Under the pieces are notes generated by a model. It was not told where the DNA came from and searched no databases. It saw only the letters and a list, made by a program, of their open reading frames with translations. Positions 1 through 64,000 of a DNA stretch of 64,000 nucleotides are shown here, piece after piece (within the stretch, counting starts at the first letter, position 1; each line of letters begins with the position of its first letter). The position numbers and the translations under genes are program-made. Origin of the DNA: Sphyrna mokarran. Its lineage: Eukaryota. The stretch spans positions 19,034,001 to 19,098,000 of the forward strand of contig JAGIQG010000014.1 of the NCBI GenBank assembly GCA_024679065.1, in the 5' to 3' direction.

Positions 1-949
1 CTGTGATCTCCGAGCTCCCATCTACACTCCAGCTGCTAACCAATGCTTTTACAATCATTCATATGCCTCCCGGCATCAATAAATTAAACTGTCCAAAATC
101 ACAATGATGCTGTCACCAGACCCTTCCTTCTTTTTTCCATTACTTTTTTTTCCTTCTTTTAAAACAGCTTTAGAGACCACAATCCCAGGTACGACCCTGT
201 TAAAACACAGGCTGTAGATTCCCAGTGGGACCAAGATCTGGAGAGCAAAGTTATTGGTTTCGTGTCCGGTTCTGGGGTGACAGGGCACAAACAAAATTAT
301 GTCTGCAACAGTGCAGCTTGGTGGTTATTAACTCGGTGTCCTTGACATGTACAACACTGTTCTAAACAAGAATCTTTGCTGCTTTTCAAAGAGCAAGCGC
401 CACAGTTTAGTATTTCATTCCGCATCACTTTGCAAACTACATTGCAAACTGTGCAATTAAGTTTTGCTACAATTAGGTGTTTATTCGATCTGCAGATATG
501 CAAAAAAAGGACTGTTTCAGCCTCAATTTCTACTGGACATACCGATTCGTGTGCTGCAGTCATTGACGAACCTTCGATACCTCACTCAGGTCAGTCGTTC
601 TCTATGTGCATGTCTAGACGAGTTGCCATGTTCAGATTTTTGCGACGTTTCGATGTTGGAGACCCCATTGTGTGAACCTATGGTTTTTGTTTTGAATCCT
701 GCCTCTACACACATTCATTCCAATCAGATGGATATGTAGCAATTCGGAATAGACAGCCTTATTGACCTTTCACATTCCAAACTAAGGGCCACTGATCTGG
801 CACATAAATTCCACATCCACCCTCTGCCTGAGATCAGTTAAATCCACATTTCCCCGTCAAACAAATCCAGCATCTTCTTGTCTTTCTGGCTTGATACTAT
901 ATACGGCTATGACCTTTACCTACTGTGCTAAATCAATAAAAGTCTACGT

Positions 950-1079
950 CCTGAACGTTACCACCGTTCATGGCGGCAAGAATTTCCATCTCACTGCAGT
1001 GAGCAGAGATTTGGTTGGGTGCCAAATTCTCCAACCTCACTTCAGCAGGAGCATATCATGAATGACCAGTAAAATCACA
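950..1079. mobile_element. Degenerate MITE-like non-autonomous DNA transposon
   Basis: Internal hairpin motif (gagatttggttgggtgccaaattctc) is related to the segment at 32600-32680; ends resemble the imperfect TIRs of other MITEs in the window. Confidence 0.45.
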
Positions 1080-1221
1080 GTAAGAAGGCTGACAACACCA
1101 GGTTTAAATCCAACCGACAGTGACGAGTTTACTATCAAATAAATCGGTTGGATTTAAATGTGGAGTTGTCAGACTTCTTACCGTGTTTATCCCAGTCCAA
1201 CGCCAGCATCTCCACATCATG
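1080..1221. mobile_element. Penelope-like element terminal (pseudo-LTR) fragment in inverted arrangement
   Basis: gtaagaaggctgacaacaccaggtttaaatccaaccga is followed by its near reverse complement; same terminal sequence as 39380-39457, which follows a GIY-YIG-type C-terminus; flanked by duplicated agtaaaatcaca (1068-1079, 1222-1233). Confidence 0.75.
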
Positions 1222-1414
1222 AGTAAAATCACATCTCGGGTGTTCTAACCATTCAGTACCTGAGTGATGGACATAGTGAAGGCTCATCTGCAAACTAGAA
1301 AGTTCCTATTAATGGGTGCTATCTATAAATACCCTACTCCAACCAGAGCTGTAACTGGCCAGAAAAACCTTCAGAAACTGGTCAACGTGCACTATTAAGC
1401 AACCTCAGCAATCT

Positions 1415-1788
1415 AATCACGCAAACCAGCCTCCCATCCATTGACTTCGTCTACACTTCCCACTGTCTTGGCAAAGTAGCCAGTATAATTAAGGACCCCC
1501 CATACCCTGTTCATATTCTCATCCACCTTCTTCCATTGGGAAAAAGATATAAAAATCTGAGGTCACATACCAACCGATTCAAGGACAGCTTCTTCCCTGC
1601 TGCCATCAGATTTTTGAATGGACCTACTTTGCATTAAGTTGATCTTTCTCTACATGCTAGCTATAACTGTAATTCTACACTCTCTCATTTTTTTCTCTAT
1701 GACTAGTATGCTTTGTTTGCATGGTGTGCAAGAAATAATACTTTTCATTGGATTCTAATACATGTGACAATAATAAATCAAATCAAAA
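1415..1788 (+). mobile_element. Rex1/Babar-like LINE 3' fragment
   Basis: Conceptual translation ITQTSLPSI...IIKDP...LLPLGKRYKNLRSHTNRFKDSFFPAAIRFLN; tail tgtgacaataataaatcaaatcaaa; aatctaatc occurs at both flanks. Confidence 0.8.
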
Positions 1789-1819
1789 TCTAATCCTAGA
1801 AGCATTAATAATAAATAAT

Positions 1820-2200
1820 AAAGCATTTATATAGCACCTTTTATGACTTAAGAGGTCCAAAAGAGTTCTGCAGCCAATGAAATATCTATTGAGATGCAGC
1901 CACTGCTGTATGGTAGAAAACACTGCAATCAATCTGTGTATGACAATCTTCTTATGGCCAGATCATCTCTGTGTGAATGTGCTGGTTAAACCATAATATT
2001 GGCCAGGATACTTGGAAGACAACACATCCCCACAGCCCCCATTGTCCCCATACCTGTGGCCTTTCTACTTTTGCAATAGGACCATTGCTTTCTTTACATC
2101 TGCCTGAAATGACTGACAAGGGCTTAGGTTAGTATATCATCTGAAAATAGCACCTCTGACACCAGTGCCCCTGTTCAGCACCAATATGCCAGCCTAGATT
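1820..2200 (-). mobile_element. Deu-domain SINE (SacSINE1/AmnSINE-like), old copy
   Basis: Reverse complement carries cattggctgcag...ggtgctatataaatgc 3' end, matching other copies (9970, 49720, 62940). Confidence 0.65.
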
Positions 2201-2342
2201 AGCTGTTGAATTTACAAACTTCTGGCAACTTTCAGCTGCGGGCTTGAATGCAGCAAGTATGCATTAAAATAGATTCCTGTCAGGTGGGAATGATAAGATG
2301 AGTGGATGTTCAAAAGGGAGTCAACCAAGATGAACCAGAAAC

Positions 2343-2410
2343 GTGTGTGCGTGTGTGTGTGCGTGTGTGCGTGTATATGTGTGTGTGTGCGTGTATGTGT
2401 GTGTGTATGT
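2343..2410. repeat. Imperfect (GT)n microsatellite
   Basis: Directly visible dinucleotide run. Confidence 0.97.
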
Positions 2411-2527
2411 CCCACATCTCAAATGAAGACCCCCTCCCACTTGCACTACTGTAGCCGCCTAAAACTTTCATTTCATGTCAGTCAGGGCACACAGTTCTGT
2501 TAGAATACAACTGCTGCCTACCCAACA

Positions 2528-5164
2528 AGAACATAGAACATTACAGCACAGAACAGGCCCTTCGGCCTTCGATGTTGTGCTGACCAATATAAAAAGCAAT
2601 GACCCTCCAAACTAAACCATTCCCTTCTCTTCCATATACTTGTCAACTAACCTCTTAAACACCACCAAACTTGGCGCATCTACAACTGCTGCAGGCAGGG
2701 CATTCCATTCCCGAACCACCCTTTGGGTAAAGAACCTACCTCTGATATCCGTCCTATAACTATCACCCCTTAATTTAAAGCTGTGTCCCCTTGTGCTAGC
2801 TTTCTCATCCTAGGAAAAAGGCTATCACTGTCCACCCTATCTAAACCTCTAATCATCTTATATGTTTCGATTAGGTCCCCTCTTAGCCGCCTCCTTTCTA
2901 ACGAAAACAACCTCAACTCCCTCAGCCTCTCTTCATAAGACCTGCCCTCCATACCAGGCAACATCCTGGTAAACCTCCTCTGTACCCTCTCCAATGCCTC
3001 CACATCCTTCTTATAATGTGGGGACCAGAACTGCACACAATACTCCAAGTGCGGCCGCACTAGAGTTTTGTACAGTTGCAACATGACGTTGCGGCTCCGA
3101 AATTCAATCCCCCTACCAGTAAAAGCTAAGACTCCATATGCCTTCTTAACAACCTTATCGACTTGATTGCCAACTTTCAGGGATCTATGCACATTTACAC
3201 CAAGATCCCTCTGTTCATCAACACTATTAAGAATCCTACCATTAGCCCTATACTCTACACATTTATTATTCCTGCAAAAGTGCATTACCTCACACTTTTC
3301 CACATTAAACTCCATTTGCCACCTCTCGGCCCAGCTCTGCAACTTGTCCAAGTCTCTCTGCCAACTATAACACCCCTCTTCACTATCTACCACTCCACCG
3401 ACTTTAGTGTCATCTGCAAATTTACTAATCCATCCTTCAATACCCTCATCCAGATCATTTATAAAAATTACAAACAGCAGGGGCCCCCAAACAGACCCCT
3501 GAGGTACACCACTTGTCACCGAACTCCACGATGAATATCTCCCATCAACCACCACCCTCTGTCTTCTATCTGCTAGCCAATTCCTAACCCAATTAGCTAA
3601 ATCACCCTCTATCCCATACATCTGCATTTCCTGCAGAAGTCTTCCATGGGCCACCTTATCAAACGCCTTACTAAGTCCATATATACCACATCAACCGCCT
3701 TATCCCCATCCACCTCTTTGGTCACTTTTTCAAAAAACTCAATGAGGTTAGTAAGGCACGACCTACCCTTCACAAAACCATGCTGACTACCCCCAATCAC
3801 TTCATTTCTCTCTAAATAACTATAAATCCTATCCCTAATAATTCTCTCCAATACTTTGCCCACAACAGAAGTAAGACTCACTGGCCTATAATTCCTGGAA
3901 GGTCTCTCTTCCCCTTCTTGAACAATGGGACCACATTCGCTATCCTCCAGTCCTCCGGAACCACACCCGTAACCAACGACTACCTGAAGATCAGAGCCAG
4001 AGGCTCTGCAATCTCCTCTCTTGCCTCCCAGAGAATCCTAGGGTAAATCCCGTCCGGCCCAGGGGACTTATCCAACTTCAAACCCTCGAGAATATCTAGC
4101 ACATCCTCCCTATCTACTACAATACTTTACAGTTTGCTACCCTGTACCTCAGTGTTCTCCATAACTACATTTACATCACCCTGTGTGAATACCGAAGAGA
4201 AATATTTATTCAGTGCCTCTCCAATCTCTTCAGGCTCCACGCACAACTTCCCCCTGCTGTCTGTGACTGGCCCTAATCTTGTCCTAACCAATCTTCTATT
4301 CTTAACATATCTAAAGAAAGCTTTAGGATTCTCCTTAATCCTATCAGCCAAAGTCTTCTCGTGTCCCCTCTTATCTCTCCTCAATTCACTCTTTAGCTCC
4401 CTCCTGGCTAATCTATAGCTATCCATTGCACTAACTGAGCCTTCAAGCCTCATCCTGACATAAGCCTCCTTTTTCCTTTTAACCAGCAAATCAACTTTTT
4501 TCGTACACCAAGGTTCTCTTACTCGACCATTTCCTCCTTGCCTGACAGGGACATACTTATCAAGGACTCGCAGCAGCTGCTCCTTGAATAAGCTCCACAT
4601 TCCAGATGTTCCCAGTCCCTGTAGTTTCCTAGTCCAATCTATGCACCCTAATTCTCCCCTGATGGCCTCATAATTACCCTTCCCCCAGCTATAACTACTG
4701 CCCCCAGCCTCACGCCTATCCCTGTCCATCACTAAGGTGAACGTAACCGAATTGTGGTCACTATCACCAAAATGTTCACTAACTTCCAAGCCTAACACCT
4801 GGTCTGGCTCATTGCCCAGCACCAAATCCAATGTAGCCTCACCTCTAGTTGGCCTATCTACATACTGAGTCAAAAAACCTTCCTGCACACTTTGTACTAA
4901 AACTGACCCCTCTAACGAGCTAGAGCTATAGCTATTCCAATCAATATTAGTAAAAGTTAAAGTCCCCCATAACAATTACCCTATTACTTTCACTCCTGTC
5001 CAGGATTGACTTTGCAATCCTTTCCTCTACCTCTCTAGAACTTTAGGAGGTCTATAAAAGACTCCCAACAGGGTGACCTCTCCTCTCCTGTTTCTAATCT
5101 CAGCCCATACTACCTCAACAGACACGTCTTCATCAAATTTCTTTTCTGTCACTGTGATACAGTC
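2528..5164 (-). mobile_element. Young CR1 (HER1-like) LINE, 5'-truncated, ORF2 broken
   Basis: Near-identical to the reverse complement of 41853-44500; (GTTCTAT)n tail; ORF2 split into 4127-4975, 3609-3881, 2770-3654. Confidence 0.97.
2611..5164 (-). pseudogene. Disrupted CR1 ORF2 (endonuclease-RT)
   Basis: ORF pieces contain SDH, QHGF, GVPQGS, FADD motifs but are separated by frameshifts and stops relative to the 922 aa copy. Confidence 0.92.
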
Positions 5165-6104
5165 CTACTATCGGACCATTTGTCCACATTACCCAGTCAT
5201 TTATTCACTCCACTAAGGAATACATGGACACTGAACACAAGAAGCCAAAGGAAAACCAGATGGTGCAGCATTGAAATATAAACAAACAAAAAGTGAGAAA
5301 AGCAAGTTAAATTGATTTACAGTTTAGTCACCAAAAAGCAAATAAAAAGATGTGGAAAGTCACTTTCAGAAAGATTGAAAGGAAACAAACTTCCACAGTA
5401 CCTGTCCCCTAATCACTGTAAAAAAAAAATCTAAAGGCCCACTGATTTAATTACAAGTGCACATTCCATCCTTGAGCACTGGGTGATGTTCCAAATGAAA
5501 AGGAGAAATACCAGGAAAAGAAAAACTAATTATGTAAATTTCAGTAATAGAGTCATAAAGGTGGGAAAATAATCTTTTCATTGCACAAAGGTCAGTATGT
5601 TGAAGAGGTTACTGTCATTGATGATCAAACTAAAATCCTTAATGGGTTTGAAGGAACCAGATAGTTCATATTCACAAATAGGACTTAATACAGGAAACTC
5701 AGCAACACAAGAGACCAATAGGACAGATGACTGAAGTTCTCCACTTGCCTGAAACTCTTACCAATGGAAACACAAAGGACTCCCTGGAACTAGCTGCACA
5801 CACAGACTGGCTGGCACAGGAGGCTGGGGATGGGAGGGAGGGACGGTTTCCCTTGGAGCAAAGTCAACAAGAAGCGACTGATAACTTCACTGGAGATTTG
5901 CAGACCCAGACCTTGCTGTAAATTGGAATGATTTGGCTAATGGAAGTTTTCTGGGAAATTGGAGGAAATGGAATAAAAGATTGGCAAGTTTGTCTCTCTC
6001 TACCCTAATTCTATTGCATCTCAGAGACAGCATTTCTACCCATTCTGGGTCCTTTCAAACTCTTCATCAGCACTGCTTTTTTTTAGTCATTCAATACGGG
6101 GAGT

Positions 6105-6257
6105 CCGTTAACTTAGTTGGCTGGACAGCTGGTCCGTGATGCAGAGCGAAGCCAACAGCACATGCAATCTCTGTACCAGTTGAGGTTATTCATGAAGGCC
6201 GCACTATCTCAATCTTGCCCCTCATCTCTGGTCATCTGGGACTATGGCTACTTTACT
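6105..6257 (+). mobile_element. tRNA-derived SINE (internally deleted), same family as 52078-52297
   Basis: Shared agttggctggacagct...gtgatgcagag...aggttattcatgaa...tggtcatctgggact with the 52 kb copy; A-box-like head. Confidence 0.7.
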
Positions 6258-6639
6258 GTTATTATACTGGCTCTTCCCTGCAACATCAAACTTGGCCTAT
6301 AGTCAACCATTCCTAACGACGTAAAGTCACATCATTCCTCAATAATTTGTGATCCCAGCACACAGTTTTAGTGATGTGATATGGATGAGAATGCATGCCT
6401 GGTTTCACACACCAATCTTAAGGTGCAGTGTCGTGTCCCAAAATGAAAACTACAACTCTGGGAAGATAAATGCAATAAATATATTTCCACAAATGGGGAA
6501 GGGCAGTATCATTAGTGCCTGTCCCTTCATCAAGTAGTAGTTGCTGCAAGTAAAAAGCTTCATTTTCATCTCAGCTTTTTATCAGTCAAGTGATTGGTTG
6601 TCACATACACTGATATCCATAGAGCTTTCAGCATGTGGG

Positions 6640-6820
6640 AGCATTGAGATTGAGGCCCCAATCTATAGACTTCAGTACTGCGAAGTACTGGCAGGGTGCT
6701 GCATTGTTGTGGGTGCCATATTTTCAATGAGATGTCAAACCAGGGCTATGTTTAATCTGTCAGGTTGACATTAAAAAAAATGCATGACACAATTTCAAGG
6801 AAGAAAAGTTCTCACCAATG
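6640..6820 (+). mobile_element. Deu-domain SINE fragment
   Basis: gtgctgcattgttg...tttcaatgagatgtcaaaccaggg...gaagaaaagttctc resembles 63060-63220. Confidence 0.5.
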
Positions 6821-6821
6821 T

Positions 6822-9382
6822 CAAAGAACAAAGAACAAAGAAAATTACAGCACAGGAACAGGCCCTTCGGCCCTCCAAGCCTGCACTGACCATGCTGCCC
6901 ACCTGAACTAAAACTTCTTTTCCTTCCAGGGACCATATCCCTCTATTCTCATCCTATTCATGTATTTTTCCAGGCACCCCTTAAAAGTCATGTTCGTATC
7001 TTTTTCTACTACCTGCCCTGGCAGCAAGTTCCAGGACCCTCCACCCTCTGTGTTAAAAAAACTTGTCTCATACATCTGTAAACATTATCCCTCGCTATTA
7101 TTCACTGTTCCACTCTGAGAAAAAATTTCTGACTATCCATTCTGTCCATGCCCCTCATAATTTTGTAGACTTCTATTAGGTTTCGTGAGAACAAACCAAG
7201 TTTCTCCAACTTCTCCTCATAGCTAATGCCCTCCATCCCAAGCAACATCCTGATAAATCTTTTCTGTAGCCTCTTCAAAGCCTCTACATCCTTCTGGAAA
7301 TATGGCAACTAGATTTGAATACAATATTCCAAGTGTGGCCTAATTAAGGTTCTATTAAGCTCAATATGAATTACCAAGTTTTAAACTCAATGCTCCAGCC
7401 AATGAAGGCAAGCATGCTGTATGCCTTCTTCTTGACTACTTTTTCCACCTGCATTGCTATTTTCAGTGACCTGTCTGGCTGTACACTCAGATCCCTCTGC
7501 CTATCAATATTCCGCAGCGTTCTGCCATTTACTGTATATATCCCATCTGTATTAGACCTTCCAAAATGCATTACCTCACATTTGTCTGGATTAAACTCCA
7601 CCTGCCATCTCTCTGTCCAAGTCTCCAACCAATCTATATCCTGCTGTATCCCCTAAAGGTCCTCATCACTATCTGCACTTCCACCAACTTTTGTGTTGTC
7701 CGCAAACTTATAAATCAAACTAATTACATTTTCCTCCAAATATATATTAAAAACAGCAAAAGTCTCAGCACTGATCCCTGAGGAGTGCCACTAGTCATAG
7801 TCCTTTATTCAGAAAAGCACCTTTCCCCTGCTACCTTCTGTCTTCTATGATCGATTGTAATTACCTGGATTATTCTTGCTATCCTTTTTAAGCAAAGGAA
7901 TATAATTGACTACTCTCCAGTCCTCTGGGATCTTCCCTGTAGTCTGTGAAGATACAAAAATTCCTCTCAAAGCCCCACCAGGTTCAGTATTCTTGGATAT
8001 TTCCCATCAGGCTATGGGGACTCAATGTTTCTCAAGACCCCAGGTGGATCATGGAGGTTGCAGATAGTGTGACATGAACCCAAGATCCTGGTTGAGGGCA
8101 TCCTCGTGTGTGCGGAACTTGGCTATCAGTCTCTGCTCAGCGATGCTGAGCTATCGTGTGTCGTGAAGGCCACCTTGGATTGAGTTTGTATCACTACATG
8201 CTCCATTTGTGAATAGAACTTTCACTCGCCTGATGAAGAGGCAGCAAGCACTCCAAAAGCTAGTGCCTTTTGCTATCAAATAAATCTGTTGGACTTTAAC
8301 CTGGTATTGGGAGACTTCTTACTATTCTATGACCGAGCCAGTTCTGTATCCACCTTGCCAGCTCAACTCTGAGACTTCACCTTCTGTACCAATCCGCCAT
8401 GAGGGATGTTGTCAAAGGCCTTACTGAAGTCCATGTAGACAACATCTACTGTTCTACCCTCAACAATTATCTTCATCACTTCTGAAAAACGAATCAAATT
8501 AGTGAGACACAACTTTCCCTTCACAAAACCATGGTGCTTCTTGCTAATATATCCATTTATTTCCAATGGGAATAAATCCTGCCTCGAAGAATTCTCTCCA
8601 ATAATTTCCCTACCACTGATGTAAGGTTCAGTAGTCTGTCATTACCTGGATTATCCTTGCTATCCTTTTTAAACAAAGAAACAACATGGGCTATTCTCCA
8701 ATCCCCTGGCACCTTCCCTGTAGCCAGTGAAGGTATAAAGATTCCTCTCAAGGCCCCACCAATTTCAGTATCCTGGGGTATTTCCCATCAGACCCTGGGG
8801 ACTCAATGTTTCTCAAGATCCTCAATACTTCCTCGCTTTTGACCTCAATATGACCCAAACTATCTGCACACCCTTCCCCCAGACTCATCATCCACAAAGT
8901 CCTTCTCTTTGGTGAATACTGCCGCAAAATACTCATTTAATACCTCACCCATTCCCTCTGACTCCATGCATAGATTCCCTCCCCTGTCCTTGAGTGAACC
9001 AACCCTTTCCATGACTACTCTCTTGCTTTTATTGATATACCAATAGCCTTTGAATTTTCCTTAATCTTGCAGGCCAATGACTTTTAGCCCTCCTGATTCT
9101 TTGCTTAAATTTCCTTCTACTTTCCTTGTATTCCATGCTTGCTTCATGTGTTCCCAGCCTCCTAGCCTTGACAAATGATCCCTTCTTTTTTTTGACTAGG
9201 CTCACAACACCTCTCATTATCCAAGATTCCCAAAACTTGCCATACTTATCTTTCATCCTACAGGAATGTGCCGGTTCAGAATTCCTATCAATTTATACTT
9301 GGAAGCTACCCCAGGCCAGATGTTGATTTGCACTCGAGGATCCGCTCCCAAGCTACATCCTTCAGTTTCTGTCTAATACTGT
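6822..9382 (-). mobile_element. Older CR1 LINE, ORF2 pseudogenised, with nested insertion at 7855-8324
   Basis: (CAAAGAA)n tail; ORF-track peptides WQVEFNPDKCEVMHFG, HGFVKG, DFSKAFD, LTSVVGKLLE. Confidence 0.93.
8041..8323. mobile_element. Penelope-like element fragment (GIY-YIG C-terminus on minus, terminal repeat on plus)
   Basis: Minus strand of 8050-8180 reads QGGLHDTR*LSIAEQRLIAKFRTHEDALNQDLGFMSHYL; followed by ggactttaacctggtattgggagacttcttac terminal motif in the opposite orientation. Confidence 0.8.
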
Positions 9383-9640
9383 TTTTGTCTTGGACGATGT
9401 TTGTTGATCAACCAGCATCACTATGAAAAATAAATGGTCTGGTGATTTTCACATGGTTCATTGTGGAACTTTGTTGCTGACAGCAACATTTCCTTATTAA
9501 AACAGTATCTACATATCAATTGCTGATACTGTAAAAGATGCATTTTAAACAAGTGTTTTCCATCACTGTATCCATAATTGGCAAACATAGATGTCCAGTC
9601 CACATACCTGGGTCTCTGTATAGTTTAATGGGAGAGCATG

Positions 9641-9832
9641 CCTGGAATTTTCCAGCATCCCCTGTGGCGGATTTTCCTGCCACTAGCTGCCGGTGAGATT
9701 ATCCAGTCCCACTAAAACCAATTGGCAATTTTCATGCCTCACCCATCCTGCCTCAGGGAACCCAGGACTGGAGGTCAGCTTCAGCAGAACCAAAAGATTC
9801 CGCTGATGGGAAGGACTGGAAAATTGCATTCC
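9641..9832. mobile_element. MITE-like element
   Basis: Imperfect TIRs aattttccag ... ctggaaaatt. Confidence 0.55.
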
Positions 9833-9969
9833 ATATGTGCATGCTGGAAAGAGCCAAGGTTTGCAGCTCCTAGCCACGCACAGGCATCTTAACCAGCTGA
9901 AACTGAAAGAAAGATTATGATTTTCCAATCCTACACACCACGAGGCAGAACTGGAAAATCCTGACCAAA

Positions 9970-10380
9970 GACTTGCATTCATGTAACACCTTTCAGAATC
10001 TCAGGATGTTCTAAAGCACCATACTGCCAATGAAGTACTTTTATTTTTAAAAGTATGGGCATTGTTGCAATTTGTGCACAGCAAGCTCCCACAAATAACA
10101 ATGTGGTAATGAAAATGGCCTACAATTTATGATGTTAATCCAGGGCCAGACATTGGCCAACAATCCGCATCTACTCATCTCCAAAATAACGCTATGGAAT
10201 CTTTCACCTAAGAGAGGAGGCGGGCTCTGGCTTAAAGTCTCATCTGAAGCTGGCAACTCTGGTAGTGCAGCATCCGCTCAGCACTGCACTGGTGTATCAG
10301 CCTAGACTTTAGAGTTCCTTTGGAAATGTGATGTGAATCCACAATCTTCTGGATCATGAGTGTTACCGACTGAGTCACGG
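9970..10380 (-). mobile_element. Deu-domain SINE
   Basis: Reverse complement contains cattgttatttgtgggagcttgctgtgcacaaattg and aaaagtacttcattggc, the conserved core and 3' region. Confidence 0.8.
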
Positions 10381-11244
10381 CATACATTAAGTTATGATAA
10401 AGCATTGGCTTTGCACTGCTTGTTTAGCTGGGCCCACCCTACTCTTTAGTTAATAATGTCTTGCCCATCAGTCCTCAGCCTGGCCCCAAGGATGCACCCA
10501 GAAGTACTGGCATAAGCATTCACATTCATCAGCAGTTAGCGAATTTACAGCAGGTAATTTGCGTTCAGGGAAATTTGTTGATTGCATTTATTAAAGTGCT
10601 ACGCGCTAAATGTGCTGATGCAGAAACAAACTGATGTGGAATATTAAAGGACAGGCTGTTGTACGCAGATGATGACTGTACAGGGATTTTAAACCACATG
10701 ATGCTTGTACTTACCCAACATTCAGTAAATTTTTGCTGCTGAGTTTTGGAAACAAATCTCAATCTTTTGTTTTCAAGTGAGACGCAATGACCTCATTCAC
10801 TCATTTATATATTGGGTATCCTGATTTAATTTATCACTTTACTGTAAGGCTTTGTTGCACACTTAGCAATAGCATAAAAAATAAGACACAATTTTAGAAG
10901 TCTGATCAAGTATCAATTTGGGTAATAATTGATTCTTATTACAGATATCACACAGAGCTGTGAAAACTGAAAGGAATCTGAGCTCAAAGATAGAATTGAC
11001 TCAATGCACCTACCGCAAGAACATGCCTCCAACAAAAGAGATTCAAAAAGCAACTTATTCAGAAGGGGATATGAGACTGGACAGAGGATGTCCTTTCTAG
11101 GACTGATAGCATATCCATCATCACTTTTACACTGACTGCAAATCTCTCTTTGTAGGTTGGGTGTTTGCTTGTGAATGATACCTTGTGATAGAACAACGAG
11201 GGGAATGGAGAATTGGAACTTGATGAAGGTCTCTACTTAAAGTT

Positions 11245-11481
11245 TATTTGATTTGATTGGAATTTTTTTGATTTTTATTTGATTTTGTTCTTGAGTCGAT
11301 TGGTCTGTGATCTCAGACTTATATATTCTGATGGAAGAAGGTGGAAGAGAGTATGTCTGAGATGAGTGGGGTCCTTGATGATGCTGACTGTTTTTCTGAG
11401 GCAACTCAAAGTATAGACAGTGTCAATGGGTGGAAGGCTGGTTTGAATGATGGACTGGACTTCATTCACAGCTCTTTGTAG
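11245..11481 (-). mobile_element. Rex1-like LINE 3' fragment
   Basis: ORF 11275-11469 (IIQTSLPPIDTVYT...IIKDPTH...LFHLLPS) is homologous to 1415-1620. Confidence 0.8.
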
Positions 11482-13428
11482 TTTTTTTTAAAATATTCAT
11501 TCATGGGATATGGCGTCGTTGGCTGGCCAGCATTTATTGCCCATCCCCAGGTGTCCTTGAGAAGGCGCTGGTCAGCTGCCTTCTTGAATCGCTCCAGACA
11601 ATGTTCTGTGGGTTGATCCACAATGTCATTAGGAGGGAATTCCAGGATTTTGATCCAGCAACTGTGAAGGAATGGTGATACATTTCCAAGTCAGGATGGT
11701 GAGAGGCTTGGAGGAAAACTTGCAGGTGGTGGTGTTCCCATTTATCTGCTGCACTTGTCCTTCTGGGTGGAAATGGTCTTAGGTTTGGAAGGTGCTGTCT
11801 AAGGATCTTTAGTGAATTGCTGCAATGCATCTTGTAAATAATACACACTGCTGCATCTGAGTATCAGTGATGGAAGGATTGAATGTTTGTAGATGTGGTG
11901 CCAGTCAAACAGGCTGCTTTGTCTTGCATTGTGTCAAGCTTCTTGAGTGTTGTTGGAGCTGCACCCATCCAGACAAGTGAGGAGTATTCCATCACACTCC
12001 TACTTGGGCCCTGTAGATGGTGGATAGGGTTGGGGAATCAGTAGGAGAGTTACTTGCTGTAGTATTCCTAGCCGCTGAACTACTCTTGTAGCCATTGTGT
12101 TAATGTGGTGAGTCCATTGAGATTCTGGTCAATAGTAACCTCAAGAATTATGACAGTGGGGGATTCAGTGATGGTTACACCACTGAATATCAAGGGTGGT
12201 GGTTAGAGTGTCTCTTATTGGTGATGATTATTGCCTGGCATTTGTGTGGCACGAATGTTACTTGCCACTTGTCAGCCCCAGCCCACGGTCTTGTTGAATT
12301 TGAATATGAACTGCTTCAGTATTTGAGGAGTCGCAATGGTGCTGAACATTGCGCAATCATCCCTGCTTCTGACCTTATGATGGAGGGAAGGTCATCAACG
12401 AAGCAGTTGAAGATTGTGGCGCCTAGGACACTACCTTGGGGGACTCCTGCAGAGATGTCCTGGAACTGAGATACCTGATGCTCTACAACCACAACCATCT
12501 TCACAGGCATGAGTCCAACCAGTGGAAAATTTGCCGCCGATATCCAATGATTCCAGTTCTGCTAGGGCTCTTTGATGCCACACTCAGTCAAAGTGGCCTT
12601 GGTGTCAAGGGCTGTTACTCTCACCTCACCTCCGGAATTCAGCTCTTTTGTCCATGTTTGAACCAAGGCTGTAATGAGATCAGGAGCTGAGTGCAAAATC
12701 CAAATTGGGCATCAGCAGGCTATTGCTGAACAGGTGTTGCTTGATAGTGCCGTCGATGATCCCTTCCATCACTTTACTGATGATCGAGAGTAGACTGATT
12801 GGGCGGTAATTGGCCAGTTTGGATTTGTGCTGCTTTTTGTGTACAGGATGTACCTGGGTAATTTTCTAATTGCAACATTGGGTAGATGCCAATGTTGCAA
12901 TTGTACTGGAAGAGCTTGGCTAGGGGAGCGACAAGTTCTAGAGCACAAGTCTTCAGTACTATTGCTAGAATGTTATCAAGACCCATTGCCTTTGCAGCAT
13001 CCACTGCCTCCAACCATTTCTTGATATTATGTGGAGTGAATTGAATTGCCTGGAGGTTGGCATCTGAGATGCTAGGGAACATTGGAGGAGGCTGAGATGA
13101 AACATCCACTTGGCAATTCTGGCTGAAGATTGTTGCAAATACAATCTATTGCACTGACGTGCTGGGCTTCACCATCTTTTAGGATAGGGATATTTGTGAA
13201 ACCTCCTCCTCCAGTGAATTGTTTAATTGTCCACTACATTCACAACTGGGATGTGGTAGGACTGCAAAGCTTAGATCTGATCTGTTGGTTAGCTTAATTC
13301 CATCCATCACTTGCTATTTTTGTCATTTGGCATGTAAGTAGTCCTGTTTTGTAACGTCACCAGGTTGACACCTCAGTTTTAGGTTTGCCTGGTGCTGCTC
13401 CTGGCATGCCTTCCTGCACTCTCTATTG
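11482..13428 (-). mobile_element. CR1/L2-group LINE (second clade), degenerate
   Basis: Peptides AGVPQGSVLG..FNCFVDDLPS and KAMGLDNILAIVLKTCALELVAPLAKLFQ; 3' end gggatgggcaataaatgctggccagcc with poly(A). Confidence 0.85.
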
Positions 13429-13429
13429 C

Positions 13430-13550
13430 AATCTTGGAATGAGCAGGAGCCATATCGAGCTGTGACATAACCAGAAAGAATGCTTTCCACCTGTAAAAGT
13501 TGGTGAGAATTGTAGCAGACATGCCAACTTTCCATAGTCTTCTGAGAAAG
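13430..13550 (-). mobile_element. Rex1-like LINE internal fragment
   Basis: Peptide VESILSGYVTARYGSCS matches the Rex-type ESILxGCITAWYG motif. Confidence 0.65.
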
Positions 13551-13830
13551 TAGTGTCATAAGTAAGCTTACATTAACACTGCGATGAAGTTACTGAGAAA
13601 ATTCCCTAATCGTCACACTTCATTCCCTATTTGGGTACACTGAGAGAGAATTTAGCACAGCAAATACACCTAACCAACATGTCTTTGGACTGAGGGAGGA
13701 AATCAAAGCACCCCATTGGAACTCACGCAGACACAGAGAGAACGTGCTGACTCTGCACAGATAAGGCTGGGAATCGAACCCAGGTCGCTGACACTGTAAG
13801 GCAGCAGTGCTAACCACTGTGCCACCATGC
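13551..13830 (-). mobile_element. V-SINE (HE1-type tRNA head and V domain, non-CR1 tail)
   Basis: Reverse complement gtggcacagtggttagcactgctgcc...gggttcgattcc (A and B boxes); tail gtaacttcatcgcagtgttaatgtaagcttacttatgacact. Confidence 0.88.
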
Positions 13831-14257
13831 CTGCCTTCAGGGAACAGTGATTTTGTACAGTTACAAACTGTCCACCTGGTGCAGTATTTATTCCATTTCT
13901 GGGTTAATGACAGGACCTTGATGTTTCTAGAGGTCAGTAAAGTGCAGGAAAAGTCAAATGTTGATTGCTTTCAAATCTGCCGTATCTGTTTTGTCCAATT
14001 TTGCAGATCCAGTGATGGTGTTCGGTGAATGCACAGCAGCTGGGTACCATTTACAAAGCTCACAGTAAATTCTGTGATGGCCTCAGATGGTTCATGCTGA
14101 AAATCTGCAAAACAGCTGTTGGGAAAGCAGCATTTTATTGACTCACGAAAACACAGAGCATACAGATCATAGTCAGCTGCTTCAATAGGAAGATTATGAT
14201 CCCAACAAACTCACCTTTCTGCCTGAAGGATGGCATATCGTCACAAGGGACTCTTGC

Positions 14258-14447
14258 TATTTAATGACATTCACTTAAAGGACCCTGCTGGTGTGACTTA
14301 TTAAGTGCCAAAAAGTATATATTTACTTATTCAGCTGCCTTGTTGGTAATTAATTTTGCATTAATGGTGTGTCATGGACCTGCGCATTGAAATGGTGAAA
14401 GGATATAGCTTCTTCCTATATTAATATGTTCATTGTTCTGTACTTTG
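14258..14447 (+). repeat. Left arm of a ~190 bp inverted duplication (partner 17657-17847)
   Basis: Hand alignment: about 13 differences over the 158 nt core 14261-14417, including a 39 nt identical run. Confidence 0.95.
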
Positions 14448-14764
14448 AGAGTTTTTTTAATGCTTAGAAAGCTGCTTTTTTATTAATACCAGGGAGTGAA
14501 ATAATTTGGTATATTTTTGCACTAAGGAAACCAATTGTAATAGATTATTGATATTAAATACCTACATTCTTACTTCCAATATCTGTCATGAAACTTATAT
14601 TAACAGAATTTATTGATTACGCTGTTCCCCCTCCCCATCCCCTCAGAACCAAGAATATTAGGGGGGAAATCATGCCCACTCTGAGCATATATCAAGAAAT
14701 ATTTCCATGAAAAATGAAAAATTACTTATTATAAACTTTATATCATTTAGTTCTTTATATAATT

Positions 14765-14860
14765 GGTTTCTCTCTCCACAGATGCTGCCGGAGCTGTTGA
14801 GTTTTTCCAGCATTTTCTGTTATTATTTCAACTTTCTAGCAGTATTTTGCTTTTATTTCA
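14765..14860 (+). mobile_element. Short interspersed repeat end (probably Penelope-type terminal repeat)
   Basis: tctctccacagatgctgcc...tttttccagcattttctg...gcagtattttgctttt, also present at 51740-51840. Confidence 0.6.
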
Positions 14861-15127
14861 GACAATTAAAATTATGCCCTATATTTTGCGAGTGACATAG
14901 ACCAATTGCTTTCCATATGTGCGTCATTAGTTCATGATTCCTCAGCTTTTTTCAACTCTATTTTCAGTGGCACTAATGAATCAATATCAACTCAACAAGG
15001 GAGCACAGTCTTTTGTCTCATTGAGATGTGTAGATACATACCATGTAAAATCAAGGTCATACATTGGGAAATTTCTTCTCTTTTGCATTTCACTGTAAAT
15101 AATTGCCTCAGAGAGGTGCATCAAGGA

Positions 15128-15250
15128 CCTTTTTTTTTTAATTCGTTCATGGGGTGTGGTTGGCAAGGCCAACATTTGTTGTCCATTTCCAATTGCCCCT
15201 GAACTAACTGAATGAATCACAATGCCATTTCCGAGGGTAAGTGGAATCAC
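15128..15250 (-). mobile_element. 3' end of tRNA-derived SINE or its partner LINE
   Basis: Poly(T) then ttcatggggtgtggttggcaaggccaacatttgttgtccat, like 11490-11545. Confidence 0.6.
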
Positions 15251-15254
15251 AATC

Positions 15255-16020
15255 TCTCTGTCTACTCTATCATAGTTTTAAAGAAACAACAGCCTAAGCT
15301 TTCACTTTTCCAGAATAAGGAGACCTAGACTGTTCATTCTTTTCTGATAGATAGAATCACACCGCATCCTTGTAAATGTTTTTGCAGCCCGTGCAAAGTT
15401 GTTCTATTTGTTTTACAATTTGATGTGCAGAAATATACACAACCAAGCATGGGTCAATCAAGGCTTGATGCATGACTTCTCTATTTTTCAATTCTATCCT
15501 TCTAATTAGCCCATTGTGCTTTGCTTGTTTTTGTACTCACCTTATCAAACTGCAATGCAACTTTCAATCATTTATGTATTTGCATTCACTGATTCCTTTG
15601 CTTCTCTAGTATATAGATTCTTTTCCAAGTAATATATGATTTTTTTAACCAAAATATAATATTTAATAATTTATATATGTTTGCCAATCAAATGCCCATT
15701 CTGCAAGATTATTAATACTTTTGTGTAACTTTTTGCAGTTTTCCTTAGTGTTGACTATTTCTCGCCATTTGATCCACACAGTTAGAAACTGTGTGTTCTG
15801 GCTTCCAAGGTCTAAATCGCTAACACAGATTGTGAGGAAATACTGACCCCAGCATTGACCCTTCTAACACATGACTCTTCACTTCCACCATTCTGAAGAG
15901 CCATCTTTTCCTAATATCAAACCAGCTCACCAGCTGTCCATTCTGATGCTTATCCCCTGGGTCGGCCTGCTCTACCTTCAAACATTCATCCATTGTGCAG
16001 TACTTTATTGAAGATTTTTT
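15255..16020 (-). mobile_element. Very old CR1 LINE remnant
   Basis: Degenerate similarity to CR1 RT region (catccttgtaaat, cagaaatatacaca, gaccccagcattgaccctt). Confidence 0.5.
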
Positions 16021-16754
16021 AAATGAAATTTAGAATATCTGTTACTTTATCACTTGAGAAAAACACCTCATTATATCAAAATAATTCAAAATTCATTTCA
16101 TAATGTATTATTTTTGAAGTGCTGTCACTAGTGTGGCAAGAAGGCAAATGACCAGTTAATGAAATGCAAAAAAAAGCTTTGTGAGCATCAAAATCAATGT
16201 AAGTTGTTTTAAAAGTGGCGCAAATCAAAGGATAAATTTTTACTTGAGCAAAAGCGAAGAATGTGTGATGTGGGTTGGAAGCCAGTTTTATATCCTTTCT
16301 GTATTTTTTTTAAGTTAGTGAACATAAAATTTAGAGACATAAAAAGGGCCATCAACTCTCTATTGATGGTTTTACATTATTGCACTAAGTCAAGGTCTAC
16401 ACCTAAAGGTAAAGTCAATGTAATGTGAAAAATAATAATTGTTAATCTAAATTTTACTAATTTTACATTCAATCTCAGGTCATCTTTAACTGCAAGTAAG
16501 ATCTGGCAGAGAGTAGAAAGGATCCATTGGGGGAAATGGTCTTCTGAACAGAGTAGTAAAGTAGAAACACCAGAATAGAGAAAATGGCTTGGTGCAATAT
16601 GCAGTTTTTTAATGATCTCCAAGTGCATGTGGAGCAAAGCTAGGAATCAAGATGTTCAAGGCTAACTTCAATGGGGTTGTCCCTTTAACATAACATATGG
16701 GGGAAGAGGCAAGATGGTGAGATTGCTCCTTTGGTATAATGTATGAATGCATGG

Positions 16755-17470
16755 TGTCAGTCATGACTTAGCTGATAACACTCTATGTTCTGAGTAACAT
16801 GTTCCTTACTCATGTCCAACTCCAGTTCAAAAATCAAGGCTTGACACTGAGGGTGTCCTGCACTGTCAGAGGTTCTATATTTTAGCTGAGATGGTAAACA
16901 GACAGTCCCTACGCATTAATGGAGAATTCACTCCACATGTAGTGGCCAATGTATATCTCAGTCAATGTCACAGGAATCAAGTTATCTGGCCATTATCCCA
17001 TTGCTGTTTGTGGGGTCTGGCAATACACAACAGTGGGTTCGACTTCAAAAGTACTTCATTGACTGTAAATCATTTTGACAAATGCTGTATTCACAGAATT
17101 ATTACAGCACAAAAGGAGGCTATTCAGCCTGACATGCCTGTGCTGGCTCTTCGAAGGAGCAATTCACTTAGTGCAGTGTCCCCCCACCTTCTCCTCATAG
17201 CCCTGCAGATTCTACTTTTTCAGCTAGTGATTCAATTACTTCTCGAATGCCTGAATTGAACCTGTCTCTATCACATTCTCAGGTCACATATTCTAGATCC
17301 CATTGCATGAAAAAGCTTTTCCTCAAATTACCATTGTTTCTTTTAATAAATCTGTGTCCTCTTGTTCTTGATCCTTTTACCAGTGGGAACAGCTTTCTCC
17401 TCTCTACTCAGCCCAGACCTCTCATGATTTTCAATACCTCTATCACAAACAATATGAATGCAAGTCTTTT
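16755..17470 (+). mobile_element. Deu-domain SINE interrupted by a CR1 3' fragment
   Basis: ttatctggccattatcccattgctgtttgtggg and cttcaaaagtacttcattgactgtaaa; terminal tatgaatgcaagtctttt resumes at about 17453. Confidence 0.7.
17092..17445 (-). mobile_element. CR1 LINE 3' fragment
   Basis: acagcacaaaaggaggctattcagcc 3' UTR hairpin; cctctcatgattttcaatacctctat coding end. Confidence 0.75.
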
Positions 17471-17656
17471 TTTCAAATTTCATTAGACGGGTCCGTAGAG
17501 TGCAGTTAATTCAAGCGCCTGTTTTATTTTTCATTTCTCAATCGATAATCCATTATGATTATTGATTGATTTGTGTGGCATATGCTCCAACTGTTTATTT
17601 CATTCCTAAAATGGAACAGGAAAAAGCAACTAAACATAAAATACAACCAATCCCCT

Positions 17657-17847
17657 ACAAAATGCAGGCAGTAAACAAAATTAGAAAGGAGGAAGTTATA
17701 TGCTTTCACCTTTTTAATGCACTGGTCCATGACACACCATTAATGCAAAATTAATTACCAACGAGGTAGTTGAATAAGTAAATATATATTTTTCTGGCAC
17801 TTAATAAGTCACACCAACAGGGTCCTTTAAGTGAATGTCATTAAGTA
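17657..17847 (-). repeat. Right arm of inverted duplication (partner 14258-14447)
   Basis: Reverse complement aligns to the left arm at about 92 percent in the core. Confidence 0.95.
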
Positions 17848-18349
17848 CCAGTGACACTCTGGTGCCTTATGTAAATTATTAATAAATAATAAATAGCTTT
17901 TGGGCAGCAGTAAGATGAATGTGTTGCACAGTTACTAAATGCATATAGCAGAATTGTGATAATCATCAATCATTTAAACTTTGCCTATTAATTTTTTCAT
18001 AACCTGATGTTGTATGCTCATAGGAATTATGCAACAGCAAAACTCAGCTCACTGGTGTGTATGAACAATTATACATGGCCCTATGCCCAAACCAATCCTA
18101 TCATGCATTATTCACCAATAAAGCACATCGGTTTCAATTAACTTGCACTCGACACTGAATGACTTACTTAAATCAAGGGCCTTTGTGCTTACAGAATTGT
18201 GGAACCCAGGCAATGGCAATAAAGCAGTATACATTTAGCATGGACTTCAGTACACCAGGGATCTTGAGCTGAAACAAAAGGTGAGGGTGGTGCATGCTTG
18301 ATTAAAACTCTAGATTAGGACCAGCTTCATGTGTAAATGCATTCGTGCT

Positions 18350-18525
18350 TGACCCATTCATTCAAGGCAGAGATTGAGAGGTTTTTCAATAAGAAGGGGT
18401 AGAGGGATAGGGTGGGAAGTTGGAATTGATGTAGGAGATCATTTCAGATGTATTGAATGACAAAGAAGGCTCAAATGGCCAATTAACCGACTTCTGATTC
18501 TATTTCTTCCGGTCGAATGTTCTTA
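18350..18525 (+). mobile_element. CR1 3' end
   Basis: ttcaaggcagagattgagaggttttt...ggctcaaatggcc...atgttctta. Confidence 0.65.
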
Positions 18526-18726
18526 ATAGTGCAGATTCTGATCACTCTGTCCTTTAATGCCATGATCATACCACCATCTTTGGGAAACACTATTTTATAC
18601 TCTGTCGATAATTGATCCCAGCAGCAGAATATGAAAGTTTATCGCAGGGTGGAATCTTACGTTCTGAATTCTAGCTTGATGCTGGATGGCTGACCACACG
18701 TGACCTTGTGCTGACCAATTCATTAA

Positions 18727-18830
18727 GAACATAAGAATTAAGAGCAGGACTACGCCAGCTAGCTCTTCGAGCCTGCCCCGCCATTCAATAAGATCATGGC
18801 TGATCTGAAGGAGATCTGTTCCATTTTCCT
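18727..18830 (-). mobile_element. CR1 3' UTR fragment
   Basis: aagaacataagaa tail and ccattcaataagatcatggctgatct, the reverse complement of 20300-20390-type ends. Confidence 0.7.
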
Positions 18831-18919
18831 GCTTTTCCCCCATTATGTACGCATCCATACAGAGCAACCTCACAGGGTTGAAAGTATATTTAAAGGGCAA
18901 CAGGCGGCCTCCCTATTTC

Positions 18920-19125
18920 TATTGGAGCCTTATTTAGGCCATACCAGGTCAGAGCGACAGATTTCCTTCCCTGAAGGACATTAGCGAACCAGCTGGATTT
19001 TTATAACAATCAACAATGGTTTCATAGTCGTCATTGGACTTTTGGCCACAGTTTTGTTTTCCCAGTTTCAAATTTCACCATCTGCTGTGGTGGGATTCAA
19101 ACTCTGGTCCCCAGAGCATTACTCA
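18920..19125 (-). mobile_element. tRNA-derived SINE fragment (family of 30155 and 55101)
   Basis: cagatttccttccctgaaggacattagcgaaccag and aaatttcaccatctgctgtggtgggattcaaac. Confidence 0.7.
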
Positions 19126-19404
19126 CTGCCTCTCCCTCACCTTTAGCTTTCCTCACAGATTCAGTCTGTACTCTACCAATACGGTCTACCCCTCCCCTTC
19201 CTATTCCCTGCCTTTGTCCAGCTTAAGCTACTGATACCCAGTTTCAGTTACATTGAGGGGTCCCCAAAAAATGATAGAAGTCTCTACTTACCTCAAAGTC
19301 ATAGAAAAAGCCAAGCTTATCAGTTGTAAATGCGAATGTTTTAATTCCTCACAGGGAATTGCTGCTGAACTATCTTGAAGCTAATTATTATCAGACAGTT
19401 AATT

Positions 19405-19720
19405 CCACAGGCTGGCCACTCTCTGGGTGAATGAATTTCTCCTCATCTCTGTCCTAAATGGTCTACCCTGTAACCTCAGACTGTGGGCTGTGGTTCTGGA
19501 CACCCCAATCATTGGAAATATCTTTCCCGCATCGATACTACATACTCCTGTTAGAATGTTATAGGTTTCTGTGAGGTCTCCAGCGGGTGAGGTATTCCAG
19601 TGAATGCAATCCTAACCAACTCAATCTCTCCTCTTATGTCAGTCCTACCATCCCAAGAATCAATCTAGTAAACCTTCTCTGCACTCCCTCTGTAGTATGA
19701 GCATCCTTCCTCAGATGAGC
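19405..19720 (-). mobile_element. CR1 fragment
   Basis: ccactctctgggtgaatgaatttctcctc and caatctagtaaaccttctctgcactccct are CR1 ORF2 C-terminal signatures. Confidence 0.75.
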
Positions 19721-20002
19721 AATACTTACAAGTGAAAAAAAATCATTTAATAACCTGATAAAACTCTAATTAAAATCTCTGACATTGAAACTGCAAAAAA
19801 AAACTATGGGCCTGTAGAGAAAGGTTTCATTGCTTAAGTGACCATTAGGCTGTCTAAACAAACAACCATATATTCAGCAACAATATTAAAGGCAAATTAT
19901 GATATCCAAACCTCTGAAAGCTGCCAATCACTGAGCTACATCAACAGAGCTGAGTATTCCATAAGCTTTTAGAACTCAGCCAGGTATTCAAGGGATCTTA
20001 GA

Positions 20003-20392
20003 GAGACTTCAAGATAATGAAGGGGCTAGATAGGATAGAGGCAGAGAGATTCTTCCTACTTAGAAAGGATAGCAGAACTAGAGGACACAGCCTCAAAATA
20101 AGGGAGGGACAGGCAGTTTAGAACAGAATTGAGGAGGAACTTCTTCACTCAAAAGGTGGTGAATCTCTGGAATTCTCTGCCCGTTGAAGTGGTGGAGGCT
20201 ACCTCGCTGAATATATTTAAGTTATGGGTAGATAGGTTTCTGATAGACAAGGGAATTAAGGGTTATGGGGGGAAAGCGGGAAAGTGGAATTGATCCACTT
20301 CAAATCAGCCATGATCTTATTGAATGGTGGGGCAGGCATAAGAAGCTAGATGGCCTACTCCTGCTCCTATTTCTTATGTTCTTATGTTCTTA
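20003..20392 (+). mobile_element. CR1 3' fragment
   Basis: Translates ETFKIMKGLDRI...TRGHSLK...RRNFFTQKVVNLWNSLP; tail (TTATGTTC)n. Confidence 0.9.
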
Positions 20393-20912
20393 TTTATAGT
20401 CATAGCTATCAAAGCAAATCATTAAAATTCCAGACAATACACGTGAAAAATCAAATGATATTTCATTTCCATTTTAAAGCTGAAACCTGTCACTCTATGG
20501 AGTGGGCACATGCTTTAAAGATATCTGAACATTTATATCTCAATCCAAAACATGACAGGGGAGTTTGCCAGCACATTTTTCTCCTGTTTGGAATGCATAT
20601 GGCACTTTCTCCATTGGGAAAAGTACTATTATTCATATCAACAGTTACATAATAGTAAAAACACATTTACCTTAACATGTAGCACTGAATACTGATATTT
20701 GAAGATGCTAAAACATGTAACAACTACTTGTCACAATGTTCCAGACTTCTCAAATGGTCTACCCTCAATGGTCATGCACTCAACAAGAAAGTGTATTTTT
20801 TGGCACTTCCAAAACACATATCCACACATGAAAATAGTGCGGGAAAATAAAATCACATTTTCCATGTTCCTCAAAATGGAGACCCCCAATCTCAAAAGAA
20901 TGCACGTGCATT

Positions 20913-21229
20913 TGGGGCAGCACAGTGGTACAGTGGTTAACACTTCTGCCTCACAGGGACCCCAGTTCAATTCTAGCCTCAGGTGACAGTGTGGAGTTTG
21001 AACATTTTCCATATTTGCATGGGTTTCCTTCAGGTGCTCCAGTTTTCTCCCGCAGTCCAAAGATGTGCGGATTAGGTTGGTTGGTCATGATAAACTACCT
21101 CATCACGTCAGGGGCACCAGCAGGGTAAATATGCAGTGTTAGGGGGTTAGGGCCTTAATGAGATTATCATTGGTGCGGACTCAATTGGCCAATTGGCCTC
21201 ATTTTGCACCATAGGGATTCTATGATTCT
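20913..21229 (+). mobile_element. HE1-type V-SINE with CR1-like tail
   Basis: tRNA-like head, V domain gggtttccttcaggtgctccagttttctcccgcagtccaaagatgtgc, tail gggattctatgattct. Confidence 0.88.
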
Positions 21230-21999
21230 GCACACAAGGTCTTCCCGACTTGTGAAAGGTCGCAAAAGGAAGGCGTGGGAAGACAGTGGAGAATTATTTT
21301 CCAGAGAAAGAAAAGGTTAAGTTCAGCCCTTCACGACCAGATTCATGCCTCCATAGGGAAATGAAAATCCAGCCTCATGACACCAAGTGCTAAATTTAAA
21401 TGGGTGACTGCACGCTGAGAAGATCTCACCCATGTCAGAGCTTTCAGTATAACATCAATTCTTGAAAGTATTTTCAGGGTAATGAAGCTTGTACAGACTT
21501 GTAGTGCAAACGATTTTATTTCACCTAAACTGATTTTACAGCTGTTACTTGCGAGTCACAAATTATTACTTGTATGTCAACACACAATTCCCTGTCCGTT
21601 CAGCTGGAAAAATATGGTATTATGAACTACTGACTTGACTGCTCCACCAAAGTCCAGCTGCAACCCATTTTTTTTTCAACTGCCTAGTGGAAATTGCAAT
21701 TAAAGGTGAGTCAGACAACGTTAGTTTTTTTTTCCAAAATGAAATATCTCGGCAAAAACTGGTAGCTTGATTGTTTATTGACAAAAGTCATTCAATTGGG
21801 CAGATGAATAACAATCCTGTCAAGAATCTTGACCTCTTGTCGAAGAGCTAGGCACCCGATTAGTACATTCGTCATTCTACTCTTCAGTCATGTGCGGCTT
21901 AAGCAATCCTTACAATTTCAAAAAAACCTATTTATTATTGTCAGTGCAATAGTGAAAGGAATAGCTGTCCTGACTCCAAAATAAATTAGTTAAGTTTAT

Positions 22000-22295
22000 A
22001 GTTTAAGTTCATTTATGAATCCACAAGTAGGCTTACATGAATATGCCAAAGCAGGCTCAAAGGACCAAATAGCCTCCTTCTGCTCCTACTTTCTATGTTC
22101 CTATGTTAACATTGCAATGAAGTTACTGTGAAAATCCCCTAGTAGCCACACTCTGGTGCCTGTTCGGATACCCTGAGGGAGAATCTTACTGTAGTCAATG
22201 CGCCTAACCACCATGTTTTTCAGACTGTGGGAAGAAACCAGACCACCCAAAGGAATTCCACGCAGATAAGGGGAGAATGTGCAGACTCCACACAA
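22000..22295 (-). mobile_element. V-SINE (non-CR1 tail) with a short CR1 3' end inserted at about 22045-22105
   Basis: cacaagtaggcttaca ... ttaacattgcaatgaagttactgtgaaaatcccctag is split by gcaggctcaaaggaccaaatagcctcc...ctatgttcctatg. Confidence 0.8.
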
Positions 22296-22862
22296 TTAGT
22301 AAATTAGCTCAAACTTTGCACCATAAAGTTGTGTTGTCCAAGTCTCACTGTAGAACCTCAAGACCCTACCTTTGGCTGATGCTGATGGGCAGGAACAAGG
22401 GAGTGCACTGTCAGAAGTGATGGATAGGAATTGTAGTGGGTGGAAAAGGACCATGCAAGAGTCCATTCGCCTCAAGCAGGATTTTCCAGTCTTGGGGCGA
22501 GCTTGGCCAGAAAATCCCTCCCAACATCTTTTGAATGAGATGTCAAAATCATAGGGTAAAGGGTTAACATCCAAAGCAGATACAACTATGACAGAATGAC
22601 ATATGTTTAAGATCTGGAGGGAAAGAGATGTCTAACTCCTGCAGAATTCATAAGATGTAGAGCTGTAAGTAAACAAGAATACTTCTTGTAAACTACAATC
22701 TAAATTAGTTTTATTAGGAAAGTAGATAAACCCTGAAGAACCTCTTGTAAGCTCCCATCACATGGCGAAATGTGGTGGTATTACACATGAGTTAAAGACT
22801 GTGCTTATCCCAAGACTAGGAAATCCTGTCTGAGGTCAACAAATCTTTGCATCACTCTGTCA

Positions 22863-22918
22863 TGGCAGAATTTTCCCATCCTGCTCTTGTAGCTAGCGAG
22901 ACGGGAAAATTCCACCCC
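22863..22918. mobile_element. Minimal MITE (TIR-only remnant)
   Basis: ggcagaattttcccatc ... gacgggaaaattccaccc form an imperfect palindrome. Confidence 0.65.
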
Positions 22919-23408
22919 ATGAAAATCTTCAAATAAAGACTGCAGACCTGACAGACCGACAGATACTTGGATGAAGGATGAAAAGAAAATGAATTGGAAA
23001 CTCACCTGAAAATTCAGAGGTTCAAGGATACAACAGATGCAAGCTGAGAGACAGATCAGGAGAATGGACAGCTGTGAGCACAGATCACAATCCACAAACA
23101 TCAATAACACTGAGAATAATCATGAGCCTACACTGCCACTCTCAGAACCATTCTGAAGTGCTGAAGGCTCACAAAGGGCTCAACACTGAGGCAAATGGAG
23201 AAAGAGGATTTCCAGATATTAAAGATCTTCAAGAAGGAACAAAGGATCAGGTCAGTGCTTTATACAACTGGAGCTATTTCCAGTGACAAAATAGCAAGTC
23301 AGAGAGTTGATGAGACTTCAAGCTCTGATGATGAAGTCCTCCAGGAATTCAATTCCTGTTTCAGCAATCACTAAAAAAATGAAATTCAATAAATGGAAAC
23401 AAAAACCA

Positions 23409-23597
23409 GGGTCAGGATTTATTGTGCATCCCACTGCGTATTTCACATGATCCACCATTGACTAGTGGCAAAATCTCCCAATTTTAATGGGGTTTCCCAT
23501 GTAATGCTCCTTTGTTGCCCAGGAACCCACACCAAGGTGCATATTCGGCAGGACAAGAAGATCTCACTAGTGTGAATAGCTGTAAATTGCCCGGCCA
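23409..23597. mobile_element. MITE inserted in Gypsy gag
   Basis: Ends gggtcaggattta ... taaattgcccggcc; interrupts the gag-like reading KQKPG|..DSFINDL. Confidence 0.6.
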
Positions 23598-24169
23598 GAA
23601 GTTTGCATGGATTCATTCATTAATGACTTGCACAGAGAATTGCTACTGCAGGATTCTGAGAGATGAATTAATATGCAATTGCAAAGTAGTTGGCCCTAGA
23701 TGAAACTCTTTCAGATCCCTTGTAAATGTGAAAAGGTTATAGCTCTTGCCAAGGCAATACAATTCACATGATAGAGTAGTGAAAGCAAAATAAAATTGTT
23801 ATTTATGGGGAAAGTGACATCATTTGGAAAATATGAAATAGGCCATTGGACAAGGAAGTGAAAGCACATCAAAACAAAAGTCAGCAAAATTGTGGAAACT
23901 TTTACCTCGAAATGCTATCAATGCAGTAGGAAAATACTGCACAAGTGGAATGATTGCCCAGAAGGGGCAGAAAAGTGCCACAACTGAGAAAATTAGGACA
24001 TTTTAAAGTTATCTACTGAGTACTCCAAGTAACTCTCAAAAAAGAAAAGAGAAAATGCCAAGTCCAAACCAAACACAACAAATGGAAAAACTACAGAAAA
24101 TAACAATTAACATTCCTGGGGAAATTAATGAAAGAGAAGATAATTACTAGAATATGAAATGAAAGTGAA

Positions 24170-26900
24170 AGGGCGTCACGCAGAGTTTAAATTATTTACA
24201 GGTGCAGATGTTTCAGTCTGAACTGATGAAGTAAAGTGGCTTAAATATATCATACTACAGCTATCATTCATCCAGTTACAAGGTCCATGAGGAACAACAC
24301 AAAGTCAGAAGTCAACTTTTGGCAAAATTAAAATACAAGAGTAAAGAAATCATTGAACTCCTGTATATCACAAAGTATCAAAAATCATCATTATCAAGCA
24401 AGAAAGCATACTTACAATTGAAACTGCCCAATAATGTTGACGAAATTCCTGATGAACAGTCCAATTATGTACTCATGAATGAATTTCCAACTATATTTTC
24501 TGACTTAGAAAGGCTGGAAACTGAATATTATGTAATTCTAAAAGCTGATGCTGAATATGTTTGCCTCTTCACACTGAAGTCCCTCTCCCACTCTTAGACA
24601 AAGACAAGAGCACAACCATGTACCTGCTACAGTAGGGGTTAATCTTTCCATTAACCATATTGACAATGTGGTGTTCTGCAATGGTCAGGATCTCAAAGTG
24701 AAAGAGCTCAATTAAAATCTATAGGGACTTGACTCAACAAATCAGTTAAATGTGAGATCCACCAATGGCATCAGTACGTGCAAGTTTTACCAAACTAGCT
24801 GAAGGTACCCTATTCATCAAATCAGATGCAAACAGGGGCCTTTACAAAGATTGTTTACAAAGAATATAGACTGTTAACCATCTTTATAATGCCATTCGAT
24901 CATTATCGTCTTAACAGGTTGCCATTCAGAATTATTTCTGCACCAAAGATATTCCAAAGAACGATGTCTCAGACCTTGGGGGATAGCATGGAAAAAGTAA
25001 TTTGTCATATAAGTGGCATACCTGAACATGGCTCCACAAGAGAACTGTGTGACCATAGAGTGAGAGCAGTCCTATAGGATCTATAGGATGCAGGTTTGAA
25101 GCTAGATGAGAAATGTGAATTTATAAAACCTATGACTAATTTTTTTTAGGGCACATCATGCAGGAATAACAGATGATTCACAGAGAACAAAGGTGATTAA
25201 AGTTTTCCTACAACCTAGGAACATTGCAAAGTTGCGAAGGTTGCTTCTGATGGTCAACTAAGTCGGAACATTGTGAACCAACTTGGCAGAAATCAGTAAG
25301 ACACTGAGACAGCCATTGAGACAAGGTAAACAATGATGCTAGAATGTGGACCAACAAAGTATTTTTAATAAGATCAAAAATCTTCTAATTTCATCTGGAA
25401 TTCTAGTGCAGTATGATCTAAAACTGCCAACAATTCTAGCAACCTCACACATTGTCTGTTGAGCGCTGTTTTGTTTCAAGCTCAAAAAGATGGAATAAGT
25501 AGACCAGTTTATTACACCTCAAGGTCACTCACAGACACAGAGAAAAGATAAGCAACCATTGAAAAAGACACACTGGGCTATTAGCGGTTCTCAAACCATG
25601 TGATGGAATTGAAGTTTAAAATTAAAACCAACCACAAACTAGTAGTAACTCTCCTAAACATGAAGAAGACTGTGAAGATGCTGCCTGAAATTCAACACTT
25701 CAAACTTGGACTAATGAAGGATGATTCAGTGATGGAGTAACTTCAAGTTTATCAAGAACACCAGCTGAAGAAACCAAATTAGAATATTTGAATTTCATTG
25801 AGGAAGTTGATGCATTTACTTCATTCCCCAAAAGGAAAAGAAAATTCAGACCAGTATTCCTACTGTCCTGTTTTACAGCTGTTCCAATTTAAAGTACACA
25901 AGACCAGTTCATACCATTCTTACTTCTCAGTTTTACTGTTTTTTTCTATCTGGATCATTACCAAAGACTCAGCAACTACCTAGAAGAAACTACAAGGGAT
26001 AATGCAAACTCAACAGCAGGGTGACAAATGTATCTAGTAAAAAAGTATAAGAAAGGATGGCCAGATTATATTCCTAACAACCAGAACTATGCCAATAATT
26101 TGAAAGAGAAAACATCTTATAATCATTGATAATTTCTTTGTTTTAAATCACTGATGAGTCATCCCTCAAACACTTTGATTCTTCAAACAATACATCAATG
26201 TCATTTCTTGTATTCAAGAGATGATTTCAAATTGCTTTACCTGTACAGTGAATAGCCAACAGCAGAACAAGCCACAGGCATCCTCCACTTTTGCATTGAG
26301 GCCAAGGGACTACTTGGGAATCATTACTACTCCAGATGGATTGAGGTGAATAGTTTGCACAACATCATAGAGGAAACATTCATTCATTCACTGAAGATCA
26401 TCAAACAAGGGATCTCAGACATTGTCGTGTCAGCCAACGGTCCCTGTTTGCTAACAAATTATTCCATAACTTTGTGCAGGGATGTGGTTTCTTGCACAAT
26501 TAGTTTGACTAGGTATCTTCATTCAAAATGAGAAACAGAAAGAGGAGTTAGGACAATCAAAGAATTGATGAAAAAGCACATATATTAACTTGGCCCTTCT
26601 TAGTCATGGAACCTCATCATGACAAAATGGGTTCTTACCTTGAGTTATTAACGGGAACAAAATTTCCCAGAAGTTAGAATCAACTATGACTTCAGATGAT
26701 CGTGAAACAGTATGAGGAGCAACAAAGACAAAAACATCCCTTGTAACAGCACAAGACCTATTAGTCCAAGAGGAGAGTGTGGACATAAGACCAACAGGAA
26801 GAAGGCATAATAATACAAAAAGCTCCACATGTGAGAACTAACGGGATTGAGATGGACCAGGGAAATATACAGTGCCTTAATATTCTTGGAATGAAAGCTA
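24170..26900 (+). pseudogene. Gypsy pol pseudogene
   Basis: Multiple stops and frameshifts; catalytic motifs are degraded (HMDD position reads HISG; protease DTG reads FTG). Confidence 0.85.
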
Positions 26901-26999
26901 ATAGAAATTTTGGCTTACTTTTCTGATCCAGACAAAAGCAACAGGAAACGAAACAAAGCTCAATGACCACCCAGAGGAAGGACACTTATATCAAACGCT

Positions 27000-27300
27000 A
27001 AGTCTCACAACACCAGGTTAAAATCCAATAGGTTTATTGGGCATCACAAGTTTTCGAAGCACTGCTCCTTTATCAGGTGAGTGGAGCGTTGGGTCCACAA
27101 ACACAGCACGTATTGACAAAAGCACAATTGCAAGGTAATGGTTAGAATGTGAGTCTTATCAGGTAATCAAGTCTCTACAAGTACAGACAATGCGAGTGGA
27201 GAGAAGGAGAATAACAGGTTAAAGACGTGTGAATTGTCTCAAGCCAGGACAGTTAGTAGGATTTTGCAAACCCAGGACAAATAAAGGGGGTTACATGTAG
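27000..27300 (-). mobile_element. Penelope-like element 3' fragment
   Basis: aagtctcacaacaccaggttaaaatccaataggtttatt terminal motif; reverse complement of the 39110-39420 type region. Confidence 0.8.
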
Positions 27301-27925
27301 GGCCCAATTTAACCATTTTGATTCTAAGTGCTGAATTTGGGTGCAATTTAGATCTGACTCGGAAAACTGCTGTCAGGTGCCCCCATGTGCACTCAGCCTG
27401 AAAAGAATCACGCTGTGGGTGGGACTTATCACACCCAAAATGCTGCAGATCCAATCAGAGCTTTGAACTTTGATGCAAATTTGTAAACAAATTTGAAAAA
27501 CATACCCCTGTCACATCACTCCTGGGTCGCAAAAAGTGGAAAAAGCAGCTCATCAGCGAAAAGCATGAACGATGACCTCCACAGATATCACTGCTTCCCA
27601 TAACATAACTGTGCCCCTTATCCACCCACCTACCCCGCCACCCAGACCAAGCTCGATCCTCCGCCTCACTGCCCCCCCCCCGCACCAATTGCCTGCAGAA
27701 TGACGGTAGACCCCCTCCCCCAGCCATCTCGGTCCTCCCTCCCCCACCAGAAATCCATCTGGCCTTCCTGTCTTTCCACCAGAGAATGATCAGGCCTCCC
27801 TCTTTCCCCCACCCACCCCATCCCCACTAGAGAACAAACCGGTCTCCCTCCCTCTCCCACCAGGGATACATCAGATCCACTTCCCTCCCCATCCTCTCAC
27901 CAAAGATGAGCTGCTTTCATGACCG
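27301..27925. mobile_element. Non-autonomous DNA-transposon-like element with C-rich internal repeats
   Basis: Begins gggcccaatttaacca; contains degenerate cccccaccagaga-type units at 27740-27905. Confidence 0.45.
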
Positions 27926-27929
27926 TTAC

Positions 27930-28190
27930 CAATCCTGATGTGTGGGTACATCCACAGTGCTGTTAGAGATGGAGTTCCAGGATATTGACCCAGTGACAAT
28001 GAAGGAACAGTGAGATGTTTCCAAGTCAGAATTGTGAATGACTTGGAGTTGGTCATGGCGTTCCCAGTTATCTGCTGCTCTTGCCCCTCTAACAGGTAGC
28101 AGTCATAAGTTTAGAAGGTGCCACCTAAGGAGCCTTGGTGGGCTCCTGCAGTACATTTTGTAGATGATATACATTTGCTTCTACTGTGAA
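27930..28190 (-). mobile_element. Fragment of the CR1/L2-group LINE (as 11610-11860)
   Basis: ggagttccaggatattgacccagtgacaatgaaggaac...ttccaagtcag matches 11635-11700. Confidence 0.8.
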
Positions 28191-28389
28191 GTCTGAGACC
28201 TTGGGGTGAGATGTAGGAGACTATATATAGTTGGATAAAAACTTGGAGAGAAATGTAGAGAAAAGGGTTAACATCATTACCATATCATGAACCCAATGGC
28301 ATTATTTCAAAGAAGAGCAAGGGACTTATCACCTTGTACCCTAACCAATTTTTCTTCCTCAATGAACATTTCAAAAAACGGATTATGTA

Positions 28390-29330
28390 GAAACATGGAG
28401 GTTTACAGCTTAGAAACAGGCCTTTTGGCCAAACTTTTCCATGTCGCTCTTTTTTTTTAAATCCCTAAGCTAGTCCAAATTGCCCACATTTGGCCTATAT
28501 CCCCTCTGTCTCATGTAACTCTCCAAGTGCTTTTAAAAGACAAATTGAACCCACCTCTATTACTATGTCTCGCAGCTTGTTCCAGACACTCATCACACTC
28601 TGTGTGAAATAATTGCCCCTCTGGATCTTCTTGTATCTCTTATCTTAAACCTACGTCCTCTAGTTTTAGATTCCCCAATGTTTGGTAAAAGATATTGACT
28701 ATCTAGCTGATCTATGCCCCTCATTATTTTATAGATCTCGGTAAGGTCGCCCTTAAGCCTCCTATGCTCCAGAGAAGAGAGTCCTAGTCTGTTCAGACTC
28801 TCCTTATAACTGAAACCAAAGGTAGTATTCTAGTAAATCTTTTCTGTACTCTTCCTAGTTTAATAATACCCTCTCTATAATAGGATGACCAGAACTGTAT
28901 GCAATATTCCAAGTGTGACCTTAAAAATGTCTTGTACAACTTCAAAAAGACATCCCAATTCCTGTATTCAATGTTCTGACCAATGAAACCAAGCGTGTCA
29001 AATGCCTTCTTCACCAGTCTGTCCACTGTGATTCCACTTTCAAGGAGCCTTGAACCTGTACCCCTAGATCTCTTTGTTCTATAACTTTCCCCAGTGCCCT
29101 ACCATTAACCAAGTAAGTCCTGCCCTGGTTCGCTCTATCAAAATGCATCATATCGCATTTATCTAAATTAAACTCCATCTGCCATTTGTCAGCCCACTGG
29201 CCCAATTGAGATCCCATTGCAATTCTAGATAACCTTATTCACTGTCCAAATGCCACCAATCTTGGTGTCATCTGCAAAGTTACTAACTCTACCTACTAAA
29301 TTCTCATCCAAATCATTAATATAAATGACA
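28390..29330 (-). mobile_element. CR1 LINE 3' part
   Basis: Peptides WADKWQMEFNLDKC and HLEYCIQFWS; 3' hairpin gaaacaggccttttggcc. Confidence 0.9.
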
Positions 29331-29334
29331 TTTT

Positions 29335-29480
29335 TGTCTCCGGGAGCTTGCTTCAAATTGGTGCCACATTTCCTACATTACAACATGACTCCACTTCCAA
29401 AGTACTTCTTTGACTATAAAGCACTTTGAACACACTGATGTTGCAACAAGCACTCCATGAATGTAAATATGTATTTCTTT
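29335..29480 (+). mobile_element. Deu-domain SINE 3' part
   Basis: gggagcttgcttcaaattggtgccacatttcctacattacaac...aaagtacttc; its 5' part probably lies at 28275-28388, split by the CR1. Confidence 0.7.
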
Positions 29481-30154
29481 CTGATGGTGCAACATGGTTG
29501 CCACTGACAGGCCTGAGGGAATGTACTAGCATGTTATCCAGGCAGACAGGAGTGTAAATTGGGTCAGGATCTGTTTATTCCCTGGCCTTAGTTTGGGGGG
29601 ATTTCAAATTAATGGGCCAGATGATTATTATACCCACTCCAATCCACATTCAACATTATTGAAAGGTTCAAGACCCAGACAAAAGATGCAATCAGAATTT
29701 GACTGATTCAGCCAAGATTTTTCCCCACACCCATTGCAATGTACACCTCTATAAAGCAGGTATGCTTGTTTGCCAATGCTCTATCCTGGCAAAGGTTGAT
29801 ACCTTTGCTCTCTACCATTTGAAAAACAGCAAATTCAAAACCTGATTTTGTACTTCAGTAATATCCCTGAAATAAGTATTCACAATATGCTAATAACCTG
29901 GGATTTAGCAGAGTCAGAATTACTGCACCTGCCTGGATGCACTCCAACAATACTTACTCCTCAAGAATTTCTAGCCTAAGGCAATCATCTTTTGGCAAAA
30001 GATTAGTCTTGCACTGTATGTAAGTTTTCTACTGCAGGACATCATCAAATTAGTTGGTCAAAAATAGCTAAAGTGCACTTCTCATACTGTGCTAAGCGAT
30101 ATTCTACTGGGCAGTTTCACTGCATTTGTTGATTTCTATACATGGTTCACTTGA

Positions 30155-30497
30155 GAGGTGATGTTGTAGTGGTATTATCACTAGACTATTAATCCAGAAA
30201 CTCAGCTAATATTCTGGAACCCCAGGCTCAAATCCCACCATGGCAAATTGTGGAATTGGAATTCAATAAAAAATATCTGGAATCTACTGATGACCATGGA
30301 ACAATTACTAATTGTTGGAAAAACCTATCTGGTTCACTAATGTTGTTAGGAAAGAAAATCTGTCCTTCTTACCCGATCTGACCTACATGTGACTCCAGAG
30401 TGGTTGACTCTCAACTGCCTTCCAAAGGCAACTAAGGATGGGCAATAGATGCTGGCTAGCCAGAAACATCCACGTCCCACCAATAAATAAAAAAAAC
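30155..30497 (+). mobile_element. tRNA-derived SINE with LINE-derived tail
   Basis: Head tagtggtatt...ggctcaaatccc; tail ggatgggcaatagatgctggc...aataaaaaaaa; homologous to 55101-55448. Confidence 0.85.
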
Positions 30498-30554
30498 TAT
30501 TACTTGCTGTTTGTCTGACCCATATAGAAGCTAATTTATATGAAGATCTGCACG

Positions 30555-30990
30555 AGCTGTAGGATTTTAACCCAGTGACAGTGATGGAACAGTGGTATAT
30601 TGCAAAGTCAGAATGGTGACTGGCTTACAGTAGAACTAGCATGTGGAAGTGATCCTGTGCGACAACTTCCTTTGTTCCTCTAGGCAGTATAGATTATAGC
30701 TGTTAAAGTTGTTTTGGCGCATTGCCGGAGTGCATTTTGAATTTAATACATACTGCTGCCACTGTGCTGGTGTGAAGGGAAAGAATTTCAAGATGGTGAA
30801 TGGGGTGGTAATTACACAGTCTACTATGTCCTGGATGCTATCCAGCTTCTTGAGTGTTGTTAGAATTGCATATATCCAGGCAAAGTAGACAGAATTCAAA
30901 CATAATCCTGAATTGTGCCTTGTAGATAGTGGTTATGCTTTAAAAGTGGAGTTGTACCTCTACAACCACAATATTTATATGGCTGGTAGA
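30555..30990 (-). mobile_element. Old copy of the CR1/L2-group LINE
   Basis: Peptide TTLKKLDSIQD matches 11930-11960 and 40430-40470. Confidence 0.7.
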
Positions 30991-32249
30991 ATAAAGATTT
31001 TTTGGCCACTCATAAGCCCCAGACAATAGGAGGGGTTGGATTGTGAGGTTAACAAACTACAGGTTCATCCTTCTCTAACCAGAATTCTATCATGTCTATT
31101 TTTAACTGATTACCAAGCAGTTATTGTACTGTTTATGAAGTGGTCTTGCGTCCAAATCCCCTTGGGGATTGAAGAAAATAATTGGTGGCAAGCAGTTTTC
31201 AAAAAAGATTGAACTATATACTGGAAGTCCGAAAAAATGAGTGCTTCTTTTAGTAAACCCATTCGAATGCAGCCCAGGAACTTACGCTGTAATAAATCAA
31301 CTCTTGTTCTGCACGATGGCATTATATTCTTCCAACTGCTTGCTCATTAGGTCTCTTGTTAATAGTGAATGTAATATTCTTGAAGGTAATTTGAAATCCC
31401 CAAAATAACCACCAGTCACAAGACCTGTTTTCTGTGTCCTGAATTTTTTTTAAAAAAGGCAGTGGAATATAGCTTTGTTATAAATGATCATACCGTATTG
31501 GGAAAGTATAGGATCTGACTGAGTACAGCCACTTTAGCAGTATAGGTGTTGTCGTTTCTTTCTGGCGGGAAGGTGAGTGTGGATGGAGGGCAAGAACTGC
31601 ATCAAAAAGAGGGATGATAATGCAGAAGCGTGAAACATTTCCCCACTTTATACTAAGTAATTTAGTATCGCGTTAACCGATTAGTTTGACTGCAGCTCAG
31701 ATATAGGGCATCCCAGAAGAACACATTCTACTATTCCAGTGTGGTATTTTCGTTTCCCATACCATTTACTTTGATCATGTCTCTAGACCAATTAGTGCTG
31801 AATTGTGGATAGTTTTATTACATGGACTAGTATCCATTGGGAGCTGGGTTTCAAGCTGCCCAAACTCATTTTACTTAGGACTCTTAACAACCATTAGAAA
31901 TAGAACAGACCTTATTTGTCTTGGCTAGATTTAAATCCAAGTCCCATTTGTGAAAAAGGCAGCATTCTAATCCTCTGTGTTCCACAGTTCCCTCAAGTTT
32001 AACTGAATTGTTCTTGGATCATTATAAATCAAGTATAATTCCCAACCAAACTGGAATGGAGTTAACCTCCTCAGCAAGCTGTTAATAGACAATTGTTTTT
32101 ACAATCAAACCATGTTCTTGGCGTTAATAGGATTGGTGTTGTTATATACTATAGATTGTGTCTTATAAGAGGACCTAGCAGATAAGACAAACACATTTTC
32201 TTGCTCCCAACCATCATGTCTGGGATTCTCCCATTGTTCATGGTAGCAT

Positions 32250-32575
32250 GGGTGGCACGGTAACACAATGGCTAGCACTGCTGCTTCAAAGCTCCAGGGA
32301 CTTGGGTTTGATTCCCAGCTTGGGCCACTATCTGTGTGGAGTTTGCACATTCTCCTCGCGTCTGCGGGGGTTTCCTCTGAGTGCTCCGGTTTCCTCCCAC
32401 AGTCCAAAGATGTGCGGGTTAGGTTGATTGGCCATGCTAAAATTGACCATAGATGCATAGCTTAGAGAGGATTAGTAGTCAACATATGTAACGACTGGGG
32501 GTAGGGCTTGGGTGGGATTGTGGTCAGTGGAGGCCAAAGGGCCTTTTTCTGTACTGTAGGATTCTATGATGATTT
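32250..32575 (+). mobile_element. HE1-type V-SINE with CR1-like tail
   Basis: Full tRNA head, V domain and tail ggccaaagggcctttttctgtactgtaggattctatgat. Confidence 0.92.
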
Positions 32576-34186
32576 TATAGTTCACACCATGCTCTGTGCA
32601 CTGGGAGGTTTGGCTGAGAACCAGATTCTTCACCCTCGCTTGCAGTGGCTGAGAGGCGAGAATGGCCAGAAAATTGCAGTTCATGTTTTCGTATAAGATT
32701 GGCATGTAAGCTGATCCCCCTTTTCAGCCATGCCATGCTATATGCATATTGGTATTCAGTCTCAACTTTTCATACCACCATTAGATGTTTTACTTATTGA
32801 TACGGATGCAAAGGATGAAGCAAGCCCACACACAACAGTGCAATGAAGTTCACCTGTACGCATGCCAGCAGTTCACCTTTGTATTCAACCTACAAGTTGA
32901 TCCCTGTTTTTGGAGGGGTATTTCTAGGTTTCAAAAGTTAACTTGTATACTGACATCCATGGAAGTCCCCAACAAACTATCAAATTCTAAGTACTTTTAT
33001 TAAAAACGACAAACGCCAAGCATCAGAAACCCTCAGGGAATTAGATGGGTGGTATCCCTACTTATTCTTTGATGTATGTTATGCTCTCTTGTCAATACAA
33101 TTGGAAAAATCGACCCAATATGCTAAGGCCCTGCTGACACTGTCAACATTTAATCTTCTCATTTGCTGCTTCATACTGTCAAAGATAGAGTCAGGAGCAG
33201 TATGTTGTCACTGAACTACAGGCTGCTTTCCGTGTTATTTTGTCGGTGCAGTGGAAACTGGGCTTGATTTTATGCTACACTGTTCATCTCCATCTCTTGA
33301 AACATGATCAGGCCTCTGGAGCCAAGAAAACTGGCATCATAGTCATAGCTAAAGCATGTTGCTGTGGCAACACAAAACACGCAACCAAATCCAAATTAGG
33401 TCATGCACTGAGGTCATCCTCTTGAAGGTTGGAAAGAAAGAAGAATAGAAACACCACCCTGTCTTTCTAATGGTTGTAACTCCAAAAACACTTGGTTATA
33501 TTCAAACCCACATCAAATGCCAAAGATGTGATTATTCAAATGACAAGTATGGATACTGGAAAGAATTTTCAATGTTGAAACAATGCAAAGGATGTGTGGC
33601 CTTTCAGGTCTAGCAGGAACTACTGAATTTCACCGCAGTTAGATAAAACAGTTTGCAACCAAAAACATTCCTTTCCAAAACTAAACTGGAATTCAGCAAC
33701 AATAAACAATCATTGGTACTTTGATTACAAAACTTAGCTCAGAAATTTCAGAGATAATTAGTTGCAAATTATCCATATTTTCTGACTTGGCCTTTTCCAA
33801 TCTGCAGAAACACTTATCACAGACCTTGGCAAATAATGACAGGAAGGATTGCTGCATGGTATTTCACTCTGTTGTAGGTTTTAGTAGATCTACAGTCTTT
33901 AGGCATGGAATTATTTCCCAAAGAATGCTAACAGAGAGACCGTTGCATCTTTTAAGAGAACAGAGAGTGTAAGATTATTGAAGGTAATACAGATGCATTG
34001 GCTAAATGGCCTCATTCTGTGCTTTAAACTTCTAAGTAGGTCTATGGTTCTTCTATGAGCATGGACAGTTCATATTAAAGATAAAGATTAAAGTGATGTG
34101 GATATAGTAACCACAAAACTGCATTGTTCACTCATGAATCTATCAGGATTAGACAGTTTGTGTTCAAATTCAGATCTTCAATTCGA

Positions 34187-34415
34187 GGACTTTTGCAGTA
34201 ACTTCATTGAAATGGTAATGTAAGCTTACTTGTGATACGGATAAATAAACAAAAAAAATCCTTAATTCACTGTTCCTTAACTTGTAAATGATGTCTTCAC
34301 ATTTGTCCCAATAAATTAGGCATTAGCTCTTCTGCTGTTGACTGCAGATTACATAGAATTCCATATTCTTGGCTAATAGGGGTGAAGTACTCATTTCGCC
34401 ATTTTTATTTTCAAT
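34187..34415 (+). repeat. Source of a local ~220 bp duplication (SINE tail plus unique flank)
   Basis: Near-identical to 35373-35587. Confidence 0.95.
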
Positions 34416-35372
34416 CAGGGATTTTTGGAATCCTTTTGAGAAGGCATTTCGTCACCACATGAGGTGTCATTTGTTTCCAATTTATTGTGCTGCCATACAA
34501 AGTAGATTTTACATTTGCCAACATAATAAAAGTGAGTGCACTTCAAAGTAATTCGCCAGGCAGGAAGTGCTTTGCAATGTCTCTGAGAGATGTGACCAAG
34601 TGTGAACTAATTCTTTCCTTCTTAAATATCCAAGCAGGTTGCTTTCAGAGACTCGGATTCTGAAGCTAATGTACTGATCTGAGCAGAAGAAGAAAGGATC
34701 TCCACAATTGTTTCATGAATCAGCTGCATTATTCCAAGTGGTCTCTGGAGAGCCTATATCCACATTGGCACCATTGAATAATATTTGTACGTCAATTTAG
34801 TAAAATGCCTCAGTCATAAAATATACTAGATATCAGCACTAATGAGGTCCCTCTTTTCAAGCCTTCAATTTATTCAGTTTGAAACCTGAGGGGATTTTGA
34901 AGACAATTGTCTATTCATTGATGTATTTGGCTAATGCAATGACTTAGATGAGTCAATAAATTTTTCTTACCTACACTGGCTCCTGGTCCTCAATGTTTCA
35001 AATGTAAATTCTCATCCTTGTATTTAAACCAGTTCACAGACTTGCCCTGCTCTATGTCTATAAATTATTCTAACTCTACAACTTATACCCTCTGCTCCAC
35101 CATTCCTCAGGTTCAGATTTCCTGTTGTCTACTCCCTGCCCTCAGCCTGTGACCTTTGCCCTTCTCTGCACCCCCCTCTGGTGCAATCATATCCTTCCTA
35201 TAATGTGGCAACCAGAATTGCACACAATATTCAAGTTGTGGCCCCACCAAACTCCTATAAAACTCTAACATAATTTGCCTGCATGTAATCTATGCATCGA
35301 GTAATAAAGGAAAGTGTCCAATATGCCTTTTTCACATCCAATGAACAAGTTCTTCCACCTTCAAAGATCTAT

Positions 35373-35587
35373 GGATTTTTGCAGTAACTTCATTGCAATG
35401 GTAATGTAAGCTTACTTGTGATACTGATAAATAAACAAAAAAATCCTTAATTCATTGTTCCTTAACTTGTAAATGATGTCTTCACATTTGTCCCAATAAA
35501 TTAGGCATTAGCTCTCCTGCTGTTGACTGCAGATTACATGGAATTCCATAGGGGTGAAATACTCATTTCATCATTTTTATTTTCAAT
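35373..35587 (+). repeat. Locally templated insertion copied from 34187-34415
   Basis: Interrupts the CR1 sequence between gatctatgga and agtccctttgctcc. Confidence 0.93.
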
Positions 35588-37421
35588 AGTCCCTTTGCTC
35601 CTCAGAATTTTCTAGTGTCATGCCGTTCATTGAATACGTTCTTGTCAAATTATTCCTTCCAAAGTGTATCACCTCACACTTTGTCGGTTAAATTCCATTT
35701 GCCATTGTCCACCCATTTGACCATTCTATCCACATCTTCTTTAGCCCAAAACACTTGGCCTCATTGTTAACAACCTGGCCAAACTTTGCTCATCCGCAAA
35801 ATTACTTAGTCTTCCCCTGACATAGACATCTACATTGTTTATATAAACTATGAATAATTGAGGACCCAACACACATCCCTATGGTACAGCACTAGACACT
35901 GGCATCAGTCACTAAAGCAGTTTTTTGCCATCATCCTCTGTCTCCAACAATTAAGTCAAATTTAAATCCACCTTATCAAATTACCCTGTATTCCATGTGC
36001 ATTTGCCTTCTTTACAAATCTCCCATGTGGGAACTTGTCAAAGGCTTTTCTGAAAGCCATAGAAACTACATCAACTGCATTCGCCTCATCTGCACACTTG
36101 GTCACCTCCTCAAGAATTTCAATCACATTTATTAGGCATGATCTCTCTCTGATAAAGCCAGGCTGATTATCCAAGTAGTGATAGATTCTCTCCTTCAGAA
36201 TTTTCTCCAATAGTTTTCCTACCACTGATGTAAAGGTCTCTATAAGCCTTCTCTAATTGGCAGAACCTCATTAACTGTTCTCCAGTCCTCTGGCACCTCC
36301 AACTGTGGTCAGAGAGGAATTAAAAATTTTTGGTCAGAGCACCAGCAATCTCCTCCTTTGCCTCTCCCAACAATTCATCTGGACCTGGATATTTGTCCAC
36401 TTTTAAGCTTGCCAACACCTCCAATACTTCGTCACTCCCTATGTCAGTTTACTCAAGAATCTTGCAGTCCCTCTCCCTGAATTCCATAGTTTCATTCTCA
36501 TTCTCTAGAGTGAAGATGAATGTGAAGGATTTGTCAACAGTCTACCCTTGTCCTTGCCCTCTAATGAACCCCACTCTTTCCCTGATTATCCTCTTCCTAT
36601 TCATATACTTATAGAGTATCTTCAGATTTTTCTTGTGCTTTTACCAGCCAGAGCTTCCTCATACCCCTCTTTGCTTTCCTAATTGCTTCCTTAAGCTCCA
36701 CTCTGCCCTTTCTGTACTCCACTAATGCCTCCACTAACTTGCAACCTTTCAATCTACTGGAAGTCTCTTTTCTTTCTTATCATATCATGACTATCTCTGG
36801 TCATTCATGTTTCCCTGGGCTTGTAACTCCTCCCTTCACCTTAGAGGGTGAATATTGGGCCTGTAGTCTCCCCACTTCTTTATTGAATGTCCCTTCTCCT
36901 TAACCCTTACCACTGCTTTTCTGTAGAGTTCCCCATAAGTAGCTGTTCCCAATCTACTTTGGCCAGATCTTGCTTTATTTTACTAAAATCTACTCTCCCA
37001 CAATCCAAAACATTTTTTGTCTATTTTTTTGTCCATAACAAGCTTAAATTGTACTATGCTGTTGTCGCTATCACTAAAATGCTCCCAACTACCATCTCAA
37101 CAATCTACCTGGCTTCATTCCCCAGAATTAGGTGCAGCACTGCACTGTCCCTTGTTAGACTCTCTACATATTGACCTAAAAAGCTCTTCTCTACACATTT
37201 CAAGAAATCCACTTCCTCTAAGCCCTATATCTAACTCAAATAATGTTGGATAATCATCTAATATAATAACCCTATTTTTAATTGTTTTTGCACACTTTCA
37301 TAAATTGCTCCTCAATTTCCTATTAACTATCTGGGGGTCTATAATAAACACCCAGCAATGTGGCTGCCCCTTTTTTATTCCTAAGCCCCACCCAGAAAGC
37401 ATCATTCAATGCTTGCCTCAA

Positions 37422-37541
37422 GACCGGAAAAATCTTCCCAAGGTCAATAGACTTTTGCGTGGTCCACTCCATCCACCCCCACATCCACCCCTGTCTGCCC
37501 AATATGATTCCCGTAGTGAGGAGGATGGGAAAATTTTGCCC
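37422..37541. mobile_element. MITE fragment
   Basis: Ends ggatgggaaaattttgccc, the same TIR as 22863-22918. Confidence 0.6.
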
Positions 37542-38218
37542 ACCATCCCTCCTTGCTGCAATAACTAACTACTTAATTAAAATGCAATGCCTCTTCCTCT
37601 TTTACCCCGTCTCACCTGAAGATTCTTTTTCCTGGAACTTTGAGCTGCCAATCCTGTCCTTCCCTCAACTACATTCTGTGATGGCTACTATATCACAATT
37701 CCATGTGACAATCCTCACCTTTAACTCATCCAGTTTAACTGTAATACTCCAGGCATTAAAATAGAGGTCATCCAGCCTTACCTTACTACCTTGAATTTTA
37801 ATACAACCATATTCCCTCTGACTTGATTACTTTATGTTGTGTCCCAATTCTGCTAACAGCTTGCATCTCCTCCCGCTGCCAAATTAATTTAAACTCCTTG
37901 CAACAATACTAGCAAACAAGCCCACATGGATGTTACTCCTGCTCTGGCTCAGATGTAGACTATCTAGACTACATGTCCTGCCTTCCCCAGCAATAGTTGC
38001 AGTGATCTAAGAATGTGAAACTCTCCCCCTGCACCAACTCTTAAAGCTCGCAATTATCTGCACCATTCTATTCCTTGTTCGCTAGCACATGGCACACAGA
38101 GTAATGCAAAGATTACAAATCGGGGAGTTCTGCTTTTTAGTCTGCTGCCTAGCTCCCTGAATTCTTGACGCAAGACCTTATCCCTCTTTCTATCTATGTC
38201 ATTGGTACCAACATGTAC

Positions 38219-38885
38219 CTGAAAGTAGGCAGTCAAGTGGATAAAGTTGTTAAGAAGGCATATGGAGTCTTAGCTTTTATTGGTAGGGGGATTGAATTTA
38301 GGAGCCGCAGCATCATGTTGCAACTGTACAAAAAACTCTAGTGCGGCCGCACTTGGAGTATTGTGTGCAGTTCTGGTCGCCACATTATAAGAAAGATGTG
38401 GAGGCATTGGAGAGGGTACAGAGGAGGTTTACCAGGATGTTGCCTGGTATGGAGGGCAGGTCCTATGAAGAGAGGTTGAAGGATTTGAGGTTGTTTTCGT
38501 TAGAAAGGAGGCGGCTAAGAGGGGATCTTATTGAAGCATATAAGATGATTAGAGGTTTAGATAGGGTGGACAGTGATAGCCTTTTTCCTAGGATGGAGAA
38601 AGCTAGCACGAGGGGACACAGCTTTAAATTAAGGGGTATGAGTTATAGGACGGATATCAGAGGTAGGTTCTTTACTCAAAGAGTGATTAGGGAGTGGAAT
38701 GCCCTGCCTGCAGCTGTTGTAGATGCGCCAAGTTTGGTGGCGTTTAAGAGGTTAATTGATAAGTATATGGAAGAGAAGGGAATGGTTTAGTTTGGAGGGG
38801 CATTGCTTTTTATTTTGGTCGGCACAACATCGAAGGCCGAAGGGCCTGTTCTGTGCTGTAATGTTCTATGTTCTATGTTCTATGT
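38219..38885 (+). mobile_element. Young CR1 3' fragment inserted into old CR1 ORF1
   Basis: Near-identical to 43840-44505; atgtacc duplicated at 38213-38219 and 38882-38888. Confidence 0.97.
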
Positions 38886-39000
38886 ACCACAGCTTCTGCC
38901 TGATCATTCTCCCTCTTCAAGATGCCCTGCAGTTGTTCAGTGACATACTAGACCCTGGCAACAATGAGGCAGCGCATTATCCAGAATTATGGTGATTATG

Positions 39001-39457
39001 GGCCTTCATGACACACGACAATGCAGAGTCGCTGAGCAGAGACTGATAGCCAAGTTCCGCACACATGAGGACGGTCTTTACAGGGATCTTGGCTTCATGT
39101 CACACTATCTGTAACCCCCATGACTTGACTGGTATAGCAAAAAACCTCACTTACTGTGCTGTCTGGAGAAAATACGCAATTCGCTAACCAATGCTCAGGA
39201 TTCCCTTCACACGCATTGTTAGCCACTTTAACACTTGAATAGCAGGTTAGATGTAAGGATTCACATTCTAACCAGCAATCTGTGACTGTCTGTGTTAATA
39301 TGTGTGCTATTGCAGACCAGAACACTGCATTTGCCTGACGAAGACAAAAGGTCGAAAACTCGCTGATTTACTATCAAATAAATTGGTTGGATTTAAAATT
39401 GGTGTTGTAAAACTTTACTGAGTTTATCCCTGTCCAAAGCCGGCATCTCTACATCAT
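39001..39457 (+). mobile_element. Penelope-like element 3' end
   Basis: Translates GLHDTRQCRVAEQRLIAKFRTHEDGLYRDLGFMSHYL*, typical of the C-terminus of PLE GIY-YIG endonucleases, then the terminal repeat seen at 1130-1220. Confidence 0.85.
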
Positions 39458-39819
39458 CTTTTCCATGTAGGCAGGTTGCCTGTGGTATCAGAAACCTGGT
39501 TCTGTCTGCACTCCCTGGAAGAACCAGTACCCTTATCAGCTTCCAAAGTGGAATACTGATTTGGAGGCAGGACCCTAGAGAACTCTTGAACTACCTGGCT
39601 ATTTTGCTTGAACTGTCTGGTGGTCACCCATTCCCTTCCTTCCTCAAGTTCCTTCAGCTATGGTGTGACCACCTCTCTAAGCATGCTAACTATGATACTC
39701 TCCGGCTCGTAGATGCTCCAGCTTCCCCATCCACAGTCCCAGCTCTGAAACTCAAGCTTTCAGGAACTACAGCTGGAAATACTTCAATCTGAACTCTCGA
39801 TTCTCCTTGCTGTTTAAAT

Positions 39820-40212
39820 AGAACATAGAACATAGAACACTACAGCACAAACAGGCCTTTCAGCCCACAAGTTGTGCTGATCATACCCATACCTACTACG
39901 CCATAAACTACCTGTAACTCCCAATTCCATTTAATCTCATGTATTCATCCAGAAGTCTTTTAAAAGACCCCAGCGAGTTTGCCTCCACCACCACCGACGG
40001 CAGCCGATTCCATTCACTCACCACCCTCTGAGTGAAAAACTTACCTCTAACATCTCCTCTGTACTTGCCGCCCAGCACCTGAAACCTGTGTCCCCTCATA
40101 GTGACCATTTCAGCTCTGGGAAGTAGCCTCCGAGAATCCACTCTATCTATTCCTCTCAACATTTTATAAACCTCTGTCAGGGTCACCTCTCAACCTTCGT
40201 CTCTCCAGGAAG
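39820..40212 (-). mobile_element. CR1 3' fragment (second young family, also 57003-57218)
   Basis: ORF 39908-40186 EVYKMLRGIDRVD...FFTQRVVSEWNRLP; (GTTCTAT)n tail. Confidence 0.93.
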
Positions 40213-40299
40213 AAGACAAATCTGAACTCCAGCTCTCCTTGCTGCTTTAAATCAGAGGGAGCAATTCTGAAATTTGTAATGATACCAAACTGGGGATGT

Positions 40300-40895
40300 A
40301 GATGTCAGAGGCTACGAATACTGTGGCGAGTAATTCACGTTCTGACTTCCCTAAACCTACTCACCATCTACAAGGCACAAGTCAGGAGTGTGATGGAATA
40401 CCTCCATTGCCGGGATGGATGCAGCTCCAACGACGTTTGAAGCTTGACACTATCTAGGATAAAGCAGCTTGCTTTATTGGAACCATATATACAAACATTT
40501 GTTCCCTCCACCAGCGATATTCAGTATTAGCAGTGTGTGCTATCTACAAGATGCATTGCAGCAAATACCAAAGATCCTTAGACAGCACCTTTCAAAACCA
40601 CAATCACTTCCATCTAGAAGGACAAGGGCAACAGATACATTGGAACACCACCATCTGCAAGTTCCCCTACAAGCTATTCACCATCCCAACTTGGAAATTT
40701 TCTGCCATTCTTCTGCAATTGCTGGTCAAAATCCCAAAATTCCCTCCCTAACGGCACTGTGGGTCAATGCACAGCATGTGGACTGCAGCGATTTAAGAAG
40801 GCAGCGCACCACCACCTTCTCAAGGACAACCGCGGATGGACAATAAATGCTGGCCAGCCAGCAATATCCATGTCCCATGAACGAATTTTAAAAAA
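40300..40895 (+). mobile_element. CR1/L2-group LINE 3' fragment
   Basis: Translates LLTIYKAQVRSVMEY; 3' end matches the reverse complement of 11490-12030. Confidence 0.88.
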
Positions 40896-41432
40896 GAAGC
40901 AAATTGTGACAAAGACTTTGAAAGAAACTACGAGGACAGAGATGGGTGAGTAGGATGAACAGACGATTGTTTGATGATTCAAAAATGGCTACTTGTTAGT
41001 CAGAATCTAAAATGCCAGCCTAGATCAGGGACCAGTATTCAAGTACTGTGACGGCTATGCACTAAAATGCTTCCGTCATGTTTCATAAGGTATCATGAAA
41101 TTAAGATTCATAAAACTTTTGGGAAATGCTTAATGTGAAAGTTTAACTCATGTAAAAATGTATTAGTTTGTCAGTGACATGAAATATCCCCATGATTAAA
41201 ACAATGAATGTTTTCATTGGTAAGAACTGACATTAGTTGGGAGGTTACAGTGATATTAATGTGAAAATACTTAATGCATTACTACAATAGTTCTCTGTTC
41301 ACTAGGCTGATGTACAGAATAGCCCACCTATAATAAATGGATAATATCTGTTAAAAATTAATACAGCACAAAGGCGATAAGTCTTGACACATTCACATGG
41401 CAGTTACTGCAAAGTAATGTCTTTCTCTACAA

Positions 41433-41528
41433 GACCTCTACAAGAGAGATGGTCCACACCTGAACGAGAGGGGAACTAATATCTTGGGGGGAAAATTTGC
41501 TAAGGCTACGCAGGGGGCTTTAAACTGA
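41433..41528 (+). pseudogene. C-terminal remnant of CR1 ORF1 (SGNH esterase-like)
   Basis: Translates DLYKRDGPHLNERGTNILGGKFAKATQGALN*; DGxHLN is the esterase DxxH motif of CR1 ORF1. Confidence 0.85.
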
Positions 41529-41640
41529 TTCGGGGGGGGGTGGGATCCTAAGTAGTTGGGGTGCTAAGAGGGATGAGAGTAAAGGGGTCATAGAGGAAAG
41601 CTGTAAAACACAGCAGCGTACGGGTGGGGTAGGGCATGGT

Positions 41641-44409
41641 TTGAAATGCGTATACTTTAATGCAAGCAGTATTCACAATAAGGGGGAGGAACATGCAGCT
41701 TGGACCAGTACCTGGGACTTCGATGTTGTGGCCATTTCAGAGACTTGGGTAGAGCAGGGACAAGAATGGATGTTGCAGGTTCCGGGGTTCAAATGCTTTA
41801 GTCAGAGTAGAGAAAGAGGTAGAAGGGGGGGAGGAGTGGCATTATTAGTCAAAGACTGTATCACAGTGACAGAAAAGATGTTTGATGAGGACTTGTCTGT
41901 TGAGGTAGTATGGGCTGAGATTAGAAACAGGAGAGGAGAGGTCACCCTGTTGGGAGTCTTTTATAGACCTCCTAAAAGTTCTAGAGAGGTTGAGGAAAGG
42001 ATTGCCAAGTCAATTCTGGTCAGGAGTGAAAGTAATAGGGTAAGTGTTATGGGGGACTTTAACTTTACTAATATTGATTGGAATAGCTATAGCTCTAGCT
42101 CGTTAGAGGGGTCAGTTTTTGTACGAAGTGTGCAGGAAGGTTTTTTGACTCAGTATGTAGATAGGCCAACTAGAGGTGAGGCTACATTGGATTTGGTGCT
42201 GGGCAATGAGCCAGACCAGGTGTTAGGCTTGGAAGTTAGTGAACATTTTGGTGATAGTGACCACAATTCGGTTACGTTCACCTTAGTGATGGACAGGGAT
42301 AGGCATGAAGCTGGGGGCTGTAGTTATAGCTGGGGGAAGGGTAATTATGAGGCCATCAGGGGAGAATTAGGGTGCATAGATTGGACTAGGAAACTACAGG
42401 GACTGGGAACATCTGGAATGTGGTGCTTATTCAAGGAGCAGCTGCTGCGAGTCCTTGATAAGTATGTCCCTGTCAGGCAGGGAGGAAATGGTCGAGTAAG
42501 AGAGCCTTGGTGTACGAAAAGAGTTGATTTGCTGGTTAAGAAGAAAAAGGAGGCTTATGTCAGGATGAGGCTTGAAGGCTCAGTTAGTGCAATGGATAGC
42601 TATAGATTAGCCAGGAAGGAGCTAAAAAGTGAATTGAGGAGAGCTAAGAGGGGACACGAGAAGATGTTGGCTGATAGGATTAAGGAGAATCCTAAAGCTT
42701 TCTTTCGATATGTTAAGAATAGAAGATTGGTTAGGGCAAGATTAGGGCCAGTCATAGACAGCAGTGGGAAGTTGTGCGTGGAGCCTGAGGAGATTGGAGA
42801 GGTACTGAATAAATATTTCTCTTCGGTATTCACGCAGGGTGATGTAAATGTAGTTATGGAGAACACTGAGGTACAGGGTAGCAAACTGGAAAGTATCGAA
42901 GTAGATAGGGAGGATGTGCTAGATATTCTCGAGGGTTTGAAGTTGGATAAGTCCCCTGGGCCGGACGGGATTTACCCTAGGATTCTCTGGGAGGCAAGAG
43001 AGGAGATTGCAGAGCCTCTGGCTCTGATCTTCAGGTCGTCGTTGGTTACGGGTGTGGTTCCGGAGGACTGGAGGATAGCGAATGTGGTCCCGTTGTTCAA
43101 GAAGGGTAAGAGAGACCTTCCAGGGAATTATAGGCCAGTGAGTCTTACTTCTGTTGTGGGCAAAGTATTGGAGAGAATTATTAGGGATAGGATTTATAGT
43201 TATTTAGAGAGAAATGAATTGATTGGGGATAGTCAGCATGGTTTTGTGAAGGGTAGGTCGTGCCTTACTAACCTCATTGAGTTTTTTGAAAAAGTGACCA
43301 AAGAGGTGGATGGGGGTAAGGCAGTTGATGTGGTATATATGGACTTTAGTAAGGCGTTTGATAAGGTGGCCCATGGAAGACTTCTGCAGAAAATGCAGAT
43401 GTATGGGATAGAGGGTGATTTAGCTAATTGGGTTAGGAATTGGCTAGCAGATAGAAGACAGAGGGTGGTGGTTGATGGGAGATATTCATCTTGGAGTTCG
43501 GTGACAAGTGGTGTACCTCAGGGGTCTGTTTTGGGGCCCCTGCTGTTTGTAATTTTTATAAATGATCTGGATGAGGGTATTGAAGGATGGATTAGTAAAT
43601 TTGCGGATGACACTAAAGTCGGTGGAGTGGTAGATAGTGAAGAGGGGTGTTATAGTTTGCAGAGAGACTTGGACAAGTTGCAGAGCTGGGCCGAGAGGTG
43701 GCAAATGGAGTTTAATGTGGAAAAGTGTGAGGTAATGCACTTTGGCAGGAATAATAAATGTGTAGAGTATAGGGCTAATGGTAGGATTCTTAATAGTGTT
43801 GATGAACAGAGGGATCTTGGTGTATATGTGCATAGATCCCTGAAAGTAGGCAGTCAAGTCGATAAGGTTGTTAAGAAGGCATATGGAGTCTTAGCTTTTA
43901 TTGGTAGGGGGATTGAATTTCGGAGCCGCAACGTCATGTTGCAACTGTACAAAACTCTAGTGCGGCCGCACTTGGAGTATTGTGTGCAGTTCTGGTCCCC
44001 ACATTATAAGAAAGATGTGGAGGCATTGGAGAGGGTACAGAGGAGGTTTACCAGGATGTTGCCTGGTATGGAGGGCAGGTCTTATGAAGAGAGGCTGAGG
44101 GATTTGAGGTTGTTTTCGTTAGAAAGGAGGCGGCTAAGAGGGGACCTTATCGAAACATATAAGATGATTAGAGGTTTAGATAGGGTGGACAGTGATAGCC
44201 TTTTTCCTAGGATGGAGAAAGCTAGCACGAGGGGACACAGCTTTAAATTAAGGGGTGATAGTTATAGGACGGATATCAGAGGTAGGTTCTTTACCCAAAG
44301 GGTGGTTCGGGAGTGGAATGCCCTGCCTGCAGCAGTTGTAGATGCGCCAAGTTTGGTGGCGTTTAAGAGGTTAGTTGATAAGTATATGGAAGAGAAGGGA
44401 ATGGTTTAG
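41641..44409 (+). CDS. CR1 LINE ORF2: APE-like endonuclease and reverse transcriptase (922 aa; frame open from 41524, true start unknown)
   Basis: EN motifs YFNA, ISETW, YRPP, GDFN, LDL, SDH; RT motifs YRPVSLT, QHGF, DFSKAFD, GVPQGSVLGP, FADD; no internal stops. The track start codon is TTG, not ATG. Confidence 0.95.
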   Translation: MKCVYFNASSIHNKGEEHAAWTSTWDFDVVAISETWVEQGQEWMLQVPGFKCFSQSRERGRRGGGVALLVKDCITVTEKMFDEDLSVEVVWAEIRNRRGEVTLLGVFYRPPKSSREVEERIAKSILVRSESNRVSVMGDFNFTNIDWNSYSSSSLEGSVFVRSVQEGFLTQYVDRPTRGEATLDLVLGNEPDQVLGLEVSEHFGDSDHNSVTFTLVMDRDRHEAGGCSYSWGKGNYEAIRGELGCIDWTRKLQGLGTSGMWCLFKEQLLRVLDKYVPVRQGGNGRVREPWCTKRVDLLVKKKKEAYVRMRLEGSVSAMDSYRLARKELKSELRRAKRGHEKMLADRIKENPKAFFRYVKNRRLVRARLGPVIDSSGKLCVEPEEIGEVLNKYFSSVFTQGDVNVVMENTEVQGSKLESIEVDREDVLDILEGLKLDKSPGPDGIYPRILWEAREEIAEPLALIFRSSLVTGVVPEDWRIANVVPLFKKGKRDLPGNYRPVSLTSVVGKVLERIIRDRIYSYLERNELIGDSQHGFVKGRSCLTNLIEFFEKVTKEVDGGKAVDVVYMDFSKAFDKVAHGRLLQKMQMYGIEGDLANWVRNWLADRRQRVVVDGRYSSWSSVTSGVPQGSVLGPLLFVIFINDLDEGIEGWISKFADDTKVGGVVDSEEGCYSLQRDLDKLQSWAERWQMEFNVEKCEVMHFGRNNKCVEYRANGRILNSVDEQRDLGVYVHRSLKVGSQVDKVVKKAYGVLAFIGRGIEFRSRNVMLQLYKTLVRPHLEYCVQFWSPHYKKDVEALERVQRRFTRMLPGMEGRSYEERLRDLRLFSLERRRLRGDLIETYKMIRGLDRVDSDSLFPRMEKASTRGHSFKLRGDSYRTDIRGRFFTQRVVREWNALPAAVVDAPSLVAFKRLVDKYMEEKGMV

Positions 44410-44889
44410 TTTGGAGGGGCATTGCTTTTTATATTGGTCGGCGCAACATCGAAGGCCGAAGGGCCTGTTCTGTGCTGTAATGTTCTATGTTCTATGTTCT
44501 ATGTTCTCACCAATTGTAATACTTCAAGAAAAACAAAACCATCAATTAAATTTCCTTCTACAGCTTTCTTAGTGCATCTTGATTTGTAGTGAGCGAAGAA
44601 ACAAAATTCACATCAAAACAGCAACAACTCATAGAAATGGAATATATTGTCCGGTGCACAGGAGATGTTTTACGAGAATTTACCAAATCATCAATAATTC
44701 ATAATAAAATGCTCAGTAGTCTGGTTTCAGGTAATATAGAAGGCCACATAGAGATTTTCCCCACAGAAAAGTGGACTTGGTTTTAAGGGTTGGCTTGATT
44801 TTAACTCTGGGCAAATGAATGATTTTTTCATGAGTCAATTACAAGGCAGTCAGATACAATTGCCTTATACATAAGAAATACAATCAAAA

Positions 44890-45020
44890 GGTATTCGGGT
44901 ATGGGGAGAGAACAGGAGTATAATATTGAGATAGAGAATCAGCCACGATCATATTGGAAGGTACAGCAGGTCCCATTGTTCAAGTGGCCTACTCCTGCTC
45001 CTATTTTCTTTGTTTCTATG
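44890..45020 (+). mobile_element. CR1 3' UTR fragment
   Basis: atcagccacgatcatattg...tggcctactcctgctcctattttctttgtttctatg. Confidence 0.7.
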
Positions 45021-45182
45021 TGACAATCCTAACTCCTCACCACCCTCCAAGTGAATAGGGCACAAATATTCTATGGGATTCAACAAAGACTGTGAGCATG
45101 ATCTTATTAGTTATCACTAATGTGTATCAGGGTGGGGGTATTCTAGCAACAGGAAAGGGAGACGTCAGCCAATTAGTGGCAT

Positions 45183-45465
45183 GGGTGCCACAGTGGTTAG
45201 CACTGCTGCCTCACAGCACCAGAGACCCAGGTTCAATTCTGGCCTCGTGTCACTGTCTACGTGGAGTTTGCACCTTCTCCGAGTGTCTGTGTGGATTTCC
45301 TCCAGGTGCTCTGGTTTCCTCCGACAATCTAAAGATGTGTGAGCTAGGTTGATTGGCTATGCTAAAATGGCCCTTAATGTTAGGGTCATTAAAAGAGGTT
45401 ATGAGATTGAGCCCTGGGTGGGATTGTTGTCGGTGCAGGCTTGATGGGCCAAATGGCCTCCTTCA
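45183..45465 (+). mobile_element. HE1-type V-SINE
   Basis: cacagtggttagcactgctgcctcacagcaccagagacccaggttcaattc head plus V domain and gatgggccaaatggcctcc tail. Confidence 0.9.
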
Positions 45466-45769
45466 CCGAGAATGAATCAGATTGGTATCCTCCCAGATCC
45501 TCTTTACTGATAGGACAGGCTTCATGCCCAGGAATTATGCTTGAGGCCTGATATTGAGATTAATAACAAACCAAGAGTGTCAGTGGTAGTAAACTAACAG
45601 GATCAGTTTATTAACACATCTTTATCCTGGCACAGCCAGCGCAAGACTGGCTAAACAAGATCTACACGGGACGGAACTTGAATCCCGGGTCACCTAACCC
45701 CTTCTCTTAAAGAGGCATGACCCAACATAATACAGATGTGAAGCCTATCAACATAAAAATTACAAAATC

Positions 45770-46570
45770 TAAAAGTACTTACCTAGTTCGGCACAGCTGT
45801 TTTCACCATCTCAGATTCTTCCAACCTTGGCAGCATGACATCACGCTGATGACAGTCACTATTGCCAGAGACCAGGTGTCATGGCCACACCAGGAAGATT
45901 GGAGGCTATTGAAACTTCCAGGTGGTAGGAGCATGGATGGGCAGTGCCCATTGGACAGTGTCCGCCTGGCAGTGCCCATCTGGCACCCTGCCACTGCACA
46001 CCTGGCATAGCTTACCTGGCACCCTGTCAGTGTCGTTGGGCAGCAGAAGTATGCCATGCCGTATGTCAAGGTGGTTGTGCCTATGTGGGACTGGCATTCT
46101 GATGGAAGGTATGAACAACGATGGGGACCTATCCAGGAAGGGATCTGCAAGGGGAGGGGGTAGAGTGGTCAGCATGGGAGGGTTCTCCAAGCGGGGTGGG
46201 GAGAGGGTGGTCACGCAGTGTACAGAGGGGTCACGCAAGGAAGGGTCATGGAGTGCGTTATGACAGAGAATAAAATGTCAGGGGTCTACCAAGGGATTCA
46301 TTGGATGGGTCCTTATGCTCTGATGCCAGCGACCTACATTAGTGTGGGATGACAATACCATTCGTGATGGGGGTGGTAGCACTGTGGAGTGGGGCTGGGG
46401 GAGATGTGGAAGACTCCCAGTTCAGGAAGAGATCCAGGGCACCCTCCACAATGGCATCCATGTGCTCTGAAGCAGGCTTCCCCAGCATACTTCCACCCCC
46501 CCAAGCCCCTGCCGACACAAAGCTCCCGGCCGTCAGAAAAACTGACAGAATGCTGGAAGATTGCAGTGCT
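45770..46570. mobile_element. GC-richer non-autonomous DNA-transposon-like repeat
   Basis: Degenerate gggcagtgccc/ctggcac units and a TIR-like end cgtcagaaaaactgac...ggaagattgc; assignment by resemblance only. Confidence 0.4.
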
Positions 46571-47059
46571 GAGCTCACCCAAACGATCAATGTGAAACAC
46601 TCCTATGAAATTCTGCCTATTTGTTCTTTTTTTTCAGAGGAACTGAAAATAGCTTGCTTCACCTCACAGTAAGACCTTTGTAATGACTCTGACATATAAG
46701 AGTTAAAGGCATTTGATATCAGAAACCAAGTGGCAATCCAATGACCATTGTTTAATTCAAGGGAAATATTGATATTAAAGCACTGACTTCAGGAAAAGGT
46801 GTTTTATGAACTTTCAGTGTTTTTATTGGTCTGCCAAGACCACAACACAATGATCCCCACTGGTGTTGAACACATCATTATTATAGCATTAATACCTGAG
46901 TCATCAGTGACGCATAAAGCTCCTTTAGTGTTTCAATGCCAAAAGGTCTCACTTTTGCTGATTGTACTATGCTAACTTACCAGGTGATGTTTGAATTCAT
47001 GAGCCCTGGATCAGGAAGGGTCAAAGCTAAAACATATTATGGGCAGATTGTCAAATGGA

Positions 47060-47712
47060 GCCATGCCATGGGCACCTATCTGCCCACTGCCAACCCCATC
47101 ACAATTTTCCTAGCCATCAGGGAGGAGTTGGGCAGACCACACAGCAATAGGCTAATTGAGGTCCATAAGTAACCAATTAATTCCTACTTAAGAATTTTCT
47201 CCTGCCAATATTGAGTTTCAAACTGTGGTGGGCGCGCAGCATTTTAGGAATCAAGCTAGTGGTGGAGAAAGGGATGGGTTGTGGAGTTCCTTCTTTATTA
47301 GGTCCTGTGCCGTTATTCGGTTACCTCCAACGTCTTCTCATTTTTCTCCCTCCCTGCCCTGTCCACTCCAGTTCTCACCACTTTCCTCACCGTGGCCTGT
47401 CAGCCTGGCCCCAGTAATACTACTGCCTTACTTACCTTCACATCCAGCACCAATGATGCAGTTCTAGAAGTGGCCATTAACCCCTAGTGGCACTACTGGA
47501 ACCATACATCTGTTCAGCTATTTAATTAACCAATTGATTGGGTGGAGAAGGAAGACTCACTCTGAATTGGCTAATGGCCCAATGGGCAAAAAGTAGCTCC
47601 GAGAGGAGCCAGCAAAGGGAAGGCTCCTAACTTTTACTCCAGGGTTGATGATGCAACTACTCTCTTCTCCCCTGCCCTCGACCCAGCCACTTCTTGTAAA
47701 ATCCAACTCCAT
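47060..47712. mobile_element. Degenerate non-autonomous DNA-transposon-like repeat
   Basis: aattgaggtccataagtaaccaattaat, a second ttaattaaccaattga motif and a gtaaaatcca end like the other MITE termini. Confidence 0.4.
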
Positions 47713-48073
47713 AACTCCAAGCAGTTACATTATTACTGCAATCATCTGAAAAAGAGTGTAATTATGCATCACCCCCTCTCTTTTCCCTTGTACTCTCCAA
47801 ATTCTACCCTAAAACCTCCAGTTCTCCACCTTATATCTCCCCTTTGATAATGGTTTTGGTAAAGCCTTCTAATTTCTCCTTTGGCTTGACACCCACTTTT
47901 GTGAGTTTACAACTCTGTGAAGGGCCCTTTGATACCTTTCCAGATGAAAGGTGGTACATAAATACATGTAGTTTTTATTGTTGGGAGCTTAACAGATAGA
48001 AAGGGGAATAAGGTTTAATATTCCTGTAGTAGCGATAATGCATACATGACTCAAAGAATAGAAATATTGAGTT

Positions 48074-48138
48074 GTTTGAAACTCAATATTGGTAGGAGAA
48101 AATTCTTAAGTAGGAATTAATTGGTTACTTATGGACCT
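48074..48138 (-). repeat. 65 bp inverted copy of 47159-47223
   Basis: Reverse complement matches with one mismatch. Confidence 0.96.
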
Positions 48139-49719
48139 ATTTCTGCTTTAAATGTTGAAACAATGAACATTGTTCTAAAGTGATTTAAATCAGCTACATA
48201 TTCACACAGATAAATGAGTCAGTAACCCTGAAATTCCAAAAGAGAGATTTTAAGGACAGATCTAAGGCAAGGCGGAGCTTCATCCCATCCCAGGGTTTTT
48301 GAGACTTCTGCTTCTCCAAGTGCAGTGAGTTGCTTTGTGATGGGTCGCTGCAGGGGAATTGGCATTTGTTCAACTCAGTGATCGCACCTCTGCCTGCACA
48401 TGTTGCTCTGGGAGCAGGGGAGTACACGTGTGTGTGCATGCGTGTAGGTAGGTGGGAAGGTGTCTGGGGGGGAGGGGGGGGATGGTGGGGAAGAAGAATA
48501 GAGAGGATGCAGAGAACCTGTGAACATTACAGCAGATGATACCATCCCACAAGTCCCACTTCTCTCATATTCTCTTTCATGTAAAGGGGTTTCTTTCAGG
48601 TTATTAATTCTTGAGCTCAAGATCATTCAGGATTCATCCATCCTCCCCTCATACGTCTCCTCAACTCCAATCTATTAAAACACAAGCATGTATTAAAATC
48701 TACCAACAGTCAGGTTTGGAGACTGTTAGTTGGTTGCATTAACAATGGAACAAATTATATGAAAATATATTATCCGTGAATAAGATCGCCTTCTGGTGGG
48801 AGCTCCAGATTTTGCTCAGTCCACTGACACGAGCTTCAAATTGACTGGACAAGAGAGTGAAAAGATACTATTACATCTAGCTCCAAATTCCTTCCTGCTG
48901 TTCAGATTGGATGATTTGTTGCCTAAATGGAGGAGTTTGAGGGCTAACGTTACAAACTTTCTCCAAATAAATAATAGAATGAGGGTGTTTAGATACTTAA
49001 TACATTATACTTTATAAATTAGCATCTGTATACATCTGCTGATCTAATTGTCTAGATAAGCTGTTTTCATCAGATCTTGTCTAGGTGCCTATTAATCTTG
49101 TTACTGGGCAAAATTTGCATCTCATTGTGTCTTTAGAAAGCTGGCCAGTGTTGTCATTAGGCAGATTTCAAGCTGTTGCAGGCCAAACGCAATCTATTAG
49201 GTGTTTTAAAATTCTTGTCACTGCTGTTGCCAGGCACTCCCTCACAATCCCTTACCCACCTCACAATCTTTCTCTCATTTTCCCTTTCAGAGATGCCAGT
49301 GAGTTATGCTTGGGCTCACCTTGACTACACTGCCCTTCCCCATCTCCCCTTTGTGGGCTGTGAGTTGAACAAGCAGGGTCTAAAGCACATTACTGGAACT
49401 TTGCCTAACCTGTGAGATGTCTTGGTCCTGTGCTCAAAAAATGCCTAATGCTGACAATGGAGTAAATTTGATGTTATGGCCACAGTTTCACAAGGCCAGA
49501 ATGCCTATCAGAAATCAAAACAGTTGGTCACCAGAGGACAGTGGAATTTGCTCCAACATTAAAATGAATGAATTGTTAAAACTTAACATAATAGCTTTTT
49601 AATTCTCCAGCACTGATTTTGTTCACCTTGACAAAAAAGGGAGTTATTGGTCATGGGACAGAGTAATATCCAACATAGACATAACAAATTACAGCTCAGT
49701 TCAGGTACTAGCAATGGCA

Positions 49720-50120
49720 GTACTCTTAGGAGGCTATAGCTTTAGAGATTTGAACATGAAGCATTGGCACTCAATATCATTGTAGTGTTAAAAAAAGATG
49801 CAGCATCAAAGCTAAGCATCTTCTTGTGGATGAGACAAGGCACCAAATAGCCTCTCAATGGACATGTAAGATCCCATGGTACTATTCCTAAAAGGAACAA
49901 GAATTTTCTCCCCAGATACTGATCATCCCTCAACCAGTATCATTAAAAGACTATCTGGTTATCTATCTCATTTCTATGCGTGGGACTTTGTAAATTGATT
50001 GCCAAATACTTCACATAACAAGTTTCACAAACTTGTTTAAAACAATTAACAGCTCTTAATGGACTGTGAGACACATTGGAACAACCTGAGGTTCTGGAAG
50101 GTGCTGCATAAATGCAAATA
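49720..50120 (+). mobile_element. Deu-domain SINE, old
   Basis: agatcccatggtactatt, tccctcaaccagtatcattaaaagactatctggttatc, ggtgctgcataaatgca. Confidence 0.7.
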
Positions 50121-51055
50121 ATTCCTCCCCTTGTCCAATATTCATGGCAATGGACTAATCAGGTAAATCTCAGGATTGACAAAGAATTGTTAACCTCCGA
50201 GGACAGTTCAAATAAGATCTGATGTACTCAAAAAATAGGCATTGGAAACAGTAAATCTATTCAAATTGGATCACTGCTCCACATGAAGTATTTATGATGA
50301 ATAAATAAACAATCAAGTAGGATTTATGTTAAAAAGAAAAGCATCTAAATTATGCATTCCAAGACACAGGGTCATGGCAATTCTCCTGAAGTGATAGACC
50401 AGTCATTGTTGAACTGGAGTGGTCCTCACTCTTACTTCATGGCAATGCCCACTGATGTAACTCTATCGTAATATGGTAATAAAACAATGCAAAGTGTTAT
50501 GAATATTTAAATAAATATATATATATTGTTTCCTGCTAGGTTTGTTGTTTCACAGTGAGCTGATTTAACTGTAATGATTTTTTTTAATGAAGCCTGCTTC
50601 TCATTCCCTTTTATTAAAAAAAGAGATGAGTTTGAGGGTGTCGTTTAATAGATTCACAAATTTGCTGCAGTTTGGTTTGATATGTTGCGCTGTTATTGCT
50701 ATGAATTAAAAAAAACAGATAATTTTATCTTCAATAATCCTGTCACATTTACTGATGCGGTGTCAATTTTCAAAGCGGAGACTCCTAGATATGAACCTAA
50801 TTGTTAATTTTGATTTGAGCAGTGTTTGTCCTTAAAAAGACATTTGCCTGACGCTTTCTCCCTTGCTAATGGTTTAATCCATTGGTATCTGCTTTGGCTG
50901 ATTTTGATGATTTTTTTTAGAAAAAGACCTCACAAGGTTGAAGAAGGTAAGTGAAAACATGTCTTTCATCTGGTAAGAATGTGAGAAGCATAACTATTTC
51001 CCCATACCACCAAATCCAGATGAAGATTCAAAAATGTTGGCTGTCAGGACATCAT

Positions 51056-51175
51056 AAGAAGCCTCACAACACCAGGTTAAAGTCCAATAGGTTTATTTGA
51101 TAGTAAACCCACAAGCTTTTGGGATTTGCCCCTTTGTCAGGTGAGTGGAGAGTTCTCACCTGACAAAGGAGAGCT
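51056..51175. mobile_element. Penelope-like terminal fragment with inverted junction
   Basis: cacaacaccaggttaaagtccaataggtttatttg motif; perfect hairpin cctttgtcaggtgag...ctcacctgacaaagg. Confidence 0.8.
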
Positions 51176-51714
51176 CATTAGTGCTCCAAATTCAATGATG
51201 CACTTTCTTTTGGATTGTACTTGCCATTGTGCTCTAAGGAATCTTCTACCAATTTGCATATAGACTTGTCCTAAAAACAGCAATGGGATAAATTTGTTCT
51301 TAGTATTGTTTGGTCACAACAGGATACTAGAAGAACTCATCTGTATTTCTTCTAAGATGCCATGGAATCCTTCTGTGCCCACCTGGAAGGTTGAACATCT
51401 CATTTTAAAGATGACAAGCTCCAGTAAGCGCAGGTCCATCAATCTAGCTCTCCTCTTGGCTGAGATTGTGGGAGATTCCTTTAAAGGAGAGAGATAAATA
51501 ACTTCAGAAAATTTCTTGCCAAAGCAAAATCAAGGTTTCACATGTCAGGCAAGTGTACATGGGCTATTATTCAGTACATTAAAGGCAAAGCCACTTCTAA
51601 AGTTTAGAGATCTAATTTATAAAGGGAAATTTAAAATAAAAACTGATCATAATTCTACTGGAGAATTGAAAGCACATGGCCCAGGTACTTAGATAGTGAT
51701 TTCCATCAGGATAG

Positions 51715-51840
51715 AAAAGGAGACTCACTATGTTAACTCTGCTTCTCTCTTCTTACAGATACTGCCAGCCCTGTTGTGTTTTTCCAGTACATTCTGCTCT
51801 TATGTTTCAGATTCCAGTATCTGCAGTATTTTGCTTATTA
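51715..51840 (+). mobile_element. Short interspersed repeat end (as 14765-14860)
   Basis: acagatactgccagccctgttg...tttccag...tctgcagtattttgctt. Confidence 0.6.
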
Positions 51841-52077
51841 TAGAAATAGTATGATATGTTTGATGAATTCATATATCTAATGTGAATCTTTCTTTGATAG
51901 AACCATACAACAGTAATGGAAGCAAAGTCACAGGTAAGTTCTGCAGAATGTTTTAGTCCAAAGTTACACATTCATAAAATGTACCTGGGCAACACAGAAA
52001 TAGTAATTCCTTGACAAGTTTTTCAGTTACTTAAAGGTTGTGAGAGCTAAATTAGCCACTGAACATGTTGAATTGAC

Positions 52078-52297
52078 TTTTAGCCCAGTTGGCTGGACAG
52101 CTTGTTAGTGATGCAGAGTGATCTCAACAGCAAGGGTTCAATTTCCATACCAGCTAAGGTTATTCATGAAATCCGCACCTTCTCAAGCTTGCATCTTGCC
52201 TAATGTGTGATGATCCTCAGGTTAAATCACCACCAGTCAGCTCTCCCCCACAAAGGAGAGAGCAGCCTTTGGTCATCTGGGACTTTAGTGATTTTAC
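52078..52297 (+). mobile_element. tRNA-derived SINE
   Basis: ttagcccagttggc (A-box-like), gggttcaatttc (B-box-like); homologous to 6105-6257. Confidence 0.75.
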
Positions 52298-52846
52298 CAG
52301 AAGGAGCTAAATTGTAATTTTTAACAAAATCCCTCGGGAATGGGATTCATGGAGAGTGGAAGTGACCAATAACTGTGGTTAAGTCACCTCTGAGTTATAT
52401 GTTGGTTGTCAGGATGAATGATATTATGAAGTTGTGGGGATCTGGGAGTGGTTTCTCAGGAGTTTATTTTGCCTGTGATTGATGGTTTGCCTCAAGGGAT
52501 TGAAGGGATCAAACTGAGTGGTCCAGACTGACAGCAACTGAAACTCAGTTCCGTTTCATTCTTTTTCCTTATATCGTGCACAGGGCAAAGTTAAAAGCTG
52601 AAATTATAATATCACACTGGTGGAATCTGGAATCCTACCATTAGGACATGTTTATGTTATCATCAATGAGCGCCCAGAAAAATTGTAATTGCTGGTTCTG
52701 CTTTTGGGCCAATTTACAGCTATAACTGCAGGGCAACTGATGGCATTTCCCACTGAATTGTTACATACTATGGAATAAAGTGCACTGTGCAGATTTGGAG
52801 ATGGCCAGGTAGAGTGAGCTACATCAGTAAATCTCTGGTAAAGCAA

Positions 52847-53002
52847 TTTTGAGAGATAATGTCATTGATTCATTTACCTTCACTCTCATTGTAGTAGGTT
52901 CTTAGGTGCCAAGCAATCTGTGCATTATAATGAGATGTATTTGACGGCAAAATGTCCTACATCCTACCGTGGGCTAGGTTCTCTTTTTCAGAAGCAGTTT
53001 CA
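52847..53002 (+). repeat. Copy 1 of a ~156 bp direct repeat
   Basis: Aligns end to end with 54477-54633 at roughly 85 percent by eye. Confidence 0.93.
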
Positions 53003-53715
53003 AGGGTCTACTATCCATTCTCCAAATAAAATGGTCACCCAAGGAAGGGAACCATTTCAATTATCTGTTAAATAATACAAAGATAACTATTTTATCAGGC
53101 TTTTTGTGGGGGCTACTTTACCAGAGACTTATCTATGTAGGTCATTCACCCTGGCTACTAGGGATTTCAATACTCGGTAGGGTGCACGCAAAGGAAAAGC
53201 TAATATTCAGAGTGTCTGACTATGTGCTACTTCTCAGGACAGACTGAAAAACAGCAAAGGTAGAAGGCCTGGGAGCAGCTTTGCTTTCCATCTTCTCAAC
53301 CTAGGACAGGTGCATGGCACAGAGCAGTCAACAATATGGCAAAGTGATAAAATATACCACCTTAAGAATGTTCCTATCATGATTTTGTGGGAAATGCACC
53401 AAACGACATCCTGTTGAGCCAAATAGACAAGTCACATCTCAGTTTTGGTCTGGGCCAATTTAAATGGTTTTAGCTGGAGCATCAGTGGAGGTACTATAAG
53501 TAACCTCAGTATCTCTCATCTGAAGGAAAAAAGGACATCATACATATAACCAACTACAACTAGTGACTCCTCCTCTCTGACCCCTATAGAAAGAGCATGC
53601 ATCCAAGGGTGCAGATGTACATACAAAGTTATTGGGTGAGCACAACAAATGTCTCACCTGTGATGGGTCCCATGACTAGTCTGCCCACATCAGACCTTTG
53701 ACAATAAATTACTAT

Positions 53716-54005
53716 GTGGCACAGTGGTTAGCACTGCTGCCTTAGTGCCAGGGACACGGTTTCGATTCCTGGCTTGGGTCACTGTCTATGTGGAGTCTGC
53801 ACCTTCTCCCAGTGTCTGCGTGGGTTTCTTCCAAGTGCTCCAGTTTCCTCCCACAGTCCAAAAGATGTGCTGGTTGGGTGCATTGACCACGCTAAATTCT
53901 CCCTCACTGCACTTGAACAAAGTGTGGCAACTAGGGGATTTCCCCAGTAACTTCATTGCAATGTTAGTGTAAATTTACTTATGACACTAATAAATAAGCT
54001 TGAAA
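53716..54005 (+). mobile_element. V-SINE (non-CR1 tail)
   Basis: tRNA head, V domain, tail cagtaacttcattgcaatgttagtgtaaatttacttatgacactaataaa. Confidence 0.9.
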
Positions 54006-54476
54006 ACTTAGAGGTCCAGTACCTTGCAAATGAAGAATGAAAGTCACTGAAAAGCTAATGGTGCCATTCAATCCATAATCCAGCAGGAGTTGCCTCCTTT
54101 AATAGGAGAATAACAAAGGAAGGAAGATGAATGAATTGTGGTGTTGACGGATGTGGGGAGGAGCAGCTTGGAAATGAGGAGTGAAAATTAAAAGAATGAA
54201 AACATGTCCAATCTCCCCTTTAACTTCTTGTGACCAAATTATCCGCAGAGCAGGAATCAGCAATTTGTGAGCTATAGCATGCTGTATTTATTTTCAGAGC
54301 ATACCGCATCAAAGTGATATAAATGCTCATGAAGAGTTCCTACAATGGCAGCAGCAAATTATGTAGGTCAGTAAATTAAAGGCAACCCGCCACATTAACA
54401 GCACAAAATCGGATTTACATGGGATCTAAAACCTCATTTGAAGTCCGTGCATTTATCACAGTATTTAAATAGAAAG

Positions 54477-54633
54477 TTTTAAGAGATAGTGTCATTGATT
54501 TATTTATCTCCACCCTCATTATAACAAGGTCCTTAGGTGCCTTGCAATCTGTGCATTATAATGAGGTGTATTTGATAGCAAAATGTCCTACATCCTACTG
54601 TGGGCTAGATTCTCTTTTTCTGAAGCAGTTTCA
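54477..54633 (+). repeat. Copy 2 of the ~156 bp direct repeat, with internal hairpin
   Basis: cctcattataa (54514-54524) pairs with ttataatgagg (54556-54566). Confidence 0.93.
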
Positions 54634-55100
54634 GTGAACTAACAGTCAATTGGTGAAATGACACATTTTCTGGCACTCAGATGAGGGGTGGGAGGGGGGA
54701 TGATTGGGGGCAGTGGCAGAAGGAACGATCACTAAAATTGTCTTTAGTAACCCTGGGCTAGGGAATCACAATATCAATGTATATATTAAGGTGTCTTGTT
54801 TCTATTAAGTGAAGTCCAGTGGGAAGTTGTGTGCTCATGGGTTTTGGGTGAAGTGTATAAACCCACAGTAAAATAGTCCACCTGAGAGAACTGAAATGGC
54901 AAGACAGATAGCTTCTTTAAAACTCCCCAAGCCTGCTAGGTATAGTGAGTATAAGTCTAACTCTTCTACTGTCACAAACTGAATGGCAATATGTAATCCG
55001 TGCCAAAGAATCAGAGGACAAAACCCAATAACAAACAGATTAAAGAGCCTTACATTAAAGGGTAGTGTTTTTTATTAATTAACATCAACACATAGGAATA

Positions 55101-55448
55101 GGGAGGCAGTGGCATAGTGGTATTGTCATTGGATTAATAACCCAGAGACCTACCAGGCTGGCCCCAAGTCTGAGGACCCGAGTTTGAATCCCATCACTGC
55201 AGATGATAAAATTTGGATTCAGTAAAACTGGAGTTAAAAGTCTAATGATGACGTGAAACCAATTGCTCTAAAAACCCATCTCGTTCACTAATGTGAAATT
55301 AGTCCTTTGGGGAAGGAAATCTACCGTCCTTACCTGGCCTCCATGCAACTCAAGACCAACAGATTGACTCCTAAATGTCTTCAGGGATGAACAATAAATG
55401 CTGGTTCAACCAATGATGCCAACATCCCAGTAATGAATTTTTAAAAAA
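55101..55448 (+). mobile_element. tRNA-derived SINE with LINE-derived tail
   Basis: Homologous to 30155-30497. Confidence 0.85.
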
Positions 55449-55685
55449 GCAACACTAATGCTGTTAGATTTGGAGAAGTACAATGAAGTTTCCTTTGAGC
55501 TGTAAGATAGAACTTTCAGTGTATGTTTATTTTCATGATATTTCACATCTTAATTTTCTAACAGGATCGGGAATACCATGGGAGGAGAAAAAGTGCCAAG
55601 AGCAACATGCTTGGCTCCAAGGATCAGGGAGATGAAGAAAGATTAGGGAAACTTATAATATGAAAGTGATTAAGGCCCATTTGAT

Positions 55686-55998
55686 GGGCAACACGACAGT
55701 TCAGTGACTATCGCTGTGCTGTGCAGATACATGGATTTGGGCCTGTGTCTGTGGGAGTTTGCGCATTCTCCCCGTGCTTGCGTGGGTTTTCTCTGGGTGC
55801 TTCGGTTTCCTCCCACATCCCAAAGATGTGCTCTTAGGTTAATTGGCAAAACAAATTCTCCCTAAACTGTCTCAAATTTCGTTTTTTAATCCATAGATCT
55901 ATAAACATAGACAGGGATCGCAGGTAGAGGTGGGAACATCGGGGTGGCGGCGTGGGCTCGTTGGGCCATGCTGTTTTGTTCTTTGTTCTTTGTTCTTT
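55686..55998 (+). mobile_element. HE1-type V-SINE with CR1-like tail
   Basis: V domain tctccccgtgcttgcgtgggttttctctgggtgcttcggtttcctcccaca; (TTTGTTC)n tail like the CR1 at 6822. Confidence 0.85.
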
Positions 55999-57002
55999 GC
56001 ATGTGTTGAGGAGCAACACATCAAATTATATCAATATGATAAACAAAGAATATTACTTCAAATGAAAATAAGCAAAATCTTTGCATCACGGGACAAAATT
56101 TAAACCAGTGAAAAGTTAGTTTAAATGCAGATACAGGGAGGAAACTCTGGTACTCAAATTATTATAAATGGACAAAGCAGGAAGCTAAGGAGCCCAATAT
56201 AGGAAGGAAAGACAGGCTTTTACTCAGCTTGATCACATGTCTCAGAAATGTCTCCCAGCACTGTAATCAGATGGCAGGCAGCTCTCTCATCCTATAGTGG
56301 TCACTGCTGGGACTGCAGGCCATCCCCAGTGATGAATGTTGCTGGAGATAGATAAGAATATAAGTTGGGGTCTTCCCCTGGGTCCCGGAAAAGATTGGGA
56401 GATTGGGTTCAGGAGGGCAAAGTGGGGGAAATGTGGCAGGGAGGGGTTCCATTGACCATAGGACCCCCGAACAGGTAGGCCCACTTCATCCCACAAAATA
56501 GCTGCATGTGGCATGAACTCCTTCTGCTGCTGATAAGATATTAGCGAGGAGGACCTTCAGATGCCCTGAATTGACTTTATAAGAACTCAATTAGCACGAG
56601 AACATGTAAGTCACTTGACATCTCCCCACCACTGGTAAAGTGCCAGTGGAGTGTGTAGGCAACGTGCATGAGTCACTACTATGGCACCCAATTTTATGGC
56701 GGCCACCCCAACCGCCCACCTGCCAGCCCACTCCCAAGAGTGCGATAAATTTCCAGCCAGAGAATTATTTTGAGGTACAGCCACTGTTGTGTGGGAAGAC
56801 ATGAACACCAGGAAGATTCCATGGACAGTAGTGAGACAGTCTGTATTTTCAATGGCAGAGGTTAAGTTGAAGACATTGCCAGGATACCAGCTAAGATCCC
56901 TGTTCATCTACAGATAACATTGTTATCTTTAACTTGCAATCGTGAACAAGCTATTAAAACAAAAGTAAATAAAAAGAAGTTTATCAGAAAAATATAAAAG
57001 GA

Positions 57003-57218
57003 TGTCAGAGGGTGGTGAGTAAGTGGAATTGGCTGCCGTCGGTGGTGGTAGAGGTGAACTCGCTGAGGTCTTTTAAAAGACTTCTGGATGAGTACATGGG
57101 ATTTAATGGGATTGAGAGTTGGAGATAGTTCTGTGGTCTGATAGGTATGGATATGATCGGCACAACTTGTGGGACAAAGAGCTTGTTTGTGCTGTAGTGT
57201 TCTATGTTCTATGTTCTA
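57003..57218 (+). mobile_element. CR1 3' end (family of 39820-40212)
   Basis: Closely matches the reverse complement of 39820-40030. Confidence 0.92.
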
Positions 57219-57224
57219 TAATAT

Positions 57225-57356
57225 TCCTTCTTTGATAACACTACATTCTGCACATCCTTTCCTTCTCTATGAACGGTATGCTTTGTCTGTATAGCGCACG
57301 AGAAACAATACTTTTCACTCGATAATAATACATGTGACAATAATAAATCAAATCAA
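57225..57356 (+). mobile_element. Rex1-like LINE 3' UTR
   Basis: Matches 1660-1786, ending tacatgtgacaataataaatcaaatcaa. Confidence 0.85.
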
Positions 57357-57769
57357 TAATGAAGAAAATATTTAACTCCATTAGACACATCAACTAAATT
57401 CTTGCAGTGTGCCTAGGATTTTAATACCAGAACCTTAATCACATTTCTCAGCAACATCACAAAATGCGTCATGTGTACGATAAATTACTTTGATTTGCAA
57501 GATCTCGTGTCATCACCAGGGTGTTTAGAAAAGAACACAGCAGATTACTTTTGCTGGTCCTGATGTCATTTTCAGGAATATTACTCATCAATTGCTGTAA
57601 AATATCAGCATGAAATCTGTTGTTTATCTCCGATTCATTACTGACTACTTTTCACCTCACTCTTAGAAAATACACTTCCTCATTTACATAACAACCTCCT
57701 GCCTCACAAGGGGGTGGGGGGAGGAATTTTCCTGTCACATTACAGCTGTAAATTGATGTGAAAACTACT

Positions 57770-58400
57770 GGGGGTGATTTTGTGCCCACATTTATCATGA
57801 ACACAAACAGCTAGCCAGGCACAAAATCTCACAAGAACCGGAAAATGAGATTCTTCACCAGCAAGATCTCATTTTCTGCCCCTTACTGGTGATGTATAGA
57901 GGTTCCCGTTCTTACATTTCAATGTATTTTAATAAATTTGAATAGATTGGCAGGCCTCTCCACCATAAGTTCCCCTATGTTTAAAACTTACCCCCTCGCC
58001 AATGTAACACCATGTCAGCAAAGTATAACAGGTATTTAAAAACATGAAACAGTCAAACAGGATGTGGAAGGAGCATACAATAAGTAAAGCCCCCCTGCAG
58101 AGGGGGGAGGGATGGAGGGGAGAAGAGCAATCGGGTACCACCAACTGGCACACCCCAGCACAGCCATGCCAAGGGACCAGGAGTTCCATTGAGGTGAGTG
58201 TGTGTGTGTGTCTGTGTGTGTGTGTGTGCGCATCTGCTGGGAATTGGGGACAGGAAAGATTTTCCATATCCATGGAAGGATCCGGGGGAGTATTCCTCTT
58301 CTCACAGATCAGGACACACTTCAAAACAAGAGTGCCCGATCTCTGTGGAGCCAGCGTAGCTAGTTCCATCAGGCCCCAGCCACCAGCGTTGTAGCATCAG
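57770..58400. mobile_element. Non-autonomous DNA-transposon-like repeat containing a (GT)n tract (58197-58229)
   Basis: Begins gggggtgattttgtgcc with internal palindromes (attttgtgcc/ggcacaaaat; gaaaatgagat/atctcattttc). Confidence 0.5.
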
Positions 58401-59189
58401 ATGCCAGCAGCAATTCCTTTTACTCTGCTTTTCTTGCCAGGGCCAGTACTTAGAGAAAATATTGGAACATTTTGTTCTACGTGTCCTTTGAAAAGGATTG
58501 AGCATAAAAGTAGGCGTGACCATATATTTTTGAAGTAATTAGTTTCAAAACATTTAAAGGGCAAAAGTTGCACAAGTTTTCCATTCTGAATGAATGATGG
58601 AATAGGTTCAAGCAGCTGGAAGACGTACTCTTATTTCTAGTGTTTCTGTGCTAAGTAGAAATTAATGTAAATGGAGAGAGAGGATGTAGAAATATTTGAA
58701 AAGTGTTGGAGGCACATGGAAAAAAATTATCAGCACAGGCTTGATTGCCTGTTCCAGCATTGCAATATTCTTTATCATTCAGGAATGATTGATGTGATAG
58801 ATAGCAGTGTTGGTGTAGAACGGTTACTGTGCCTGAGAGTGACACTTGTTTGGAAGGATTACCATCCTTGGTCATGCAACTACCGAGGAAGTATGCATCC
58901 CATAACATTTTTAGTTCTTGTTGTTCCCCCACCTTGGCGCTCCTGCCTCTGACACCAATACGAAATGGCTGATGGATATGCAGGCTGATTAGCGTTGTAA
59001 CGGGCTGCAAGATGAACATTCCTTCCATGGTCATTACCATGATCAACCAGCAGATAGTCTGTTTCATGCATTCCCATCATCCATGCCAGCACCCATACCC
59101 ACTGACTGCTAGAATCCCATTGGATTTCAGCCCAGGATTTAGAGCTGGAGCTTCCCCAAAACTGACTGCAATATGATTCAAACCTCACA

Positions 59190-59994
59190 ATAGAACATAG
59201 AACATAGAACATTACAGCACAGAACAGGCCCTTCGGCCCTCGATGTTGTGCCGACCAAAAATAAAAAGCAATGCCCCTCCTAACTAAACCATTCCCTTCT
59301 CATCCATATACTTATCAACTAACCTCTTAAACGCCACCAAACTTGGCGCATCTACAACAGCTGCAGGCAGGGCATTCCACTCCTAATCACTCTTTGAGTA
59401 AAGAACCTACCTCTGATATCCGTCCTATAACTCATACCCCTTAATTTAAAGCTGTGTCCCCTCGTGCTAGCTTTCTCCATCCTAGGAAAAAGGCTATCAC
59501 TGTCCACCCTATCTAAAACTCTAATCATCTTATATGTTTCGATAAGGTCCCCTCTTAGCCGCCTCCTTTCTAACGAAAACAACCTCAAATCCCTCAGCCT
59601 CTCTTCATAAGACCTGCCCTCCATACCAGGCAACATCCTGGTAAACCTCCTCTGTCCCTTCTCCAATGCCTCCACATCTTTCTTATAATGTGGGGACCAG
59701 AACTGCACACAATACTCCAAGTGCGGCCGCACTAGAGTTTTGTACAGTTGCAACATGATGCTGCGGCTCCTAAATTCAATCCCCCTACCAATAAAAGCTA
59801 AGACTCCCTATGCCTTCTTAACAACTTTATCCACTTGACTGCCTACTTTCAGGGATCTATTGACACATACACCAAGATCTTTCTGTTCCTCAACACTATT
59901 AAGAGCCCTACCATTAGCCCTATACTCTACACATTTATTGTTCCTGCCAAAGTGCATTACCTCACACTTTTCCACATTAAACTCCATTTGCCAC
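59190..59994 (-). mobile_element. Young CR1 3' fragment
   Basis: Near-identical to the reverse complement of 43698-44505; cacaat duplicated at 59186-59191 and 59992-59997. Confidence 0.97.
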
Positions 59995-60499
59995 AATGTC
60001 TGAATCCGAGGGAGAAATGTTGCCAATGATATGGATGAAGAGAAGTTCCAAATCCCAGTAGTGCAGGTTAAACAGGATTGCCAGTGTAATACCTGACATG
60101 ATACCTAGGAAATGTTATAATGCCTATTATCTCACTGGCAAGCAAAGATTACCACATTGAATAGCATTTTGGGTTAGAAAGGGTTACCATGGGTGATAGT
60201 AATATTTGTCAGGAAAGTTACCAAGTCCTGGTTATTGATACCAAACTGCAGCAAAAACTGCAAAATATAGATCTCAAGTATTCAGCGTTTGATGAGAATG
60301 TGCAACTCATTACCACAAGGAGTATCTAAGGTGAATGATGTAAATGCATTTAAAGAGAGGTTAGGTAAATATACAAGGAATAAGAGTGTATTTTGATAAG
60401 ATGAAGTGGTATAAGGTACTGGGAGGCTCCTGAAAAGATGTATCTCCATTGGGCTGAATGACCTGTTTCAATTTCAATGTAAATCTCCTGAGGAATTTT

Positions 60500-60802
60500 A
60501 TTTATTTAATTATTGTCACAAATAGGTTTACATTAATATTACAGTGAAGTCACTGTGAAAATCTTCTAGTTGCCACACTTTAGCACCTGTTCGGGTTTGC
60601 TGAGGGAGAATTTTTTAGCATAGCCAATGCACCCTAACTAGCACGTCTTTCAGACTGTGGGAGGAAACCAGAACACCCAGAGGAAACCCATGCAGACATG
60701 GGGAGAATGTGCAAACTCCACAGAAACATTGACCCAAGCCAGGAATCGAACCAGGGTTGCTGCACTGAGGCAGCAGTACTAACCGCAGTGCCACTATGCC
60801 AC
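60500..60802 (-). mobile_element. V-SINE (non-CR1 tail)
   Basis: Reverse complement of the 53716-54005 type. Confidence 0.9.
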
Positions 60803-61329
60803 TCCAACTTTGACACCATGCATCTGATGTGGGAACAGAACGTTGAGGGAAAGACCACTTTCTTAAGAACAAACCTGTCCAGTTTTGAAAACAGTGGCAA
60901 ATTTTAGACAGAATTGGAGAGTCCAAGTTCATTCATTGCAACTTCAACCAAGAATGAAAACTAGCAAGACCAGCTATGTGCAAAAGATACCTGATAACAT
61001 ATAAAAAAACACTTCTCTACCAAGAACTACAGAAAAGATCGAGCCTCTTTATAGCCAGTATTTTCTAGTAGCATCTAACACTCTTAGCTAATCCCACTGG
61101 GAAAAAGTGGGAATGTATGGCTTAATTTCAGAGCACCATGATGAACACCATTCAGAAGAGAGGCGGTCTCCGAGGACCAGTTACCCCAGCACTTCCTGCC
61201 CTTGCTACAATGTATTCTCTTGCAAATACGCCCATGAATCTTTACAAACAGGTGAAGTGCATCACCCGTATCTCCATTCGCCTCATTATGAGTAATGAAC
61301 TTGAATAAAAGAGAACAAACACAGGGGAA

Positions 61330-61790
61330 ATAAAAAAAAACAAGTCCCCATGTGCTTTCTGTAATGAATTGTTATGGAGCCATGAAAGTCTCTATTTCGC
61401 TCTCGGTGAATATTGTTTCATGATTTGAAGGCCATTGAACAAGCAGTAATTTTTTTCATTAAAGCTGTTAATCTTCTCGATGCTTATCACAAGATTTTGT
61501 TTATATGAAAAAAATATACTGCTGCCCACGCCTTGCACAGCAAGTCACAAGTTCATCTACAATAACTGTGATTTTTTTTCTGATAATTAGTTTTAATTAT
61601 TGTTGATGCTGCTCGCGGTGTCAAATCTCTGGTGACAACTTCTAATTTGTGTATGGAAGGCAGTGCAGGCCAGTAAACTGCTTGTCAGACACCGTTCTGT
61701 CACACGGTGCTTCACGATTGATTGAGACAGCTCATGCAAATGCAGAATGAAACATTTATGTTCTGCGTTTTGGTCCATATTTTTTCTTTT
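61330..61790. promoter_or_regulatory. Candidate conserved non-coding element or enhancer
   Basis: Repeat-free, AT-rich with retained CpGs, several TAAT/ATTA and TGACA/TGTCA motifs and an octamer ATGCAAAT at 61734-61741. Conservation not tested. Confidence 0.35.
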
Positions 61791-61974
61791 TGCAATGACA
61801 CAAGCATAATAAAAAAGAATTCTTACCAGAAGACTACATTAACTCTTCGCACATCAGCCTCTGTGCTTTCCAAGGAATGCTGAAGAGCTGCGAATAAGGA
61901 TAGGCCTCGAACAACTACAGCTGGAGTGGCAAGGCTGAGGTCAATTGAAGCACAACCTTCACCCTTTCCCTTTG

Positions 61975-62078
61975 TTCTTACCTTCAATGGTGGATCACAC
62001 GGTTGGAGGAGAATCAAGTCTTCGCTTCTTACTTTCTGTGATGGATTGCATAGTTGGAGGAGAATCAAGTTTTTGCTT
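61975..62078. repeat. Two-copy 51 bp tandem duplication
   Basis: gttggaggagaatcaagt recurs with period 51. Confidence 0.88.
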
Positions 62079-62269
62079 TGTGACGTAGCATGAGGAATTT
62101 TGGGACCCTGCCCCGAACACAGAAAATTGCCTTATGCAGATATTAAGCAAAGATCCATCTTGGTTGCAGCATCTGCTGCAGTTGAAGGCACTACTAATGC
62201 TTATTGGGAAAGCTCACACTCAGAAAATGAGATATATTACTATATCCTTACGTTACAAAGCAGCACCTT

Positions 62270-62635
62270 TTTTTTATATTAACTTGCAGGACACAAGTGT
62301 CACTGGCTGGGCCGGCATCTAATGCCTGTTCCTAACTGCCATCCATTACAGAAGGCATTTGATAATCAACCACGTTACTGTCAGACACAGACAGTGGGTC
62401 TAGAGTAATGTACTGGCCAGATCGGGTAAGGAAGACAGATTTCCTACACTAAAGGACATTAGTGATCCAGATGAGTTTTTAAAATAATCGACAATGGCCA
62501 TTATTAGACTTTTATTTCCAGGCATTTATCGAATTCAAATTACACTATCTGTCGTGGTTGGATTTGAACCAGTATCTCCACATCTTGCCCTGGATTACAA
62601 ATTCCAGTGACAATACCACTGCACCACTCCCTCCC
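62270..62635 (-). mobile_element. tRNA-derived SINE with LINE-derived tail
   Basis: Reverse complement of the 30155/55101 family; cagatttcctacactaaaggacattagtga. Confidence 0.8.
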
Positions 62636-62939
62636 CTCCACCTTCAAGGGATGAAATGAAGAGCAAAGAGTTAGTTCAGCAGCACAGAATTTTGTTCATG
62701 TTTAACTTGTTCACCTGTTAGGCGATTGTCCTATCATGCAGTGTTCTAATGTCAGCAGGTGATTTAATGTTATGACAACTATGAGATGCATTGTATTCGA
62801 TCTCATAATTTCTTAAATAAAATTAGGGTTAGTGACTACCAGGAATGGAATGTTGAGTAAATTAAGTGTGGGAATTGATGAATTGCTGGTAAAAGGAAAT
62901 GATGTGGGGGAGGCTAACAGTGTGATATCATGATAAGTC

Positions 62940-63410
62940 AAGTCCTCTGCATTGGGAAATTATCTCATTCTTGGGCTTGTAAATCCTGGAGTCAGCATCA
63001 AACTACTGCAGAAGACCTCTGAGTCAGTAGACTGTGAGCACAAGCCTGGAGACTGGAGCATCTGATGTGTAAAATGCAGCACTGCAGGGAATGCTGCACT
63101 GTCAGAAGTATCATCTTTCAGATCAGATATTGAACCAAAGGCCCCGGCTGTCTTCACAGTTGGACTTAGAAACTCCTGTAATGCTATTTGAAGAAGAAAT
63201 GTGTGAATTCTCCTGCTGTCCTGGTAAATATATATCCCTTAACCAATGCCTCATTAAAAAAAATCCGGGCATTTAATTAATTGCTCTTTGTGGAACATGT
63301 TTGTGAAAATTCACTGTCACATTACAACAGTGACTACTTCAAAAGTATTTCATTGGCTGTTCAGCACTTTGGGATTTCCTCAATGTGTCAATGCAGTTTG
63401 TAATTTCTTT
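62940..63410 (+). mobile_element. Deu-domain SINE
   Basis: gggaatgctgcactgtcaga...atcccttaacca...acattacaacagtgactacttcaaaagtatttcattggctg. Confidence 0.78.
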
Positions 63411-63487
63411 AATATTGGTTTTCTGCCAATCAGAGGATGATTTTGACATGACTTTTACTTACCTTGAGAAACTTCAGCATAAGTGGA

Positions 63488-63731
63488 TGTAATGATACAT
63501 CTAGAGACTTTGTCAGAACACAAAGGGTGTTTATCAATAAGGAAAAACTGTACAATATACATCCCCCAGAGCAGCCCACCAGCTGCCTCAATTTCTATGT
63601 GTCTTCTACCTACTTTTGCTTGAGAGGGGATTCGACACCTCTGGGGTGATTATCCAATCCCAGTCCCAATTGGTTCCTCAAGCCAGGTGACGCTATTCTG
63701 CTATGTTCCCCTTAAAAGAACAGTCACCACA
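63488..63731. mobile_element. Probable solo LTR
   Basis: 244 bp segment starting TGT and ending ACA, flanked by gtgga/atgga (5 bp TSD with one mismatch). Confidence 0.5.
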
Positions 63732-63896
63732 ATGGAAAAGGGAGAAAGGAAGTACCTTTGAAAGTTAAAGTCCTATTGCATAAGAAATTAATTTCTTGAG
63801 TCCACATTGGATTGGTGCAAGGGAACCTTATGTACTCACATTGTATATCAAAAGTTAAAAAACTGCAGACTTTGGACACTTGAATTTGCAAAATCT

Positions 63897-64000
63897 ACCC
63901 CCCTCCCATTACATCTCACAACTCTCCAATCCATCTAATCTCCCCCCTCACTCCTTCCCACAACCCCATCCCTCCATCTCCCTCAACCCTCCCCCCACCC
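63897..64000. repeat. C-rich low-complexity tract
   Basis: Directly visible C/T-rich run to the window edge. Confidence 0.75.

Follow-up and report, generated by a model that had tools for sequence, protein, structure and literature searches.

Among the closest described counterparts of the locus analyzed here are coronavirus ORF1a/1b and the gag-pol genes of retroviruses and LTR retrotransposons, which have in common with it an in-phase U_UUA_AAC heptamer, a polymerase ORF without a start, placed in the −1 frame in most CR1 relatives, and, for CR1 as a prediction, a structural protein in excess. In contrast to these sites, the CR1 junction has no conserved pseudoknot or stem–loop 5–9 nt downstream, its stop codon follows directly after the heptamer, and the host element is a non-LTR retrotransposon. 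A stop directly after the slippery heptamer is known from Rous sarcoma virus. According to the portions of these sources that were available, few heptamers slip as readily as U_UUA_AAC on mammalian ribosomes (PMC5009743), and −1 frameshifting usually needs a structure 5–9 nt downstream (PMC8915115). The arterivirus (PRRSV) nsp1beta/PCBP frameshift, as described in the available parts of the same two papers, involves no structure and a homopolymer-rich linear motif about 11 nt downstream, which the CR1 site may resemble; the PRRSV motif is C-rich with known binding proteins and the CR1 motif is G-rich, and the likeness is an analogy only.

Among LINEs, L1 (AUG-independent reinitiation) and SART1 (UAAUG coupling) resemble CR1 in having a bicistronic RNA from which little ORF2p is needed, but both yield a separate ORF2p, whereas the CR1 layout predicts a fusion, usually without an AUG. 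The known answers to how LINE ORF2 is translated are variants of reinitiation and 2A skipping, and the available sections of PMC3894237, PMC3708506, and PMC5009743 call the matter an open question. The non-LTR frameshifting cases found in the available part of the 2016 review are HeT-A gag and an unresolved TART, next to L1 initiation (PMC5009743), and CR1 has 0 occurrences in the text of that review that was searched. CR1 is the dominant bird transposon, at 11.8% of the chicken genome (PMC11835228, available part). The vertebrate CR1 elements with an SGNH-esterase ORF1 (type IVB, CR1 subgroup 7; PMC4120745, available part) share with the element described below the esterase ORF1, the APE and RT ORF2, the tandem-repeat tail, and heavy 5′ truncation; neither their mode of ORF2 translation nor a slippery site at the ORF1 stop was found in the parts of the literature surveyed. 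As for CR1 junction sequences, the portions seen of the supplements of PMC4316615, PMC8665684, PMC6007501, PMC11303007, PMC4120745, and PMC3905857 hold 3′ ends or nothing.

The CR1 junction in the Sphyrna mokarran window

The window is the whole stretch of DNA analyzed, 64 kb of repeat-rich eukaryotic sequence in which CR1 is abundant. Dispersed repeats of 200–300 nt, 72–83% alike and probably SINEs, lie at 13551–13831, 20912–21102, 22106–22295, 32252–32451, 45175–45376, 53716–53997, 55737–55863, and 60502–60807. A young CR1 family is present in four copies, each truncated at a different point; three of them (2524–5164, 38218–38885, and 59190–59994) lack the ORF1/ORF2 junction, each being truncated downstream of its site, and the fourth retains it. 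The features of this copy, and the junction of a second, older copy, are listed below.

41428..44507, plus strand: young CR1-clade LINE copy, 5′-truncated inside ORF1 (sister-copy identity, domains, and tail)
41430..41528, plus strand: C-terminal remnant of ORF1, an SGNH esterase (DGxH motif, last helix, and tail ending in Leu-Asn), with its TGA stop
41519..41525, plus strand: slippery heptamer T_TTA_AAC, the last two ORF1 codons, directly 5′ of the stop; the −1 frame gives Phe-Lys-Leu
41532..41540, plus strand: G-run, G9 in this copy; candidate stimulator and probable site of a frame-disrupting indel
41541..41566, plus strand: weak local hairpin, predicted by folding in the window copy only; not conserved
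41549..41551, plus strand: TAA closing the −1 frame in the window copy, whose junction is out of register
41524..44409, plus strand: ORF2, with an unconserved linker of 43 codons, an APE endonuclease from YFNA (41653), and a reverse transcriptase
37868..37893, minus strand: junction of the older CR1 copy, with T_TTA_AAT (heptamer at 37893), a TAA stop, a 6-nt spacer, and an AG plus G-rich motif

The 5′ edge of the young copy is approximate (41428–41433), with a short target duplication possible; the copy is 97.4% identical to the sister copy at 2524–5164 across 2646 nt and ends in an (ATGTTCT)n tail at 44480–44507. It is a dead, 5′-truncated insertion, G-skewed along its whole length (GC skew 0.45). 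About 32 ORF1 codons are left, matched at 41421–41522 by a profile that included the window piece itself, and weakly similar (E 0.002) to the ORF1 of the relatives described below, which is Pfam Lipase_GDSL_2 and homologous to the ZfL2-1 ORF1p esterase (4C1B). ORF2 consists of 961 open codons, carries the Pfam endonuclease and RVT_1 domains, and matches L1 ORF2p and EN structures. With APE and RT in ORF2, an SGNH-esterase ORF1, a tandem-repeat tail, and 5′ truncation, the element is a CR1-clade LINE of the esterase ORF1 type. The nearest named proteins to ORF2 come from Narcine bancroftii (a ray; closest), Grus japonensis, and Ranitomeya imitator, the ray protein pointing to a cartilaginous fish as the likely host, and a tree built from a short endonuclease alignment, with no Repbase or Dfam CR1 references in it, groups the element with a Narcine protein. 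Searches of plasmid and phage collections gave zero matches. A TTTAAA near the ORF2 C-terminus (window 44242–44251, and the sister copies) encodes an in-frame Phe-Lys-Leu; it is coding sequence with no junction.

At the junction, ORF1 ends in GCT TTA AAC TGA, with the stop at 41526–41528. The initial annotation had placed TTTAAAC at 41519–41525 in X_XXY_YYZ phase with ORF1, followed by a cluster of G-tracts and by a −1 frame (FKLIRGGVGS) that stops at 41549–41551, and all of these coordinates are correct, the G-tracts being G9 at 41532–41540, GGG at 41542, GGGG at 41558, and GGG at 41570. It had also described ORF2 as open from 41524 with no ATG before YFNA, which holds, and its first Met as residue 44 of the listed protein, a number that matches a protein begun at the TTG at 41641, just 5′ of the endonuclease. 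In the stop-to-stop ORF, residue 44 is the start of YFNA, and the first Met is residue 83 (ATG at 41770). Because the first ATG lies 3′ of YFNA and of the ISETW glutamate, which aligns with IQETH of the L1 endonuclease, an intact endonuclease cannot start there.

ORF2 of the window copy is in the +1 frame relative to ORF1, and the junction is thus out of register, probably through an indel at the G-run, by mutation or assembly error. The indel assumed in the initial annotation is plausible, as 3 of the 13 related junctions described below (L007, L011, and L012) have indels in or beside the G-run. Three other routes into ORF2 were rejected: a direct +1 shift in the window copy allows no re-pairing on inspection, a direct −2 shift puts a stop in the A site, and CUG initiation overlapping the TGA is countered by CTA at that place in relatives. 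TTTAAAC occurs 17 times in the window on both strands, and in phase within the coding frames of five CR1 ORFs at 1 of 3517 positions. As TTTAAAC alone is common, it is the conservation of the heptamer directly 5′ of the ORF1 stop in distant lineages that makes it more than chance.

The older copy, a decayed member of another CR1 family (35176–38217, minus strand), retains part of an esterase ORF1 and an equal junction layout; a young-family 3′ fragment (38218–38885, plus strand) is inserted into its ORF1. Its −1 frame reads FKLIWQ and is open for 31 codons, the copy being too decayed for its register to be read (130 nt). A homologue search with its ORF1 piece gave zero matches.

The junction in related elements

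Genome contigs were scanned with an endonuclease alignment that did not presuppose the heptamer, which gave 23 loci (L001–L023) of eukaryotic CR1-like DNA within assemblies labelled bacterial or archaeal, 15 of them in one MAG; animal-type LINE copies in such assemblies indicate host DNA contamination. The esterase-ORF1/ORF2 junction is spanned by 13 loci, namely family B (L003–L006, L008, L010–L013, L015, and the diverged L018) and family C (L007 and L009). Left out were L001, L002, L014, L016, L017, and L022, truncated in or 3′ of the linker, and L019–L021, without an esterase ORF1 or a heptamer-stop. The 13 junctions are many copies of two or three families and not 13 independent events, so that about four independent DNA lineages are represented: window young, window old, B, and C. 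Some copies start inside the linker (L001:2542–2656, L002:2872–3016, and L016), L001 being truncated exactly at the G-run; ORF2 of L001 and L002 is free of stops across 920 codons.

T_TTA_AAC_TAG ends ORF1 in all 13 junctions (in L018, the last ORF1 codons only), and in all 13 a G-run begins 11 nt after the heptamer, in a CA/TA-G6 motif. ORF2 is in the −1 frame at 11 of 13, with 126 or 111 nt between heptamer and endonuclease; ten of these are fully open and one has a point stop. The two out-of-register copies and one compensated copy have their indels within the G-run or next to it, a spot that is altered in the window copy as well. The checks on relatives proposed in the initial annotation included the register of ORF2, expected to be −1 relative to ORF1, and any conserved in-frame ATG before the endonuclease; besides the register just given, the protein P0121 reads FKL into the endonuclease, and an in-frame linker ATG occurs at none of the 13 DNA junctions, the first Met lying 17 residues inside the endonuclease domain in 11 of them. 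The distant esterase-type CR1-like locus L023 (2276–2860) has an ORF1 end without the heptamer, followed by a G-rich stretch; the slippery signal is therefore not universal among esterase LINEs.

ORF1 ends in Leu-Asn in 101 of 120 homologues, from a search that returned families B and C only. Homologues that have lost the stop mostly continue in the frame that the −1 layout calls for; of those in family C, five proteins fit the reading of L009 and one that of L007. The ESM Atlas gave one weak GDSL lead. In family C ORF1 (L007:1656–2912), the esterase is preceded by an SH3 domain (Pfam SH3_9, E 7e-9), and an SH3 family is annotated in 14 of the 120 homologues; the combination of SH3 and esterase was not met in the parts of the literature surveyed.

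Beyond the window, the vertebrate evidence consists of protein sequences alone, ascertained through ORF callers. The best match, P0121 (58% identical), has FKL, 43 residues without Met, and then the endonuclease motif in one frame, FKL sitting 46 residues before the motif. Among anchored proteins with at least 42 residues upstream of the endonuclease motif, FKL-x-x-[Q/K/R/G/L]-[G/W/E] is found in the ORF2 frame of 3/4 shark-like, 1/6 frog-like (Ranitomeya), 4/22 bird-like, and 6/7 B-like proteins, or 14 of 39 within the clades against 0 of 72 outside them (where there are two bare FKL); for these counts the span searched was widened from 75 to 130 residues and Leu was added post hoc, both groups then being handled alike, P0134 and P0155 were put in clades by eye, and the shark-, frog-, and bird-like labels rest on the tree and on named neighbours. 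The motif is absent from 18 of 22 bird-like and 5 of 6 frog-like long N-termini; many of these N-termini resemble chimeric gene models, and five of those models keep the downstream KGEG part. Outside the esterase clades, P0035 and P0233 carry a bare FKL about 100–130 residues before the endonuclease, by chance or as a related signal. P0032 and P0130, in which an indel fuses the ORF1 esterase and ORF2 in one frame, are single genomic copies that illustrate the predicted fusion and are probably merely mutated.

The conservation at the junction is of nucleotides as well as of amino acids. ORF2 of the window element is 36–41% identical to those of families B and C (36–60% among all three), and of the 106 invariant dipeptides in these three ORF2 sequences just one keeps an identical 7 nt in the slippery phase, as does 1 of 56 in a second trio; a single codon is shared at 1 of 27 invariant Leu columns of the first three. 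The ORF1 tail that begins at DGxH differs in length (26, 31, and 32 aa) while the heptamer stays fixed at the stop. Past their first 25 nt the linkers are mostly unalignable between families (z reaches 3.0 between window and B, and at most 2.1 in other pairs), and with the variable ORF1 tail this delimits a conserved island of heptamer, stop, about seven free bases, and AG plus a G-run. The linkers of family B and L018 differ by 2 synonymous and 18 non-synonymous codons; with no amino-acid constraint on this linker, dN/dS gives no support, which comes only from the open frame and unchanged length. Taken at the level of sequence, T_TTA_AAC at the ORF1 stop is a real, deeply conserved feature, maintained beyond what the amino acids would need.

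Probable −1 frameshifting, its candidate stimulator, and competing explanations

Programmed −1 frameshifting is probably the way in which the esterase-type CR1 LINEs of this group produce ORF2, as an ORF1–ORF2 fusion. From the heptamer, its phase and its place at the stop, the −1 register of the relatives, the missing ATG, the 7-nt conservation, and the G-run spacing, we infer ribosome slippage, a fusion protein, and a stimulator. Most ribosomes would terminate after Leu-Asn and release ORF1p. The others, fewer in number, would shift one base backwards when UUA occupies the P site and AAC the A site, re-pairing with UUU AAA; they would miss the stop, translate the unconserved linker of 37–100 codons, and enter the endonuclease. 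The product would be a low-frequency, Gag-Pol-like ORF1p–ORF2p fusion. Points against frameshifting include that the window copy is out of register, that the searches gave no second junction of this exact family, and that no conserved downstream structure is present.

The last point bears on the stimulator. Folding of the window copy gives z −1.18 for 115 nt and z −2.7 for positions +6 to +55, and in B, C, L018, and the older copy downstream folding is no better than in shuffles (z −1.1 to +1.7). No conserved stem–loop or pseudoknot was found 5–9 nt downstream by folding without an explicit pseudoknot model, Rfam gave 0 matches, and no homologous site is the best long-range pairing partner for the G-run in all families. 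With no conserved fold, Rfam match, or shared long-range partner, the site departs from the canonical pattern of a shift stimulated by a downstream structure. The fusion by −1 frameshifting put forward in the initial annotation is well supported by the comparative tests of register, ATG, and 7-nt conservation; its proposal that a G-quadruplex formed by four G-tracts stimulates the shift is not supported. In the window copy itself, eight G-runs of at least three fall within 130 nt and ViennaRNA predicts a quadruplex there, and G-quadruplexes are able to stimulate −1 shifting (PMC8915115, available part). However, the four G-tracts are not conserved downstream: within 130 nt, family B contains just one G-run, no quadruplex is predicted for B, C, or L018, and the window element is G-skewed throughout, its G9 being probably an indel site, which leaves this version improbable. 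Our best guess, drawn by analogy and disfavouring both pseudoknot and G-quadruplex on the sequences compared, is that the candidate stimulator is a linear G-rich motif 10–11 nt downstream, possibly protein-bound and perhaps acting with the adjacent stop.

The main rival to frameshifting is termination–reinitiation, AUG-independent as in L1 or by UAAUG as in SART1, with a restart in the linker at an AUG or near-cognate codon; the heptamer would then be a by-product or a termination-context signal. The AUG-independent version is the one to be weighed, because it operates in L1 and because near-cognate codons lie just 5′ of the endonuclease (TTG in the window, ATT and TTG in family C). Reinitiation is reported for other LINEs (PMC3894237, PMC5009743, and PMC10275272, in the parts available), and a linker Met occurs in five of the eight vertebrate-like FKL proteins, one of which, P0134, has it directly after FKL, where a UAAUG stop-start is possible. 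These Met positions are unfixed, however (4, 18–19, 26, 35, and 38), the near-cognates fall at differing codons, and Met starts in databases include converted codons, the family B proteins starting where the DNA has TTG. A SART1-type AUG at or near the ORF1 stop is absent from the window and from all 13 DNA junctions, P0134 being the one candidate. As reinitiation also leaves the 7-nt slippery-phase conservation and a −1 frame open from the heptamer unexplained, we regard it as unlikely.

The heptamer could also persist because Leu-Asn serves ORF1 protein function, with heptamer and −1 register inherited by descent and no role in recoding. The prevalence of Leu-Asn among the ORF1 homologues is in keeping with this, as is the frequent use of TTA for Leu (41/86 in family B and 31/78 in family C). 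In the window ORF2, however, TTA accounts for just 16 of the 83 Leu codons, synonymous change is for the most part saturated, similarity to the solved esterase of ZfL2-1 stops about 11 profile positions before Leu-Asn, and neither the constant spacing of the G-run nor the lack of an ORF2 start is explained, so that this reading is very unlikely. A further option is that splicing or internal initiation, through an acceptor or a start close to the junction, generates the transcript for ORF2. This would fit the bird-like models that join foreign exons just 5′ of FKL or at the TAG position (P0155, P0169, P0187, and P0193; P0158, P0168, and P0181), but these are predicted gene models. The AG at the stop is not conserved, the window family having TGA and the older copy TAA, which counts against splicing; the ORF2 frame of L009 closes four codons before the heptamer, and splicing offers no reason for a slippery heptamer, making this explanation scarcely credible.

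What the finding means for CR1

As a mechanism, −1 frameshifting is known. For CR1, the 1997 chicken and turtle papers reportedly show ORFs that overlap or lie close together, and frameshifting may have been remarked on there. No report of frameshifting for CR1 ORF2 was found in the parts of the literature searched, a scope outside which lie those 1997 primary papers and Kapitonov and Jurka 2003, and the finding is probably novel for CR1 LINEs.

A conserved slippery site makes the question of ORF2 translation directly testable. If the frameshifting reading is true, the CR1 enzyme would be an esterase–endonuclease–RT fusion, ORF2 annotations begun at the first Met would miss catalytic residues, and what CR1 retrotransposition assays must keep intact would be defined, with an unusual stimulator indicated. 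A wider and more tentative reading, which we hold possible and short of probable, is that shark, amphibian, and bird elements, together with those of one or more distant hosts, have kept the CR1 frameshift and its fusion product since their common ancestor, with a structure-free stimulator made of the adjacent stop and G6 at a fixed 10-nt spacing, bound by a protein of the host or of the element, possibly ORF1p itself as feedback on the dose of the enzyme. On that reading, CR1 would have a LINE polymerase expressed by frameshifting, and its stimulator, linear and G-rich, would be of a new kind.
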